From positions 42,995 to 106,994 of the forward strand of contig JAJLLC010000059.1 of the NCBI GenBank assembly GCA_033838285.1: DNA of 64,000 bases, given 5' to 3'. How positions within the stretch are numbered: position 1 is the first letter of the stretch; the number at the start of each line of letters is the position of its first letter. The notes beneath the pieces are model-generated. The model was not told the DNA's origin, did not search any database, and saw nothing but the letters and a program-made list of their open reading frames with translations. The stretch is from Pseudomonadaceae bacterium (GTDB lineage: Bacteria; Pseudomonadota; Gammaproteobacteria; Pseudomonadales; Pseudomonadaceae). Position numbers and translations under genes: made by a program. Positions 1 to 64,000 of this stretch are shown in pieces.

Positions 1-29
1 AAGCGGTTTGCTTGCCCGAGCGGCACGAC

Positions 30-1211
30 TCAGCCCGGCGGCAGGATCATCTCGATGCTCTCGCCGAGCGACTCCTCAAGGCGCTGCAGCTCGCAGTGCA
101 GGGCGGCGGCGTCGTCGGCGTGCTCGCGGGCGATCTGCACGAAGCGCTCGGCCGCCTCGATCAGCGCCAGCACCACCGAGGGATCGAAGCGCTTGCCGCT
201 GTCCGCGCTGATCCGTGCCAGCGCCGCGGGATGATCCAGGGTCTGCCGGTAGGGGTGGTAGCTGGTCAGCTCCTCGTAGGCGCCGACCACCGCCATCAAC
301 CGCGCGGCCAGGGGGATCTGCTCGCCGCGCAGGCCCTGCGGATAGCCGCTACCGTCCCAGTGCTCGTGCTGGCAGTAGACGATGTCGCGGGCGTCGCGCA
401 GGAAGTCGGTGACGCTGCCCAGCCTGGCCTCGGCGGCCAGCAGCGCGTCGCGCCCGGCCTGGGCGTGGCCGTGCAGCAACTCCAGATCCCGGCCCTGCAG
501 CGGCACCGGGCTGAGCAGGATGCGATCCGGCAGCACCAGCTTGCCGATGCCGTGCAGCAGGGCCGACTTGCCCAGCTGGGCGATGCGCGCCTCGCTCAGC
601 TCCTCGGCCAGCAACGGCTGCTGACGGGCCAGGGTGGCCGCCAGCTCGACCATGTACGGTTCGATGCGCGCCAGGTGCTTGCCGCAGGGGTTGTCGCGCA
701 GGGCGGCGAGGCCGGCCATGGCCTCGATGGTGACCTCCTGCAGGCGCTGGATGTCGTGGGTGCGGCGGCGCACCTCCCACTCCAGGTACTCGCTGCGGTC
801 GCGCAGGAAGTCGGCGCTGGCCTTGAGTTGCAGCTGGGCGCGCACGCGGGCGAGCACGATGGGCGGGCTGATCGGCTTGGTGATGTAGTCCACCGCGCCC
901 AGATCAAAGCCCTGCTGCTCGTCGGCCAGCTCGGTCTTGGCGGTGAGAAAGATCACCGGAATCTCCGCGGTGGCCGGGTCGGCCTTGAGCCGGCGGCACA
1001 CCTCGTAGCCGTCCATCTCCGGCATCATGATGTCCAGCAGGATCAGGTCCGGCAGGCTCTCGGCGGCGATGCGCAGGGCCTTGGCGCCGTGGTTGGCGAC
1101 CTTGATGCGGTAGCTGTCGGCCAGCAGCTCGCTCATCAGCGTGAGGTTCTCCGGGGTGTCGTCCACCAGCAGGATCAGCGGTTGGTCGGGGCGGTCGAGC
1201 ATTTCCACCAT
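30..1211 (-). CDS. Response regulator, REC + degenerate HD-GYP domain (RpfG-like)
   Basis: N-terminal receiver (LLVDD..DLILLDIMMP..KP); C-terminal HEHWDGSGYP motif; HD dyad reads HG. Confidence 0.9.
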   Translation of the reverse strand: MVEMLDRPDQPLILLVDDTPENLTLMSELLADSYRIKVANHGAKALRIAAESLPDLILLDIMMPEMDGYEVCRRLKADPATAEIPVIFLTAKTELADEQQGFDLGAVDYITKPISPPIVLARVRAQLQLKASADFLRDRSEYLEWEVRRRTHDIQRLQEVTIEAMAGLAALRDNPCGKHLARIEPYMVELAATLARQQPLLAEELSEARIAQLGKSALLHGIGKLVLPDRILLSPVPLQGRDLELLHGHAQAGRDALLAAEARLGSVTDFLRDARDIVYCQHEHWDGSGYPQGLRGEQIPLAARLMAVVGAYEELTSYHPYRQTLDHPAALARISADSGKRFDPSVVLALIEAAERFVQIAREHADDAAALHCELQRLEESLGESIEMILPPG

Positions 1212-1225
1212 CGTCAGTGCCTCGT

Positions 1226-4720
<3,495 letters not shown>

Positions 4721-4834
4721 GGGGCGTCCTTGGCGGGCGGATGCGTTTTCAGCATAGGCTTTGAAAGTCAGATGCGGATTGGCAGCGCTGCCGGGCGGGT
4801 CGACAATCGGGGCATAGTTCCTCGGGAGAGCGCC

Positions 4835-5872
4835 ATGCTCGATCACGATCACTGCTGGCAGGCCCTGTGCGAGCGCGATGCGCGCTGTGACGGGCAGTTC
4901 GTCTTCGCCGTACACAGCACCGGCATCTACTGCCGGCCCAGCTGCCCGGCACGGCGGCCGCGGCGCGACAACGTCAGCTTCCACCCCGATGCGACCAGCG
5001 CCGAGGCCGCCGGCTTCCGCCCGTGTCGGCGCTGCACCCCGCGCGACAAGAGCCCGGCCGAACGGCTGGACGAACTGGTGATCGCCACCTGCCGCCTGCT
5101 GGAGGCCAGCGAACGGGCGCCGACCCTCGACCAGCTGGCGGCGCGCATCGGCCTGTCCGCCTCGCATCTGGCGCGCGCCTTCAAGGCGCGCACCGGCCTG
5201 ACTCCGCGCGCCTGGCTGGCCGCCCAGCGCCGCCAGCGCCTGGAAGCCAGCCTGCCGCAGGCCGGCTCGGTGCTGCAGGCGGCGCTGGACGCCGGCTACT
5301 CCGGCACCCGCGCGCTATATGAACAACCTTCCGCCCTCAGCCCGGCGCAGCGCCACCACAAGGGCGCCGGCGAGACGCTGCGCTACGCCATCGCCGACTG
5401 CCCGCTGGGCCTGCTGCTGCTCGCCGCCAGCGAGCGCGGCGTCTGCGCCCTGCTGTTCGGCGACGACGAGGGCGAACTGGAGGCCGAGCTGCAGCAGCGC
5501 TTCGCCGCCGCCGAGCTCAAACGCGACCAGCGCGGCCTGCGTGACTGGCTGCGCGAGGCGATCCAGCAGGTGCAGGAGCCGAGCCGCGCCGCCGGCCTGC
5601 CGCTGGACCTGCGCGGCAGCGCCTTCCAGCAGCGCGTGTGGCAGGCCCTGCGCGAGATTCCGCCGGGACAGACGCGGCGCTATGGCGAGCTGGCCGCGCA
5701 GCTCGGCAGCCACCCCCGCGCCGTGGCCCGCGCCTGCGCCAGCAACCCGCTGGGCCTGCTGGTGCCCTGTCACCGGGTGATCGGCGCCGACGGCGCGCTG
5801 ACCGGCTATCGCTGGGGCGTGGCGCGCAAGGCCGCGCTGCTGGAGCAGGAAGGCGCCACACTGGATGACTGA
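4835..5872 (+). CDS. ada: Bifunctional transcriptional activator / O6-methylguanine-DNA methyltransferase Ada
   Basis: [10 protein letters not shown] and GFRPCRRC Zn motifs, AraC-type HTH, C-terminal PCHRV active site; GGGAGAG RBS before ATG 4835. Confidence 0.95.
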
Positions 5873-5889
5873 TGCTCCCATTCCCTCGG

Positions 5890-6048
5890 TGACTCCCCTC
5901 TCCCCCTGGGAGACGACTGCACGGATGCAGGAGGTAGGGCGATGCAGGAAGCCAAAGCCGAGGGGATGGGGGGTGAGGGACTGCCAAGCCACTCCGTGTT
6001 GCCCATAGCACCCTCACCCCAACCCTCTCCCGAGGGGAGAGGGAGTCA
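5890..6048. repeat. BoxC-like palindromic repeat doublet (hairpin-tail / tail-hairpin); first unit interrupted by a 48-bp insert
   Basis: TGACTCCCCTCTCCC-CCT-GGGAGA[5914-5961]GGGG-ATGGGGGGTGAGGG and inverted CCCTCACCCCAACCCTCTCCCGAGGGGAGAGGGAGTCA. Confidence 0.85.
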
Positions 6049-6108
6049 GCTCCCAGACTTGCGACAATCCTCTGCCGGGCCGAAGCTATGCGCCCCGAAG
6101 GAGAGCCC

Positions 6109-6411
6109 ATGGATATCGCCGAACTCACCCGCCGCCTGCACGCGATCCGCGACCACAACCACTGGCGCCGCTTCCACAGCCCGAAGAACCTGGCCATGGC
6201 CGCCAGCGTGGAGATGGCCGAGCTGGTCGAGATCTTCCAGTGGCTGTCCGAGGACGAGTCGCGCCGGCTGCCGGCCGAGCAACTGCAGCACGCCGGCGAG
6301 GAAGTCGGTGACATCGTCCTCTACCTGTTGCTGCTGTGCGCCGAGCTGGGCATCGACCTGGAACAGGCGGTGCGTACCAAGCTGGCCGACAGCGAGAGGC
6401 GCTTCGCATGA
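6109..6411 (+). CDS. MazG-like nucleotide pyrophosphohydrolase
   Basis: W..FHSPKNLAMA..VE..ELVEIFQW and EEVGD motifs; ATGA overlap with next gene. Confidence 0.88.
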   Translation: MDIAELTRRLHAIRDHNHWRRFHSPKNLAMAASVEMAELVEIFQWLSEDESRRLPAEQLQHAGEEVGDIVLYLLLLCAELGIDLEQAVRTKLADSERRFA

Positions 6412-7157
6412 CTGACAGGCACTTCGACGAACTGGCCACCCGCTTCGCCGAGAAGATCTACGGCGGCGCCAAGGGCGCCATCCGCCTGGCCGTGCTGCAG
6501 GCCGACCTCAAGGAAGCGCTGCCCGAGCGGCCGCTGCGGGTGCTCGACGTCGGCGCCGGCCTCGGCCACATGAGCCTGTGGCTGGCCCAGCGCGGCCACG
6601 CGGTGACCCTGGCCGAGCCGGCCGAACCGATGCTGGAGGGCGCGCGCCAGCGTTTCGCCGAGGCCGGCGCCGAGGCGACCTTCATCCAGGCGCCCTGGCA
6701 GGACCTGCTCGGCCAGCTCACCGCACCCTATGATCTGGTGCTATGCCACGCCGTGCTGGAGTGGCTGGCCGAGCCGCACGCCATCCTGCCGGTGCTGCAC
6801 CAGCTCTGCGCGCCGCAGGGCTGGCTGTCGCTGGCCTTTTACAACAAGGACGCGCTGGTCTACCGCAACCTGCTCAAGGGCCACTTCCGCAAGCTGCGCA
6901 AGGAACGCTTCGCCGGCGAGGGACAGAGCCTGACGCCACAGAGGCCGCTCGACCCGCGCGAGCTGGCGGCGCAACTCGAGGGCCACTGGCGGGTCGAAAG
7001 CCAGAGCGGGGTACGAGTGTTCCACGACTACATGCCGGCCGAGTTCCAGGCCAAGGCCGAGCTGGCCGACCTGCTGGAGATGGAGCTGGCCTACCGCCGC
7101 CACCCGAGCTTCGCCGGCCTCGGCCGCTACCTGCACTGGCTGTGCCGGCCGCGGTAG
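6408..7157 (+). CDS. Class I SAM-dependent methyltransferase (SmtA/CmoM-like)
   Basis: VLDVGAGLG motif I; DRHFD..F..KIYG..KG.IR N-terminus; HAVLEW motif. Confidence 0.85.
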   Translation: MTDRHFDELATRFAEKIYGGAKGAIRLAVLQADLKEALPERPLRVLDVGAGLGHMSLWLAQRGHAVTLAEPAEPMLEGARQRFAEAGAEATFIQAPWQDLLGQLTAPYDLVLCHAVLEWLAEPHAILPVLHQLCAPQGWLSLAFYNKDALVYRNLLKGHFRKLRKERFAGEGQSLTPQRPLDPRELAAQLEGHWRVESQSGVRVFHDYMPAEFQAKAELADLLEMELAYRRHPSFAGLGRYLHWLCRPR

Positions 7158-7174
7158 CCCGGATGCCATCCAGG
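7154..7174 (+). repeat. GTAG-type REP (GTAGCCCGGATGC.ATCC.GGG family)
   Basis: Near match to the copy at 26613-26633; its TAG is the stop codon of the methyltransferase. Confidence 0.7.
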
Positions 7175-7182
7175 GAAATACA

Positions 7183-7207
7183 CCCCTCTCCCGTTCACGG
7201 GAGAGGG
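7183..7207. repeat. Single BoxC-like hairpin
   Basis: CCCCTCTCCCGTTCACGGGAGAGGG, identical core to the units at 15520 and 15990. Confidence 0.85.
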
Positions 7208-7244
7208 AGAAACCCGACATGTAGCCCTAATTTCCGGAGCTGCC

Positions 7245-7838
7245 ATGAGAGCCCTATTCTTACTGCCACTGCTTCTGACGCTCGCCGCCTGCCAGAGCCC
7301 CAACCCCTACACGGCGGACGGCAAGCCGCTGCCGCCGGCGCCACCTGCCGCGGCCCAGCATTTCGACCGTAGCGCCTACCCGGCCGCGCCGCACGACTAC
7401 GGCCGCTATCGCGACTGGGCCTGGCGCCAGGCGCCGGCCGGCAGTGCCTGGGCCGATGCGGCCCTGGTCGCCGAGGCGGTCGGCAACGGCCTGGACCAGC
7501 GCGGCCTGCGCCCGGTGCACGGCGGCAAGGCCGCCGACCTGCAGGTGGCGGCCGCGGTCAGCCTGGAGCGCCGCCAGTACCAGGTGCGCGACGACTACGG
7601 CAGCTATTACGGCCACGGCCCCTACGGCGACCACTACGGCCTGTACGGCAGCGTGCCGCTGGTGCGCACCTACGAGGTGGAAGTGGCGGTGGTCAGCATC
7701 GAGCTGTACGACGGCACCAGCGGCGAGCCGCTGTGGCAGGGCCGCGCCGAGGCGCGCAGCGGAGGCAGCCGCGGCGAGCGCGCCGCGGCCCTGCGCCGCG
7801 CCGTGGAAGACGCCCTGAGCGCTTACCCGCCACACTGA
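7245..7838 (+). CDS. DUF4136-like lipoprotein
   Basis: Lipobox LAAC; LDQRGL segment, Gly/Tyr-rich loop, C-terminal YPP. Confidence 0.8.
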
Positions 7839-7900
7839 AGCGGCGCTTGCCGAAACCGCGCAACTGGAGTTGGATAAGGCTCTGCCACCGAGGTTTCGCC

Positions 7901-8461
7901 ATGCTCCCGCGCCTGCTGTCGATACTGCCCCTGCTGCTCCTGGCCGCCTGCCAGAGCCCCCGCGTCGAACGCGACTACGACGCCAGCCGCGACTTCGCCG
8001 CCTACCGCAGCTGGAGCTGGCAGGAACCGGCCCTGCAGTACCGCCCGGACGATCCGCGGATCAGGAGCGATCTCACCGAGCAGCGCATCCGCAGCGCCGT
8101 CGACCAGCAGCTCGACCAGCGTGGCCTGCGTCCGGCCCAGGCCGGCGCACCGGCCGACCTGCGGGTGCAGGCCTGGCTGATCATCGAGCAGCGCCAGGAC
8201 CAGGTCAGCACCAGCTACGGCGGTTACTGGGGCGGTTATTGGGGAGGCTACTGGGGTGGCCCGGCCTACACCGAGACCCGCACCCAGGACTACCAGGTGG
8301 CCACTCTGCAGATCGACCTGTTCGACGGCCGCGACGGCAAGCTGGTCTGGCGCGGCAGCGCCGAACAGATCATGCGCCAGTCGCCGCCGAGTCCGGCGGA
8401 GCGCGAGGCGGCCATTCAGCGCACGGTCGCGCAGGTCCTCAACCAGTATCCACCGCACTGA
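7901..8461 (+). CDS. DUF4136-like lipoprotein (tandem paralogue)
   Basis: Lipobox LAAC; DYD...DFAAYRSWSW; KLVWRG; C-terminal YPP. Confidence 0.85.
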   Translation: MLPRLLSILPLLLLAACQSPRVERDYDASRDFAAYRSWSWQEPALQYRPDDPRIRSDLTEQRIRSAVDQQLDQRGLRPAQAGAPADLRVQAWLIIEQRQDQVSTSYGGYWGGYWGGYWGGPAYTETRTQDYQVATLQIDLFDGRDGKLVWRGSAEQIMRQSPPSPAEREAAIQRTVAQVLNQYPPH

Positions 8462-8468
8462 GTCCGAG

Positions 8469-8957
8469 ATGACCGACAGCCTGCTGAGCCATCGCCCCGC
8501 CACGGACGCCGACCTCGACCAGGTAGTGAGCTTCGTGCGCAACGCCGACGAGCTGTTCTATGCCTTCCCCCGCGCCCACTGGCCGCTGACCCGCGCACAG
8601 CTGGCGGCGGCCTGCGCCGAACGCCGCGGCAGCACCCTGGCCCTGCTCGACCGGCGCGCCGCCGGCTTCGCCAACTTCTACCAGAGCGAGCCCGGCCGGT
8701 ACTGCGCCCTGGGCAACCTGATGATCGCGCCCTGGGCCCGCGGCCAGGGCGTGGCCCAGTACCTGGTCGGAGTGATGGAGCAGCTGGCCCGGCGCGACTT
8801 CGCCGCCCAGGAGTTGCGCGTCTCCTGCTTCAACGACAATGCCGCCGGCCTGCTGCTCTACGCCCGCCTCGGCTATCGCCCGAGCGGCCTGGTCGAGCGC
8901 CAGCGCGGCCAGCAGCGGGTGGCGCTGATCCAGCTGGTCAAGCCGCTGCAAAGCTGA
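8469..8957 (+). CDS. GNAT family N-acetyltransferase
   Basis: ARGQGVA acetyl-CoA motif, N..GLLLY.RLGY. Confidence 0.85.
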   Translation: MTDSLLSHRPATDADLDQVVSFVRNADELFYAFPRAHWPLTRAQLAAACAERRGSTLALLDRRAAGFANFYQSEPGRYCALGNLMIAPWARGQGVAQYLVGVMEQLARRDFAAQELRVSCFNDNAAGLLLYARLGYRPSGLVERQRGQQRVALIQLVKPLQS

Positions 8958-9011
8958 TCAGCCGGCCAGAAAAGCGCATAATGTCGCCCCCTTCCCTACC
9001 AGGACCTCGCC

Positions 9012-9455
9012 ATGCCCAACTGGTGGCTGCTCGCCCTGCCCCTGCTCGCCGGCGCCATGCTGCCGCTGCAGGCCGGCATCAACGGCCAACTGGCCAAGCA
9101 CCTGTCCAGCGTCATGGCCGCCGCCCTGGTGTCCTTCCTGGTCGGCTCCCTGGCGCTGCTGATCGTGGTCCTCGCCCAGCGCGAGGTCACCGGCCTGGCG
9201 GCCTTCAAGGGCCTGTCCTGGTGGCACTGGAGCGGCGGCCTGCTCGGTGCCTTCTTCATCGCCACCGCCGCCTTCGCCGGGCCGCGCATCGGCGCCCTGC
9301 TGTTCATGGTGCTGGTGCTGGCCGGCCAGCTGGGCATGGCCCTGCTGCTCGATCACAACGGCTGGGCCGGCTTCCGCGAGGCCCCGATCAGCGCCGGCAA
9401 GATCGCCGGCCTGCTGCTGATTGTCGGCGGCATCTGGCTGATACGCCGCGGCTGA
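9012..9455 (+). CDS. DMT-family (YdcZ/DUF606-like) inner membrane transporter
   Basis: Hydrophobic helices; LQAGING.L, W.GGLLGA, GQL...LLLDH.G motifs. Confidence 0.85.
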   Translation: MPNWWLLALPLLAGAMLPLQAGINGQLAKHLSSVMAAALVSFLVGSLALLIVVLAQREVTGLAAFKGLSWWHWSGGLLGAFFIATAAFAGPRIGALLFMVLVLAGQLGMALLLDHNGWAGFREAPISAGKIAGLLLIVGGIWLIRRG

Positions 9456-9545
9456 AGCGCACCACGTCGGATTAATGGCACTTTGCTTTCAATCGCCCTG
9501 CGCCGCGGCTATGCTGCTGATCTGCCGTATTTGTGATCACAACAC

Positions 9546-10673
9546 ATGGCTCCGGACGCCCGCCTCCATCAGACCGACAGTTTCGCGCTCTGGCGCGAGA
9601 GCCAGGACATGCGCGTGCGCACGCGCCTGGGCGGCATCTTCTATCTGCTGGCCTGGCTGCTCACCTGGGGCTTCAGCGCCACACCCGGCAGTGCAACCAG
9701 CCTCGGCCTGAGTGGCGCCCTGTTCTTCGCCCTGATGCTGGCCGCACGCTGGCTGCACCGCTTGCCCGCCCAGGAAAGCCGGGGCTGCCTGGAGCAGTGG
9801 ATCGCCCGCCACTGGCTGCTGATTCACGCCACCTGCCTGGGCTGGGGCCTGGCCCACGGCTGGGCGCTGTGGTCGCTGCCCTTCGAAAGCTCGCGGACGA
9901 TCGCCACCCTCAGCACCGTGGCCTTCAGCACCGCCATGGCCTTCAACTTCCCGATGCGCAAGCAGCGCTGCGTAATAGCCATCCTCCTGCTCTACCTGCC
10001 CGGCCTGGCTGTGCTGGCCTGGCAATGGCCGATCCAGGAGTCGCTGGCGGTGACCCTGGCCTTCTACCTCGGCTACCTGCTGCTGGCGCTCAACCGCAGC
10101 CATCGCGAATACCACGCCACCCTCGACCTGGAGCAGCAACTGCTGGAGCAGCGCGAGCGCTACGACCAGCTCAGCCGCACCGACAGCCTGACCCAGCTGG
10201 GCAATCGCCTGCAGTTCAACGGCCTGTTCCCGGCCATGGTCGCCAGCGCCCGGCGCCAGGGCACGCCGCTGAGCCTGGTGCTGCTGGACATCGACTTCTT
10301 CAAGCGGATCAACGACCAGTACGGCCACAGCAGCGGTGACGCCTGCCTCGGTGCCTTCGCCGAGCGCATGCGCCAGGTGTTCCGCCGCGACAGCGACGCC
10401 CTGCTGCGCCTGGGCGGCGAGGAGTTCGGCGTGCTGATGCCAGGCACCCCGCTGGAGGAGGCCTGCGCCCTGGCCGAACGCTTCCGCGCCGAACTGGCCG
10501 AAGGCGGCTTCGAGCTGTATGGCCAGCGCCTGCCGCTGACCACCAGCCTGGGCGCCGGCAGCTTCGACCCGCTGCGCGACGAGAGCGCCGAGGCCTTCTT
10601 CAAGCGGGTCGACGATGCGCTGTACCGGGCCAAGGCCGAGGGGCGGGACAGGCTGGTTCTAGCCGGCCATTAG
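9546..10673 (+). CDS. Membrane-anchored diguanylate cyclase
   Basis: Multiple N-terminal TM helices; TDSLT.LGNR, DIDFFK.IND.YGH, RLGGEEF. Confidence 0.9.
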
Positions 10674-10785
10674 AACCTATACAAAAGTTATACAAAAAGC
10701 CTGGAAACAACCCGAATTACTTGTACAATCCTCTGACGCCATTAACTTGCCATCATCCCGGCACCCCGGCTCAGAGGAACCGACC

Positions 10786-12741
10786 ATGTTCAAGACCCTG
10801 CTGCTCGACCTCAGCGTTCGCAAGAAGCTGCTCTGCGGCTTCGGGCTGGTGCTGCTGATCACCCTGGGCGTCGCCCTGACCAGCCAGAGGGCACTGGAGA
10901 GCACCCTGTGGCGCTTCGACATGCTGCTGCGGGTCAACCAGATCGACAGCACCCTGGCTCATGCCCGCCAGGACGAAAAGAACTTCATCCTGCGCGGCGA
11001 TGACAAGTACCTGAGCCAGGCGCTGCAGGCCATCGACGAGATCGACCGTCTGGTGGACGAGAGCCTGGCACTGATGACCCGCCCGGAAACCATCGCGCTG
11101 ATGCAGGCGATCCGCACCGATGCGGCCGCCTACCGCCAGCAGCTGCAGGCCCTGGAACGCGCCAGTTCCGGTAATCGTGAAGCACAGGCCGCCATGGAGA
11201 AGGCCGCCCGCGAGGCCCTGGTGCAGTTCGACGAGCTGGAGCAGCGCCTGAACCAGGCCGCCGTCGAGCAGATTCGCCAGAGCGGCGACGAGAACAGCAT
11301 CCGCACCCTGGAATTCGCCAACCAGGCCAGCACCCTGGCCCGGCAGATGCTCGACGCCCGGCGCCACGAGAAGAACTTCATCATCAGCGGCGCGGCCGAA
11401 CATGCCCAGCGCCTGCAGAGCCAGTTCGACGGCCTGCAGCAGCTCGGCCAGGAACTGCGCGCCCAGCTGGACGACCCGGCCGCGCGTGCCGATATCGATG
11501 CCGCCATGCAACGACTCGACGCCTACCGCAGCGACTTCGAGCGCCTGCGCCAGGCCGTGGCGCAGCGCGACAGCAGCGAAAGCGACATGACCGAGCGCGC
11601 ACGCCTGGTCTCCAAGGCCTCGGCCGACTCCCTGGCCCTGCAGATGAGCATTCTCGAGGAGGAAGCCGATCAGGCCGAGGCCCTGCTGCTTGGCGCCAGC
11701 GTGATTGCCTTCGTCATCGGTCTGGCCTGCGCCCTGCTGATTACCCAGCTGATCGTGCGTCCCCTGCAGCAGGTCGTCGGCCTGGCGCGCAAGGTGGCCG
11801 AGGGCGACCTGTCGGAGAACATCGAGACGAGCCGGGGCGACGAGCTGGGCCAGCTGATGCGCGCCATGCAGGCCATGACCGAGAGCCTGCGCAGCCTGCT
11901 GACCCGCCTGAGTAGCGGCATCGAGCAGCTGGCCACGGCGGCGGAGGAAATGTCCGCGGTCACCGAACAGACCAGCGCCGGCGTCGCGCAGCAGCGCATG
12001 GAGACCGAACAGGTGGCCACGGCGATGAACGAGATGACCGCCACCGTGCAGGACGTCGCGCGCAACGCCGAGGCCGCCGCCGGCTCCGCCGAGCAGGCCG
12101 ACTACCAGGCGGCCCAGGGCAGCCACACCGTGCAGCAGGCCATCGCCCGCATCGAGAGCCTGGCGCAGAGCATCGAGCAGTCGGGCGATTCCATCGAGCG
12201 CCTGAAGCAGGACAGCAACAACATCGGCACCGTGCTCGACGTGATCAAGAGCATCGCCGAGCAGACCAACCTGCTGGCGCTCAATGCGGCCATCGAGGCG
12301 GCCCGCGCCGGCGAGGCCGGACGCGGCTTCGCCGTGGTGGCCGACGAGGTGCGCGCACTGGCGCGGCGTACCCAGGAGTCGACCGCCGAGATCGAGGGGC
12401 TGATCAGCACCCTGCAGAGCGGTGCCGAGGGGGCGGTGCAGACCATGGATCAGAGCCGCGACCAGGCCGGCGACACAGTGGCCGCCGCCCGCCAGGCCGG
12501 CGAGGCGCTGCAGGCGATCAACCTGGCGGTGTCGAACATCCAGCAGATGAACCAGCAGATCGCCACCGCCGCGGAGCAGCAGAGCTCGGTGGCCGAGGAG
12601 ATCAACCGCAGCGTGTCGAGCATCCGCGACGTGGCCGAGCAGTCGGCCGCGGCCACCGAGGAAACCTCGGCGGCCAGCGTCGACCTGGCCCGCCTAGGCG
12701 GCGAGCTGCAGGCACTGGTCAACCGCTTCAAGCTGGCCTGA
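10786..12741 (+). CDS. Methyl-accepting chemotaxis protein (large helical, HBM-like sensor domain)
   Basis: Two [39 protein letters not shown]; twice-repeated EKNFI sensor motif. Confidence 0.92.
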
Positions 12742-12748
12742 GGCGGGC

Positions 12749-15070
12749 TCAGTCGTCGACGCGGAAGGTCACCCGCGCCGTCGCCCCGCTGCGGTCCAGC
12801 AGGCTGAGCTGGTAGAGGCCGGTCGCCGTCAGCCTCTGCTCGAGGCTCTCGCCCGGCCGGCTCTCGCCCACCGGCGCGCCATTGAGGAACCACCAGCGCG
12901 TGCCGCTGCCGCCCAGGGCCGAGAGGTTCAGGCGCAGCGGCCCGGCATTGCCGGCCGGGCGCCGCAGGCGATCGCCCTCGCGCACCCCGACTATCGACAG
13001 CGGCGCCGCCGGCGGCGGCAAGGCCGGCGGACACTCGGCGGACAGCGCCGGCAGGCGCGCGGCGCGCCGTTCTCGGCGCGGCAGCCAGGGCTCCAGCGGC
13101 GCCGGCCACAGGGCCAGCTGCACCTCGCGCGCGCCCGCGCAGCCCGCCGCCACCCGGTGCCCGGCCGCATCCAGCCAGACCCGCTGCAGCAACCCCAGGC
13201 CGAGCGGCTGGTCGAGTGCCGGCAGGGTCGGCGGCACGGTGCCGTCCAGGGTCCAGGCGAAGCGCTGGCGCCGACAGTTGCCATCGTCGCGCGCCAGCTC
13301 CTGGCCCAGCGGCCAGCAGATGGCGGCCACGCCGACGCTGGCCGGCACCTCCTGCGGCGGCGGCACCAGGCCGCGCTGGAGGTCGCGGTTGACCAGCAGA
13401 TCGTGCACCTGCAGCAGCAGCGGCGCGGCCGAGGCCAGGCCGAACTGGCCAGGCACCGGCGTGCCGTCCGGGCGACCTATCCATACGCCGATCAGCTGGC
13501 GCGGGCCGACGCCGATGGCCCAGGCGTCGCGGAAGCCGTAGCTGGTACCGGTCTTCCAGGCCAGCACGGGGCGCTGCACCAGCTCGGCACGCGGGTCGCG
13601 ATCCGGCCGCGCCTGGCCGGCGAGGATGCGCCGCACGATCCAGGCCGCGCCGGGCGACAGCAGGCGCCGCTCGTGCAGCGCTTCCTGCGGCTGTAGGCGT
13701 GGCCGCGCGGCCACCCCGCCACGGGCAAAGGCGCTGTAGCCGGCCAGCAGTTCCTCCAGACGGCTGCCGGCGCCACCGAGGATCAGTGCCAGGTTTGGCT
13801 CGGCGCCGGCCGGCAGCGCCAGCGGCACCCCGGCGCCGCGCAGCTCGCCGGCGAAACGCTTGGGCCCGTAGGCCTCCAGCAGCTGCACGGCGGGCAGGTT
13901 GAGCGAGGTGGCGAGGGCCTCGCTGGCCGACACCGGGCCGATGAAGCCGGCGGCGAAGTTGCCCGGACGATAGTCACCGTAGCGCCGCGGCACGTCCTGC
14001 AGCAGCGACTCGGAATGGATCAGCCCGGCGTCCAGGGCCAGGCCGTAGAGGAAGGGCTTGAGGGTCGAGCCGGGCGAGCGCTGGGCGCGGATCATGTCGA
14101 CATGGCCGTAGCGCTTGTCGTCGCCGACATCCAGCGAGCCGAGGTAGGCGCGCACCGCCATGCTCTCGCTGTCGACCACCAGGATGGCCGCCGAGGTGCG
14201 TTCCGGCAGGCGCGCGCGCCAGCCCAGCAGCAGGTCTTCCAGGCGCCGCTGCAGATGGGCGTCGATGGTGGTGCGAATCAGCGGCGGGCTGCCCGCCAGG
14301 TTCAGCCGCCGCGCCAGCAGCGGCGCCAGGCTGGGTTCCTGGCGCGGCGCCAGCAGCACCGGCTCCTGCAGCGCCTCCTCCACCGCCGCCTGCGGCCACA
14401 CCGAAAACTGCGCCAGGCGCCGCAACACCTTGTCGCGCGCGGCCTGGGCGCGCTCGGGGTGGCGGTCCGGGCGCAGCCGGCTGGGCGCCTGCGGCAGCAC
14501 GGCGAGCAGCGCCGCCTCGGCGCGGGTCAGCTGGCTCGGCGGCTTGCCCAGGTAGGCCCAGCTGGCCGCCGCCACCCCCTGCAGGGTGCCGCCGAAGGGC
14601 GCGCGGTTGAGGTAGAGGGCGAGGATCTCGTCCTTGGACAGGTGCCACTCCAGCTGCAGGGTGCGCCACAGCTGCTTGAACTTGCCGGCGAGGCTGCGCT
14701 GGTGCGGGTCGAGCAGGCGCGCCACCTGCATCGACAGGGTACTGCCGCCGGACACCACGCGCCCGCCGGACAGGTTCTGCCAGGCGGCGCGGCCCAGCGC
14801 CAGCGGGTTGACCCCGGGGTGGACGTGGAACCAGCGGTCCTCGTAGGTCAGCAGCGCCTCAAGGTAGTAGGGCGAGACTTCGCCCGGGGCCACCGGGTAG
14901 CGCCACACACCCTCGGCATCGGCGAAGCGCCACAGCGGCGTGCCGTCCTCGGCCAGCACCACGCGGGCCAGGCCGTCCTCGGGCAGCGGCAACGGAAACA
15001 GCCGGTCGGCCAGCCACAGCAGGGCCAGCGGCAGACCGAGCAAAGCCAGGGTCCGGCGCCAGCGCCTCAT
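12749..15070 (-). CDS. pbpC: Penicillin-binding protein 1C
   Basis: Transglycosylase EDRWF/GGSTLSMQVAR; transpeptidase SxxK (STLK), SLN, KTG; near alpha-2-macroglobulin. Start approximate. Confidence 0.92.
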   Translation of the reverse strand: MRRWRRTLALLGLPLALLWLADRLFPLPLPEDGLARVVLAEDGTPLWRFADAEGVWRYPVAPGEVSPYYLEALLTYEDRWFHVHPGVNPLALGRAAWQNLSGGRVVSGGSTLSMQVARLLDPHQRSLAGKFKQLWRTLQLEWHLSKDEILALYLNRAPFGGTLQGVAAASWAYLGKPPSQLTRAEAALLAVLPQAPSRLRPDRHPERAQAARDKVLRRLAQFSVWPQAAVEEALQEPVLLAPRQEPSLAPLLARRLNLAGSPPLIRTTIDAHLQRRLEDLLLGWRARLPERTSAAILVVDSESMAVRAYLGSLDVGDDKRYGHVDMIRAQRSPGSTLKPFLYGLALDAGLIHSESLLQDVPRRYGDYRPGNFAAGFIGPVSASEALATSLNLPAVQLLEAYGPKRFAGELRGAGVPLALPAGAEPNLALILGGAGSRLEELLAGYSAFARGGVAARPRLQPQEALHERRLLSPGAAWIVRRILAGQARPDRDPRAELVQRPVLAWKTGTSYGFRDAWAIGVGPRQLIGVWIGRPDGTPVPGQFGLASAAPLLLQVHDLLVNRDLQRGLVPPPQEVPASVGVAAICWPLGQELARDDGNCRRQRFAWTLDGTVPPTLPALDQPLGLGLLQRVWLDAAGHRVAAGCAGAREVQLALWPAPLEPWLPRRERRAARLPALSAECPPALPPPAAPLSIVGVREGDRLRRPAGNAGPLRLNLSALGGSGTRWWFLNGAPVGESRPGESLEQRLTATGLYQLSLLDRSGATARVTFRVDD

Positions 15071-15150
15071 CGCCGGCTCTCGCTGCGCGCGGGGGAGCGG
15101 CTGTGGCATGCTGCGCGGCAACGCTCATCGGTACTGCGGATATCCATACC

Positions 15151-15441
15151 TTGATCCAAGACTTCTTCGAGTGGCTAGGCCACGCCCTAGGCACCCTGAT
15201 CCGTTTCATCGTCGAAGCCCTGAGCGGCTTCTTCGGCCTGTTCGGCGACATCGGCCGCAGCTTCCTCAACGGTCTGGCCTCGGCCCTGGGCACCGACGTC
15301 GGCCTGCTCAGCATAGTGGCCATGCTCTGCGGCCTGCTGCTGCTCTACGCCGCGGTACGCGCCGGCCTGCGCAAGGCCTTCGTACGCATGGTGGTCTATG
15401 GGCTGCTGGGGTTGTGGTTGCTGAGTTTGATTGTGAGTTGA
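15151..15441 (+). CDS. Small hypothetical membrane protein
   Basis: Amphipathic N-terminus plus hydrophobic C-terminal helices, host-like codon usage; TTG start inferred. Confidence 0.65.
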   Translation: MIQDFFEWLGHALGTLIRFIVEALSGFFGLFGDIGRSFLNGLASALGTDVGLLSIVAMLCGLLLLYAAVRAGLRKAFVRMVVYGLLGLWLLSLIVS

Positions 15442-15896
15442 GGCTCTCCCCTCTCCCCCAGCCCCACTCCCACAAGTGGGCGAGGGGTGACGCCAAGCCA
15501 TACAACCCGCACATTCTGCCCCCTCTCCCGTTCACGGGAGAGGGCTGGGGCGGCCCGCGTAGGGAGAGGGTCGACTTCCAGACGAATTCGCTCCAACACC
15601 GCCTCCATCTCTGCCAGCACCTGATGATTCCAGAAGCGCAGTATCCGGTACCCCCGCGCGACCAGATATTCATCCCGCTCGTGATCCTGCTCGACCTGCT
15701 CCATATGCTGTCCGCCGTCCAGCTCGATCACCAGAAACTGCTCCAGGCAAACGAAGTCGACTATGTAGCGGCCGATGGGCTTCTGTCGCTTGAACTTGAG
15801 TCCCATGAAGCGCTGGGCGCGTAGCTGATACCAGAGCCGTGCCTCGGCGTCGGTCATATGGGTTCGCAGCGACCTGGCGTTTTCCCTCAGCCCCAT
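15396..15896 (-). CDS. DUF559 / YcjD-like (Vsr-related) putative endonuclease, C-terminus reading through flanking repeats
   Basis: AR.LR..MTDAE..LW..LR, KFKRQ.PIG.YIVDF.C, VIELDGGQH, D.ERD.YL...GY.ILRFWN. Confidence 0.9.
   Translation of the reverse strand: MGLRENARSLRTHMTDAEARLWYQLRAQRFMGLKFKRQKPIGRYIVDFVCLEQFLVIELDGGQHMEQVEQDHERDEYLVARGYRILRFWNHQVLAEMEAVLERIRLEVDPLPTRAAPALSRERERGQNVRVVWLGVTPRPLVGVGLGERGEPQLTIKLSNHNPSSP
15448..15570. repeat. BoxC-like doublet at the 3' flank of the DUF559 gene (second unit has a 14-bp insert)
   Basis: CCCCTCTCCCCCAGCCCCACTCCCACAAGTGGGCGAGGGG ... CCCCTCTCCCGTTCACGGGAGAGGGCTG[GGGCGGCCCGCGTA]GGGAGAGGG. Confidence 0.9.
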
Positions 15897-15918
15897 GGGA
15901 GCCCCCTTGCTCCTGTTA

Positions 15919-16026
15919 CCCTCTCCCCCGGCCCCTCTCCCACGAGTGGGAGAGGGGTGACTCCGCCCTCACCTCTCCCTACGGCCAGTCCCCTCTCCCG
16001 TTCACGGGAGAGGGTTAGGGAGAGGG
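15919..16026. repeat. BoxC-like doublet at the 5' flank of the DUF559 gene
   Basis: CCCTCTCCCCCGGCCCCTCTCCCACGAGTGGGAGAGGGG ... CCCCTCTCCCGTTCACGGGAGAGGGTTAGGGAGAGGG; direct repeat of the 15448-15570 doublet. Confidence 0.9.
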
Positions 16027-16032
16027 CGTAAC

Positions 16033-19000
16033 TCAGCGCCCCTTCACCACCAACCGCTCCGGCGCAGCCCCCACGGCATTCCACGCCGGTCGGTACATCG
16101 ATTCCACCTGCGGCGGCGGTACCCGGTAGCTGCCGGGGGTGACGGCGCGGGCCAGGTACAGCAGGTGGGTGGTGCCATAGCCGTTGACGGCGACGGCGGC
16201 GACGAAACGGTCGTCGCGGAACTCCTGGTGCTTGATCGCGGCGTTCTGCATCGCCTTCTGCCATTCCTTCACCGCGCTGCTGGCATCGCTCAGGCTGGCG
16301 GCGCTCTGCGCCAGGTTCTGGTTCTCCAGCTCCAGGCCGGCCGGCAGCAGGTCCACCACCAGGGCGTCGGGCACCCGCTCCTCGGCGCGCACCGCCAGGT
16401 GCACCAGCACCAGCTGGCCGCTGGCCAGGTTGCCTAGATCCAGCGGGCGGCCGTCCAGGCCATAGTAACCGCGCTCGATACTGAGGTTGTTGCCACGCGG
16501 CTGCGGCGCCTGGGTCGGGTAACCGGAAATGGTCAGCTGCTGGTACAGCTTGCCGGTGAAGTCCGAGCTCAGGCTCAGGGGTTCTACCAGGCTGGCGCCC
16601 TCCAGCTTGAGCGCCGGGTCGGCGTTGCTCAGCCCGCGCTGCTGGTCGCCGGCCTGCAGGCTGGCGCTCCAGTCACGCTCGGGCTGCTTGATCTGGCCGC
16701 GGCCGGCGAGGAACAGGGCATTGCGCTCCTGGGTCGACAGGTAGCGCTGCAGAGCACGCTCCTCGGCCAGCTGGAACAGCAGCTGGTCGCGGCTGGAGGC
16801 GGCCAGGTCGTTCTCCTCCAGCAGGGCCAGGATCAGGGCCTGGTCGCGCAACGGGCTGCCGTAGTCGGCCAGCCACTCCCGGCGCTGGCGGCCGAGGCCC
16901 AGGCCGAGGGCCAGGGCCTCGTCGGCGCGCGGTTTGTCGCCCATCTTCTGCAGGGCCACGGCCAGCTGCACCAGCGGCAGGCCGGACCTGGCATCCCCTC
17001 GCCGCTCGTACAGCGCGCGCAGGCTGCCCAGCGGCGCCTGCTGGCTGCGCGCCAGCACCAGGCCGGCGTAGGCCTGCACGGCGAAGCGAGTGTGGTCGAG
17101 GTTGTCGCTGTAGCCGGCGTCGATCAGCTGGCGGTCCTGCAGGTAGCGCAGCAGCCGCCCACTGGCCTTCTCCAGGGCCTCCGGCGGCACGGCGAAGCCC
17201 TGCTCGCGGGCGCGCAGGAGGAAGTCGGTGACATAGGCGGTCAGCCAGTGTTCCTCGTCGGCGTCCGCGCCCCACAGGCCGAAACTGCCGTTGTAGCGCT
17301 GCATGCCGAGCAGGCGCTCGATGCCGATCTCGATGGAACGGCGCCGCTGCTCCTCCGGCTCGCCTTCCAGGCCGAGCTTCTTCAGCGTCGCCGAATCGGC
17401 GTAGAGCGAGGGGTACAGGCCGCTGGTGGTCTGTTCCAGGCAGCCGTAGGGGTAGGCTTTGAGCGCCTGGATCTGCTCGGCCAGGTTCAGCGGCGGGCGG
17501 CTGGAGACGCTAAGCAGCGCCTCGCGCCCGGCCGGCTCGAAGGCCGCCAGGGTGCCGGCCGGCAGCTGCCAGCTGTCGCCCTGCAGCACGCCGCGCAGGT
17601 GTTGTTGCTGCGCCGGCCAGGCCGAGCGCACGCCGATGCGCCACTCGCGGGCGAAGGCCGGCAGGTTCTCGTCCGGCAGGCTCAGGCCATTGACCCTGAC
17701 CCGCACTATGCCGGCGCCATAGCCGCCGGCGGCGCGCACCGGGATGCGCAGGGTGCTGCGCTGGGCCTGCTCGAGCTGCAGCGGCGCGCTGTAGCCGGAA
17801 GGCGTCTCGGCCAGGCTCAGCTGGCCCTCGGCCTCGACCTGCACCTCGAGCTGCTGCGCGGCGCCGGACAGGTTGGTCAGGTCCAGGGCCAGGCTGGTCT
17901 CGTCGCCACCGGCGAGGAAGCGCGGCGCCGACAGCTCGGCCACCAGCGGCGCGGCCACCACCGTCTTGCCCTCGCCCATGCCGTAGCGCTCGTCGCTCCA
18001 GGCCTGGGCCATCAGGCGCAGCTCGCCATTGAAGTCGGGGATGTCCAGGCTGACGTCGCCTTCGCCCTGGGCGTTCAGTTCGATCGGCACGCTCTGCAAC
18101 GCGACTATGGTGACGCTGGTGTCCGGACGCTTGCCGCCCTTGGCCAGCGCCGCGTCGCCGCCGAAGGCCAGCTTGGCCAGGCGACCCTGGCCGGCCTCGA
18201 TCAGCTGGCCGTAGACGTCGAGCTGGTCGACACCGTAGGCCTTGCGGCCGAACAGTTCGGCGAAGGGGTCGGGGGTCTGGTATTCGGTGATGTTGAGGAT
18301 GCCGACGTCCACCGCCGCCACCAGCACCTTGACCTTCTGCGCCGGGCTGCCGTCGGCATTCTTCGCCTGCACCCGCACCTTCAGCGGCTGCTGCGGACGC
18401 ATCTTCTCCGGCGCGTTCAGGCTGACCTCGAGCTTGCGCGGCGCGCGGTCGAACGGCAGGTGCAGCAGGCCCACGGCGCGCTTGGGCGTGGCCCCGGCCT
18501 TGCGCTCGCCGGGACGGATGACCAGGGCGCTGACGTACAGGTCATGCCGCGCCCACTCCTCGGCCAGGGGGATATCGAAGCGCTGGCCCTCGGCCGGCAC
18601 CTCGATCTCCTGCCACCACAGCGGGCCATCGCTGGACTCGACCATCAGGTAGCCGCTGCCGGCCGCCGGTGGCGTGACCGTCACCTGGGCCGTGTCGCCG
18701 GCGCCATAGGCCGGCTTGTCCAGCGCCAGCTTGACCTGATCCGGGCGCACCGCGCCGCCCTCGGCGTTGTCCTGCCAGGAGTAGCCGGCCCAGAAGCGCA
18801 GGCTGCTCATGATGCCGGTCACCGGGTCGGTGACCTCGACCCGGTAGGGGCCCCACTCCACCGGGAAGCTGACCTTGGCGGTGCCGCCGGCGGCGACCCT
18901 GAGGCTCTCCTCGCCGAGGTTGAGGAACTTCTCGTTGTAGTGATAGTTCCAGCCGTCGTTCTCCGAGAAGCTCCAGTAGTAGTCGCGGCGCTCGCGGATC

Positions 19001-20937
19001 AGGCGCACCCGCAGCTCGTCGCTGGCCAGCTTGTTGCCGACGGCGTCGGCCAGCAGCACCTCGAACTCGGCCAGGCCGTCGCCGTCCACCTCGTCTCCGT
19101 CGAACAGCGTGCGCACCCCCGGCAGGCGCTCGGCCGGCCACACCGACTGCACCAGGCGGCGGGTGATCGGGCGGCCGCCGGATTCCTGCAGGCTGGCCTG
19201 GAGGATCAGCTGCAGCGGCGAGCGGGCCTCGCTCCAGCGGTTCTCCACCGCGAGCGTGGCCTTGCCCTGGGCGTCCAGGGTGGTCTCCTCCAGCTCCAGG
19301 TCCTGGCTCAGCTCCTCCTCGGTGACCGAGCCGAACTGGTAGCCGGGCAGCGCCTTGACCGCCTCGCGCAGCGGACGCACGTAGAGCTGGCCGCCGAGGC
19401 GGTTGCCTGAGGCCGGCGCGCCATAGAGGTAGCGGCCCTCGACCGCGAAACGCGCCTCGTCGCTCGGCGCCAGGGGCCTGTCGCTGCCCTTAAGCTCCAG
19501 GGCCAGGCGTTCGGGGAGGAAATCCTCGACCAGGAACTCGTAGACCTGGCGGCGGCCACCGCCGAAGTCGAACAGCAGTTGCCAGCGCCCGGTCGGCGCC
19601 TCGCCGGCCAGTTGCAGCTTGTATTGGTAGAGGCCGCCCGCGCCGGGCTCCCAGACGAACTTGCGGCTGACCTGCTCGTCCGGCCGGCGCACCTCCACGT
19701 TGACCGGCTGCGGCTGCACCGCGCGGCCGTCGGCGTCGCGCAGCAGGGCGTTGAGCAGCACCAGCTCGCCCGGGCGATACAGGTCGCGCGGGCCGAACAC
19801 GAAGAACTGCAGCGGGTTGGCCACCGCGCCGGCGATGTCGAACTCGGCCAGGTCCAGGGCCGGGCTGCCGAGGTTGAGCAGGCTGGTCTGCTCGCCCTGG
19901 CGCGCCAGCACCAGGCTGGCCTTGTCCGGCAGGGGTAGCTCGGCGTGGCCGGCGGCGTCGGTCTTGGCGCTGGCCAGCACCTGGCCCTTGTCGCCGAGCA
20001 GTTCGACTTCCACGCCCTCCAGGGCCTTGCCGCCTTCCAGGGCCTGGGCGAAGGCATCCAGGCGGCCGTGGTAGCGGTGCACGGACAGGCCGATGTCGCT
20101 GAGGGTGAACAGGGTCGCCGGCTGCTGGTAGTTGTAGGTGCCGGCCTGGCGCATCACCGCCAGGTACACCCCCGGCTGCTGCAGCGGCTCCAGGCCGGCG
20201 ATCGGCAGTAGCAGAGTCTCGCGCACGTTGCGCGCCGGGTTCAGCTCGAAGCGCCCGCCATACACCAGCTCGGCCATCGGCAGCAGCTCGCGCGCCTCCC
20301 AGGTGTCCAGGTTGGCCCCGCGCCCCCAGTGGGCGAGGAAAGTCGGCAGCGCCTCCTGGCGGATACGGAAGAATTCGACGTTGACCTGGTCGACGTTCAG
20401 CGCGATCACCGGCAGGCCCTCGGCCAGGCGGGTCGGCAGCAGCGAGCCGCGGCTGGCGAAGCCGACCGTGGGCTGCAGGTCGCGGGTCGCGATCTCGGCG
20501 TTGAACTCGGCGGCCAGCTCGCTGCCGTTGATCGCGCGCAGGCCGCGATCCACCGTGAGCGCCAGCTTGCGCTTGGGCGGCAGGTGGCGCAGGCGCAGCT
20601 CCATCAGGTTGGCGGACAGCTCCCAGGCGCCGTCGACCTTGCCGCTCTTCTTGTCCACCAGGTGCAGTTTCGCGGCGAAGTCCTGCTCGGGGTCGAGCGG
20701 CACGCTGAAGCTCACCGCCAGGGTACTGGCGCCGTCCAGCTGGATTTCCGAGGCGTCGGCCACGCTCAGCTCGCGGCCGGCGTAGCGCTTGGCCAGCGCC
20801 GCCTGGTCCAGCGCCGGCCGGGGCTGGGTCTGCTCGGTGGTGGGTTTGCCGGCGACAGGCGCACCGTCCGGGGTGGAGGAATCGCAGCCGCCCAGCAGGG
20901 CGAGCGCGAGGGCCAGAAACAATCCGTTGCTACGCAT
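16033..20937 (-). CDS. Bacterial alpha-2-macroglobulin lipoprotein (thioester-containing, YfhM-like)
   Basis: Lipobox LGGC, RDLYRPGE, YPYGCLEQ thioester motif, VESMYRP C-terminus. Confidence 0.95.
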   Translation of the reverse strand: MRSNGLFLALALALLGGCDSSTPDGAPVAGKPTTEQTQPRPALDQAALAKRYAGRELSVADASEIQLDGASTLAVSFSVPLDPEQDFAAKLHLVDKKSGKVDGAWELSANLMELRLRHLPPKRKLALTVDRGLRAINGSELAAEFNAEIATRDLQPTVGFASRGSLLPTRLAEGLPVIALNVDQVNVEFFRIRQEALPTFLAHWGRGANLDTWEARELLPMAELVYGGRFELNPARNVRETLLLPIAGLEPLQQPGVYLAVMRQAGTYNYQQPATLFTLSDIGLSVHRYHGRLDAFAQALEGGKALEGVEVELLGDKGQVLASAKTDAAGHAELPLPDKASLVLARQGEQTSLLNLGSPALDLAEFDIAGAVANPLQFFVFGPRDLYRPGELVLLNALLRDADGRAVQPQPVNVEVRRPDEQVSRKFVWEPGAGGLYQYKLQLAGEAPTGRWQLLFDFGGGRRQVYEFLVEDFLPERLALELKGSDRPLAPSDEARFAVEGRYLYGAPASGNRLGGQLYVRPLREAVKALPGYQFGSVTEEELSQDLELEETTLDAQGKATLAVENRWSEARSPLQLILQASLQESGGRPITRRLVQSVWPAERLPGVRTLFDGDEVDGDGLAEFEVLLADAVGNKLASDELRVRLIRERRDYYWSFSENDGWNYHYNEKFLNLGEESLRVAAGGTAKVSFPVEWGPYRVEVTDPVTGIMSSLRFWAGYSWQDNAEGGAVRPDQVKLALDKPAYGAGDTAQVTVTPPAAGSGYLMVESSDGPLWWQEIEVPAEGQRFDIPLAEEWARHDLYVSALVIRPGERKAGATPKRAVGLLHLPFDRAPRKLEVSLNAPEKMRPQQPLKVRVQAKNADGSPAQKVKVLVAAVDVGILNITEYQTPDPFAELFGRKAYGVDQLDVYGQLIEAGQGRLAKLAFGGDAALAKGGKRPDTSVTIVALQSVPIELNAQGEGDVSLDIPDFNGELRLMAQAWSDERYGMGEGKTVVAAPLVAELSAPRFLAGGDETSLALDLTNLSGAAQQLEVQVEAEGQLSLAETPSGYSAPLQLEQAQRSTLRIPVRAAGGYGAGIVRVRVNGLSLPDENLPAFAREWRIGVRSAWPAQQQHLRGVLQGDSWQLPAGTLAAFEPAGREALLSVSSRPPLNLAEQIQALKAYPYGCLEQTTSGLYPSLYADSATLKKLGLEGEPEEQRRRSIEIGIERLLGMQRYNGSFGLWGADADEEHWLTAYVTDFLLRAREQGFAVPPEALEKASGRLLRYLQDRQLIDAGYSDNLDHTRFAVQAYAGLVLARSQQAPLGSLRALYERRGDARSGLPLVQLAVALQKMGDKPRADEALALGLGLGRQRREWLADYGSPLRDQALILALLEENDLAASSRDQLLFQLAEERALQRYLSTQERNALFLAGRGQIKQPERDWSASLQAGDQQRGLSNADPALKLEGASLVEPLSLSSDFTGKLYQQLTISGYPTQAPQPRGNNLSIERGYYGLDGRPLDLGNLASGQLVLVHLAVRAEERVPDALVVDLLPAGLELENQNLAQSAASLSDASSAVKEWQKAMQNAAIKHQEFRDDRFVAAVAVNGYGTTHLLYLARAVTPGSYRVPPPQVESMYRPAWNAVGAAPERLVVKGR

Positions 20938-21015
20938 GGCGGGCCTCAATACAGGTGATCCGAGGCCCAGCACTATAGCCGAGAGCGCGCGGCGTTTCCG
21001 GCAGGATGCCTCAGC

Positions 21016-22944
21016 TCAGAGACGGAAACGCCCCATCTGCGCGCCGAGCGCTTCGGCCAGCCCCTGGAGGCTCTGGCAGTAGTCGCGGCACAGCGTCACC
21101 TCGCTGGCGGTGGAGTGGGCCAGGTCGGCGATGCCCTGCACGTTGCGGTTGATCTCCTCGGTCACCGAACTCTGTTCCTCGGTGGCGGTGGCCACCTGCT
21201 GGTTCATGTCGCTGAGACGCTCGACCCGATCGGCGATGGACTCCAGGGCGCGGCCGGTACCCTCGCTGGCCTCGACGCCGACGCCGGTTGCGCTCTGCCC
21301 GGCCTGCATGGAGCTGACCGCCGCCTCGGCGCCCTGCTTGAGACGCAGGATCATCTGCTGGATTTCGTCGGTGGAATTCTGCGTGCGGCTGGCCAGGGTG
21401 CGCACCTCGTCGGCCACCACGGCGAAGCCGCGGCCCTGCTCGCCGGCGCGCGCCGCCTCGATGGCGGCGTTGAGAGCCAGCAGGTTGGTCTGCTCGGCGA
21501 TGCCGCGGATCACCGCCAGCACCTGGTCGATGGAGGCCACCTGGGCGGCCAGCTCGCCGACCGCCTCGGCCGCCGTGCCTATCTCGCCGGACATGCGCTG
21601 GATATGCGCGATCGAACCGCTGACCTGGGTGCGTGCGCCGGCCGCCTCGTCGCGCGCGCTCTGCGACACCTCGGCGGCGGAACCGGCGTTGCGCGCGATC
21701 TCCTGTACGGTCAGGCCCATCTCGTGCACGGCGGTGGCCACCAGGTCGGTCATCTCCTGCTGCTGGCCGGAGCGTTCCACGGTGTTCTCCACCACCCGGC
21801 TGACCTGCAGCACCGAGTCGCGCAGGCGCTCGCTGGTGGCCAGCACCTCGCCGATCAGCTGGCGCTGCCCTTCGAGGAAGCGGTTGAAGCCGCGCGCCAG
21901 GTCGCCCAGCTCGTCGGCACGGGACTCGTCCAGGCGGCGGGTCAGATCGCCGCCACCGCCGCCGATCTCCACCAGCGCGGCGGTCACCCGCTGGATCGGC
22001 CGCACCAGGCCGCGGGCCAGCAGCACCACCAGGCCCAGGCAGGCCAGCAGCACGGCGGCGCCGATCAGGGCGCTGGTCAGCAGGGCCTGGCGCGCCTCGC
22101 CATAGACCTGCGCCTCGGGAATCTCGGCGACCAGTTGCCAGTCGATCGACTTCAGCGGCAGCGCCATGGCCAGGTAGCCCTCGCCATCGCGCTGGAAACT
22201 CAGGCTCTTGCCGGCCTCGCCCATCAGCTGGCGGGCCTGTGCCTCGCCGACCAGCTGCCCCAGGCTGCTCTGGTCGCTGAGCTGGGCGTCCGGGTGGACC
22301 TTGACCTTGCCCTGGGCGTCGACCAGGTAGACTCGCCCCGCCTCGCCGAGGCGGAAGCCGCGGATCAGGTCGCTCATGGCGCCCAGGCCGAGGCCCAGGC
22401 CGCCGACGCCGAGCGTCTTGCCATCGGCCTCGATGCGCTGGTTGATGAACAGGGTCGGCACCTTGGTCGAGTCGTCTATGTCGATGTCCAGCGAGCGCTG
22501 CTTGCCGCTGTCGACGAAACCGTAGAACCAGGCCGAGTCCGGGCCGCGCGTCAGGGTGCGTTCGAGGCCCTTCTCGGTCAGGTAGTGGCCGGACTCCAGG
22601 GCCACGATGAAGGTGCTCAGGGTACCGCCGGCGGCCTTCTCGCGCTGCAGGTAGCGCTGCATCTCGGGCAGCCGCGCCGGGTCCTCACCGCTGGCCAGCC
22701 AGTCGGCCACCAGGCTGTTGCCGGCGATACCGCGCGCCTGCTCCAGCGGCGTGGCCAGCACCCGCTCGAGGTCGTTGCGCACCGCCTCGACCCGCGCCGG
22801 CAGCTCACCGCGGACCAGGTACTGCTCCACCTGGCGGTTGGCCACGCCCGAGTAGATGAAGATCACGATCAGCACACTCACCAGCAGGGCCGCGCCCATG
22901 CTGAGAATCAACTGCCAGCGGATACTGCGTTGCCAGAACTGCAT
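21016..22944 (-). CDS. Methyl-accepting chemotaxis protein (Cache-type sensor)
   Basis: Two TM, Cache-like WFY..F and G.VYLVD..G...VHP segments, HAMP, MCP signalling motif. Confidence 0.92.
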
Positions 22945-23000
22945 GCCCCCACCTCGCCTCGATCAGGTCCCGGGCGAGCCAGGCGCCGCCCCATCCCCGA

Positions 23001-23028
23001 ATATCGGCCGTCGGCCGGATTATCTTGA
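23001..23028 (-). promoter_or_regulatory. Putative sigma28 (FliA) promoter of the chemoreceptor gene
   Basis: Minus strand TCAAG-N15-GCCGATAT, about 57 bp upstream of the MCP start. Confidence 0.6.
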
Positions 23029-23104
23029 ATGCACGAACAGCCCTCTCCCCCGCGCGGCCGGCGGCCGCGCGGGGAATCTTGACTCAAAAGTCATATTCCT
23101 GTCA

Positions 23105-23569
23105 TCAGGCGCAGAGTTCGCATAGCTGGGCATTCGGCGCCAGCTTGAAGAAATCCTCGATCGGCAGGCGCACCAGGTTCTCGTGGTCGCCGGCCTCCAG
23201 GTAGATGTCGCCCTGCCGGGCCAGTGCCGGGTCGACCAGCATGCCCATGCCGTAGGCCTCGCCGATGGCCGGAATGGCGCCGCGCTCACAGTCCTGGAAC
23301 AGGCTGCCGAGGTTCTGCTCGCGGGTCAGCTGCCAGCGCCAGGGGCCCTTGTGCACCTTGCTCAGGTCGAGCAGGCGGTTGGCCGGCAGCACGGCCATCA
23401 GGTAGTGGCCGCGACGGTCGTCGAGCACCACCGACTTGGCCATGCGCTCGGCCGGGATGCGTGCCTTACGCGCCGATTCCAGGCTGGTGGCGGAGTGGTC
23501 GTGCTCGACCAGTTCATAGTGACAGTCGGCCCACTTCAGGCTGCGGGCCAGGGTTTCGGCCATGCGCAT
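23105..23569 (-). CDS. YbaK/ProX-family aminoacyl-tRNA deacylase-like protein
   Basis: AKSVVL.D, YLMAVLPA...LDL, DCE.GAIPAIG, EAGDH motifs. Confidence 0.85.
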   Translation of the reverse strand: MRMAETLARSLKWADCHYELVEHDHSATSLESARKARIPAERMAKSVVLDDRRGHYLMAVLPANRLLDLSKVHKGPWRWQLTREQNLGSLFQDCERGAIPAIGEAYGMGMLVDPALARQGDIYLEAGDHENLVRLPIEDFFKLAPNAQLCELCA

Positions 23570-23730
23570 GCTGCACCTCCTCGGCCGCCACTGCTGCGGC
23601 CTTCGCTTAACTGCAGTCTAGCCAGGCACGCGCGGCCTCGGCCTGGCAGTTGCTGATAACCGGGGCACGGCCTTAGATGGCTTTGCGCTATGCCGGCGCG
23701 CCTATAATCGGCCTTTTGCCCGGGGGCCCC

Positions 23731-25077
23731 ATGTCCGCACTGCTCGCCGCCTGGCGCCACGCTCCGACCCACAGGCGGGTCTGGGCGCTGGCCGCGCCGA
23801 TGATCCTGTCCAACCTCTCGGTGCCCCTGGTGGCCCTGGTCGACACGGCGGTGATCGGCCACCTGCCGCATACCCAGCAACTCGGCGCCGTGGTGGTCGG
23901 CGCCAGCCTGTACGCCATGCTGGTGGGCGTGTTCGGCATCCTGCGCATGAGCGCCACCGGCTTCGCCGCCCAGGCGGTGGGCCGCGGCGATGGCGCCGCG
24001 CTGCGCCTGGTGCTGCTGCAGAGCCTGCTGCTGGCCGTGCTGATCGCCCTGCTGGTCGGCCTGCTGGCCCTGCCGCTGAGCGGCCTGGCCCTGCGCCTGA
24101 TGCAGCCCTCGGCCGAGCTGGAGACGCTGACTCGCGCCTTCTTCCACGAGCGCCTGCTCGGCCTGCCGGCGACCCTGGCGGTGGCCGCCCTCACCGGCTG
24201 GCTGCTCGGCACCCAGAGTGCGCGCGGCGCCCTGACGGTGATGCTGACCACCAACCTGCTCAACGTCGTTCTCAACCTGTGGTTCGTCCTCGGCCTGGAG
24301 TGGGGCGTGCTCGGTTCGGCGCGTGCCTCGGTGGTCGCCGAATGGTGCGGCGCCCTGCTCGGCCTGGGGCTGGCCTGGCTCAGCCTGGCTCGTCACCCCG
24401 GGCGCCTGGCGCCGGCCCGCCTGCTGCAGTGGCAGGGCTGGCGCAACCTGCTGGCGGTGAACCGCGACATCCTGATCCGCACTCTGGCCCTGCACCTGGT
24501 GTTCTTCCTGGTCACCCTGCAGGGCACCCGGCTGGGCGACGCCACGGTGGCGGCCAACGCCCTGCTGCTCAACGGTCTGCTGCTCGCCGCCTTCGCCCTC
24601 GACGGCCTGGCCCACGCGGTGGAGGCCCTGTGCGGCCACGCCATCGGCGCGCGCGACCGCCTGGCGCTGCGCCGCGCCCTGGTGGTGGCCGGCGGCTGGT
24701 CGCTGCTCGGCAGCCTGCTGTTCGCCCTGCTGTTCCTGCTCGGCGGGCGGCTGTTCGTCGAACTGCAGAGCGACATCGCCGAGGTACGGGCAGCGGCCTA
24801 CCCCTACCTGCCCTACCTGGCCCTGCTGCCGCTGGTGGCGGTGTGGAGCTACCTGCTCGACGGGCTGTTCATCGGCGCGACACGGGCGCGGGAGATGCGC
24901 GACGCCATGCTGCTCAGCGTGGCCCTCGGCCTGCTGCTCGGCTGGCTGCTGCAGGGGCTGGGCAACCACGGCCTGTGGCTGGCCCTTCTATGCTTTATGC
25001 TGATGCGCGGGCTCAGCCTGGCCTTTATGGGCTGGCGCCTGCAACGCCGAGATGCCTGGCTCGCCGCGAGCCACTGA
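23731..25077 (+). CDS. dinF: MATE efflux transporter, DinF subfamily
   Basis: LAAPMILSN.SVPLV.LVDTAVIGH, LRM.ATG, about 12 TM helices. Confidence 0.88.
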   Translation: MSALLAAWRHAPTHRRVWALAAPMILSNLSVPLVALVDTAVIGHLPHTQQLGAVVVGASLYAMLVGVFGILRMSATGFAAQAVGRGDGAALRLVLLQSLLLAVLIALLVGLLALPLSGLALRLMQPSAELETLTRAFFHERLLGLPATLAVAALTGWLLGTQSARGALTVMLTTNLLNVVLNLWFVLGLEWGVLGSARASVVAEWCGALLGLGLAWLSLARHPGRLAPARLLQWQGWRNLLAVNRDILIRTLALHLVFFLVTLQGTRLGDATVAANALLLNGLLLAAFALDGLAHAVEALCGHAIGARDRLALRRALVVAGGWSLLGSLLFALLFLLGGRLFVELQSDIAEVRAAAYPYLPYLALLPLVAVWSYLLDGLFIGATRAREMRDAMLLSVALGLLLGWLLQGLGNHGLWLALLCFMLMRGLSLAFMGWRLQRRDAWLAASH

Positions 25078-25089
25078 GTGGAGACGGAT

Positions 25090-26127
25090 ATGCAGCCTGC
25101 CCCCCTTCCCGCCGACGAGGACCTGCGCCAGCTTGCCCTGGACGATCTGGAACTGCTCGACACGCCGGCCGAGCTGTACCTGGATACCCTGGTACGTCTG
25201 ACCCGCGAAGTGTTCCAGGTGCAGACCGTGCTGGTCAGTCTGGTCGACCGCGACCGCCAGTGGTTCAAGGCGCGCATCGGCCTGGACCTGGCCGAGACCT
25301 CGCGCGACGTCTCCTTCTGCGCCCATGCCGTGGCGGCGCGAAGCCCGTTGGTGGTGGAGAACGCCCTGAACGACCCGCGCTTCGCCGACAACCCGGTGGT
25401 CACCGGCCCGCCCTTCCTGCGCTTCTACGCCGGCCAGCCGCTGTACAGCCGCGGCGGACAGCCGATCGGCACGCTGTGCCTGATCCATCCCGAGCCACGC
25501 GGATTCAGCCAGGCCGAACGCCTGCGCCTGCACGACCTGAGCATTCTGGTGGAGGGTTATCTGCATCTGCGCAGCCTGGGGCAGCAGGCGCAGCGCCTGC
25601 GCAGGGCGGTGGACCGCGAACAGCGCAGAGCGCTGATCGACCCGCTGACCCAGCTTTGGAACCGCGCCGCATTGCAGCAGTTCTTCGATCGCGAAATGGC
25701 CAGCGCACAGCAGGCCGGCCTGCGCCTGGGCGCCATCTACATCGACCTCGACCATTTCAAGCAGGTCAACGACCAGTTCGGCCATGCCGGCGGCGATCAG
25801 GTGCTGCAGCAGAGCGCTCGGCGCATGGCCGCGGCGCTGCGCCCGGACGACCTGCTGCTGCGCCTGGGCGGCGAGGAGTTCGTCGCCCTGGTGGCGGTGC
25901 ACGATGCCGGCGAACTGGGCCTGATCGCCGAACGCGTACGCCGCGCCATCGCCGACCAACCGATGAGCATTGACGAGCGCCTGCATCCGATGACCACCAG
26001 CCTGGGCACCGCCCTGGCGCGCGCCGGCGAGCCCCAGGCCGAACTGCTGGAGCGCGCCGACCGCGCCCTCTATCAGGCCAAGCAGCAGGGGCGCAACCGC
26101 ACGCTGCACGCCCCCGACAACCCCTGA
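25090..26127 (+). CDS. GAF-domain diguanylate cyclase
   Basis: RQWFKA..G, SFCAHA, DPRFADNP.V...P.LRFYAG GAF; RPDD I-site, RLGGEEF. Confidence 0.92.
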   Translation: MQPAPLPADEDLRQLALDDLELLDTPAELYLDTLVRLTREVFQVQTVLVSLVDRDRQWFKARIGLDLAETSRDVSFCAHAVAARSPLVVENALNDPRFADNPVVTGPPFLRFYAGQPLYSRGGQPIGTLCLIHPEPRGFSQAERLRLHDLSILVEGYLHLRSLGQQAQRLRRAVDREQRRALIDPLTQLWNRAALQQFFDREMASAQQAGLRLGAIYIDLDHFKQVNDQFGHAGGDQVLQQSARRMAAALRPDDLLLRLGGEEFVALVAVHDAGELGLIAERVRRAIADQPMSIDERLHPMTTSLGTALARAGEPQAELLERADRALYQAKQQGRNRTLHAPDNP

Positions 26128-26141
26128 GGAAAGGAGCTCCC

Positions 26142-26600
26142 ATGGCCGACGCCATCGCCGCCAGCCTGCACTACCTGTCGATCTTCGTACTGTTCGCCCT
26201 GCTCACCAGCGAGCATGTGCTGTTCAAGGCCGACCTGGACGCCACCACCGCCCGACGCCTGCAACGCATCGACATCGCCTACGGCATCAGCGCCGGCCTG
26301 GTGCTGGCCACCGGCCTGGTGCGGGTGCTGTGGTACGGCAAGGGCCTGGACTACTACCTGCACAACGGGCTGTTCCACGCCAAGGTCGGCCTGTTCCTGC
26401 TGATCGGCCTGCTGTCGATCCTGCCGACCCTGACCTTCTTCGGCTGGCGCAACGAGCTGCTGGCCGGCAAGGCGCCGCACATCCCTGCGGCCGTGGCCCG
26501 GCGCACCCTCTGGGTGATCCGCATCGAGCTGCTCCTGCTGGTCTGCCTGCCGCTGCTGGCCAGCCTGATGGCGCGTGGCCACGGGATGCTCGGCGGTTAA
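26142..26600 (+). CDS. DUF2214-like membrane protein
   Basis: LHYLS, D..YGISA..VLATG..R..WYGKG..YY..N.LF..K, LMARG. Confidence 0.8.
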   Translation: MADAIAASLHYLSIFVLFALLTSEHVLFKADLDATTARRLQRIDIAYGISAGLVLATGLVRVLWYGKGLDYYLHNGLFHAKVGLFLLIGLLSILPTLTFFGWRNELLAGKAPHIPAAVARRTLWVIRIELLLLVCLPLLASLMARGHGMLGG

Positions 26601-26612
26601 TCATGTTGTGGC

Positions 26613-26633
26613 CCCGGATTGCATCCGGGCTAC
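26613..26633 (-). repeat. GTAG-type REP
   Basis: Minus strand GTAGCCCGGATGCAATCCGGG. Confidence 0.8.
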
Positions 26634-26640
26634 GGCACAC

Positions 26641-26671
26641 AAGAAAAAGCCCGGCGAATGCCGGGCTTCTT
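26641..26671. terminator. Probable bidirectional intrinsic terminator between convergent genes
   Basis: AAGCCCGGC-GAAT-GCCGGGCTT with A-rich and T-rich flanks. Confidence 0.8.
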
Positions 26672-26690
26672 CGTTCACACGCAGGCTGGC

Positions 26691-28604
<1,914 letters not shown>

Positions 28605-28727
28605 CGAGGTCTCCTGTGGGGGTAGGTAAGGGCTGCCGCCCATATGGGCAGCAGATCTAGAGCATGGATATGACGATCATGGGTGCGTGGACCGCACCGC
28701 TATCGGGGAAGTTTAGGAAACCCCGGC

Positions 28728-29099
28728 TCAGCCGCCGGATTTCTTGGCCTTGAAGCCGCGCTTGGCCAGCTCGTCGAGGAGCAGCTCGACCATGTCGCCC
28801 TGGATCTCGATGACGCCGTCCTTCAGCCCGCCACCGCAGCCGCAGCGCTTCTTCAGGGCACTGGCCAGCTCCTTCAGCTCGGCCTCGGCCAGCGGCACGC
28901 CGCTGATGGTGGTGACGGTCTTGCCACCCCGGCCCTTGGTCTCGCGGCGCACGCGGGCAATGCCGTCGCCTGCGGGAATCTGGCTCTGCTTGCAGATGCA
29001 GGCGGCCACCGGCTGGCCACAGTCGGGACAGTGCCGACCGCCATCGGTGGAATAGACGAGACCGCCCAGGGCGGCGAACGACGCAGCTTTCTTGACCAC
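28728..29099 (-). CDS. yciH: Translation initiation factor SUI1 homologue
   Basis: LVYSTD.G, RETKGRGGK.VT, LKKRCGCGG, IEIQGD. Confidence 0.93.
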   Translation of the reverse strand: MVKKAASFAALGGLVYSTDGGRHCPDCGQPVAACICKQSQIPAGDGIARVRRETKGRGGKTVTTISGVPLAEAELKELASALKKRCGCGGGLKDGVIEIQGDMVELLLDELAKRGFKAKKSGG

Positions 29100-29342
29100 C
29101 GGCTTTTCCTCGTAGGGGTCAGGATAGCGACTGGCTGAACGGGTTCAGCCGCGAGGCCCCACTCAGGCAGGGGCAGCGCAACCAGGCGTGGCGCCTGGCG
29201 TTGAAGGTGGCGCAGTGTAAGGGCAAAAAACCCGCTTGCTAAGTGCGAAATTGCGCCATTGATCGACGGATTGGCGACGCCGTTCGGCATCGTGCACGAG
29301 TGCGCTCGGAATGCTGCACGAATGCCGCCTGGGCCACCGCCG

Positions 29343-29873
29343 TCAGCGCCGCAGGTAGCGCTCCAGCGCCGCCAGCGAGTCCGGGCAGTAGGGCCTGATC
29401 CGGGTGTCGCGCAGCGCCTCGTCGAGGTCGAGGAACTTCGCCTCCAGCACCTCTTCCGGCTGCAGCACCAGCGGCGCGTCGGACACCGCCGAGTAGGCCC
29501 GGCACCACAGGCGGCTCTCCGCGGCGTCGTAGAGAAAGTGCGCGTGTTCGGTCAGCTCGGCATCGACTATGCCGAGTTCCTCGGCCAGCTCTCGCGCCGC
29601 CGACTCGGCATAGCTTTCGTCCGCCAGCACCATGCCGCCGGCCGCCACGTCCCAGTAGCCGGGGTACAGCGCCTTGCTCAGGGTGCGCCGGTGCACGCAC
29701 AGCTGCCCGGCGGAGTTGAACAGCAGGATGTAGGTGCCGCGCCCGATCAGGCCACGCTCGCGCAACTCGGCACGCGAGACGGCGCCCAGCGGGCGGTCCT
29801 GCTCGTCGACCCAGGCGACGCGCTCGGCGTCGGAGGCGGCCCGGTGCGCCGCCTCGCGTTCGCTGATGGCCAT
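29343..29873 (-). CDS. NUDIX hydrolase (YfcD-like)
   Basis: GG.V..DESY..SAARELAEELG Nudix box. Confidence 0.9.
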   Translation of the reverse strand: MAISEREAAHRAASDAERVAWVDEQDRPLGAVSRAELRERGLIGRGTYILLFNSAGQLCVHRRTLSKALYPGYWDVAAGGMVLADESYAESAARELAEELGIVDAELTEHAHFLYDAAESRLWCRAYSAVSDAPLVLQPEEVLEAKFLDLDEALRDTRIRPYCPDSLAALERYLRR

Positions 29874-30940
29874 CAGCCCTGGCTCAGCAGGGTGCGCAGG
29901 TCGATGATCGCGGCGTTGGCGCGGGAGATGTAGTTGGCCATCACCAGCGAGTGGTTGGCCAGCACGCCGTAGCCGCTACCGTTGAGCACCATCGGGCTCC
30001 ACAGCGGCTCCTGGGCCGCCTCCAGCTCGCGGATGATCTGCCGCACGCTGACGGTGGCGTTCTTCTTCGCCAGCACGTCGGCGAAGTCGACCTCGATGGC
30101 GCGCAGGATGTGCGACAGCGCCCAGGCCTGGCCGCGGGCCTCGTAGAACACGTTGTCGATCTGCAGCCAGGGCGTCTTCACTTCCTCTTCCTGGCTCAGC
30201 TCGGCCCCCTCGGGCAGCGTCTGCCCCTCGATCAGGTCGGTGTTCAGACGCACCCGGCCGACGCTGGCGGACAGGCGCTGGGACAACGAGCCCAGGCGGG
30301 TGGCCACGTCGCCCAGCCAGCTGTTGAGGTTGTCGGCGCGGCTGTAGAACTGTGCGCTCTGCTGGTTCGGATCGGCCAGGGCCGCCTGGTAGCGGTTCAG
30401 CGACTTGAGCCCCTCGGCGTACTCGGCCTCGGAAGCCGGCAGGGCCCAGCTCTTGTTGTCGAAGTTGAAGCGCTGCTCGGCCTTGATCAGGTTGGCGTCC
30501 TCGGTGGACTGCGACTGCGAGCGGGCGAAGTCCTTGCGCAGCGCCCGCGACAGGTCGCGCACCTGCACCAGCACGCCGTATTCCCAGGCCGGCATGTTGT
30601 CCAGCCACAGGCCGGGCGGGGCGATGTCGTTGGACAGGTAGCCACCGGGCTTGTCCAGCAGGGTCTGCGCTACCTTCTTCAGGGTCTCGACCGTGGTATA
30701 GCCGCCGACCAGCTTGCGCTGCGCCTGCTCGGCCGCGGCCTGGGCATGCTGCTGCACCGGGAACAGCTCCGGCTCCTGGCTCCAGTACCAGCCGACCAGC
30801 AGGGCGCCGAGCAAGTACAGGCCGAGCAGGCTGCCCAGGGTCCGACTCAGCCACAGGCCGCCGAAATAGCTGCGTGCGCCATCCACCTTGTCGCCGACAT
30901 TGCCGGCCAGTTCGCTCGTGCCTTTCTTCCAATCCAACAT
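29873..30940 (-). CDS. DUF2333-like protein
   Basis: TM anchor; LLDKPGGYLSND, DNMP.WEYG, IDNVFYEARG, ANHSLVMANY. Confidence 0.85.
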   Translation of the reverse strand: MLDWKKGTSELAGNVGDKVDGARSYFGGLWLSRTLGSLLGLYLLGALLVGWYWSQEPELFPVQQHAQAAAEQAQRKLVGGYTTVETLKKVAQTLLDKPGGYLSNDIAPPGLWLDNMPAWEYGVLVQVRDLSRALRKDFARSQSQSTEDANLIKAEQRFNFDNKSWALPASEAEYAEGLKSLNRYQAALADPNQQSAQFYSRADNLNSWLGDVATRLGSLSQRLSASVGRVRLNTDLIEGQTLPEGAELSQEEEVKTPWLQIDNVFYEARGQAWALSHILRAIEVDFADVLAKKNATVSVRQIIRELEAAQEPLWSPMVLNGSGYGVLANHSLVMANYISRANAAIIDLRTLLSQG

Positions 30941-31166
30941 GGTCTCGATCCTTAGCTTGCGTGTTTCTCCCGGCCGGCCCGCGGCCGGCCATGACCTCAC
31001 TATAAGTGAAGCGTAGCGACGAAGCAGTGCCGGCATGCCGTGGATGGGGACAATCCGGCCAAAAGCTGGAATTCTGGCGCCAAATGACCGATGGTTGTCG
31101 TACAGATATTGAGCAGTGGTAGCATGACGCCATCATCGTAATTTTCCCGATACCCCGGCCCGGCCC

Positions 31167-32789
31167 ATGAGCGAACACGAAGACCCCAGTCGCGACCGCC
31201 TCAAGCAGCACTTCGCCAAGCGCGTGATCCATCAGGCGCGCCAGGTGCTGGAGGTCTGGCAGCGCCTGCAGCAGCAGGAATGGGACGCCGCGGTGATGGC
31301 CGAGATGGTCGAGGCCAATCTGGGCCTGCTGCGCTACGCCGAGCGCTTCGAGCAGGAGGTGCATGTCCAGCTGGCCCGCGCCATCGGCAACTGCCTGCAG
31401 GCCGTGGAGAGCAACCGCGGGCGCCTGACCAGCCCGCTGATCACCGAGATCAACCAGCTGATGCAGCGCCTGTCGCGCACCGGCCTGCGGCATGGCGACC
31501 AGTACGAGCAGACTTTCCTGCCGCCGCTGCGCAAGCCGGTGTACCTGGCCCTGCAGGATCTGGAGCGCGCCGAGCGCCTGGCCCAGCAGCTGGAGTTCTT
31601 CGGCCTCAGCGCCCAGGCCCTGCACAACGCCGACGCCTTTCGCGCCGCCATGGCCGAGCGCCATCCGGCCGCCATCCTGATGGAAATCGACTTCGCCGGC
31701 CCGGGCCTCGGCCTGCGTCTGGCCGAGGAGGCGCAGCAGGGTCTGGAGCAGAAGCTGCCGCTGCTGTTCTTCAGCCACGCCGACGTCGATACCCCGACCC
31801 GCCTGGCCGCCGTGCGCGCCGGCGGCCAGGAGTTCTTCACCGGCGCCCTGGACGCCTCCCAGCTGATCGAGCGCATCGAGGTGCTCACCCATGTGGTCCA
31901 CTATGACCCCTACAAGGTGCTGATCGTCGACGACTCACGGGCCCAGGCCACCCACACCGAGCGCGTGCTGAACAGCGCCGGCATCGTCACCCGCACCCTC
32001 ACCGAGCCGATCCAGGCCATGGCCGAGCTGGCCGAATTCCAGCCGGACCTGATCATCCTCGACATGTACATGCCCGAGTGCAACGGCACCGAGCTGGCCA
32101 AGGTGATCCGCCACAACGACCGCTACGTCAGCGTGCCGATCATCTACCTGTCCGCCGAGGACGACCTGGACAAGCAGCTCGACGCCATGAGCGAGGGCGG
32201 CGACGACTTCCTGACCAAGCCGATCAAGCCGCGCCACCTGATCGCCACCGTGCGCAACCGCGCGGCGCGTGCGCGCAACCTCAAGGCGCGCATGGTGCGC
32301 GACAGCCTCACCGGGCTGTACAACCACACCCACACCCTGCAGCTGCTCGAGGACGCGCGCTTCCGCGCCCGCCGCGACGGCCAGCCGCTGACCTTCGCCA
32401 TGCTCGACATCGACCACTTCAAGAAGGTCAACGACACCTACGGCCACCCCATGGGCGACCGGGTGATCAAGAGCCTGGCGCTGTTCCTCAAGCAGCGCCT
32501 GCGCAAGACCGACCATATCGGCCGCTACGGCGGCGAGGAATTCGCCGTGGTGCTGCCGGACACCGACGCCGCCACCGCGGCCAAGGTGCTCGACGAGATC
32601 CGCCGGCGCTTCGCCGAGATCCACTACCCGGCCCAGCCCCAGGACCTGAGCTGCACCTTCAGCTGCGGCATCGCCGAACTGCGCGATGGCATGGACTGCA
32701 ACACCCTGTCCAAGAGTGCCGACGAGGCGCTCTATGTGGCCAAGCGCGGCGGACGCAACCGGGTGGAAATCCACTCCGACAAAGAGTGA
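31167..32789 (+). CDS. gcbA: PleD-like response regulator diguanylate cyclase (GcbA-like)
   Basis: Two receiver-like domains, RKTD I-site, RYGGEEF; synteny recalled from Pseudomonas. Confidence 0.85.
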   Translation: MSEHEDPSRDRLKQHFAKRVIHQARQVLEVWQRLQQQEWDAAVMAEMVEANLGLLRYAERFEQEVHVQLARAIGNCLQAVESNRGRLTSPLITEINQLMQRLSRTGLRHGDQYEQTFLPPLRKPVYLALQDLERAERLAQQLEFFGLSAQALHNADAFRAAMAERHPAAILMEIDFAGPGLGLRLAEEAQQGLEQKLPLLFFSHADVDTPTRLAAVRAGGQEFFTGALDASQLIERIEVLTHVVHYDPYKVLIVDDSRAQATHTERVLNSAGIVTRTLTEPIQAMAELAEFQPDLIILDMYMPECNGTELAKVIRHNDRYVSVPIIYLSAEDDLDKQLDAMSEGGDDFLTKPIKPRHLIATVRNRAARARNLKARMVRDSLTGLYNHTHTLQLLEDARFRARRDGQPLTFAMLDIDHFKKVNDTYGHPMGDRVIKSLALFLKQRLRKTDHIGRYGGEEFAVVLPDTDAATAAKVLDEIRRRFAEIHYPAQPQDLSCTFSCGIAELRDGMDCNTLSKSADEALYVAKRGGRNRVEIHSDKE

Positions 32790-32800
32790 CGCGCGTCACG

Positions 32801-32829
32801 CCGTCATAAAGCCGTAACCAAACCGCAAT
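32801..32829 (+). promoter_or_regulatory. Pho box-like tandem (PhoB) upstream of chemoreceptor
   Basis: CCGTCAT-N4-CCGTAAC-N4-CCGCAAT, 11-bp period, resembling CTGTCAT-N4-CTGT(C/A)A. Confidence 0.7.
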
Positions 32830-32868
32830 AACCTGCGGGGCATCGCCTAGGTAGTTTTCCGGTGCCCC

Positions 32869-34830
32869 ATGCGTCTCAAGCAGCTCACCAACCTCTCCAC
32901 CGCCCTCCTCGTCACCGCCTGCGTCGCCCTCGGCAGCACGCTCTGGTGGTCGGAAAAGGCGCTCGAGCAGCCCTACCTGCTGATGCAGCGCTACCTCAAC
33001 CTGTCCCAGCAGTTCCAGCACCAGGTCGCCGACAACGTGCAGGCCTATCTGGCCAGCGGCGATGCCCTGCGCCACAGCCAGGCCAGCCAGGCCATCGTCG
33101 ACCTCGAAGGCCGGCTGGGCGAACTGCCTGTAGCGCTGGCCGAGCAGCTGCGCCCGAGCCTGGAAGAGCTGCGCCAGTTCGTCTCCACCGACCTGCTGGC
33201 CGCCGGCAAGCTGGCCGGCGACCCACAGGGCCTGTTGCTGCAAGCGGAGCGGGAGATGGGCGGCGCCCTCGAACAGCTGGCCAAGTACGCCGCCGACAGC
33301 GCCAGCGCGGACGCCGGTGCCTACCAGGCGGCACTCTTCTCCGCCGCCCAGCACCTGGCCCGCCTGGGCCATGCGCGCGGCAAGCTGGTCGGTAGCGGGC
33401 GCGACGAACTGGCCGCCGACGTCGAGCGCGAACTGGCCATCCTCGCCCAGCAGAGCGCCCGGCTGGACGGGCTGCCGCTGCTGGGAGTGACCGCGCAGGA
33501 AGAGACCGGCAACGACTTCGCCGCCCTGCTCGGCCTCGATCAGGGCGAGGAGCAGACCGAGGCCGAAGACCAGGGCATCGGTCTCAAGCGCGAGCTGGCC
33601 AGCCTGATCAAGCGCTATCCGGGCGAGTTGTCGCGTACCCGCGCGCTGATCCGCCAGCGCGGCGAACTGGCCAGCACCAGCGCGGCCAAGGTGGCCCAGC
33701 TGCAACAGGCGCTGGCCGCACTCGAACCGGCGGTACGCGCCGAGCACGGCCGTATCCAGGGCGAAGTGCGCCTGATCCAGGGCCTGGTGATCGGCCTGAT
33801 CCTGCTCATCGCCCTCGGCCTGGACCAGATCCAGCGGCGCCTGGGCAAGGTCCTCAGCCAACTGGCGCCGGCCCTGTCGACCTGGGCCGCCGGCGACTTC
33901 GCCGCCGATATCCAGCTACAGGCGCGTACCCGCGAGATGCGCGACATCGAGGACTCGCTGAATCGCCTGCGGCGCTATCTGGTCGAGCTGGTCGGCACCA
34001 TCCACCAGCATGCCGGCGAGGTGGCCGGCAGCAGCCGCACCCTGGCCGAGCTGAGCCAGGGCCTGCACGGCGGCGCCGAGCGCCAGCTGGCCGATACCGC
34101 ACAGATCCGCGACGCCCTCGGCGAACTGGAGCACACCATCGCCAGCGTGGCCGCCGACGCCAGCCAGGCCGCCGAGGCCAGCCGTGCCGCCAGCCGTGCC
34201 GTGGAGCAGGGCCAGAGGGTCATCGAGCAGAGCCTCACCGGCCTGCATGCGCTGGTCGACGAAGTGCAGGGCAACGCCCAGTCCATTGAACAGCTGGCCG
34301 CCGAGACCGCCACCATCGGCTCGGTGCTGACGGTGATCCGCGGCGTGGCCGAGCAGACCAACCTGCTGGCGCTCAATGCCGCCATCGAGGCGGCGCGCGC
34401 CGGCGAGATGGGCCGCGGCTTCGCCGTGGTGGCCGACGAGGTGCGTTCGCTGGCCCAGCGCACCAGCGGCGCCACTGACGAGATCCAGCAGCTGATCGCC
34501 CGCCTGCAGCAGGCCGCCCAGCAATCGGTGGCGGCCATGCGCGCCCAGGTCGAGCACGCCGAGGCCACCGCCGGACAGGCCGAACAGGCCGACGGCGCGC
34601 TGGACGAAGTGGTCCATGCCATCCGCACCATCGCCAGCATGGCCGAACGCATCGCCGAGGCCACCGCCCAGCAGGGCGGCGCGGCCAGCGAGATCCGCGA
34701 CCGCAGCGAGCGCATCCACCATCTCGGCGGCGACAACCTGACCCGCATCGGCGAGGGCCGTGCCCAGGGCGAGCAGCTGCTGCAGCTGGGCGGGCGTCTG
34801 CATACGGCGGTGCAGGCCTTCCGCGTGTAG
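32869..34830 (+). CDS. ctpL: Methyl-accepting chemotaxis protein, probable phosphate chemoreceptor CtpL
   Basis: MCP signalling domain; upstream pho box; position between gcbA and dsbD. Confidence 0.75.
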
Positions 34831-34937
34831 CCGCACGTCGGCCGGCAATATCCGCTGACACCCTGCGCCAGCGGGTCGCCTGGGGTCTGGCGGACGACTT
34901 GGGTATGATGCCGGCACCTCTTTCGTGCGAGTCCGTC

Positions 34938-36737
34938 ATGCGCCGTCTGCTGCCCCTGTTCCTGCTGCTGTTCACCCTGCCCGCCCTGGCCGGCCTGTTC
35001 GAGGACCCGGCGCCGCGCGGCATCATCGACGACGCTCCGCTGAACAACAGCGGCGACTTCCTGCCGGTGCGCGAGGCCTTCCGCCTGAGCCTGGTGGAAA
35101 GTGGCGAACAGTCGGTCAAGCTGCGCTTCGTCAATGCCGAGGGCTACTACCTCTACAAGCACCGCTTCAGCTTCCGCATCGAGCCCAGCGACCTGGCCAG
35201 GGGCGAGGCCGTGCTGCCGGCCGGCGAGCCCAAGCACGACGAATACTTCGGCGACGTCGAGGTGTACTACGGCATCACCGACATCACGCTGCCGATCGAC
35301 AACCCCATCGGCCTGCCCTTCACCATCCACGTCGGCTACCAGGGCTGCGCCGACAAGGGTCTGTGCTACCCGCCGGAAAGCGAACGCATCGAAGTCGACG
35401 GCCAGGGCGCGGCGCAGCCCGCCGCCCCCGACGCCACCCAGGCGCCGATCACCGCGCCGAGCGGCTGGACCTGGAAGGAGCTGGCGCTGTTCTTCCTCGG
35501 CGGCCTGGCCCTGACCTTCACCCCCTGCGTGCTGCCGATGCTGCCGATCCTCACCGGCGTGGTGCTGCGCGGCCAGCCCGGCGGCGCACGCAGCCTGGTG
35601 CTGGCCCTGGCCTACGTGCTGCCGATGGCGCTGAGCTTCGCCATCCTCGGCGCGCTGATGGGCCTGTTCGGCGCCGAACTCAACCTGCAGGCGCGCCTGC
35701 AGTCGCCCTGGGTGCTGGTGCCCTTCGCCGTGTTCTTCGCCCTGTTCGGCGCCGCCAGCCTGGGCTTCCTCGAGCTGCGCCTGCCGGCCGCCATCGACGC
35801 CCCGCTGCAGCGCCTGAGCCAGCGCCTGCACGGTGGCACCATCTACAGTGCCGCCGCCCTCGGTGTGCTCTCCAGCCTGCTGGTATCACCCTGCGTGTCG
35901 GCCCCGCTGGCCGGCGCCCTGCTCTATATCAGCGCCAGCGGCGACGCTCTCGGCGGCGGCCTCAAGCTGCTCGCCCTGGGCCTGGGCATGGGCGCGCCGC
36001 TGGTGCTGTTCGCCGTCGGCGGCGGCGCCCTGCTGCCGAAGTCCGGCCCCTGGATGGTCACCGTGCGCAACGCCTTCGGCGCCCTGCTGATGGCGGTGTC
36101 CGTGTGGCTGCTGGAGCGCGTGGTGCCCGGCCCGGTCGCCCTGGCCCTGTGGGGCCTGCTGGCCGCCGGCGTGGCCCTGTGGCTGGGCGTGCTGGAGCTG
36201 ACGCCCAAGACCCATCACCAGAAGCTGGCCCAGCTGATCGGCCTGCCGCTGCTGGTCTACGCGCTGGTCGCCTGGGTCGGCGCCCTGCAGGGCGAGAGCG
36301 ATCCGCTGCGCCCGCTGGGCCGCGCCGAGGCCGGCGCCGCCGTCGCGGCGCCGAGCGCGCAGCACGGCGAATGGCAGACCATCACCACCCCGACCGAACT
36401 GGACGCCGCCCTGGCCGCGGCCAAGGCCGCCGGCCAGCCGCTGCTGCTGGACTGGTACGCCGACTGGTGCATCAGCTGCAAGGTGATCGAGCGCGAGGTG
36501 CTCACCGCCCCGGCGGTCACCGCGCAGCTGGGCGGCTACCGGCTGATCCGTTTCGACATCACCGAGAGCCGCGAGGACCAGCGCGCCCTGCTCGACCGCT
36601 ACCAGCTGTTCGGCCCGCCGGCGATCCTGTTCTTCGCCGGCAACGGTGACGAATGGGCCGATCTGCGTGTCGTAGGTGAAATCAGCGCCGCCGACTTCGC
36701 CGACCGCCTGACCCGCGCCGCCTCGCGCCAGAACTGA
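34938..36737 (+). CDS. dsbD: Thiol:disulfide interchange protein DsbD (DipZ)
   Basis: QGCADKGLCYPP, FTPCVLPM, SPCVSAPL, WCISC. Confidence 0.96.
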   Translation: MRRLLPLFLLLFTLPALAGLFEDPAPRGIIDDAPLNNSGDFLPVREAFRLSLVESGEQSVKLRFVNAEGYYLYKHRFSFRIEPSDLARGEAVLPAGEPKHDEYFGDVEVYYGITDITLPIDNPIGLPFTIHVGYQGCADKGLCYPPESERIEVDGQGAAQPAAPDATQAPITAPSGWTWKELALFFLGGLALTFTPCVLPMLPILTGVVLRGQPGGARSLVLALAYVLPMALSFAILGALMGLFGAELNLQARLQSPWVLVPFAVFFALFGAASLGFLELRLPAAIDAPLQRLSQRLHGGTIYSAAALGVLSSLLVSPCVSAPLAGALLYISASGDALGGGLKLLALGLGMGAPLVLFAVGGGALLPKSGPWMVTVRNAFGALLMAVSVWLLERVVPGPVALALWGLLAAGVALWLGVLELTPKTHHQKLAQLIGLPLLVYALVAWVGALQGESDPLRPLGRAEAGAAVAAPSAQHGEWQTITTPTELDAALAAAKAAGQPLLLDWYADWCISCKVIEREVLTAPAVTAQLGGYRLIRFDITESREDQRALLDRYQLFGPPAILFFAGNGDEWADLRVVGEISAADFADRLTRAASRQN

Positions 36738-36859
36738 CGTCGTCATATTTCTGCCGCAAATTTCGTCCATCGTGCCGACTACTCCCGGCAACTGGACAGC
36801 CCGCAGCGCTTTCGGCATAGTCCCGGCCAATCCAAGGTCAGAACAACAAGGAAGCGCCC

Positions 36860-37303
36860 ATGGCCACCCTCCTGGTGCTGCACGGCCCCAACCTCAACCT
36901 GCTGGGCACCCGCGAGCCCGACAAATACGGCGCCACCACCCTGGCCGAGATCAACCAGGACCTGGAACAGCGCGCCCGCGCCGCCGGCCATCACCTGCTG
37001 TACCTGCAGAGCAACGCCGAGTACGAACTGATCGAGCGCATTCATGCGGCGAAAGGTGAAGGAGTCGACTTCATCCTCATCAATCCGGCGGCTTTCACCC
37101 ACACCAGCGTCGCATTACGTGACGCGCTGCTGGCGGTGAGCATCCCATTCATCGAAGTGCACCTGTCCAACGTGCACAAGCGCGAACCCTTCCGCCATCA
37201 CTCCTACTTTTCCGACGTAGCGGTGGGAGTGATCTGCGGCCTTGGCGCCAGCGGTTATCGACTGGCCCTGGAGGCCGCCCTGGAACAATTAGAACGCCCC
37301 TGA
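36860..37303 (+). CDS. aroQ: Type II 3-dehydroquinate dehydratase
   Basis: [30 protein letters not shown]. Confidence 0.97.
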
Positions 37304-37328
37304 CCTCACCCTTGGGAGTTGAAAAGCT

Positions 37329-37793
37329 ATGGATATCCGTAAAGTCAAAAAACTGATCGAGCTGCTGGAAGAGTCCGGTATCGACGAGCTGGAGATCCGC
37401 GAAGGCGAAGAGTCCGTGCGCATCAGCCGGCACAGCAACAAGGCCATGGCCGCCCAGCCGGTGTATGCCGCCGCGCCGGCCCCGGTCGCCGCACCGGCTG
37501 CACCGGTCGCCGCCGCAGCCCCGGCTGCCGAAGCCGCGCCGGCCGCCGCCAAGCTGAACGGCCACGTGGTGCGCTCGCCGATGGTCGGCACCTTCTACCG
37601 CGCCGCCTCGCCGACCTCGGCCAACTTCGCCGAAGTCGGCCAGAGCGTGAAGAAAGGCGACATCCTGTGCATCGTCGAAGCCATGAAGATGATGAACCAC
37701 ATCGAGGCCGAAGCCAGCGGCGTGATCGAGTCGATCCTCGTCGAGAACGGCCAGCCGGTTGAGTACGACCAGCCCCTGTTCACCATCGTTTGA
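37329..37793 (+). CDS. accB: Acetyl-CoA carboxylase biotin carboxyl carrier protein
   Basis: [11 protein letters not shown], Ala/Pro linker, EAMKM. Confidence 0.98.
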
Positions 37794-37809
37794 TGACGGG
37801 GAGCCCGTA

Positions 37810-39165
37810 ATGCAGAAGCTGGAGAAAGTCCTGATCGCCAACCGTGGCGAAATCGCCCTGCGCATCCTGCGCGCCTGCAAGGAGCTGGGCATCCCGACGG
37901 TGGCCGTCTACTCCACCGCCGACCGCGACCTGATGCACCTGGGCCTGGCTGACGAAACCGTGTGCATCGGCCCGGCGCCGGGCGCCCAGTCCTACCTGAA
38001 CATCCCGGCCATCATCAGCGCCGCCGAAGTCACCGGCGCCACCGCCATCCACCCGGGCTACGGCTTCCTCGCCGAGAACGCCGACTTCGCCGAGCAGATC
38101 GAGAAGTCCGGCTTCAAGTTCGTCGGCCCGACCGGCGACGTGATCCGCCTGATGGGCGACAAGGTCTCCGCCAAGGAAGCCATGATCAAGTCCGGCGTAC
38201 CGGTGGTACCGGGCTCCGACGGCCCGCTGCCGGAAGACGAGGAAGAAGCACTGCGCATCGCCCGCGAAGTGGGCTACCCGGTGATCATCAAGGCCGCCGG
38301 CGGTGGCGGTGGTCGCGGCATGCGCGTGGTGCACAAGGAAGAAGACCTGATCAAGTCGGCCAAGCTGACCCGCACCGAGGCCGGTGCCGCGTTCGGCAAT
38401 CCGATGGTCTACCTGGAGAAGTTCCTCGGCAATCCGCGCCACGTGGAAGTCCAGGTGCTCTCCGACGGCCAGGGCAACGCCATCCACCTGTACGACCGCG
38501 ACTGCTCGCTGCAGCGCCGCCACCAGAAGGTGCTGGAGGAGGCCCCCGCCCCGCTGATCGACGAGAAGGCCCGCGCCGAAGTGCTCAAGCGCTGCGTCGA
38601 CGCCTGTGTAGAGATCGGCTACCGCGGCGCCGGCACCTTCGAGTTCCTCTACGAAGACGGCCGCTTCTACTTCATCGAGATGAACACCCGCGTGCAGGTC
38701 GAGCACCCGGTCACCGAGATGGTCACCGGCATCGACATCGTCAAGGAGATGCTCAGCATCGCCGCCGGCAACAAGCTGTCGATCAAGCAGGAAGACGTGA
38801 AGATCCTCGGCCACGCCCTGGAATGCCGGATCAACGCCGAAGACCCGGACAACTTCATGCCCTGCCCCGGCAAGGTCAAGCACTTCCACGCCCCGGGCGG
38901 CAACGGCATCCGCGTCGACTCGCACCTGTACAGCGGCTACTCGGTGCCGCCGAACTACGACTCGCTGATCGGCAAGCTGATCAGCTACGGTCGCACCCGC
39001 GACGAAGCCATGGCACGCATGCGCAATGCCCTGGACGAGATCGTGGTCGACGGCATCAAGACCAACATCCCACTGCACCGCGACCTGACCCGTGACAAGG
39101 GCTTCCTCAAGGGTGGAGTGAACATTCACTACCTCGAGAAGAAGCTGGGCATGGACAAGCACTGA
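37810..39165 (+). CDS. accC: Biotin carboxylase
   Basis: [35 protein letters not shown]. Confidence 0.98.
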
Positions 39166-39210
39166 GCCTCACAGCCCGCCGATCGTCGGCGGGACGTGAA
39201 CCAGATGCTC

Positions 39211-39243
39211 ACAGAGGCCGCCTTCGGGCGGCTTCTGTCGTTT
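39211..39243 (+). terminator. Probable intrinsic terminator after accC
   Basis: ACAGAGGCCGCC-TTCG-GGCGGCTTCTGT then CGTTT. Confidence 0.6.
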
Positions 39244-39316
39244 CGGCGCCTGAACTGGCGAGCCGTCGCCCCCTCAAGTAAGCTGCGCGCCCACGCAACA
39301 CCACACGAGGTTCGCC

Positions 39317-40198
39317 ATGCCCTGGTTACAAGTCCGTCTCGCCATCACCCCGGAACAGGCGGAGACCTACGAGGACGCCCTGCTCGGCGTCGGCGCCGTG
39401 TCGGTGACCTTCATGGACGCCGAGGACCAGCCGATCTTCGAGCCGGACCTGGGCACCACCCCGCTGTGGTCGCACACCCACCTGCTGGCCCTGTTCGAGG
39501 CCGACACCGATCCGACCAACCTGGTCGCGCACCTCGAGCTGCTCACCGGCGCCCCGCTGCCCGAGCACCAGATCGAGCGCATCGAGGACCAGGACTGGGA
39601 ACGCAGCTGGATGGACAACTTCCAGCCCATGCGCTTCGGCCAGCGCCTGTGGATAGTGCCGAGCTGGCACGCCGCGCCGCAGCCTGAGGCGGTCAACCTG
39701 CTGCTCGACCCGGGCCTGGCCTTCGGCACCGGCACCCACCCGACCACCGCGCTGTGCCTGGAATGGCTGGACGGTCAGGATCTCACCGGCTGCACCGTGC
39801 TCGACTTCGGCTGCGGCTCCGGCATCCTGGCCATCGCCGCCCTGCTGCTCGGCGCGCCCCAGGCGCTCGGCACCGACATCGACCCGCAGGCCCTGGAGGC
39901 CTCGCGCGACAACGCCTCGCGCAACGGCATCGACCCGGCGCGCTTCCCGGTCTACCTGCCCGCCGACCTGCCGCAGCAGCCGGCCGAGGTGGTAGTGGCC
40001 AATATCCTGGCCGGCCCGCTGGTATCCCTGGCGCCGCAGATCAGCGCCCTGGTCAAGGCCGGCGGACGCCTGGCGCTATCCGGCATCCTCGCCGAGCAGG
40101 CCGAGGAAGTGCGCGCCGCCTACTCCGGCGCCTTCGACCTCGACCCGACCGCGAACAAGGACGGCTGGGTCCGCATCAGCGGCGTCAAGCGCGACTAG
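39317..40198 (+). CDS. prmA: Ribosomal protein L11 methyltransferase
   Basis: [30 protein letters not shown]. Confidence 0.97.
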
Positions 40199-40354
40199 CC
40201 AGGCGCAAGCGCAACCTGCGCAGGGTCGACGCGCGCTTGAGTCCGTTCTTGGCGCACCGACGGCAACGCAGATAGTGTTCAACAGCCTGCCAACCCCTTG
40301 TAAATCCAGGCCAGGCCCCGGGTAAACTAGCGCCTGATTCGCACGGACCGCCGC

Positions 40355-41734
40355 ATGACCGACAGCTTCGTCACCCAATGCCCCCACTGCCGCACCAGCT
40401 TCCGCATCAGCCGCGCGCAGCTGGGCGCCGCCCATGGCGCCGTGCGCTGCGGGGCCTGCATGCGCGTGTTCAATGCCGCCCAGCAACTGCTGGTGGACCA
40501 GAACCGGGCCGGCAAACCGGCGACTCCGACTCCGACTCCGACTCCGACTCCGACTCCGACTCCGACTCCGACTCCGACTCCGACTCCGACCAAGCCTGCG
40601 GCGCCCCAGGCCGCCGCGCAACCGCCACGCCCGTCGCCTGCCCCGACACCCGCAGTCGCACCGCCTGCCGCGGAGGCCAAGCCTGCGGAGACCCTGTGGA
40701 TTCACGACGACCTGGACCTGGACAGCCTGGACCTGGACGAGGAGCTGGCCAAGCTGGAGGAGCAGGAACTGCAACTGTCCCGCGAGTTCCTGGCGACGGA
40801 CAGCGCGCCCAAGCCCGCCGAGCGCCTGCTGCGCGGCGAGGACGAAGACCAGCGCCACGACGAGAGCTGGGCCGAGTCGCTGATCAAGGACGAGCCACCG
40901 CGCAAGCCCGCCCCCATGCCGCGCCCGCGCGTCGAGGCGGCGCAGCCCGTACCGGCCCCGGAGTCGCGCCCCGATCCGAGTCTGGAACCGACGATCCAGG
41001 CCGAGCCGCCGCGCAAGGCGCAGCCCATCGAAGAGCCGTCACGCGAACGCGACGAGCCGGCACTGGGCGACCTGTCCGCCACCGGCGAGGATGAGGCCGA
41101 GGAGATCGGCGACGGCGACTACGGTGTCGCCGCCGAACCGTCGCCGCCCCAACCTGCCAGGCCTGCCCGCGGCGAGCCGGTGCTGCGCGACGACAGCCTG
41201 CTGGAGCTCAGCGACGACCCGCTACAACTGGACTGGCAGCAGCCGAAGAAACCCTGGGGCCGCTGGATCGGCTGGGGACTGCTGAACCTGCTGGCCGCCG
41301 GCGCCCTGTGCATCCAGTACGTGGTCTACCACTTCGAGGAACTGGCCCGCCAGGATCAGTACCGCCCCTGGTTCGAGACCCTCTGCCCGGAAATCGGCTG
41401 CACCCTGCCGTCCAAGGTCGATATCGCACAGATTCGCAGCACCAACCTGGTGGTGCGCAGCCACCCGCAATACATGGATGCCCTGCTGGTCGACGCCATC
41501 CTCTACAACCGCGCGCCCTTCGCCCAGCCCTTCCCGCTGCTGGAACTGCGCTTCGCCGACCTCAACGGCCAGCTGATCGCCAGCAGCCGCTTCCGCCCCA
41601 GCGAGTACCTCAGCGGCGAGCTGGCCGGCCAGAGCGAAATGCCGCCGCAGACGCCCATCCATATCTCCCTGGAGATCCAGGACCCGGGCGCCAGAGCGGT
41701 CAACTACAGCCTCAGCTTCCACTCCCCCGAATAA
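40355..41734 (+). CDS. Zinc-ribbon / DUF3426-like membrane-anchored protein
   Basis: TQCPHC.T.F and VRCG.C..VFNA zinc ribbon, long low-complexity linker, TM, C-terminal Ig-like domain. Confidence 0.85.
   Translation: MTDSFVTQCPHCRTSFRISRAQLGAAHGAVRCGACMRVFNAAQQLLVDQNRAGKPATPTPTPTPTPTPTPTPTPTPTPTKPAAPQAAAQPPRPSPAPTPAVAPPAAEAKPAETLWIHDDLDLDSLDLDEELAKLEEQELQLSREFLATDSAPKPAERLLRGEDEDQRHDESWAESLIKDEPPRKPAPMPRPRVEAAQPVPAPESRPDPSLEPTIQAEPPRKAQPIEEPSRERDEPALGDLSATGEDEAEEIGDGDYGVAAEPSPPQPARPARGEPVLRDDSLLELSDDPLQLDWQQPKKPWGRWIGWGLLNLLAAGALCIQYVVYHFEELARQDQYRPWFETLCPEIGCTLPSKVDIAQIRSTNLVVRSHPQYMDALLVDAILYNRAPFAQPFPLLELRFADLNGQLIASSRFRPSEYLSGELAGQSEMPPQTPIHISLEIQDPGARAVNYSLSFHSPE
40521..40590 (+). repeat. 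Perfect hexanucleotide microsatellite (CGACTC)11.7 encoding (Thr-Pro)11
   Basis: Read directly from the sequence; no interruptions. Confidence 0.98.
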
Positions 41735-41824
41735 GCCGCAAGCGCCGAAATTCCGGCGCTCGCGGCCCATTCCCCAGCCAACGGCGATAAGCCGCCGGCT
41801 GCTCATAATTTGTTCAAAACAACC

Positions 41825-41860
41825 TTTATCCGGTCATCGAGAGCGGGTATCATGCCCTCC
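41825..41860 (+). promoter_or_regulatory. Putative sigma70 promoter of dusB-fis with GC-rich discriminator
   Basis: TTTATC-N17-TATCAT-GCCCTCC. Confidence 0.55.
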
Positions 41861-41944
41861 CTTTTCCGCACTCCCCCGAACGCCGTCCTCCGCATCGGCG
41901 GGCTACGCCTTTGCCCGGACGACTTCGAGATAACAGGGATGACC

Positions 41945-42943
41945 ATGTCGGTGGTACGCATCGGCCCTTACACACTGCCCAACCCGCTGATCCTCGCCCC
42001 CATGGCGGGCGTCACCGATCAGCCGTTTCGCCAGCTGTGCCGGCGGCTGGGTGCAGGCATGGTGGTATCGGAAATGGTCACCAGTGACGTGCGCCTGTGG
42101 AACAGTCGCAAGTCGCGCCTGCGCCTGGTGCACCAGGGCGACCCCGAGCCGCGTTCGGTGCAGATCGCCGGTGGCGACCCCGAGATGCTTGCCGAGGCCG
42201 CCCGCCGCAACGTCGAGCTGGGCGCGCAGATCATCGACATCAACATGGGCTGCCCGGCCAAGAAGGTGTGCAACAAGGCCGCCGGCTCGGCGCTGATGAA
42301 AGACGAGAGCCTGGTCGCCGCCATCCTCGACGCCGTGGTCGGGGCGGTCGAGGTGCCGGTCACCCTGAAGATCCGCACCGGCTGGGACCGGGCGAACAAG
42401 AACGGCATCACAGTGGCGAAAATCGCCGAACAGGCCGGCATCGCCGCCCTCGCCGTACACGGCCGCACCCGCGCCGACCTGTACACCGGCGAGGCCGAGT
42501 ACGACACCATCGCCGCGATCAAGCAGGCAGTCTCCATTCCGGTGTTCGCCAATGGCGACATCGATTCGCCGCGCAAGGCCAGGCAGGTGCTAGACGCCAC
42601 CGGCGCCGATGCCCTGCTGATCGGTCGCGCGGCACAGGGGCGGCCGTGGATCTTCCGCGAGATCGCCCATTACCTGGCGACCGGCAAGGAGCTGTCGGCG
42701 CCGACGCTGTACGAAGTGGAACAGATTCTGCTGGAGCACCTGGCCGCACTGCACGCCTTCTACGGCGAACACATGGGCGTGCGTATCGCGCGCAAGCATG
42801 TCGGCTGGTATCTGGCAACCCTGCCCGGCGCGAAGGAGTTCCGCGCCGCATTCAATCGTCTGGAAAGTACGGACGCGCAGTGCACCGCCGTTCGGCAGTT
42901 CTTCGCCGAGCAGAACAACAAAGGAGAAGGGGTGGCCGCATGA
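41945..42943 (+). CDS. dusB: tRNA-dihydrouridine synthase B
   Basis: LAPMAGVTD, IDINMGCP, HGRTR, NGDI; upstream of fis. Confidence 0.97.
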   Translation: MSVVRIGPYTLPNPLILAPMAGVTDQPFRQLCRRLGAGMVVSEMVTSDVRLWNSRKSRLRLVHQGDPEPRSVQIAGGDPEMLAEAARRNVELGAQIIDINMGCPAKKVCNKAAGSALMKDESLVAAILDAVVGAVEVPVTLKIRTGWDRANKNGITVAKIAEQAGIAALAVHGRTRADLYTGEAEYDTIAAIKQAVSIPVFANGDIDSPRKARQVLDATGADALLIGRAAQGRPWIFREIAHYLATGKELSAPTLYEVEQILLEHLAALHAFYGEHMGVRIARKHVGWYLATLPGAKEFRAAFNRLESTDAQCTAVRQFFAEQNNKGEGVAA

Positions 42944-43275
42944 CCAGGATGACCGAGCCGTTTTTTGAGCAATCCGTTTTTGATGGGGCAGTACCCGTGA
43001 GCGACAACGCCAACCTGAAGCAGCACCTGAATACCCCCTTCGAACAGGGCCAGTCCCTGCGCGACAGCGTGGAGAAGGCCCTGCACAACTACTTCGCCCA
43101 TCTCGAAGGGGCCGAAGTGACCGACGTCTACAATCTGGTACTGACCGAGGTCGAGGCGCCGCTGCTGGAAACCGTGATGAACCATGTCAAGGGCAACCAG
43201 ACCAAGGCCTCCGAGCTGCTCGGCCTGAACCGCGGCACCCTGCGCAAGAAGCTCAAGCAGTACGACCTGCTGTAA
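42940..43275 (+). CDS. fis: Nucleoid-associated protein Fis
   Basis: EVEAPLL..VM...KGNQTKA..LLGLNRGTLRKKLKQY; ATGA overlap with dusB. Confidence 0.96.
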   Translation: MTRMTEPFFEQSVFDGAVPVSDNANLKQHLNTPFEQGQSLRDSVEKALHNYFAHLEGAEVTDVYNLVLTEVEAPLLETVMNHVKGNQTKASELLGLNRGTLRKKLKQYDLL

Positions 43276-43290
43276 GACCCGACATCGAAG

Positions 43291-43318
43291 AAAGGGTGGC
43301 CATGCGCCACCCTTTTTT
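43291..43318 (+). terminator. Intrinsic terminator after fis
   Basis: AAAGGGTGGC-CATGC-GCCACCCTTTTTT. Confidence 0.85.
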
Positions 43319-43347
43319 ACTGAATTCCCGCTCCGATGGACTTTGCA

Positions 43348-44955
<1,608 letters not shown>

Positions 44956-44957
44956 TA

Positions 44958-45080
44958 TCGGCCGCACTGAAACCGGCATCTGCGTTGTTGCCCCAGGCCC
45001 CGCCAATGCTCATTGCCACTAGGCAACTGCGCTTGTCGGAACCTGGGGCGCCTAGCATCTACCGGCTTCATCGCGACCTA
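44958..45080. mobile_element. About 123-bp imperfect palindromic MITE/ERIC-like element (decayed)
   Basis: Nested inverted arms TGAAACCGG/CCGGCTTCA, GCCCCAGG/CCTGGGGC, TTGCC/GGCAA; right end in TA. Confidence 0.5.
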
Positions 45081-45151
45081 GTTGTGAGTTGCCAAATTTT
45101 TCATGAGAAGGATGGCCGAGCCGTCCTTCCCGCCTCCACAAGGAGAGAGAC

Positions 45152-46441
45152 ATGAACGTACTGATCATCGGCAGCGGCGGCCGCGAGCACGCTCTGGCCT
45201 GGAAAGTGGCGCAGGACAAGCGCGTCGAGAAGGTCTTCGTCGCCCCGGGCAACGCCGGCACCGCCCTTGAGGCCAAGTGCGAGAACGTCGCCATCGACGT
45301 ACTGGCCATTGAGCAGCTGGCTGACTTCGCCGAGAAGCACGTGCAGCTGACCATCGTCGGCCCCGAGGCGCCGCTGGTGAAGGGCGTGGTCGACCTGTTC
45401 CGCTCGCGCGGCCTGGACATCTTCGGCCCCACTGCCGCCGCCGCCCAGCTGGAAGGCTCCAAGGCCTTCACCAAGGACTTCCTCGCCCGGCACAAGATTC
45501 CCACCGCCGACTACCAGAACTTCACCGAAGTCGAGCCGGCCCTGGCCTACCTGCGCGAGAAGGGCGCCCCCATCGTGGTCAAGGCCGACGGTCTGGCCGC
45601 CGGCAAGGGCGTGATCGTCGCCATGACCCTGGCAGAAGCCGAAGAGGCCGTGCGTGACATGCTGTCGGGCAACGCCTTCGGTGACGCCGGCGCGCGCGTG
45701 GTGATCGAGGAATTCCTTGATGGCGAGGAAGCCTCCTTCATCGTCATGGTCGACGGCGAGCACGTGCTGCCGATGGCCACCAGCCAGGACCACAAGCGCG
45801 TCGGCGACGGCGACAGCGGCCCCAACACCGGCGGCATGGGCGCCTACTCGCCGGCTCCGGTGGTGACCCCGGCCGTACACCAGCGCGTGATGGACGAGGT
45901 GATCTACCCGACCGTGCGCGGCATGGCCAGCGAAGGCAACGTCTACACCGGCTTCCTCTACGCCGGCCTGATGATCGACAAGAGCGGCGCACCCAAGGTC
46001 ATCGAGTTCAACTGCCGCTTCGGCGACCCGGAGACCCAGCCGGTCATGCTGCGCCTGGAATCCTCCCTGGTCCTGCTGGTCGAGGCCGCCCTGGCCAAGG
46101 CCCTGGACAAGGTCGAGGCGACCTGGGACCCGCGTCCGACCGTGGGCGTGGTGATCGCCGCCGGCGGCTATCCGGGCGACTACGCCAAGGGTGACGTCAT
46201 CGAAGGCCTGGACGCCGCCGCCAAGCTCGACGGCAAGGTGTTCCACGCCGGTACCGCGCTCAAGGACGGCCAGATCGTCACCGCCGGCGGCCGCGTGCTG
46301 TGCGCCACCGCCATCGGCCCGAGCGTGTCGTCCGCCCAGCAGCAGGCCTACCGCCTGGCCGAGCAGATCCGCTGGAACGGCAGCTTCTACCGCAAGGACA
46401 TCGGCTACCGCGCCATCGCCCGCGAACAGGGCGACAAGTGA
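45152..46441 (+). CDS. purD: Phosphoribosylamine-glycine ligase
   Basis: [38 protein letters not shown]. Confidence 0.98.
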
Positions 46442-46505
46442 CGGCAACCGCGCGCGCCGCGCGTTTGCGACCGGGCGCAAGGTAAAGATGCGGTAAAGCG
46501 CGCAG

Positions 46506-46531
46506 AAAGGCAGCCAGGACGGCTGCCTTTT
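46506..46531 (+). terminator. Hairpin between purD and retS (terminator-like, AGGAC loop)
   Basis: AAAGGCAGCC-AGGAC-GGCTGCCTTTT. Confidence 0.65.
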
Positions 46532-46584
46532 GTGCATTGGCCATAGCTATAATCGAAAAATTGCCTTTCGAAGGGACTTCGCCC

Positions 46585-49344
46585 GTGCGCCGGCTCTGGA
46601 TCGCCACCGGACTCATCTTCAGCCTGCTCCTGGGCCTGCCCCTGTCGGCCAGCGCCGACGGGCAGCACTGGTCGATCCTGCTGGACAAATCGGCCCAGCT
46701 GGATTTCACCGAGGTCCAGGCGCAGCGCTCGCGCTTCCAGCCGCTGGACCGCCTGGCCTTCACCCTGCCCGCCTCGCCCCAGGCCATCTGGCTCAAGGTC
46801 GACACCCAGGCCCTGGCCGACCCGCACTGGCTGTGGCTGTTCGCCCCGCGGGTGCAGCACCTGGACTTCTACCTGGTCAAGGACGGTGAGCTGGAACAGC
46901 AGCTGCGTACCGGCGAGGCCCTGACCCTGAGCTCGCGCCCGCTGCCGTCGCGGGCCTACCTGTTCAACCTGCCCAACGACGGCCAGCCGCGCACCGCCTA
47001 CCTGCGCATGACCTCCAACCACGCCCTGATGATGTGGTTCAAGGTCATAGACGAGGCCGAGCTGGTGGCCCAGGAAAAACCCGCCTACCTGTTCGGCGCC
47101 CTGCTCGGCGGCCTGTTGCTGCTGGCCCTGTTCAACCTGCTGCGCATGGTCTATTCGCCCACCGCCAGCAACCTGTGGCTGGCCGGCATGCACGTCGCCC
47201 TGGCCCTGTGCGCCACCGCCAACATCGGCCTGCTCGCCGTGCTGCTGCCGGAGCAGAGCTACAACCAGTCGCTGATCGCCGACCTGGCCGCGCTGGCTGC
47301 CGCCCTGTGCATCCTCGGCTACACCCACTTCTTCTTCCGCGGCACGCCCGGCGAGCGCAGCCGGCTGCACTGGCTGCTCTACGCCGAATTCGCCGTGATC
47401 GCCGTCGCGGCCCTGCTGATCGCCACCACCGGCCTGCTCTGGCACAGCTGGCTGGTCTACGGCCTGGTGGTGCTGGCGGCGCTGAGCGTACCGGCGATCG
47501 CCCTGGCGCACTGGCGCGGTGGCTATCGCCCGGCGCGCCTGATCTTCTTCGGCATGCTGCTGTTCGACCTGGGTTTCGCCACCCTCGGCCCGGTGCTGTT
47601 CGGCTTCGACCAGCTCAACCCCGGCTGGCTGGTGCTCAGCCTGTTCAGCGTGGCCATGGTCGCCGGCCTGATCCTCAGCATTGCCCTGTCCGAGCGGCAG
47701 CGGCAGATCCAGAACGATACCCTGTTCCAGCGCACCCGCGAAGCCGCCAGCAGCGCCGAGCTGAAGGCCAAGGCCGAGTTCCTGGCCAAGATCAGCCACG
47801 AGATCCGCACCCCGATGAACGGCGTGCTGGGCATGACCGAACTGCTGCTCGGCACCCCGCTGTCGGCCAAGCAGCGCGACTACGTGCAGACCATCCACAG
47901 TTCCGGCAACGAGCTGCTCACCCTGATCAACGAGATCCTCGACATCTCCAAGCTGGAATCCGGGCAGATCGAACTGGACGACGTGCAGTTCGACCTCAAC
48001 GCGCTGATCGACGACTGCCTGGACATCTTCCGCGCCAAGGCCGAGCAGCAGAAGGTCGAGCTGATCAACTTCACCCAGCCCCAGGTGCCGCGGGTGATCG
48101 GCGGCGACCCCACGCGCCTGCGCCAGACCCTGCTCAGCCTGCTGGACAACGCCTTCCGCCAGACCGACGAGGGCGAAATCCTCCTGGTGGTGGCGCTGGA
48201 CACCGAAGGCAAGAGCCCGCGCCTGCGCATCGCCGTGCAGGACAGCGGCCGCCCGCTGGAGGCCGAGGAGCGCGACGCGCTGCTCAACAGCCAGCTGCAC
48301 AGTAGCGACTTCCTCTCCAGCAGCAAGCTCGGCGGCCGCCTCGGCCTGATCATCGCCCGCCAGCTGGTGCGCCTGATGGGCGGCGAATTCGGCGTGCAGG
48401 GCGGCGGCAGCAACGGCAGCACCCTGTGGCTGACCCTGCCACTCGACCCGCAGCGCCTGGAACAGCCCACCGCCGACCTCGACGGCCCGCTGCAGGGCGC
48501 ACGCCTGCTGGTGGTGGACGACAACGAGACCTGCCGCAAGGTGCTGCTGCAGCAGTGCACGGCCTGGGGCCTGCAGGTCAGTGCGGTGGCCTCCGGCAAG
48601 GAGGCCCTGGCCCTGCTGCGCACCAAGGCACACCTGCGCGAGTTCTTCGACGTGGTCCTGCTGGACCAGGAAATGCCCGGCATGACCGGCATGCAGCTGG
48701 CGGCCAAGATCAAGGAAGACCCCAACCTCAACCACGACATCCTGTTGATCATGCTCACCGGCATCAGCAACGCGCCGAGCAAGATCATCGCGCGCAACGC
48801 CGGGATCAAGCGCATCCTGGCCAAGCCGGTGGCCGGCTACACGCTGAAGACCACCCTGGCCGACGAGCTGACCCAGCGTCAGGTCGACGCACCGCGCCAG
48901 GCGCAGCCCGACAGCGCGCCGCTGCAGGTACCGGCGGACTTCCGCATCCTGGTGGCCGAGGACAACAGCATCTCCACCAAGGTGATCCGCGGCATGCTGA
49001 GCAAGCTCAACCTGCAGCCGGACACCGCCAGCAACGGCGAGGAGGCCCTGCGCGCCATGCAGGAGCGGCAGTACGACCTGGTGCTGATGGACTGCGAGAT
49101 GCCGGTGCTCGATGGCTTCTCCGCCACCGAGCGCCTGCGCGAATGGGAGCTGCGCGAGCAGCGCGGCCACACCCCGGTGGTGGCGCTGACCGCGCACATC
49201 CTCGCCGAGCACAAGGAGCGCGCACGCCAGGCCGGCATGGACGGCCACATGTCCAAGCCGGTGGAGATGTCGCAACTGCGCGAACTGATCGCCCACTGGG
49301 TCAGCGAGCGCGAACGCCGCCAGCGTGACGCCCTGCCCTCCTGA
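46585..49344 (+). CDS. retS: Hybrid sensor RetS (7TMR-DISM sensor, HisKA, two REC)
   Basis: Periplasmic WLFAPRVQ.LD.Y, 7 [13 protein letters not shown], atypical ATP lid, two receivers; follows purD; GTG start. Confidence 0.92.
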   Translation: MRRLWIATGLIFSLLLGLPLSASADGQHWSILLDKSAQLDFTEVQAQRSRFQPLDRLAFTLPASPQAIWLKVDTQALADPHWLWLFAPRVQHLDFYLVKDGELEQQLRTGEALTLSSRPLPSRAYLFNLPNDGQPRTAYLRMTSNHALMMWFKVIDEAELVAQEKPAYLFGALLGGLLLLALFNLLRMVYSPTASNLWLAGMHVALALCATANIGLLAVLLPEQSYNQSLIADLAALAAALCILGYTHFFFRGTPGERSRLHWLLYAEFAVIAVAALLIATTGLLWHSWLVYGLVVLAALSVPAIALAHWRGGYRPARLIFFGMLLFDLGFATLGPVLFGFDQLNPGWLVLSLFSVAMVAGLILSIALSERQRQIQNDTLFQRTREAASSAELKAKAEFLAKISHEIRTPMNGVLGMTELLLGTPLSAKQRDYVQTIHSSGNELLTLINEILDISKLESGQIELDDVQFDLNALIDDCLDIFRAKAEQQKVELINFTQPQVPRVIGGDPTRLRQTLLSLLDNAFRQTDEGEILLVVALDTEGKSPRLRIAVQDSGRPLEAEERDALLNSQLHSSDFLSSSKLGGRLGLIIARQLVRLMGGEFGVQGGGSNGSTLWLTLPLDPQRLEQPTADLDGPLQGARLLVVDDNETCRKVLLQQCTAWGLQVSAVASGKEALALLRTKAHLREFFDVVLLDQEMPGMTGMQLAAKIKEDPNLNHDILLIMLTGISNAPSKIIARNAGIKRILAKPVAGYTLKTTLADELTQRQVDAPRQAQPDSAPLQVPADFRILVAEDNSISTKVIRGMLSKLNLQPDTASNGEEALRAMQERQYDLVLMDCEMPVLDGFSATERLREWELREQRGHTPVVALTAHILAEHKERARQAGMDGHMSKPVEMSQLRELIAHWVSERERRQRDALPS

Positions 49345-49409
49345 CGCATCGAAAGCAGGCCGCCACGCCGGCCTCTATGCTTGCAGCAACCGTTCCCACG
49401 AGCCCTCCC

Positions 49410-50006
49410 ATGCTTTCCACGCTGTTCACCCTGTACCTGAAGATGCTGGTCCTCTATAGCCCGTTCTTCGTGCTGTCCTGCTTTCTCGGCCTCACGCCGG
49501 GCTATAGCGCCAGGGAGCGCAAGAAACTGGCCTGGAAGGTGGCGCTCGGCACCCTGATCGCCAGCGTGCTGCTGTACCTGTTCGGCCAGACCATCTTCGA
49601 GATCTTCGGCATCACCGCCGACGCCTTCCGCATCGGCGCGGGCTCGGTGCTGTTCATCTCGGCGCTGGGCATGGCCCAGGGCAAGTCGGCGGTGCAGGCG
49701 GACAACCCGCAGCAGGACGTCACCATAGTACCGCTGACCATCCCGCTCACCGTCGGCCCCGGTACCATCGGCGCACTGCTGGTGATGGGCATCAGCCAGC
49801 CGCAGTGGGACGACAAGCTGCTGGCCATAGTCGCCATCGCCATCGCCAGCATCACGGTCGGCCTGGTGCTGTACCTGTCCGACAAGGTCGAGCGCCTGCT
49901 CGGCCAGCAGGGCCTGCAGATCCTCAGCCGCCTGATGGGCCTGTTCGTCTGCGCCCTGGCCGCGCAGATCATCTTTACCGGCGTCAAAGGCTACCTGGCC
50001 CCCTGA
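49410..50006 (+). CDS. MarC-family integral membrane protein
   Basis: FGIT.DAFRIGAG, IVPL.IPL.VGPGTI, RLMGL. Confidence 0.9.
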   Translation: MLSTLFTLYLKMLVLYSPFFVLSCFLGLTPGYSARERKKLAWKVALGTLIASVLLYLFGQTIFEIFGITADAFRIGAGSVLFISALGMAQGKSAVQADNPQQDVTIVPLTIPLTVGPGTIGALLVMGISQPQWDDKLLAIVAIAIASITVGLVLYLSDKVERLLGQQGLQILSRLMGLFVCALAAQIIFTGVKGYLAP

Positions 50007-50043
50007 ACCCCGCCCTCTGCTGGCGCACCAGCACCCGCGGCCA

Positions 50044-50139
50044 GCCCCCAAACGGGGCAGGCCGCAAGTCCCTCGCGCCCACCCAGACCAACTAATTCCT
50101 TGCATATCAGCCAGTTAGAGACCTGGCACAGCTTCTGCT
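50044..50139 (+). promoter_or_regulatory. sigma54 promoter with putative NtrC-like and IHF sites
   Basis: TGGCAC-N5-CTGC at 50124-50138 (GG-N10-GC); TATCAG-N4-TTA at 50105-50117; GCCCC-N5-GGGGC at 50044-50058. Confidence 0.72.
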
Positions 50140-50179
50140 TTACGGACATCAACTTGGATACAAGAAGGAATCTAGGAAG

Positions 50180-51985
50180 ATGTCCCATCGCGGAATCGGC
50201 TGGACCCTGGGCGACTGGCAACAGGCCTATCGCAGCCAGCAACTGCAGCCCGGCGTGCTGGCCGAGCTGCTCGCCGAGCTGGACGGCGACGATCCTGCCT
50301 GGATCGCCCTGGCCAGCCCGGCGCAGCTGCAGGCCCAGCTCGACGCCCTGGCCGAACGCCTGGCCGAAGCCTCCGGCGATCTGGCCAGGCTGCCGCTGTA
50401 TGGCGTGCCCTTCGCCATCAAGGACAATATCGACGCCGCCGGCTGGCCGACCACCGCCGCCTGCCCCGAGTTCTCCTACACGGCCGCGGCCGACGCCAGT
50501 GTGGTCGACCGCCTGCGCGCCGCCGGCGCCATTCTCATCGGCAAGACCAACCTCGACCAGTTCGCCACCGGCCTGGTCGGCACCCGCTCGCCCTATGGCG
50601 CGGTGCCCAACAGCTTCGATCCGGCCTACGTCAGCGGCGGCTCCAGCTCCGGCTCCGCCAGCGTGGTGGCGCGCGGCCTGGTGCCCTTCGCCCTGGGTAC
50701 CGACACCGCCGGCTCCGGCCGGGTGCCGGCCGGCTTCAACAACATAGTCGGGCTCAAGCCGACCAGAGGCTGGCTGTCCACCCGCGGCCTGGTGCCAGCC
50801 TGCCGCAGCCTGGACTGCATCTCGGTGTTCGCCCTGAGCGTGGCCGACGCCCTGGCCGTGGCCAACATCGCCGGCGGCTACGATGCCGACGACGCCTACA
50901 GCCGCCAGAACCCGGGCAGCGCCAGGGTCGGCATGCCGGCCCGGCCGCGCCTGGCCGTACCGACCGCGCCCGAATTCTTCGGCGACGCGCAGAACCAGGC
51001 GGCGTTCGAGCAGGCCCTGGGCAAGCTGCGCGAGCTGGGCGCCGAGCTGGTGGAGATCGACTTCGCACCCTTCCGTGAGCTGGCCGAGCAGCTCTACCAG
51101 GGCTCCTGGGTCGCCGAGCGCACGGTGGCGGTGACGGGCGTCGAGCCGGCGCACATCGACCCGGTGGTGCGCGGCATCATCGACAACGGCCACCGCTACA
51201 GCGCCTGCGACGCCTACCGGGCCGAGTACATCCGCGCCGAGCTGAGCAGAAAGATCAACGACACCCTGGCCGGCTTCGACGCCCTGGTGGTACCGACCTC
51301 GCCGACCCTGCGCACCCTGGCCGAGATGCAGGCCGAGCCGGTGCTGTTCAACAGCCAGTTCGGCACCTACACCAACTTCACCAACCTCGCCGACCTCTGC
51401 GCCCTGGCCGTGCCCGCCGGATTCCGCGGCGACGGTCTGCCGGCCGGCATCACCCTGCTCGCCCCGGCCTGGCACGACCAGGCATTGGCCGCCTTCGGTC
51501 GCCGCTGGCAGGACTTCCTCACCCTGCCGCTGGGCGCCACCGGCCGTGCCCTGCCGCCGCAGCCCGCCACACCTCAGGCGCCAGGCTGTGTGCGCGTGGC
51601 GGTGGTCGGCGCGCACCTCACCGGCATGCCGCTGAACTTCCAGCTCACCAGTCGCGACGCCGTGCTGGTCGAACAGACCACCAGCAGCGCCGACTACCGC
51701 CTCTACGCCCTGCCCGGCACCGTGCCGCCCAAGCCTGGCCTGGCACGGGTGGCCGAGGACGGCGCCGAGATCATCGTCGAGCTGTGGGACGTGCCGCAGG
51801 CGCGCTTCGGCGAGTTCGTCGCCGAGATCCCGCCACCGCTGGGCATCGGCAACCTGCAGCTGGCCGACGGCCGCTGGGTCAAGGGCTTTATCTGCGAGCC
51901 CTACGCGCTGGCCGGTGCCCGCGATATCACCGCCTTCGGCGGCTGGCGCGCCTTTATTGCCAGCCTGCAAGCAGCCAAGAACTGA
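50180..51985 (+). CDS. atzF: Allophanate hydrolase
   Basis: Amidase signature KDNID, GKTNLDQFATGL, GGSSSGS, GTDTAGSGRVPA; C-terminal VVGAHL.GMPLN domain. Confidence 0.95.
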   Translation: MSHRGIGWTLGDWQQAYRSQQLQPGVLAELLAELDGDDPAWIALASPAQLQAQLDALAERLAEASGDLARLPLYGVPFAIKDNIDAAGWPTTAACPEFSYTAAADASVVDRLRAAGAILIGKTNLDQFATGLVGTRSPYGAVPNSFDPAYVSGGSSSGSASVVARGLVPFALGTDTAGSGRVPAGFNNIVGLKPTRGWLSTRGLVPACRSLDCISVFALSVADALAVANIAGGYDADDAYSRQNPGSARVGMPARPRLAVPTAPEFFGDAQNQAAFEQALGKLRELGAELVEIDFAPFRELAEQLYQGSWVAERTVAVTGVEPAHIDPVVRGIIDNGHRYSACDAYRAEYIRAELSRKINDTLAGFDALVVPTSPTLRTLAEMQAEPVLFNSQFGTYTNFTNLADLCALAVPAGFRGDGLPAGITLLAPAWHDQALAAFGRRWQDFLTLPLGATGRALPPQPATPQAPGCVRVAVVGAHLTGMPLNFQLTSRDAVLVEQTTSSADYRLYALPGTVPPKPGLARVAEDGAEIIVELWDVPQARFGEFVAEIPPPLGIGNLQLADGRWVKGFICEPYALAGARDITAFGGWRAFIASLQAAKN

Positions 51986-51989
51986 AGAC

Positions 51990-52060
51990 GTAGGGTGGAT
52001 GGCCGCAGCCATCCACCACTGGACAGCTGGTGGAAAGCGCCTGGCGTTTCTCCACCCTAC
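51990..52060. repeat. GTAG-type REP inverted doublet (REPIN-like)
   Basis: GTAGGGTGGATGGC-CGCA-GCCATCCACC ... GGTGGAAAGCGCCTGGCGTTTCTCCACCCTAC. Confidence 0.85.
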
Positions 52061-52075
52061 GAGGAGGGAACGACC

Positions 52076-52201
52076 GTGTTCAACACCGTACTGATTGCGA
52101 ACAGAGGCGACCAGCCGCAAAGCGGCGCAGCGACGAAGTCAAAGTGCCGGGTGGGCGCAGCCCGCCGCGGCGATCTCGCCACGGAGGCCACTCATGTTTA
52201 G
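52076..52201 (+). CDS. 41-aa leader ORF beginning with a copy of the urea carboxylase N-terminus
   Basis: GAGGAGG RBS, GTG start, MFNTVLIANRGD...; TAG stop lies just inside the uca start region. Confidence 0.6.
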   Translation: MFNTVLIANRGDQPQSGAATKSKCRVGAARRGDLATEATHV

Positions 52202-55200
52202 TACCGTTCTCATTGCCAACCGTGGCGAGATCGCCGTCCGCGCCATCCGCACCCTCAAGCGCCTCGGCGTGCAGAGCGTGGCCGTGTACTCCGACGCCGA
52301 CCGCAACGCCCAGCACGTACGCGATGCCGATGTGGCCATCGCCCTGGGTGGCGACAAGCCGGCCGACAGCTACCTGCGCATCGACAAGATCCTCGCCGCC
52401 GCCAGGGAAACCGGCGCCCAGGCCATCTACCCCGGCTACGGCTTCCTCTCCGAGAGCGCCGAGTTCGCCGAGGCCTGCGAGGCCGCCGGCATCGCCTTCG
52501 TCGGCCCGACGCCTGCGCAGATCCGCGAGTTCGGCCTCAAGCACCGCGCCCGCGAACTGGCCGCCGAGGCCCGGGTGCCGATGGCGCCGGGTACTGGCCT
52601 GCTGCACAGCCTGGACGAGGCGCTGCAGGCGGCCGAAAGCATCGGCTACCCGGTGATGCTGAAGACCACCGCCGGCGGCGGCGGCATCGGCCTGACCCGC
52701 TGCAGCGATGCCGAAGCCCTGGCCAGCGCCTATGACAGCGTCAAGCGCATGGGCGAGCAGTTCTTCAGCGACGCCGGGGTGTTTCTAGAGCGTTTCGTCG
52801 ACCAGGCCCGGCATGTCGAGGTGCAGATCTTCGGCGACGGCGCCGGCCGCGTGGTCGCCCTCGGCGAGCGCGACTGCTCGCTGCAGCGGCGCAACCAGAA
52901 GGTGGTCGAGGAAACCCCGGCGCCCAACCTACCGCAGGCCACCCGCGAGCGTCTGCATGCCGCCGCCGTGCAGCTCGGCGAGTCGGTGAGCTACCGCAGC
53001 GCCGGCACCGTGGAATTCATCTACGACGCCGCCCGCGACGACTTCTACTTCCTCGAGGTGAACACCCGCCTGCAGGTCGAGCACCCGGTCACCGAGATGG
53101 TCACCGGCCTCGACCTGATCGAATGCATGCTGCGCGTGGCCGCCGGCGACGCCCTGGACTGGGCCGCCCTCAACCGCGCCCCGCAGGGCGCCGCCATCGA
53201 AGTGCGCATTTACGCCGAAGACCCGCTGAAGAACTTTCAGCCCAGCCCCGGCGTGCTCACCGAAGTGCACTTCCCCGCAGGCGTGCGCGTCGACGGCTGG
53301 GTCAGCACCGGGAGCGAGGTGTCGGCCTTCTACGACCCGATGATCGCCAAGCTGATCGTCCACGGCACCGACCGCAGCGAGGCCATCGCCAGGCTGCGCG
53401 CCGCGCTGGGCGAGACCCGCCTGCACGGCATCGCCAGCAACCTCGACTACCTGCGCCAGGTGGTGGCCGACCAACGCTTCGCCCAGGGCCGGGTGTGGAC
53501 CCGCCTGCTCGACGACTTCGCCTACCGGGCCAGCACGATCGAGGTGCTCGAGCCGGGCACCCACTCCAGCGTACAGGACTACCCCGGCCGCCTCGGCTAC
53601 TGGGACATCGGCGTGCCGCCCTCCGGGCCGATGGACAACTTCGCCTTCCGCCTGGCCAACCGCATCGTCGGTAACCACCCCAGCGCCGCCGGCCTGGAGT
53701 TCACCCTGCAGGGCCCGACCCTGCGCTTCCATTGCGACGCGCTGATCGCCCTGACCGGCGCCGACTGCCCGGCCACCCTGGACGGCGAGCCGGTGGCCTA
53801 CTGGCAGCCGGTCGCGGTCAGGGCCGGCCAGCTGCTCAGGCTCGGCCGCGCCAGCAGCGGCTGCCGCACCTACCTGGCGGTGCGCAACGGCCTGGACGTG
53901 CCGCTCTACCTGGGCAGCCGCTCCACCTTCGCCCTCGGCCAGTTCGGCGGCCATGCCGGGCGCACCCTGCGCACCGCCGACATGCTGGCCATCTCCCAGC
54001 CCGAACTGGCCGCCTGCACCACCCCGGCGCCGCTGGCGCCACCGCAGGCCGTGCACCCCAGCCTGATCCCGGTCTACGGCAATACCTGGGACATCGGCGT
54101 GCTCTACGGCCCGCACGGCGCGCCGGACTTCTTCACGGCCGAGTCGATCGAGGCGTTCTTCGCTGCCGAGTGGGAGGTGCACTACAACTCCAACCGCCTC
54201 GGCGTGCGCCTGTCCGGGCCCAAGCCGAGCTGGACCCGCGCCAACGGCGGCGAGGCCGGCCTGCACCCGTCCAACGTGCACGACTGCGAATACGCCATCG
54301 GTTCGATCAACTTCACCGGCGACTTCCCGGTGATCCTCACCCAGGACGGCCCCAGCCTCGGTGGCTTCGTCTGCCCGGTGACCATCGCCAAGGCCGAGCT
54401 GTGGAAGGTCGGTCAGGTCAAACCCGGCGACAAGCTGCGCTTCCACCCCATCGGCTTCCAGCAGGCACAGAGCCTGGAACAGGCCCAGCTGGGCAGCATC
54501 GAGGCGCTGGCGGCGATCCGCGCGGTCAGCCTGCCCGCCCCCGTCCTGCAGCCGACCACCACCGCCTCGGCCACCGTGCTGGCCGAGCTGGCGGCCGAGG
54601 GCAACCGCCCCAGGGTGGTCTATCGCCAGGCCGGCGATGCCTACATCCTGCTGGAGTACGGCGACAACGTGCTCGACCTGGCCCTGCGCCTGCGCGTGCA
54701 CCTGCTGATGGAGGCGCTCAAGGCCGAGCCGCTGGCCGGGCTTGAGGAGCTGGCGCCGGGCGTGCGCTCGCTGCAGCTGCGCTACGACAGCCGCGTGCTG
54801 CACCAGCAGGCGCTGCTCGCCCATCTGCTGCAGCTGGAGCAGCGCCTCGGCGACGTCAGCCGGCTCAAGGTGCCGACCCGCATCGTCCATCTGCCGATGG
54901 CCTTCGAGGACAGCGCCACCCTCGGCGCCGTCACCCGCTACCGCGAGACGGTACGCAGCGAGGCGCCCTGGCTGCCGAACAACGTCGACTTCCTGCAGCG
55001 CATCAACGGCCTGGCCAGCCGCGACGAGGTGAAGGACATCCTGTTCGACGCCAGCTACCTGATCCTCGGCCTCGGCGACGTCTACCTCGACGCGCCCTGC
55101 GCCGTGCCGCTGGACCCGCGGCATCGCCTGCTCAGCTCCAAGTACAACCCGGCGCGCACCTACACCGCCGAAGGCACCGTGGGCATCGGCGGCATGTACA

Positions 55201-55823
55201 TGTGCATCTACGGCATGGACTCGCCCGGCGGCTACCAGCTGGTCGGGCGCACCCTGCCGATCTGGAACAAGTTCGTGAAGAACGCCCAGTTCGAGAATGG
55301 CGAGCCCTGGCTGCTGCGCTTCTTCGACCAGGTGCGCTTCTACCCGGTCGACGAGGCCGAGCTGGACGAATTCCGCGAGGCCTTCCGCGAGGGCCGCGCG
55401 CAGATCCGCATCGAGCAGGGCGAGTTCGACTTCGCCGAGTACAACCGCTTCCTCGCCGACAATGCCGCCGCTATCGCCGCCTTCCAGGCCAGGCAGAAGG
55501 CCGCCTTCGACGCCGAGGTGCAACTCTGGCGCGACGACGACCCGAGCGCTGCCGCGCCCCTGGCCGCCGTCGGCGAGGAGGACGACGACCTCGACGGCCA
55601 CCTGGTCAGCGCCGACATGTGCGGCAGCGTGTGGAAGGTGCTGGTCGAGCCTGGCCAGCGCGTCGAGGCCGGCATGCCGCTGCTGGTGGTCGAGGCGATG
55701 AAGATGGAGCTGGCGGTCACCGCGCCGGTGGCCGGCATCGTCAAGTCGGTGCGCTGCGCACCGGGCAAGGCGGTGACCCCGGGCGACGCCCTGCTCCTGC
55801 TCGACGCGGTGGAGGTGGCCTGA
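52194..55823 (+). CDS. uca: Urea carboxylase (BC-CT-BCCP)
   Basis: [11 protein letters not shown] domain, GVPPSGPMD, HPSNVHD, KYNPAR, EAMKM; GGAGG RBS. Confidence 0.95.
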   Translation: MFSTVLIANRGEIAVRAIRTLKRLGVQSVAVYSDADRNAQHVRDADVAIALGGDKPADSYLRIDKILAAARETGAQAIYPGYGFLSESAEFAEACEAAGIAFVGPTPAQIREFGLKHRARELAAEARVPMAPGTGLLHSLDEALQAAESIGYPVMLKTTAGGGGIGLTRCSDAEALASAYDSVKRMGEQFFSDAGVFLERFVDQARHVEVQIFGDGAGRVVALGERDCSLQRRNQKVVEETPAPNLPQATRERLHAAAVQLGESVSYRSAGTVEFIYDAARDDFYFLEVNTRLQVEHPVTEMVTGLDLIECMLRVAAGDALDWAALNRAPQGAAIEVRIYAEDPLKNFQPSPGVLTEVHFPAGVRVDGWVSTGSEVSAFYDPMIAKLIVHGTDRSEAIARLRAALGETRLHGIASNLDYLRQVVADQRFAQGRVWTRLLDDFAYRASTIEVLEPGTHSSVQDYPGRLGYWDIGVPPSGPMDNFAFRLANRIVGNHPSAAGLEFTLQGPTLRFHCDALIALTGADCPATLDGEPVAYWQPVAVRAGQLLRLGRASSGCRTYLAVRNGLDVPLYLGSRSTFALGQFGGHAGRTLRTADMLAISQPELAACTTPAPLAPPQAVHPSLIPVYGNTWDIGVLYGPHGAPDFFTAESIEAFFAAEWEVHYNSNRLGVRLSGPKPSWTRANGGEAGLHPSNVHDCEYAIGSINFTGDFPVILTQDGPSLGGFVCPVTIAKAELWKVGQVKPGDKLRFHPIGFQQAQSLEQAQLGSIEALAAIRAVSLPAPVLQPTTTASATVLAELAAEGNRPRVVYRQAGDAYILLEYGDNVLDLALRLRVHLLMEALKAEPLAGLEELAPGVRSLQLRYDSRVLHQQALLAHLLQLEQRLGDVSRLKVPTRIVHLPMAFEDSATLGAVTRYRETVRSEAPWLPNNVDFLQRINGLASRDEVKDILFDASYLILGLGDVYLDAPCAVPLDPRHRLLSSKYNPARTYTAEGTVGIGGMYMCIYGMDSPGGYQLVGRTLPIWNKFVKNAQFENGEPWLLRFFDQVRFYPVDEAELDEFREAFREGRAQIRIEQGEFDFAEYNRFLADNAAAIAAFQARQKAAFDAEVQLWRDDDPSAAAPLAAVGEEDDDLDGHLVSADMCGSVWKVLVEPGQRVEAGMPLLVVEAMKMELAVTAPVAGIVKSVRCAPGKAVTPGDALLLLDAVEVA

Positions 55824-56545
55824 TGCAACTGGTCGGCCCCGCCAAGCCCGCCCGCGAACGCCCGGAGAACCTCGCCGAGCGCATCTACCAGCGGCTCAAG
55901 GACGACATCTTCGAGTTCCGCCTGCTGCCCGGTGATCGCTTCAGCGAGGGCGAGGTGGCCACGCGCATGGCGGTCAGCCGTACGCCGGTGCGCCAGGCCC
56001 TGTATCGCCTGGAGCGCGAGGGCTACCTGGAGGTGTATTTCCGCAGTGGCTGGCAGGTACGGCCCTTCGACTTCCACTACTTCGAAGAGCTCTACGAGGT
56101 GCGCATCGTCCTCGAGCTGGAGGCGGTGCGCCGCCTCTGCGAGCGCCCCGCCGGCGAGCTGCCGGCGCCGCTGGAAGACCTGCGCCGCACCTGGCTGGTC
56201 GACGACGACCAGCGCCTGCAGGACGGCCGCGCGGTTTCGCTGCTCGACGAGCGCTTCCACTGCCAGCTGGTCGAGGCCACCGGCAACCGCGAGATGGCCC
56301 GCCTGCACGCCGAGGTCAGCGAGAAGATCCGCATCATCCGGCGCCTGGACTTCACCCAGGGCCCGCGCGTGGAGGCGACCTACGCCGAACACGCCCAGAT
56401 CCTCGGCGCGATCCTGTCGCGCCGCAGCGAAGAAGCACAACGCCTGCTGCGCACCCACATCGAGGTGAGCAAGGCGGAAGTGCGCAAGATCACCCTGCAC
56501 ATGCTGCACAGCGCCCGCCAGCGGGCCCTGGCCGGGCAAGGGTGA
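55823..56545 (+). CDS. GntR/FCD transcriptional regulator
   Basis: LLPGDRFSE..VA....VSRTPVRQAL..LE.EG HTH; FCD D..FH, N, EH; TGATG coupling to uca. Confidence 0.93.
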   Translation: MQLVGPAKPARERPENLAERIYQRLKDDIFEFRLLPGDRFSEGEVATRMAVSRTPVRQALYRLEREGYLEVYFRSGWQVRPFDFHYFEELYEVRIVLELEAVRRLCERPAGELPAPLEDLRRTWLVDDDQRLQDGRAVSLLDERFHCQLVEATGNREMARLHAEVSEKIRIIRRLDFTQGPRVEATYAEHAQILGAILSRRSEEAQRLLRTHIEVSKAEVRKITLHMLHSARQRALAGQG

Positions 56546-56624
56546 CGCGATGCCCTCTTGGACGACTGCCACCGAATAACCAGAAACCCGCAGTACTCAC
56601 TCAAGCTCGAATGGAGATCGCACC

Positions 56625-57890
56625 ATGCAACGTCGCAGCCTGATCAAAGCCTTCACCCTTTCCGCTTCCATCGCCGCCATGGGCATGACCTGGACCGTGC
56701 AGGCCGCCGAAACCATCAAGGTCGGCATCCTGCACTCGCTGTCCGGCACCATGGCCATCTCCGAAACCTCGCTGAAAGACATGGCGCTGATGACCATCGA
56801 CGAGATCAACGCCAAGGGCGGGGTCAACGGCAAGCAGCTGGAACCGGTGGTGGTCGACCCGGCCTCCAACTGGCCGCTGTTCGCCGAGAAGGCCCGCCAG
56901 CTGCTGACCCAGGACAAGGTCGACGTGGTCTTCGGCTGCTGGACCTCGGTGTCGCGCAAGTCCGTGCTGCCGGTGTTCGAGGAGCTCAACGGCCTGCTGT
57001 TCTACCCGGTGCAGTACGAAGGCGAAGAGATGTCGCCGAACGTGTTCTACACCGGCGCGGCGCCGAACCAGCAGGCCATCCCGGCCGTGGAATACCTGAT
57101 GAGCGAGGATGGCGGCGAAGCCAAGCGCTTCTTCCTGCTGGGTACCGACTACGTCTACCCGCGCACCACCAACAAGATCCTGCGCGCCTTCCTGCACAGC
57201 AAGGGCGTCGAGGATAAGGACATCGAAGAGGTCTACACCCCCTTCGGTCATAGCGACTACCAGACCATAGTCGCCAACATCAAGAAGTTCTCTGCCGGCG
57301 GCAAGACCGCGGTGATCTCCACCGTCAACGGCGACTCCAACGTGCCGTTCTACAAGGAACTGGCCAACCAGGGCATCGAAGCCACCGACGTGCCGGTGGT
57401 GGCCTTCTCGGTGGGTGAAGAGGAGCTGCGAGGCATCGACACCAAGCCGCTGGTCGGCCACCTGGCCGCCTGGAACTACTTCCAGTCGGTGGAAAACCCG
57501 GTCAACAGCGAGTTCGTCGACAAATGGAAGGCCTACGCCAAGGCCAAGAACCTGCCGGGCGCCGACAAGGCGGTGACCAACGACCCGATGGAAGCCACCT
57601 ACGTCGGCATCAACATGTGGGCCCAGGCCGTCGAGAAAGCCGGCACCACCGACGTCGACAAAGTGCGTGAAGCCCTGGCCGGCCAGACCTTCGCCGCGCC
57701 CTCCGGCTACACCCTGACCATGGACAAGACCAACCACCACCTGCACAAGCCGGTGATGATCGGCGAAGTCCAGGATGACGGTCAGTTCTCCATCGTCTGG
57801 CAGACCGAAGGCCCGCTGCGCGCCCAGCCCTGGAGCCCCTTCATCCCCGGCAACGACAAGAAGCCGGACTACGCGGTGAAGTCCAACTGA
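56625..57890 (+). CDS. urtA: Urea ABC transporter substrate-binding protein
   Basis: RRSLIK signal; IKVGILHSLSGTMAISE, WTSVSRK, YPVQYEG. Confidence 0.96.
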   Translation: MQRRSLIKAFTLSASIAAMGMTWTVQAAETIKVGILHSLSGTMAISETSLKDMALMTIDEINAKGGVNGKQLEPVVVDPASNWPLFAEKARQLLTQDKVDVVFGCWTSVSRKSVLPVFEELNGLLFYPVQYEGEEMSPNVFYTGAAPNQQAIPAVEYLMSEDGGEAKRFFLLGTDYVYPRTTNKILRAFLHSKGVEDKDIEEVYTPFGHSDYQTIVANIKKFSAGGKTAVISTVNGDSNVPFYKELANQGIEATDVPVVAFSVGEEELRGIDTKPLVGHLAAWNYFQSVENPVNSEFVDKWKAYAKAKNLPGADKAVTNDPMEATYVGINMWAQAVEKAGTTDVDKVREALAGQTFAAPSGYTLTMDKTNHHLHKPVMIGEVQDDGQFSIVWQTEGPLRAQPWSPFIPGNDKKPDYAVKSN

Positions 57891-57915
57891 GCCCTATGTA
57901 GTCCGCTAGGCCGCT

Positions 57916-58035
57916 CTCGGATTGCACCCGGGCTGCGGCCTGCCTCCCCTCTCCCGCTTGCGGGAGAGGGGCCGGGGGAGAGGGTTCGCCAGACCACGCC
58001 CCTCTCCCTAACCCTCTCCCATCAATGGGAGAGGG
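57916..58035. repeat. Decayed GTAG-type REP (57916-57936) followed by a BoxC-like doublet (57947-58035)
   Basis: CTCGGATTGCACCCGGGCTGC; CCCCTCTCCCGCTTGCGGGAGAGGGGCCGGGGGAGAGGG and CCCTCTCCCTAACCCTCTCCCATCAATGGGAGAGGG. Confidence 0.88.
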
Positions 58036-58066
58036 AATATTCCGGCGTACCCCAAGGATCCTTCGT

Positions 58067-59638
58067 ATGCCCACCGCCCTGTACCGAATCCTGCTGTCAC
58101 TGGCACTGCTGTTGCCACTGACCGCCCATGCCGGCGATGCCAGCGACTTCGTCGCCGCCAACCCGGCCAAGCAGGCCAGGCTCCTCGAGAGCTGGGCCGC
58201 CCAGCCCGATGCCGCCCGCCAGCCGCTGCTCGATGCCTTGCAGGGCGGGCGCCTGGCCGTCGACAGCGCCAGGCAGGCCTTCATCGAACAGGATGGCCAG
58301 TTCGTCGCCGCCGAAGGCGAGGCCCTGCCGGCCAGCGCGCCGAAGAAGCTGCGCCTGAACAACCGTCTGCGCGGCCTGCTGGCCAACGTGCAGGCCAGCC
58401 AGCAACTGCTCGCCACGGAGCCGGCCACACGCCTGGCCGCCGCCCAGCAGCTGCAGAAGAGCGCCAAGCCGGCGCAGCTGGAGCTGCTCAACGCCCGCGT
58501 CGCCAGCGAGCAGGACGAGGCCGTGCGCGCCGCCCTGGCCCTGGCCCTGGCCAACCTGCAGCTGGTCGACCCCGACCCGGCGGTGCGCCTGAGCGCCGTG
58601 CGTCTGCTCGGCGAAAGCGGCGATCCATTGGCCCGCACCCGCCTGGAAGGCCTGCTGGCAGAAGGCGTGGAAAGCGACGCCGCGGTACGCACCGCCGCCG
58701 AAACCAGCCTGGCCCAGGTCAAGCGCCGCCTGCTGGTCGGCGAGCTGCTCGGCCAGGCCTTTAGCGGCCTGTCGCTCGGCTCGATCCTGCTGCTGGCCGC
58801 CCTCGGTCTCGCCATCACCTTCGGCCTGCTGGGGGTGATCAACATGGCCCACGGCGAGATGCTGATGCTCGGTGCCTACACCACCTACATGGTGCAGATC
58901 GCCTTCCAGAACTTCGCTCCCGGCTACCTGGCGCTGTATCCGCTGGCCGCCCTGCCGGTGGCCTTCTTCGTCACCGCCGCCATCGGCATGGCGCTGGAGC
59001 GCACGGTGATCCGCCACCTCTACGGCCGCCCGCTGGAAACCCTGCTGGCCACCTGGGGCATCAGCCTGATCCTGATCCAGGCGGTGCGGGTGATCTTCGG
59101 CGCGCAGAACGTCGAAGTGGCCAACCCGCAGTGGCTGTCCGGCGGCGTACAGGTGCTGCCCAACCTGGTACTGCCCTACAGCCGCATCGTGATCATCGGC
59201 TTCGCCCTGTTCGTGGTCCTGCTGACCTGGCTGCTGCTGAACAAGACCCGCCTGGGCCTCAACGTCCGTGCCGTCACCCAGAACCGCAATATGGCGGCCT
59301 GCTGCGGCGTGCCGACCGGCAGGGTGGACATGCTCGCCTTCGGCCTCGGCTCCGGCATCGCCGGCCTTGGCGGCGTGGCCCTTTCGCAGATCGGCAACGT
59401 CGGCCCGGACCTGGGCCAGAGCTACATCATCGACTCCTTCCTGGTGGTGGTGCTCGGTGGTGTGGGCCAGCTCGCCGGCAGCGTGCTGGCGGCCTTCGGC
59501 CTCGGCATCGCCAACAAGCTGCTGGAGCCGCAGATCGGCGCCGTACTCGGCAAGATCCTGATCCTCGCGTTGATCATTCTGTTCATCCAGAAACGTCCGC
59601 AAGGCCTCTTCGCTCTCAAGGGACGGGTGATCGACTGA
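58067..59638 (+). CDS. urtB: Urea ABC transporter permease UrtB
   Basis: HEAT-like periplasmic N-terminus; GLAITFGLLGVINMAHGE; RPQGLF. Confidence 0.94.
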   Translation: MPTALYRILLSLALLLPLTAHAGDASDFVAANPAKQARLLESWAAQPDAARQPLLDALQGGRLAVDSARQAFIEQDGQFVAAEGEALPASAPKKLRLNNRLRGLLANVQASQQLLATEPATRLAAAQQLQKSAKPAQLELLNARVASEQDEAVRAALALALANLQLVDPDPAVRLSAVRLLGESGDPLARTRLEGLLAEGVESDAAVRTAAETSLAQVKRRLLVGELLGQAFSGLSLGSILLLAALGLAITFGLLGVINMAHGEMLMLGAYTTYMVQIAFQNFAPGYLALYPLAALPVAFFVTAAIGMALERTVIRHLYGRPLETLLATWGISLILIQAVRVIFGAQNVEVANPQWLSGGVQVLPNLVLPYSRIVIIGFALFVVLLTWLLLNKTRLGLNVRAVTQNRNMAACCGVPTGRVDMLAFGLGSGIAGLGGVALSQIGNVGPDLGQSYIIDSFLVVVLGGVGQLAGSVLAAFGLGIANKLLEPQIGAVLGKILILALIILFIQKRPQGLFALKGRVID

Positions 59639-59668
59639 TGACACGCGACCGCTATTGCTCCCCCGACC

Positions 59669-59737
59669 GTAGGGCGGGTGAAACCCGCGAAACAGATCGA
59701 ACACTAGCGCTGCAGCGGCGGGTTGCCCCCGCGCTGC
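59669..59737. repeat. GTAG-type REP doublet (second copy decayed) within 27-bp imperfect direct repeats
   Basis: GTAGGGCGGGTGAAACCCGC ... GCGGGTTGCCCCCGCGCTGC. Confidence 0.7.
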
Positions 59738-59763
59738 GGACTTAAAGGACGAGTGATCGACAG

Positions 59764-60848
59764 ATGAATGCGCTAAATCAAACCTTGCTGGCCCGCGCCA
59801 GCGCCAAACTCGGCCCGCAGGTCTCGCTGGCGATCGGCCTGGTAGTACTCGCGGTGCTGCTGGCCATGCCGCTGCTGCACCTGCTGCCGGCCGACAACGC
59901 CCTGCATGTTTCGGCCTATGGCCTGACCCTGGTCGGCAAGATTCTCTGCTACGCCATCGTCGCGTTGGCACTGGACCTGGTCTGGGGCTACGCCGGCATG
60001 CTCTCGCTCGGCCACGGCCTGTTCTTCGCCCTCGGTGGCTACGCCATGGGCATGTACCTGATGCGCCAGAGCGCCGGTGACGGCCTGCCCGCGTTCATGA
60101 GCTTCCTCGCCTGGACCGAACTGCCCTGGTACTGGTACGGCACCAGCAGCTTCCTCTGGGCGATGTGCCTGGTGGTGCTGGCGCCCGGCCTGCTGGCCCT
60201 GGTGTTCGGCTTCTTCGCCTTCCGTTCGCGGATCAAGGGCGTGTACTTCTCGATCATGACCCAGGCGCTGACCTTCGCCGGCATGCTGCTGTTCTTCCGT
60301 AATGAAACGGGGTTTGGCGGCAATAACGGCTTCACCAATTTCAGGACGATCCTGGGCTTCGATATCACCGCGCCGGGCACCCGTGCCTTCCTGTTCTTCT
60401 GCACCGTACTGCTGCTGGTCGGCAGCCTGGCGCTGGGCTTCGCCCTGGCGCGCAGCAAGTTCGGCCGGGTGCTCACCGCCCTGCGCGATGCGGAGAACCG
60501 CCTGATGTTCTGCGGCTACGACCCGCGCGGCTACAAGCTGTTTATCTGGGTTTTGAGCGCCGTGCTGTGCGGCCTGGCCGGCGCGCTGTACGTGCCGCAG
60601 GTGGGCATCATCAACCCCAGCGAGATGTCGCCGACCAACTCCATCGAGGCCGCCATCTGGGTCGCCCTCGGCGGCCGCGGCACCCTGATCGGCCCGCTGC
60701 TCGGCGCCGGCCTGGTCAACGGCATGAAGAGCTGGTTCACCGTGGCCTTCCCCGAGTACTGGCTGTTCGCCTTGGGCGCACTGTTTATCGTGATTACGCT
60801 CTTCTTACCCAAGGGCGTGATCGGCCTGATCAAGAAGGAGAAGGACCA

Positions 60849-60852
<4 letters not shown>
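59764..60852 (+). CDS. urtC: Urea ABC transporter permease UrtC
   Basis: LDLVWGYAG.LSLGHG, RSRIKGVYFSI.TQA, ETGFGGNNG. Confidence 0.95.
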
Positions 60853-61700
<848 letters not shown>

Positions 61701-61812
61701 CCCTCTCCCCCGGCCCCTCTCCACTAGGCGTGCCCCCGCAAGCGAGCGAGGGGAGACAAGCGGCGCCGTGCAAGCCCCCTCTCCCATTCATGGGAGAGGG
61801 TTGGGGAGAGGG
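61701..61812. repeat. BoxC-like doublet; first unit has a 14-bp insert
   Basis: CCCTCTCCCCCGGCCCCTCTCC[ACTAGGCGTGCCCC]CGCAAGCGAGCGAGGGG ... CCCCCTCTCCCATTCATGGGAGAGGGTTGGGGAGAGGG. Confidence 0.88.
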
Positions 61813-61845
61813 CAAAGCCGACACAGGCATTCATGAGGTAGACCA

Positions 61846-62544
61846 ATGCTGCAAGTCCAACAGCTCCACCAATACTACGGCGGCAGCCACATCCTCCGCG
61901 GCCTGAGCTTCGAGGCGAAGATCGGCGAGGTCACCTGCCTGCTCGGGCGCAACGGCGTGGGCAAGACCACCCTGCTGAAATGCCTGATGGGCCTGATCCC
62001 GGCCAAGGAGGGCAAGATCGAGTGGGAGGGCCAGACCATCAACGCCTACAAGCCGCACCAGCGCGTACACGCGGGCATCGCCTACGTGCCGCAGGGCCGC
62101 GAGATCTTCCCGCGCCTGACCGTGGAAGAGAACCTGCTGATGGGCCTGTCCCGCTTCGGCGCCGGCGAGGCCAAGACCGTGCCCGAATTCATCTACGAGC
62201 TATTTCCGGTGCTCAGGGAAATGCGTGGGCGCCGCGGCGGCGACCTCTCCGGCGGCCAGCAGCAACAGCTGGCCATCGGCCGCGCGCTGGCCAGCCAGCC
62301 GCGCCTGCTGATCCTCGACGAGCCCACCGAAGGCATCCAGCCCTCGGTGATCAAGGAGATCGGCGTAGTCATCAGAAAACTCGCCGAACGCGGCGATATG
62401 GCCATTTTGCTGGTCGAGCAGTTCTACGACTTCGCCGCCGAACTGGCCGACCAGTACCTGGTGATGAGCCGCGGTGAGATCGTCCAGCAGGGCCGCGGCG
62501 AAACCATGGAGGCCGACGGCGTACGCGGCCTGGTGGCGATCTGA
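61846..62544 (+). CDS. urtE: Urea ABC transporter ATP-binding protein UrtE
   Basis: GRNGVGKT, YVPQGREIF, LSGGQQQQ, LDEPTEGIQP. Confidence 0.95.
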   Translation: MLQVQQLHQYYGGSHILRGLSFEAKIGEVTCLLGRNGVGKTTLLKCLMGLIPAKEGKIEWEGQTINAYKPHQRVHAGIAYVPQGREIFPRLTVEENLLMGLSRFGAGEAKTVPEFIYELFPVLREMRGRRGGDLSGGQQQQLAIGRALASQPRLLILDEPTEGIQPSVIKEIGVVIRKLAERGDMAILLVEQFYDFAAELADQYLVMSRGEIVQQGRGETMEADGVRGLVAI

Positions 62545-62627
62545 GCGGTCGGACGGCAAGCGCGGCGGATGACAGGCGCCGCCTTATCGCGTAAACAGCC
62601 CGTAAGCCGCCCACCCCAGGACACTCC

Positions 62628-63137
62628 ATGCTCATTCGCGACGCACTCGCCAGCGACCTGCCCACCCTGCGCGACATTTTCAACGACGCGGTGCTGAACA
62701 CCACCGCGATCTGGATGGACAACACCGTCGACCTGGCCAACCGCCAGGCCTGGTTCGCCGCCCGCGCCGCCCAGGGCTACCCCATCCTGGTGGCCGAGGC
62801 CGACGGCGAGGTGCTCGGCTACGCCAGCTTCGGCGACTGGCGGCCGTTCGACGGCTTCTGCCACACGGTCGAGCACTCGGTGTACATTCGCGCCGACCAG
62901 CGCGGCCGCGGCCTGGCCAGGCCGCTGATGACGGCACTGATCGAACGCGCCCTGGCCTGCGACAAGCACGTCATGGTCGCCGCCATCGAAAGCGGCAACG
63001 CCGCCTCGATCCGCCTGCACGAACGCCTCGGCTTCGTCACCACCGGGCAGATGCCGCAGGTCGGACGCAAGTTCGGACGCTGGCTGGACCTGACCTTCAT
63101 GCAGCTGAACCTCAGCCCGGAGCGCAGCGCGCCCTGA
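62628..63137 (+). CDS. GNAT N-acetyltransferase, phosphinothricin/methionine-sulfoximine acetyltransferase-like
   Basis: N.AV.NTTAIW, GYASFGDWR..DGF.HTVEHSVY, VG.KFGRWLD. Confidence 0.9.
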   Translation: MLIRDALASDLPTLRDIFNDAVLNTTAIWMDNTVDLANRQAWFAARAAQGYPILVAEADGEVLGYASFGDWRPFDGFCHTVEHSVYIRADQRGRGLARPLMTALIERALACDKHVMVAAIESGNAASIRLHERLGFVTTGQMPQVGRKFGRWLDLTFMQLNLSPERSAP

Positions 63138-63255
63138 GGGCCCAACACAAACCTCCGAGCAGTTGCGCGAGGTCACGCGCGGGTCGGTTGCCGTTGAAGA
63201 CTCGCCTGCGACATCCGGCATGCCATAGACGGCAGCCTGAGGCGATAACAGGCCG

Positions 63256-64000
63256 TCAGGGTATTCCCAGCTGACGCCGCAGTGGCTCCAGCCGTGAATC
63301 CTGCGGAGCAGCCGCGCGCAGGCGCTGCCAGTATTCGATGGCCGACTCGCGGCGACCGGCCGATCCATGCAGGTAGATCAGTGCATAGAGCAGATCGGCA
63401 TCCGCAGGCGCCTGGCGCAGGCCACTTTCCAGCGCCATCTGCGCCGACTCGCCGCGGCCCAGCTGGAGCAACAGCAGGCCCTGGTTGTAACGAATGCGCG
63501 GGGTGTTCGGCAGAGCCACTGCCGCGTCCTCCAACAAGGGCAGCGCCGCCTCGGCCTGGCCCCGCTCGGCCAGCAGCAGGGCCAACATATAAGCCAAGTT
63601 GCCGCGGTCTGAGACCGGCATATTGCTCAGCGCCAGGCCCTCACGTAGTGCACGCTCGGCCTCGTCCTGACGCAGCATGCCGTTGGCCAGGGTCACCAGA
63701 TTGACGCGTGCCGGCGAGAAATAGGGGTCCAACCGCAGTGCCTGGCGATACTCCTCCAGCGCCTCCAGCTTGCGCCCCTTGCGCTCCATGAGTACGGCCA
63801 GGTTGAGACGATTGCCGGGCAGGTCGGCATTGCCACGCAGACGTTTCTCGTAATCTTCCAGTTGGTGCTGGAAATCGGCTCGGCGCGTTTCCGGCAGGGC
63901 GATCAGCGGAATCCCCGCCAGCGCACGCAAGGCCTCGTCGCGCACCGCCCGCTGCGGATCATCGAGCAAGGGCAGCAGGTGCTGGACGCGCTGCACCGGC
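63256..64000 (-). CDS. C-terminal part of a HEAT/TPR-repeat protein (5' end outside the window)
   Basis: LLDDP..AVR.EA HEAT-like unit, several TPR motifs; frame open to the window edge; codon usage looks less GC3-biased. Confidence 0.75.
   Translation of the reverse strand, partial: PVQRVQHLLPLLDDPQRAVRDEALRALAGIPLIALPETRRADFQHQLEDYEKRLRGNADLPGNRLNLAVLMERKGRKLEALEEYRQALRLDPYFSPARVNLVTLANGMLRQDEAERALREGLALSNMPVSDRGNLAYMLALLLAERGQAEAALPLLEDAAVALPNTPRIRYNQGLLLLQLGRGESAQMALESGLRQAPADADLLYALIYLHGSAGRRESAIEYWQRLRAAAPQDSRLEPLRRQLGIP

Follow-up and report, generated by a model that had tools for sequence, protein, structure and literature searches.

Organization of the locus

The window, a 64,000-nucleotide stretch of a Pseudomonadaceae genome, contains a small nuclease gene of the DUF559 family (15576–15896, minus strand; Vsr-like, EDxHD-type PD-(D/E)xK) that is flanked on both sides by doublets of a hairpin repeat. 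The gene starts with an ATG at 15896, and its domain extends to about 15576. Translation of 15396–15896 on the minus strand shows that a stop is missing at the domain end. The open reading frame continues through a 59-codon tail (15396–15575, minus strand) that crosses the downstream doublet, overlaps the 3′ end of a convergent membrane-protein gene and reaches a stop at 15396–15398; the open frames of DUF559 orthologues are shorter, at 122–145 aa. The upstream neighbour on the same strand is a bacterial alpha-2-macroglobulin gene (a2m; 16033–20973, minus strand) with ten A2M/bMG Pfam domains, and a pbpC-type penicillin-binding protein gene with Transgly, Transpeptidase and BiPBP_C domains is located at 12749–15121 on the minus strand. 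The initial annotation placed the nuclease gene between a2m and pbpC. The domains of both neighbours agree with this, but a small conserved membrane-protein gene (15103–15441, plus strand), convergent with the cassette, also lies between the cassette and pbpC. Its product matched no family in a Pfam search; homologous open frames are present in genomes G019, G020 and G004, and in cassette-less relatives this gene sits between a2m and pbpC.

Assignment of the nuclease to its family is based on a profile search, in which the frame at 15396–15896 matches PF04480 over residues 3–107 with E 7.8e-42 and 142 bits (curated cut-off, 20.6 bits). The sole other Pfam family matched is the related REase-fold PF18741, which falls below its cut-off, and the DUF559 match is the single one in the genome. 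Residues E56, D58, H62 and D69 are invariant in an alignment of eight congeners. The protein also matches PDB entry 3HRL (E 4e-39) and the homing nuclease I-Bth0305I (3R3P; E 0.0035). Judged by sequence similarity, it is homologous to I-Bth0305I and Vsr, and the predicted catalytic residues are conserved. The gene is under purifying selection, with a dN/dS of about 0.1 (range 0.09–0.15) and internal stops in none of 45 DUF559 matches in the genus. DUF559 genes are rare on plasmids, where they are mostly carried by megaplasmids and chromids, and 50,697 phage records yielded only two weak matches (about 40% identity). Despite the solved structure, we found neither a function assigned to DUF559 nor an assay of its nuclease activity in the literature searched.

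Repeat units flanking the DUF559 gene

The repeat is built on the 9-mer CCCTCTCCC, which has 26 exact matches in the window where 1.16 are expected, a count reached in none of 100 shuffles. The 5′-side doublet (15919–16026) consists of a type B and a type A unit with tails directed outward. The type B unit (15919–15957) comprises a tail, a CCGGC spacer and a hairpin with loop ACGAGT, and the type A unit (15991–16026) comprises a hairpin with loop GTTCAC, a TTA spacer and a tail. This doublet begins 6 nt past the a2m stop codon and stops 22 nt short of the DUF559 ATG. As a single strand it is predicted to fold into a tail–tail stem that closes the two hairpins (−36.7 kcal/mol, z −6.0).

The 3′-side doublet (15449–15570) pairs a degraded type B unit with a hairpin whose tail is distant. 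The segment at 15449–15487 is a degraded copy of the type B unit at 15919–15957. The hairpin at 15521–15544 has the loop GTTCAC and is followed, after an unusually long 17-nt spacer, by a tail at 15562–15570, which is positioned 5 nt past the DUF559 domain. The doublets repeat each other in direct orientation, spaced by 470 nt, with 46 nt at 89% and 31 nt at 94% identity, and their loops agree (ACAAGT versus ACGAGT, and GTTCAC in both). The bracketing of the gene by two directly repeated doublets, as described in the initial annotation, is thus confirmed. Given 64 repeat clusters and our estimate of about 3,300 intergenic spacers, the chance that both flanks of the DUF559 gene are occupied is about 4e-4.

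Identity of the repeat

This unit is a repeat already described in the literature, the BoxC/PIT/TMECO G/C-rich triplex motif (Bachellier and co-workers, 1990s; Hoyne and Maher, 2000; Holder et al., 2015, PMC4666352), as the initial annotation suggested from its shape; its copies are called TM units below. The shared features are three G/C-rich mirror-symmetric blocks that form a hairpin plus a tail repeating one arm, type A and type B spacers, inverted A+B doublets, conserved stems, variable loops and an intergenic location. The Escherichia coli motif has type A (TTA) and type B (CCG) second loops, and its close inverted pairs are always A+B (PMC4666352). The 9-mer CCCTCTCCC reads identically backwards, and this mirror symmetry of the blocks makes an intrastrand triplex possible. 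Elements of this kind are present in hundreds of genomes; they form triplexes in vitro, and the loci that they mark are unstable. Two features differ from the published descriptions: the main subfamily here has 6-nt palindromic loops that extend the stem, and the motif brackets a nuclease gene. Holder et al. saw no mobility genes, transposase or integrase near TMECO sites and stated explicitly that they saw no protein partner (PMC4666352).

The E. coli arrangement given in the initial annotation is also correct, in that ycjD adjoins fabI and a TMECO unit lies about 150 bp downstream; E. coli K-12 has 23 TMECO loci. No paper that connects the gene with the repeat emerged from our literature searches on DUF559, ycjD and BoxC/TMECO; what comes closest is a table row that lists DUF559 among predicted inversion targets.

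Gene-less copies and the genome-wide repeat population

The 9-mer is present 301 times in the whole genome, which also contains 88 perfect hairpins and 85 three-block units (C9-loop-G9-spacer-G9, with up to one mismatch per block) grouped in 64 clusters. The commonest spacers are GCCGG (19), TTA (12), TTG (8) and GCTGG (6). All 20 inverted doublets combine a unit with a 2–4-nt spacer (mostly 3) and a unit with a 4–6-nt spacer (mostly 5, GCYGG-like). TM units of this genome are intergenic, with stems more conserved than loops. Their median distance downstream of a stop codon is about 22 nt, and they avoid divergent (promoter) spacers, where 2 are observed and about 11 expected; their orientation has no strand bias relative to transcription (12 versus 8).

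Four sites in the window carry the repeat with no DUF559 gene. An A+B doublet at 57947–58035 has its hairpins outward and its tails inward around a 15-nt gap, and part of it is kept at the same site in G019, G163 and G060. One degraded and one intact unit are found at 61701–61812, a site occupied by other palindromic repeats in three relatives. The element at 5890–6048, about 165 bp long, belongs to a second subfamily with a 3-nt loop and a GGGTGAGGG tail; it is inserted directly after a stop codon, and the site is empty in G019 and G163. The fourth site (7184–7207) is a lone hairpin, CCCTCTCCC-GTTCAC-GGGAGAGGG, which has no tail and is not counted among the three-block units. All four had been reported as copies of the same unit. 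Their presence stands, but the second-subfamily element and the tail-less hairpin require that description to be narrowed.

The gaps inside doublets are unique sequence in this genome, and the idea that the doublets are copies of one progenitor is therefore rejected here; such copying does hold for a 180-bp element of other genomes, described below. No target-site duplication was seen at the doublet and cassette borders, and the cassette contains no transposase. A search of this genome for other cargo between TM pairs returned only hyi, an ordinary operon gene with doublets on both sides, which is about what chance predicts.

Gene–repeat linkage across bacteria

All nine DUF559 loci examined (eight from the genus and one from a neighbouring family) have TM units on their flanks, in at least six different genomic contexts. 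A broader set of 80 loci was drawn from Pseudomonadota, Planctomycetota, Chloroflexota, Nitrospirota, Bacteroidota and others. A pyrimidine/purine hairpin is present within 300 bp of the DUF559 gene in 77 of these loci and on both sides in 66, and the stem is nearly always CCCTCTCC-like. Hairpin density falls from 4.3/kb near the gene to 0.17/kb more than 1 kb away, a 25-fold local enrichment. The motif is therefore strongly enriched beside DUF559 genes, as the initial annotation anticipated.

Its further expectation, that repeat number tracks the presence of the gene, is borne out among 201 congeners. At least 10 exact hairpins are present in 32 of the 37 genomes with DUF559 and in 11 of the 164 without it. 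Sixteen congeners have at least 100 hairpins, and 13 of them carry the gene. Conversely, the gene is lacking in 11 of the 43 genomes with at least 10 hairpins and in 3 of the 16 with at least 100, examples being G024 (118 hairpins) and G061 (150). Two genomes flagged as unpublished, G115 and G167, which have neither gene nor hairpins, enter only these 201-genome tallies, and none of the conclusions rests on them. In phylogenetically independent pairs, a test set beforehand, hairpins are more numerous in the genome with the gene in 12 of 13 cases (p=0.0034); the pairs were taken from an rpoB tree, a one-gene, quick-search tree of 60 genomes of our choosing. A binary-threshold version of the test points in the right direction and is underpowered (median p 0.125). 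The genome described here could not be placed on the tree because rpoB is missing from its assembly, and its probable kinship to G019 is inferred from a2m (89% identity). The DUF559 gene is very patchy, with at least 13 state changes on the 60 tips, and is present in 1–2 copies per genome alongside 50–390 potential targets. The correlation between gene and repeat number would be equally expected if the gene merely preferred repeat-rich genomes.

Repeat subtypes and empty sites

Repeat subtype co-varies with protein clade, which agrees with the co-phylogeny first suggested. In genomes with one gene copy, clade-1 DUF559 proteins are accompanied by hairpins with 6-nt loops (43–98% of hairpins). 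Clade-2 proteins are accompanied by 3-nt loops, six-nucleotide loops amounting to about 1%. G014 encodes two DUF559 paralogs, each surrounded by its own repeat subtype. Full copies of the dispersed 180-bp element border the gene in the clade-2 genomes.

In both contexts studied, relatives have clean empty sites, and here too the initial proposal is upheld. At context A, which is common to three species, and at context B, which is probably syntenic in several complete genomes as judged from chromosome coordinates only, the empty site holds only a terminator hairpin, with TM units absent. Gain or loss of the repeats therefore coincides with that of the gene, and gene plus doublets constitute one insertion/deletion unit. 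A recent burst of copies tied to DUF559 was sought by comparing one gene-bearing with one gene-less genome, and copy divergence did not differ: similarity is 0.818 within the former, 0.821 within the latter and 0.816 between them.

Comparison with nuclease– and transposase–repeat systems

RAYTs are the known movers of REP-type repeats. The DUF559 locus resembles the REP/REPIN–RAYT system (Nunvar 2010; Bertels and Rainey 2011) in that a single-copy gene is flanked by a dispersed inverted-doublet repeat, gene presence predicts repeat abundance, and relic repeats persist in gene-less kin. It differs in its enzyme, a PD-(D/E)xK nuclease rather than an HUH Y1 (IS200/IS605-like) transposase, in the much patchier distribution of the gene among species, and in the repeat population, which has no dominant master sequence and whose copies are about 82% alike. 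To our knowledge, a 105-aa PD-(D/E)xK core has no way of carrying out strand transfer by itself, so the RAYT analogy holds for layout and not for a demonstrated mechanism. The initial annotation had cast DUF559 as a RAYT/REP analogue. That comparison survives for the layout; the gene-less repeat-rich genomes (11/43 and 3/16) and the equal divergence of copies weigh against DUF559 as a simple driver of the RAYT kind.

The second comparison is with the Ssn (GIY-YIG) nucleases and their NTS/SRM hairpin repeats (Chenal et al. 2025, PMC11893778). Across phyla, both systems combine a small stand-alone nuclease gene with flanking copies of a dispersed hairpin repeat of its own, and the share of repeat-rich genomes with the gene is 81% for Ssn (PMC11893778) and 13/16 for DUF559. 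Linkage is tighter for DUF559 (96% on one side and 82% on both, versus 71% and 42% for Ssn; PMC11893778), and both the nuclease superfamily and the repeat are different. Ssn cleaves single-stranded DNA next to a hairpin and modulates natural transformation (PMC11893778), whereas the activity of DUF559 is predicted.

The Vsr-like catalytic core of DUF559 is homologous to that of Vsr and the EDxHD homing endonuclease I-Bth0305I, and its E, D, H and D residues are conserved. I-Bth0305I is a multidomain protein encoded in a group I intron inside recA and homes into the intron-less allele (Taylor et al. 2011, PMC3239194). DUF559, by contrast, is the 105-aa core alone, encoded by a free-standing, intergenic and repeat-bracketed gene. 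With neither a target-site duplication nor a cognate transposase seen, the locus also differs from a MITE or TIR transposon.

Interpretation

We favour, with moderate confidence, the interpretation that the locus is a DUF559–TM cassette in which DUF559 is the cognate sequence- or structure-specific nuclease of the BoxC/PIT/TMECO repeat. This interpretation is based on the observed linkage, co-occurrence, subtype co-variation, indel behaviour, purifying selection and nuclease homology. From these we infer that DUF559 probably binds and cleaves the repeat and may have some role in spreading TM units. Because the same gene–repeat pairing recurs across many phyla, DUF559 is the best candidate yet for the protein partner of the BoxC repeat.

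The alternative that survives best sees in DUF559 a selfish, free-standing nuclease gene for which TM repeats are targets or preferred landing sites; the repeats would be made and spread by something else, and the gene would neither maintain nor multiply them. Homology to a true homing endonuclease, the patchiness of the gene, the repeat-rich genomes that lack it and the equal age of copies with and without it are consistent with such a settler, and a larger number of targets would likewise produce the gene–repeat correlation. However, the empty sites of both contexts hold no TM repeat, so no resident repeat was available there for the gene to land in. The low gene number per genome relative to the supply of targets, and the two G014 paralogs with their separate subtypes, also argue against it, and we regard this alternative as rather unlikely.

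It is improbable that TM units have a structural or regulatory role (as terminators, insulators, mRNA stabilisers or host-factor binding sites), travel with a small gene as part of its cassette and have no enzyme–site relation to DUF559. Their placement close behind stop codons and away from divergent spacers fits such a role, as does the observation that in relatives they take the same slots as REPs and terminators. Yet tests by Maher and co-workers, to the extent quoted in PMC4666352, found neither promoter nor terminator activity, the units are unbiased in strand, and neither the bracketing of one protein family across phyla nor subtype co-variation is explained.

Movement of TM repeats by a RAYT, an IS transposase or another enzyme, with DUF559 as a passenger, is very improbable. 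Enzymes of the first kind do move REP-type repeats, and this genome encodes one RAYT (PF01797) elsewhere, but that gene has a distinct REP of its own, CCCGGACTGAAGTCCGGGCTAC, on its flanks and no TM unit there, and is rejected as the mover. The published survey of TMECO sites cited above likewise saw no transposase or integrase, and the IS3 of G142 does no more than interrupt a TM element. That a small gene came to lie beside an abundant intergenic repeat by chance, which the doublets around hyi might suggest, has a negligible probability and is refuted by the recurrence of the layout in 77 of 80 loci across phyla with 25-fold local enrichment, and by the excess of CCCTCTCCC in the window.

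If DUF559 is the cognate nuclease, its substrate would be the hairpin-plus-tail unit or a doublet in its branched fold, where it would nick or cut. Gene-less units behind stop codons would then represent sites of DUF559 or else non-autonomous copies derived from cassette ends. Repair of the cuts by the host could lead to copying, turnover and the reported local instability of the motifs. A bolder proposal, which we hold only tentatively, sees DUF559 as the enzyme that founded a third kind of nuclease-plus-repeat system. A minimal Vsr-like nuclease would in this case recognise the repeat unit or doublet in its folded form, and cutting and host repair would multiply, homogenise or replace repeats across phyla.

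BoxC/PIT/TMECO has been known since the 1990s, and neither a protein partner nor an origin is reported in the literature searched. The DUF559 nucleases, E. coli YcjD among them, form an orphan family as well, and a very widespread one. The pairing turns two orphans into one hypothesis that is directly testable in E. coli K-12. If it is correct, a PD-(D/E)xK enzyme joins the few small nucleases known to have a dispersed repeat of their own, and DUF559 may prove to be a structure-specific nuclease of practical use. If the third-system proposal is also true, it would account for a repeat that has been an orphan for 30 years and for the associated genome instability, and the DUF559–TM system would join RAYT/REPIN and Ssn/SRM.

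The DUF559 locus and its flanking repeats

The window (G000:C59:42995-106994) comes from a draft genome of 3.54 Mb (67% G+C, 87% complete), for which Pseudomonas chaetocerotis is the best named match among related loci. The minus-strand ORF at 15396-15896 matches DUF559 over residues 3-107 (profile search, E 7.8e-42) and is the only DUF559 match in this genome. In minus-strand order, the stop codon of the alpha-2-macroglobulin gene (a2m, minus strand; 16033-16035) is followed by a 6-nt spacer, a repeat doublet at 15919-16026, 22 nt containing the ribosome-binding site, the DUF559 gene, a 5-nt spacer and a second doublet on the 3' side of the gene (15449-15570). The second doublet repeats the first in direct orientation, with matching loops. 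A convergent plus-strand gene for a small membrane protein (15103-15441) has its stop codon about 5 nt from the 15449-15570 doublet, and pbpC lies beyond.

The DUF559 frame lacks a stop codon at the domain end and reads through the downstream doublet for 59 extra codons (15396-15575); its orthologues reach a stop codon earlier. The last codons of the read-through overlap the 3' end of the membrane-protein gene. The encoded membrane protein is hydrophobic, about 105-112 aa long and without a Pfam family, and several congeners keep its gene in the a2m-pbpC interval; two others (G014 and G023) lack it.

The window contains 26 copies of the 9-mer CCCTCTCCC (1.16 expected). The nuclease gene and bracketing doublets described in the initial annotation are confirmed. 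There are 301 copies genome-wide, 8.6% of them (26/301) in the window, which makes up 1.8% of the assembly. The genome contains 88 perfect hairpins of the form CCCTCTCCC-N2..14-GGGAGAGGG and 85 three-block units, in which a tail repeats one arm of the hairpin. These lie in 64 clusters, 21 of them doublets.

Identity and structure of the repeat

The unit is the already known G/C-rich intrastrand triplex motif (TM) published as BoxC, PIT or TMECO. Stems of this motif are conserved and loops variable; the second loop is of type A (TTA) or type B (CCG), inverted pairs always join A with B, and a transposase or integrase was never observed close by (Holder et al. 2015, PMC4666352). The most frequent spacers in the source genome are GCCGG, TTA, TTG and GCTGG, and in each of its 20 inverted doublets one unit has a short spacer, mostly of 3 nt, and the other a longer one, mostly of 5 nt and GCYGG-like. 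Single-stranded units are predicted to fold into 10-12-bp hairpins, and a single-stranded tails-outward doublet into two hairpins closed by a tail-tail stem (z = -6.0).

In the source genome the median distance from a cluster to the stop codon preceding it is about 22 nt, and the clusters have no preferred strand with respect to transcription. Tandem and convergent spacers are favoured (34 and 16 clusters) and divergent ones avoided (2, about 11 expected). TM doublets also occupy both spacers flanking the hydroxypyruvate isomerase gene between gcl and glxR (L118:589-1650 = G000:C58:67588-68648), in what looks like an operon. A second subfamily, found for example at window positions 5890-6048, combines 3-nt loops with a GGGTGAGGG tail and a conserved flank. 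In one congener (G060:C29:102018-102630), five identical hairpin matches at an exact 147-bp spacing suggest a tandem array of TM-containing units.

The DUF559 protein

Residues E56, D58, H62 and D69 are invariant in an alignment of eight congeners. The profile matches PDB 3HRL, an 'endonuclease-like protein' from Neisseria gonorrhoeae (E 4e-39), and the catalytic domain of the EDxHD homing endonuclease I-Bth0305I (E 0.0035). Values of dN/dS between orthologues are 0.09-0.15, and none of the 45 DUF559 matches in the genus has an internal stop codon. Plasmids rarely carry the gene, and 50,697 phage records yielded two weak matches (~40% identity).

Co-variation of gene and repeat within the genus

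Short DUF559 is present in 37 and absent from 164 of the 201 genomes tallied (two flagged as unpublished, G115 and G167, lack gene and hairpins and enter these tallies only; none of the conclusions depends on them). At least 10 exact hairpins occur in 32/37 genomes with the gene and 11/164 without it, and the gene is found in 13 of the 16 genomes that reach 100 hairpins. Three genomes have only a long, 330-aa DUF559-containing protein, and all lack hairpins. Repeat number is thus associated with the gene that the initial annotation proposed as the cognate enzyme. To control for kinship, a sign test fixed in advance was applied to path-disjoint nearest pairs in a 60-genome rpoB tree. Hairpins were more numerous in the DUF559-bearing member of 12/13 pairs (p = 0.0034; random pairings, 8.9 versus 1.2). 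Repeat-bearing gene-less genomes are over-represented in this sample, a bias that disfavours the hypothesis; when the test was run with a threshold, ties were too numerous (median p 0.125).

Repeat subtype follows the protein as well. Hairpins with 6-nt loops make up 43-98% in clade-1 DUF559 genomes with one gene copy (65/87 in the source genome) and ~1% in clade-2 genomes. The latter carry a dispersed 180-bp element, two TM units around a conserved core of ~110 nt, and full copies of it flank their DUF559 gene. G014 has two paralogs, one flanked by 6-nt-loop and the other by 3-nt-loop units, a comparison free of phylogenetic confounding. Most repeat-rich genomes without the gene (G024, G067, G113, G019 and G163) fall within gene-bearing clades of the rpoB tree or are sisters to them, consistent with relic repeats left behind after DUF559 loss; G059 is an exception.

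Insertion, loss and turnover

Relatives with empty sites, which the initial annotation had proposed to look for, were found at two contexts. The closest relative, G019 (a2m 89% identical), has neither TM unit nor DUF559 at the orthologous a2m site, only a GC hairpin terminator between the a2m and membrane-gene stops. In the second context, a block of ~900 bp made up of doublet, gene and doublets is present in G018 and G013, and four close relatives of G018 have a clean terminator there. Gene and doublets therefore come or go together as a single unit, and landing of the gene in a resident repeat is ruled out at both contexts. In G014 and G023 the cassette begins at the identical 6-nt offset from the a2m stop, which points either to a site preference or to shared ancestry, G019 having lost the cassette afterwards.

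These clean sites, like the paralog-specific subtypes, fit poorly with a DUF559 gene that seeks TM-rich genomes and does not make the repeats. Such a gene would predict the gene-repeat correlation as well, and would accommodate both repeat-rich genomes without DUF559 and the equal divergence of TM copies within G142 (0.818), within G024 (0.821) and between both (0.816); we consider it unlikely.

Gene-less TM units are insertion-polymorphic: those at 5890-6048 and 61701-61812 are absent at orthologous sites of relatives and that at 57947-58035 is shared. Certain intergenic slots hold, depending on species, the 180-bp element or a REPIN (CCTTCGCGAGCAGGCTCGCTCCCAC) (L180:428-608 and L180:9220-9400 versus L185, L186, L187 and L221-L223). 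Their distribution disagrees with the rpoB tree, as though the two repeat systems displaced one another at these sites. In G142 an IS3-family element (OrfA and DDE OrfB, ~1.3 kb; L181:15265-16680) lies between the two units of a TM element; this insertion is absent in three relatives.

Gene-repeat linkage across phyla

Besides the window locus, eight DUF559 loci were retrieved, seven of them from six congeners and the eighth from a neighbouring family. These eight all have TM units within about 50-250 bp of the gene, mostly on both sides, which brings the loci with TM units to nine out of nine, and the flanking genes represent at least six different contexts among the loci examined. The enrichment extends to 80 loci with the DUF559 profile from Pseudomonadota, Planctomycetota, Dehalococcoidia, Nitrospirota, Muribaculaceae, Elusimicrobia, Syntrophomonadaceae and others. 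A pyrimidine/purine hairpin, its stem nearly always CCCTCTCC-like, lies within 300 bp of the gene in 77/80 (both sides in 66/80), at a density of 4.3/kb close to the gene versus 0.17/kb at distances above 1 kb within these loci. A purely cis-regulatory role of TM units would suit their position behind stop codons and leaves this bracketing of one protein family across phyla without explanation; it appears improbable.

The statement in the initial annotation that BoxC lies near fabI and the DUF559 gene ycjD in Escherichia coli was correct. In strain K-12, ycjD is located between fabI and sapF; a TMECO unit follows it ~150 bp downstream, and its 3' end bears a degenerate hairpin. Between ycjD and this TMECO unit, ~100 bp downstream of the gene, there is a second, partial copy of the ycjD 3' end (L100:3320-3365 versus L100:3438-3470).

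Relation to RAYT and proposed mechanism

The RAYT-type Y1 transposase gene of the source genome (G000:C31:30280-30980, outside the window) has its own REP, CCCGGACTGAAGTCCGGGCTAC, on both sides (only 8 copies of this hairpin in the genome) and no TM units beside it, and RAYT is therefore rejected as the mover of TM repeats. RAYT/REP is instead a second nuclease/repeat pair of this genome, separate from DUF559/TM. At the a2m-pbpC junction of G010 (L010:150-800), a RAYT gene with GTAGCCCGGATGCAATCCGGG REPs replaces both the DUF559 cassette and the small membrane-protein gene.

Independent tests strongly support a partnership of the DUF559 gene and the TM repeat; no paper linking the two was found in the literature searched. 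Multiplication of TM repeats by DUF559 is less likely and partly contradicted. The best-supported mechanism is that DUF559 recognises or cuts the TM repeat, an activity that we infer.

Follow-up and report, generated by a model that had tools for sequence, protein, structure and literature searches.

Results

The start of uca carries two copies of its own coding sequence

The 64,000-nt stretch of DNA analysed here (hereafter the window) carries a urea carboxylase gene, uca, preceded by an allophanate hydrolase gene (ORF 50180-51985). Just 5' of the locus described below lies a true REP-like palindrome (51989-52061). A first-pass annotation of this DNA had described ahead of uca a GTG-initiated leader ORF of 41 codons with its own ribosome-binding site, a partial copy of the uca start, a 17-nt antisense clamp, and small hairpins, and all of these elements are present in the sequence (Table 1). 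The leader GTG lies 8 nt from the GAGGAGG Shine-Dalgarno (SD) sequence and 118 nt from ATG 52194; the two copies of the coding sequence that begin at these codons are identical at 26 of 35 nt (52076-52110 versus 52194-52228), and their differences are synonymous apart from the start codon and an Asn/Ser exchange. The inverted repeat that forms the clamp is 17 nt long and 100% complementary, with 35 nt between its arms (52168-52184 and 52220-52236), and direct GGC GA repeats with matched Gly codons are found at 52106-52110 and 52224-52228. Folding of the RNA from 51986 to 52260 recovers the clamp and the hairpins at 52114-52126 and 52150-52166, with a z-score of -5.4. No sigma-70-type promoter-like site or intrinsic terminator was found in or around these elements.

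Table 1. Features of the restart cassette and its host gene (positions refer to the window).
Feature	Position	Strand	Basis or remarks
Resident (ancestral) SD of uca, GAGGAGG, now that of the leader ORF	52061-52067	+	
Leader ORF, 41 codons, GTG start (MFNTVLIANRGD...)	52076-52201	+	TAG at 52199-52201, overlapping the new start region (CAT GTT TAG)
Copy 1: resident start and first 11 codons (MFNTVLIANRG plus GA), severed by the insertion	52076-52110	+	
Core of the cassette (83 nt): both hairpins with the conserved block between them, then the antisense arm, the new SD and a spacer	52111-52193	+	
Hairpin 1 (GCCGC AAA GCGGC)	52114-52126	+	RNA fold; compensatory changes in 3/3 aligned pairs
Top-conserved block, canonical type (CGCAGCG-R-CG-M-AG-Y-CAAAKTGC)	52126-52147	+	Exact-pattern scan, 81 real loci
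Mini-hairpin, 3 bp, in the conserved block	52132-52140	+	R and Y covary: GC 45, AU 31, GU 1
Hairpin 2 (GGTGGGC GCA GCCCGCC)	52150-52166	+	RNA fold; two-sided changes in 6/6 pairs
Antisense arm	52168-52184	+	Exact reverse complement of 52220-52236; final 2 bases are the first 2 of the new SD
New SD, GGAGG	52183-52187	+	6 nt 5' of ATG 52194; half inside the clamp
Copy 2: working start and first 11 Uca codons (MFSTVLIANRG plus GA)	52194-52228	+	ATGTTTAG at its head supplies the leader stop
Clamp 3' arm: N-R-G-E-I-A codons of uca, with the insertion junction at its centre	52220-52236	+	
Urea carboxylase gene (uca), host of the cassette	52194-55823	+	TIGR02712 equivalog, 1964.7 bits, residues 2-1203

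The closest uca orthologues start directly at the position of the "leader" start, and window positions 52111-52228 are consequently a 118-nt insertion. Eleven of 18 uca orthologues are empty (among them those of genomes G022, G014, G004 and G274), with copy 1 running directly into the gene and collinear with its real start; G022 and G014 also possess the same ribosome-binding-site context directly 5' of their unbroken uca start. The remaining 7 of the 18 are occupied. The sister species G274 is empty, and its native, rare Arg codon AGA is the one seen in copy 1 of the window. The cassette hence supplies a replacement N-terminus, with the native AGA kept in copy 1 and an imported CGT in copy 2. 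The ends of the insertion read GA/CCAGCC and ...GGCGA/GATC (the slash marks the boundary), and the junction is the centre of a natural quasi-palindrome, GGCGA-GA-TCGCC.

The assembly that contains the window is a draft (64 contigs, 86.7% complete) with a single cassette copy. Its accC gene and other biotin-carboxylase paralogues possess the target motif and are free of the cassette, which confirms what the first-pass annotation had noted for accC.

A family of restart cassettes in biotin-carboxylase genes

Searches for further cassettes yielded 151 non-identical copies on 146 contigs from Burkholderiales and relatives of Pseudomonas. Window positions 52111-52228 are one member of this family of structured insertions, which we name restart cassettes; the R1 model matches the window with 112.9 bits over 52130-52241. 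Well over a hundred bacterial species other than that of the window are hosts, and the contigs include complete genomes and type strains. Cultured carriers include Pseudomonas flexibilis ATCC 29606, Ectopseudomonas guguanensis JCM 18416, Variovorax boronicumulans and Curvibacter gracilis ATCC BAA-807. All insertions follow the Gly codon of the M-x-x-x-x-L-I-A-N-R-G-E motif in genes with a biotin-carboxylase domain: urea carboxylase, bona fide accC (TIGR00514, 746 bits) and acyl-CoA carboxylases of the alpha type (664-692 amino acids).

Restart cassettes are 107-139 nt long, mostly 115-124 nt. Each copy combines the old start and its 11 codons with two to four hairpins, an antisense arm directed at the N-R-G-E-I-A codons of its own locus, a new SD, and a new ATG that opens a fresh 11-codon repeat; a GGAG-type SD stands at the equivalent position in the cassette alignments. 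Cassette types II-IV have other elements in place of canonical hairpin 1 and the mini-hairpin; the 5' half is unconserved across types. In every type the insertion junction marks the exact centre of the arm. Some loci carry double or triple tandem arrays. In hairpin 2 of some beta-proteobacterial copies a partial, sigma-54-like TGGCAC can be seen by eye; it is unconserved elsewhere. Two candidates were discarded as chance matches: locus L103 (Caulobacterales), and the sole match in a viral contig, which lies within a phage gene.

A search of the full-text literature found no published description of the cassette. A GeneTack translational-coupling cluster labelled "biotin carboxylase" (PMC3711429) was considered and set aside, as the table row that lists it contains nothing that ties it to the cassette.

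Distribution and turnover

The occurrence of restart cassettes is patchy. Within the genus of the window 7 of 400 genomes are occupied, and cassettes 83-91% identical to that of the window are found in six other species of this genus. Across the order, an even sample of 150 genomes contained four carriers (2.7%), and in Variovorax 49 of 148 genomes (33%) have one to four copies each. The 18-taxon uca gene tree demands at least four changes of state, which at most nodes may be either gains or losses.

Cassettes cluster by host taxon and not by host gene; those in accC of Phytopseudomonas, for instance, group with cassettes in uca of Pseudomonas (SH-aLRT 91). Variovorax cassettes form gene-specific lineages, core and flank distances are roughly correlated across the Variovorax orthologues, and one and the same Variovorax gene may carry different cassette types in different species. 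Filled alleles have a common target haplotype that empty alleles do not possess. Imported third positions forming a conserved block in the N-terminal part of copy 2 were not seen in uca, and no clean recombination mosaic was found downstream of the cassette in the window. The Y1 (HUH) transposase family PF01797 is present in 142 of the 148 Variovorax genomes, as against 49 with a cassette, and does not discriminate between carriers and non-carriers.

Leader frame, stop codon and the fate of the two N-terminal copies

A leader start and an open leader are present in 146 of the 151 copies. The start-to-start spacing is 1 mod 3 in 131 of these 146 (frame-keeping spacings of 115, 118, 121, 124, 127, 130 and 139 were seen), and in 119 the leader stops 5 nt into the new start (ATGTTTRR); the other leader stops mostly lie between 19 nt upstream of the new start and 8 nt into it. 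The second or third codon of the second copy is altered in a way that yields this stop. The +5 stop triplet occurs in 122 of 146 second copies versus 53 of 146 first copies, TTT in 124 versus 60, and the native His is replaced by E, N, K, S or D in second copies. This 1 mod 3 spacing, together with a stop codon that overlaps the start codon, points to coupling by termination and reinitiation and speaks against bypass or splicing. The leader is therefore probably translated and should terminate at the restart site, and the true start of cassette-bearing genes is the second ATG.

Annotations occasionally list the leader as a 41-amino-acid hypothetical protein. The leader ORF of the window matches no protein family, and its tail shows no codon periodicity, which places the constraint on the RNA or DNA and on an open frame rather than on the peptide; a function of the tail as a peptide was rejected on these two grounds. 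Codon differences between copies 1 and 2 are synonymous in 249 cases and non-synonymous in 53. The head has remained coding-like, with an entropy of copy 1 at the three codon positions of 0.46, 0.21 and 1.32. Many first copies nevertheless have replacements at residues that are invariant in biotin carboxylases (N to H, S or T; R to C; G to S; A to V or T). The coding-like appearance of copy 1 can be ascribed to frequent conversion from copy 2, as in locus L049, where the two N-terminal copies are set apart by just two non-synonymous changes. Some loci have a second copy that is plainly an import (MSFSKIL versus MFKKIL).

All helices of the cassette covary

The first-pass annotation had proposed a check for covariation of the 17-bp stem, and such covariation was found across the family; the structure is clearly neither restricted to one strain nor devoid of covariation. 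In family alignments all helices of the cassette covary: 95-96% of cells are paired, versus 28-41% when the partners are slid, and 305-316 cells have two-sided changes, a number reached by 0 of 500 shuffles. One pair in hairpin 2 (86-94) is CG in 37, GC in 31 and UA in 4 sequences, and in hairpin 1 a CG pair has become UA in 8 sequences. Arm and target covary at codon third positions as well (AU 38, GC 35, UA 11 for one pair; GC 64, AU 11, CG 9 and UA 73, CG 19 for two others). The arm hence follows the synonymous state of its target across the family. A pairing of the arm with copy 1 as an alternative structure was considered and rejected, as the third positions of the Gly and Arg codons in copy 1 do not track those in copy 2. 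Perfect arms could also be kept by templated correction of quasi-palindromes and not by selection, in which case their covariation would be weaker proof of a role of the RNA.

The 5' arm of the clamp lies inside the leader ORF, and the clamp takes in 2 nt of the new SD. With the AUG and most of the SD in the 35-nt loop, occlusion of the downstream initiation region is partial, and the clamp may be no more than a slight hindrance to direct initiation. Changes in the core are about ten times rarer than at third codon positions nearby (2/83 versus 33/100). Recombination of a neutral insert does not by itself account for this slow pace, for which a host function or selection at the level of the element is needed. 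Covariance models of Rfam 15 gave only chance hits of microRNA models in the window, far under their gathering scores, and no hit at E<=0.1 in six loci with other cassette types.

Discussion

The data lend themselves to a model in which a restart cassette with coupled reinitiation is spread and lost by recombination. We regard this as the best explanation, with a probability of roughly 0.6 on the comparative sequence evidence. The original ribosome-binding site, start codon and first 11 codons of the gene would serve as the head of the leader ORF, whose reading would cross the two to four hairpins and the arm antisense to the N-R-G-E-I-A codons and stop 2 nt past the new ATG, itself flanked by a new SD on its 5' side and the fresh 11 codons on its 3' side. 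Ribosomes that enter at the old site are predicted to open the 17-bp clamp, terminate at UAG 52199-52201 and restart at AUG 52194, so that full-length Uca would be made under the original translation signals. When the leader is untranslated, the clamp should sequester half of the SD and codons 9-14. The translational-coupling switch envisaged by the first-pass annotation thereby gains comparative support, from the leader frame and +5 stop in 119-131 of 146 copies and from the covarying clamp. Gain and loss of the cassette would occur over short evolutionary scales. It would spread among orthologues, and rarely among paralogues, by recombination through its flanking coding repeats, which are highly conserved, and would be lost by recombination between the two N-terminal copies, with no enzyme encoded by the cassette itself. 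Its retention may be selfish, neutral or useful to the host. Hairpins 1 and 2, which coupling does not require, count against this model.

In a rival reading the cassette is a cis-regulatory leader, beneficial to its host, that exerts post-transcriptional control over biotin-carboxylase genes. The conserved block and the two hairpins would serve as the binding site of a protein, small RNA or ligand, or else set the speed of the ribosome; the clamp would convert this signal into higher or lower levels of restart at the new AUG, and recombination would have copied the device between paralogues. The strong conservation of the core relative to flanking synonymous sites, the covariation in all helices, the maintenance of the cassette in orthologous genes of many Variovorax species and its presence in the essential accC gene are all in keeping with such a function. 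We nevertheless consider it rather unlikely, given the very patchy presence of the cassette (33% of Variovorax, 2.7% across the order, 7 of 18 uca orthologues, an empty sister), the lack of an Rfam match, double and triple tandem copies that are hard to square with regulation, and a 5' half that varies between cassette types, which speaks against a common aptamer. An actively homing element would account for the jumps between paralogues and for the tandem arrays, which resemble re-insertion. Its 17-19-nt arm would act as a guide that pairs, as DNA or RNA, with the ANRGE site of an empty gene and directs insertion or template switching via a host enzyme or the folded nucleic acid of the cassette itself. 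The position of the arm, exactly centred on the junction in every cassette type, the location of this junction at the centre of a quasi-palindrome, and a core as highly conserved as a recognition or catalytic module would be, agree with this idea. Yet unequal crossing-over between the N-terminal copies explains the arrays equally well, the gene-specific lineages of Variovorax speak against frequent intragenomic jumping, no enzyme is associated with the cassette (Y1 genes occur in 142 of 148 Variovorax genomes irrespective of it), genomes hold 0-4 copies that always reside in biotin-carboxylase genes, and viral contigs are devoid of it. It seems improbable to us that the cassette represents a novel type of mobile DNA, a protein-free homing element of about 118 nt whose arm would be a 17-19-nt guide to the best-conserved coding motif of an enzyme superfamily; such an element would bring along its own restart module (SD, ATG, 11 codons and overlapping stop), which would let insertions into essential genes such as accC be survived. 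The suggestion of a tiny site-specific element made in the first-pass annotation holds in so far as the insertion gives the gene its start back and is gained and lost, as its empty sites, other paralogues and tandems attest, whereas active, site-specific transposition is at most a candidate.

The same annotation had also entertained a programmed bypass, or an excision of RNA, between the matched GGC GA sites, by which synthesis of the enzyme would begin at the first start. The locus does contain direct repeats with matched Gly codons, and copy 1 is still coding-like when judged by its codon-position entropy. However, the 1 mod 3 spacing and the conserved +5 stop would be meaningless under such a scheme, the take-off codon is not followed by a stop, the SD and start codon of copy 2 are conserved in the aligned copies, and copy 1 has been replaced at catalytically invariant positions in many instances; we therefore give bypass or excision very little credence. 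Even less can be said for a strain-private duplication or an assembly artefact, an idea that the draft state of the assembly might invite: homologous cassettes with covariation in 146 independent contigs refute it.

A small, structured insert devoid of an enzyme thus occupies the best-conserved part of an essential family of enzymes, accC included, and may survive there because a complete translational restart comes along with it. The cassette would accordingly represent a natural, portable "split-and-restart" module, and its come-and-go pattern between sister species makes it a marker with which to follow recombination among orthologues and paralogues. Genome annotation may wrongly take the leader to be the start of the gene, a pseudogene with a frameshift or a hypothetical protein. 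Should the clamp and hairpins answer to a signal, they would constitute an unrecognised control point of acetyl-CoA, methylcrotonyl/propionyl-CoA and urea carboxylases; should the arm be a guide, the cassette would belong to a new class of targeted mobile DNA.

Comparison with known systems

The integrative element ICE SXT in prfC and the dusA-specific islands and prophages insert into the first codons of their target genes and strand the native start upstream (bioRxiv 10.1101/2021.06.18.448947). Like these, the cassette delivers a fresh 5' coding segment as long as the one it replaces, and the gene stays functional. They are, however, 20-100 kb in size, encode a tyrosine integrase along with an excision factor and come with a promoter of their own, while the cassette measures about 118 nt and is without an enzyme; the insert in the window encodes no site-specific recombinase, and the leader is its sole ORF. 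Furthermore, the cassette would keep the native ribosome-binding site in use, with the stranded start turned into a leader coupled to the new start.

Coupled leaders with a start-masking hairpin are familiar from erm-type genes, the coat-replicase and lysis couplings of MS2, and coupled ribosomal-protein operons. The cassette has in common with them an upstream ORF with its own SD, a stop a few nucleotides from the downstream start, and an occluding stem. It differs in that the head of its leader is a copy of the N-terminus of the regulated protein itself, in that the arm is antisense to codons 9-14 and not just to the SD or AUG, and in being an insertion, present or absent between sister species and common to several paralogous families.

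Phage T4 gene 60 contains a 50-nt coding gap with matched GGA codons that is thought to be part of a mobile cassette; a stop directly follows its take-off codon, a nascent-peptide signal is needed, and the landing site has no start codon. A short insert, matched Gly codons, and a hairpin with an SD-like sequence before the resume site are shared features. In contrast to gene 60, the gap of the cassette is read as an ORF in a conserved frame, and SD plus ATG would restart translation: GAC CAG and no stop follows the take-off GGC in the window, the frame of the gap is open, and its length changes in multiples of three.

Like REP/REPIN and MITE-type repeats, the cassette is small, GC-rich, hairpin-forming and non-coding. 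Unlike them, it has no dispersed copies; Y1 transposase genes, present in most Variovorax genomes, are uninformative in this respect. Terminal inverted repeats, as expected of a MITE, are absent from the cassette, whose only long inverted repeat is formed by the internal arm and the flank. A short target-site duplication of fixed length was not found, the flanking repeats being about 35 nt long with mostly synonymous differences.

Rickettsia palindromic elements lie in frame within their host proteins, in tens of copies scattered over many unrelated sites, without specificity for a target. They resemble the cassette as hairpin-rich, protein-free inserts of about 100-150 nt that are tolerated in genes and patchy among relatives. 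The cassette, for its part, is out of frame and would restart the gene, is present in 0-4 copies per genome and is found only at one codon of biotin-carboxylase genes. Set against all these systems, it looks like an undescribed, gene-specific element that comes and goes while keeping its host gene working.

Insertion at the start of the urea carboxylase gene

The leader ORF, the spacing of the two starts, the Shine-Dalgarno (SD) sequences and the inverted repeat that the first-pass annotation had described at the urea carboxylase gene uca can all be read in the window sequence. A repeat finder places the arms of the perfect 17-nt inverted repeat, 35 nt apart, at 52168-52184 and 52220-52236. 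The predicted RNA fold consists of this pairing, termed here the clamp, and of two hairpins (52114-52126 and 52150-52166), with fold z-scores of -5.4 for 51986-52260 and -3.2 for 52061-52245. The assembly contains a single such cassette; its other biotin-carboxylase genes, including accC as previously claimed, possess the target motif without leader or cassette.

Features of the uca locus (coordinates of the window)
Feature	Position	Match
Allophanate hydrolase ORF, upstream of uca	50180-51985	
Shine-Dalgarno-type GAGGAGG before the leader	52061-52067	
Leader ORF, 41 codons, GTG start, first twelve residues MFNTVLIANRGD	52076 to TAG 52199-52201	
GGAGG before the uca ATG	52183-52187	
Urea carboxylase gene uca, ATG 52194, 118 nt past the leader GTG	52194-55823	TIGR02712, 1965 bits

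The spacer between the allophanate hydrolase gene and uca is occupied by a REP-like palindrome (CGTAGGGTGGA ... TCCACCCTACG; 51989-52061) with an inner 10-bp hairpin (51994-52017). The same element is found at the same place in three compared genomes (G019, G022 and G014), and its arms match other loci in the window's genome and in related genomes.

A sample of 400 genomes of the genus gave 18 uca orthologues, of which 7 are filled and 11 empty. In the congeneric genomes G022, G014 and G004, the orthologue runs continuously from the upstream copy into the enzyme, leaving a clean alignment gap of 118 columns. We therefore regard the start of the "leader" as the resident uca start and read 52111-52228, or any equivalent register within the 35-nt repeat, as added sequence, which supports the earlier proposal of an inserted, start-restoring element. 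The window's sister genome, G274 (92% identity, support 96/99), is empty, and its native gene contains the rare codon run AAC AGA GGC exactly as does the first copy in the window (52076-52110), whereas the second copy (52194-52228) has CGT. On the simplest reading of these sequences, the first copy would be resident and the second would have arrived with the cassette; loss of a cassette from G274 by microhomology is a conceivable alternative.

The window's uca body is nearest to that of G274, yet its spacer and ribosome-binding site (RBS) belong to the type of G019, G022 and G014; those of G274 belong to the type found in G271 and G410. This disagreement between gene body and upstream context (uca loci L256-L273) suggests that recombination breakpoints lie close to the start of the gene. 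In G410 (L266), whose uca site is empty, a 38-nt perfect palindrome composed of two near-consensus Tn5 mosaic ends (CTGTCTCTTATACAC...GTGTATAAGAGACAG) lies about 150 nt upstream of the uca start and has the look of an adapter artefact from library construction or of a scar left by a transposon in that public assembly.

Size and hosts of the cassette family

Searches with the 83-nt core (52111-52193) recovered copies in six further species of the window's genus; one genome among them carries two, the additional one lying in an accB-accC type gene, at the same codon. An exact-pattern scan with the most conserved 22 nt, conducted on one genome per species, yielded 82 loci, 81 of them real; a second scan, requiring only arm and target 25-50 nt apart, gave at least 119. 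Both scans combined amount to at least 151 non-identical copies in at least 146 contigs. Carriers belong to the Burkholderiales (Variovorax, Polaromonas, Acidovorax, Hydrogenophaga, Rhodoferax, Rhizobacter, Thauera, Azoarcus, Gallionella, Methylophilaceae and others) and, beyond these, to Pseudomonas, Ectopseudomonas, Phytopseudomonas and one Marinobacterium. The hosts are acyl-CoA carboxylase alpha-type genes of 664-692 aa (at least 100 copies), accC-like genes (at least 28; the one examined matches TIGR00514 with 746 bits) and urea carboxylase genes (at least 15). No family in Rfam 15 matches the cassette, and a full-text search of incompletely covered literature did not find a description of it. 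We regard the cassettes as a sizeable undescribed family combining a leader-coupled restart with a gene-end-restoring insertion.

Tandem pairs occur at seven or more loci (at least L054, L060, L068, L091, L096, L097 and L127), and triples precede the acyl-CoA carboxylase alpha gene in two metagenome-assembled Giesbergeria genomes (L105 and L087). There, the resident first copy encodes MSFSKILIANRG and the later copies MFKKIL or MYKKIL; hence, the restart copies are not duplicates of the resident start. In a Rubrivivax MAG (L156, approximately 531-597), a carboxylase gene is preceded by antisense arm, SD and start, yet neither a first copy nor a hairpin core can be recognised; the locus may represent a cassette in decay or an ancestral version of it.

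Anatomy and covariation

All copies share one layout. The resident start, with about 11 codons that end in GGN G(A), comes first and is followed by two to four hairpins, the short motif CA-A/C-AT-T/C-GC, hairpin 2 and then the antisense arm; next come GGAG, a spacer of 6-8 nt, and the new start with the 11 codons repeated. Only the 3' half is universal; the 5' half exists in at least four versions (GAC CAG CC...; GA AAAC GGCC...; G GTCGCGCC...; GAC AAC GGCC...). In one locus (L245), hairpin 2 is doubled within a single cassette.

The antisense arm measures 15-19 nt and is complementary to the local N-R-G-E-I-A codons. Covariation, proposed earlier as a check on the 17-bp stem, was assessed for the structure as a whole and revealed compensatory changes: in 77 canonical copies, i.e., those with the most conserved 22-nt block, 95.9% of cells are paired, versus 28-41% with partners slid by 1-3 columns, and 305 cells carry changes on both sides, a number reached by 0 of 500 shuffles. 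Across all cassette types (96 copies), 95.4% of cells are paired and 316 show both-side changes. We regard the pairs between arm and third codon positions as the most telling covariation: Gly (AU 38, GC 35, UA 11) and Arg (GC 64, AU 11, CG 9), for which the second scan left the columns at N and imposed no complementarity, and Glu (UA 73, CG 19), for which it restricted the arm to Y and the target to R. The first bases of the next codon, which is paralogue-specific, belong to these pairs as well. Covariation alone is no proof of an RNA role, because templated quasi-palindrome correction during replication could keep the arms perfect. The G-E-I-A codons of all biotin-carboxylase genes (GGCGA-GA-TCGCC; window 52224-52235) form a quasi-palindrome centred on the cassette junction, so that only the central dinucleotide distinguishes the arm from a direct copy of its target.

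Reading frame, leader stop and first copy

A first start can be identified in 146 copies, and in 131 of these the start-to-start distance is 1 mod 3; the observed lengths of 115, 118, 121, 124, 127, 130 and 139 differ by multiples of three. In 119 of 146 copies, the first base of the leader stop lies 5 nt into the second start; in most others, the stop falls anywhere from 19 nt upstream of that start to 8 nt inside it. Stop-making ATGTTTRR is present in 122 of 146 second copies versus 53 of 146 first copies. At the third codon of uca, different lineages have Glu, Asn, Lys, Ser or Asp instead of the native His, each of which yields TGA, TAA or TAG in the leader frame. These rules of frame and stop are what termination-reinitiation coupling would require, and they support the translational coupling that the first-pass annotation had put forward. 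A further suggestion of that annotation, a ribosomal bypass or an RNA excision between the matched sites, was rejected, since the same rules would be meaningless under either.

The core-encoded part of the leader lacks codon periodicity (entropy 0.92/0.74/0.75 by codon position); it is maintained as an open frame rather than as a peptide. Between first and second copies, there are 249 synonymous and 53 non-synonymous codon changes, 22 of the latter at the stop-making codon. At sites where real enzymes show no variation, the first copy has a different residue (N to H/S/T, R to C, G to S, A to V/T), and in Variovorax its synonymous sites alternate between native-like and second-copy states. The two copies of L049 differ only twice, both times non-synonymously, and L066 is half converted. 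This pattern points to a relic frequently converted with the second copy rather than to selection for a peptide.

Turnover and distribution

The uca gene tree (18 taxa) implies at least four state changes, three of them across well-supported branches. One to four copies are present in 49 of 148 Variovorax genomes. When the order holding Variovorax is sampled evenly, 4 of 150 genomes have a copy, and in the window's own genus 7 of 400 do. The grouping of cassettes follows host taxon rather more than host gene: in a tree from a short alignment, the accC copies of Phytopseudomonas cluster with the uca copies of Pseudomonas (SH-aLRT 91). Depending on the species, one and the same Variovorax carboxylase gene carries either the canonical type or a different 5' half. 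Three Variovorax genomes (G429, G441 and G460; L238-L247) have up to three or four cassettes each, of differing types, in three carboxylase genes.

In another Variovorax gene, the one empty allele compared in sequence with 13 filled ones differs by 0.28 per site in the 27 nt past the junction, versus 0.09-0.13 elsewhere; its target reads GAG AT(C/T) GCT in both empty alleles seen and GAA ATC GCC in all filled ones. The core changes about 10 times more slowly than adjacent third positions (2/83 vs 33/100; 1/80 vs 34/100), which reflects either real constraint or recent spread.

Proposed mechanism and spread

In the best-supported model, leader translation would begin with ribosomes loading at the resident RBS and would unwind both the hairpins and the clamp's 5' arm. 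The ribosomes would terminate at the UAG (52199-52201), with the new SD and AUG directly behind, and would probably reinitiate at 52194. Without leader translation, the clamp would sequester two SD bases and codons 9-14. Translation of the gene would therefore still be governed by its original signals, despite its severed head.

With respect to spread, we favour recombination via the conserved coding repeats on either side of the cassette, given that the cassette encodes no enzyme, has a tiny copy number and forms lineages that are mostly gene-specific. Gain would occur by gap repair or copy choice, tandem arrays would arise by unequal exchange, and exchange between the two copies would lead to loss. 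What this route leaves unexplained is why hairpins dispensable for coupling are so strongly conserved. This feature keeps two other ideas alive: a regulatory role in the host, as an unlikely explanation, and guide-based homing, as a distinctly improbable one.

Comparison with known systems

Leader-coupled, hairpin-masked starts are a textbook device; to our knowledge, they have not been described as a portable insertion that copies a protein's own N-terminus. The T4 gene 60 type was considered and rejected, as the cassette does not follow its rules. The palindromic elements of Rickettsia resemble the cassette as small structured inserts tolerated within genes but, unlike it, are read in frame and lack target specificity. 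Functionally, the cassette comes closest to integrative elements that insert into the 5' end of prfC or dusA and likewise supply a new N-terminus; in contrast to the cassette, these elements are integrase-borne and bring a promoter (10.1101/2021.06.18.448947).
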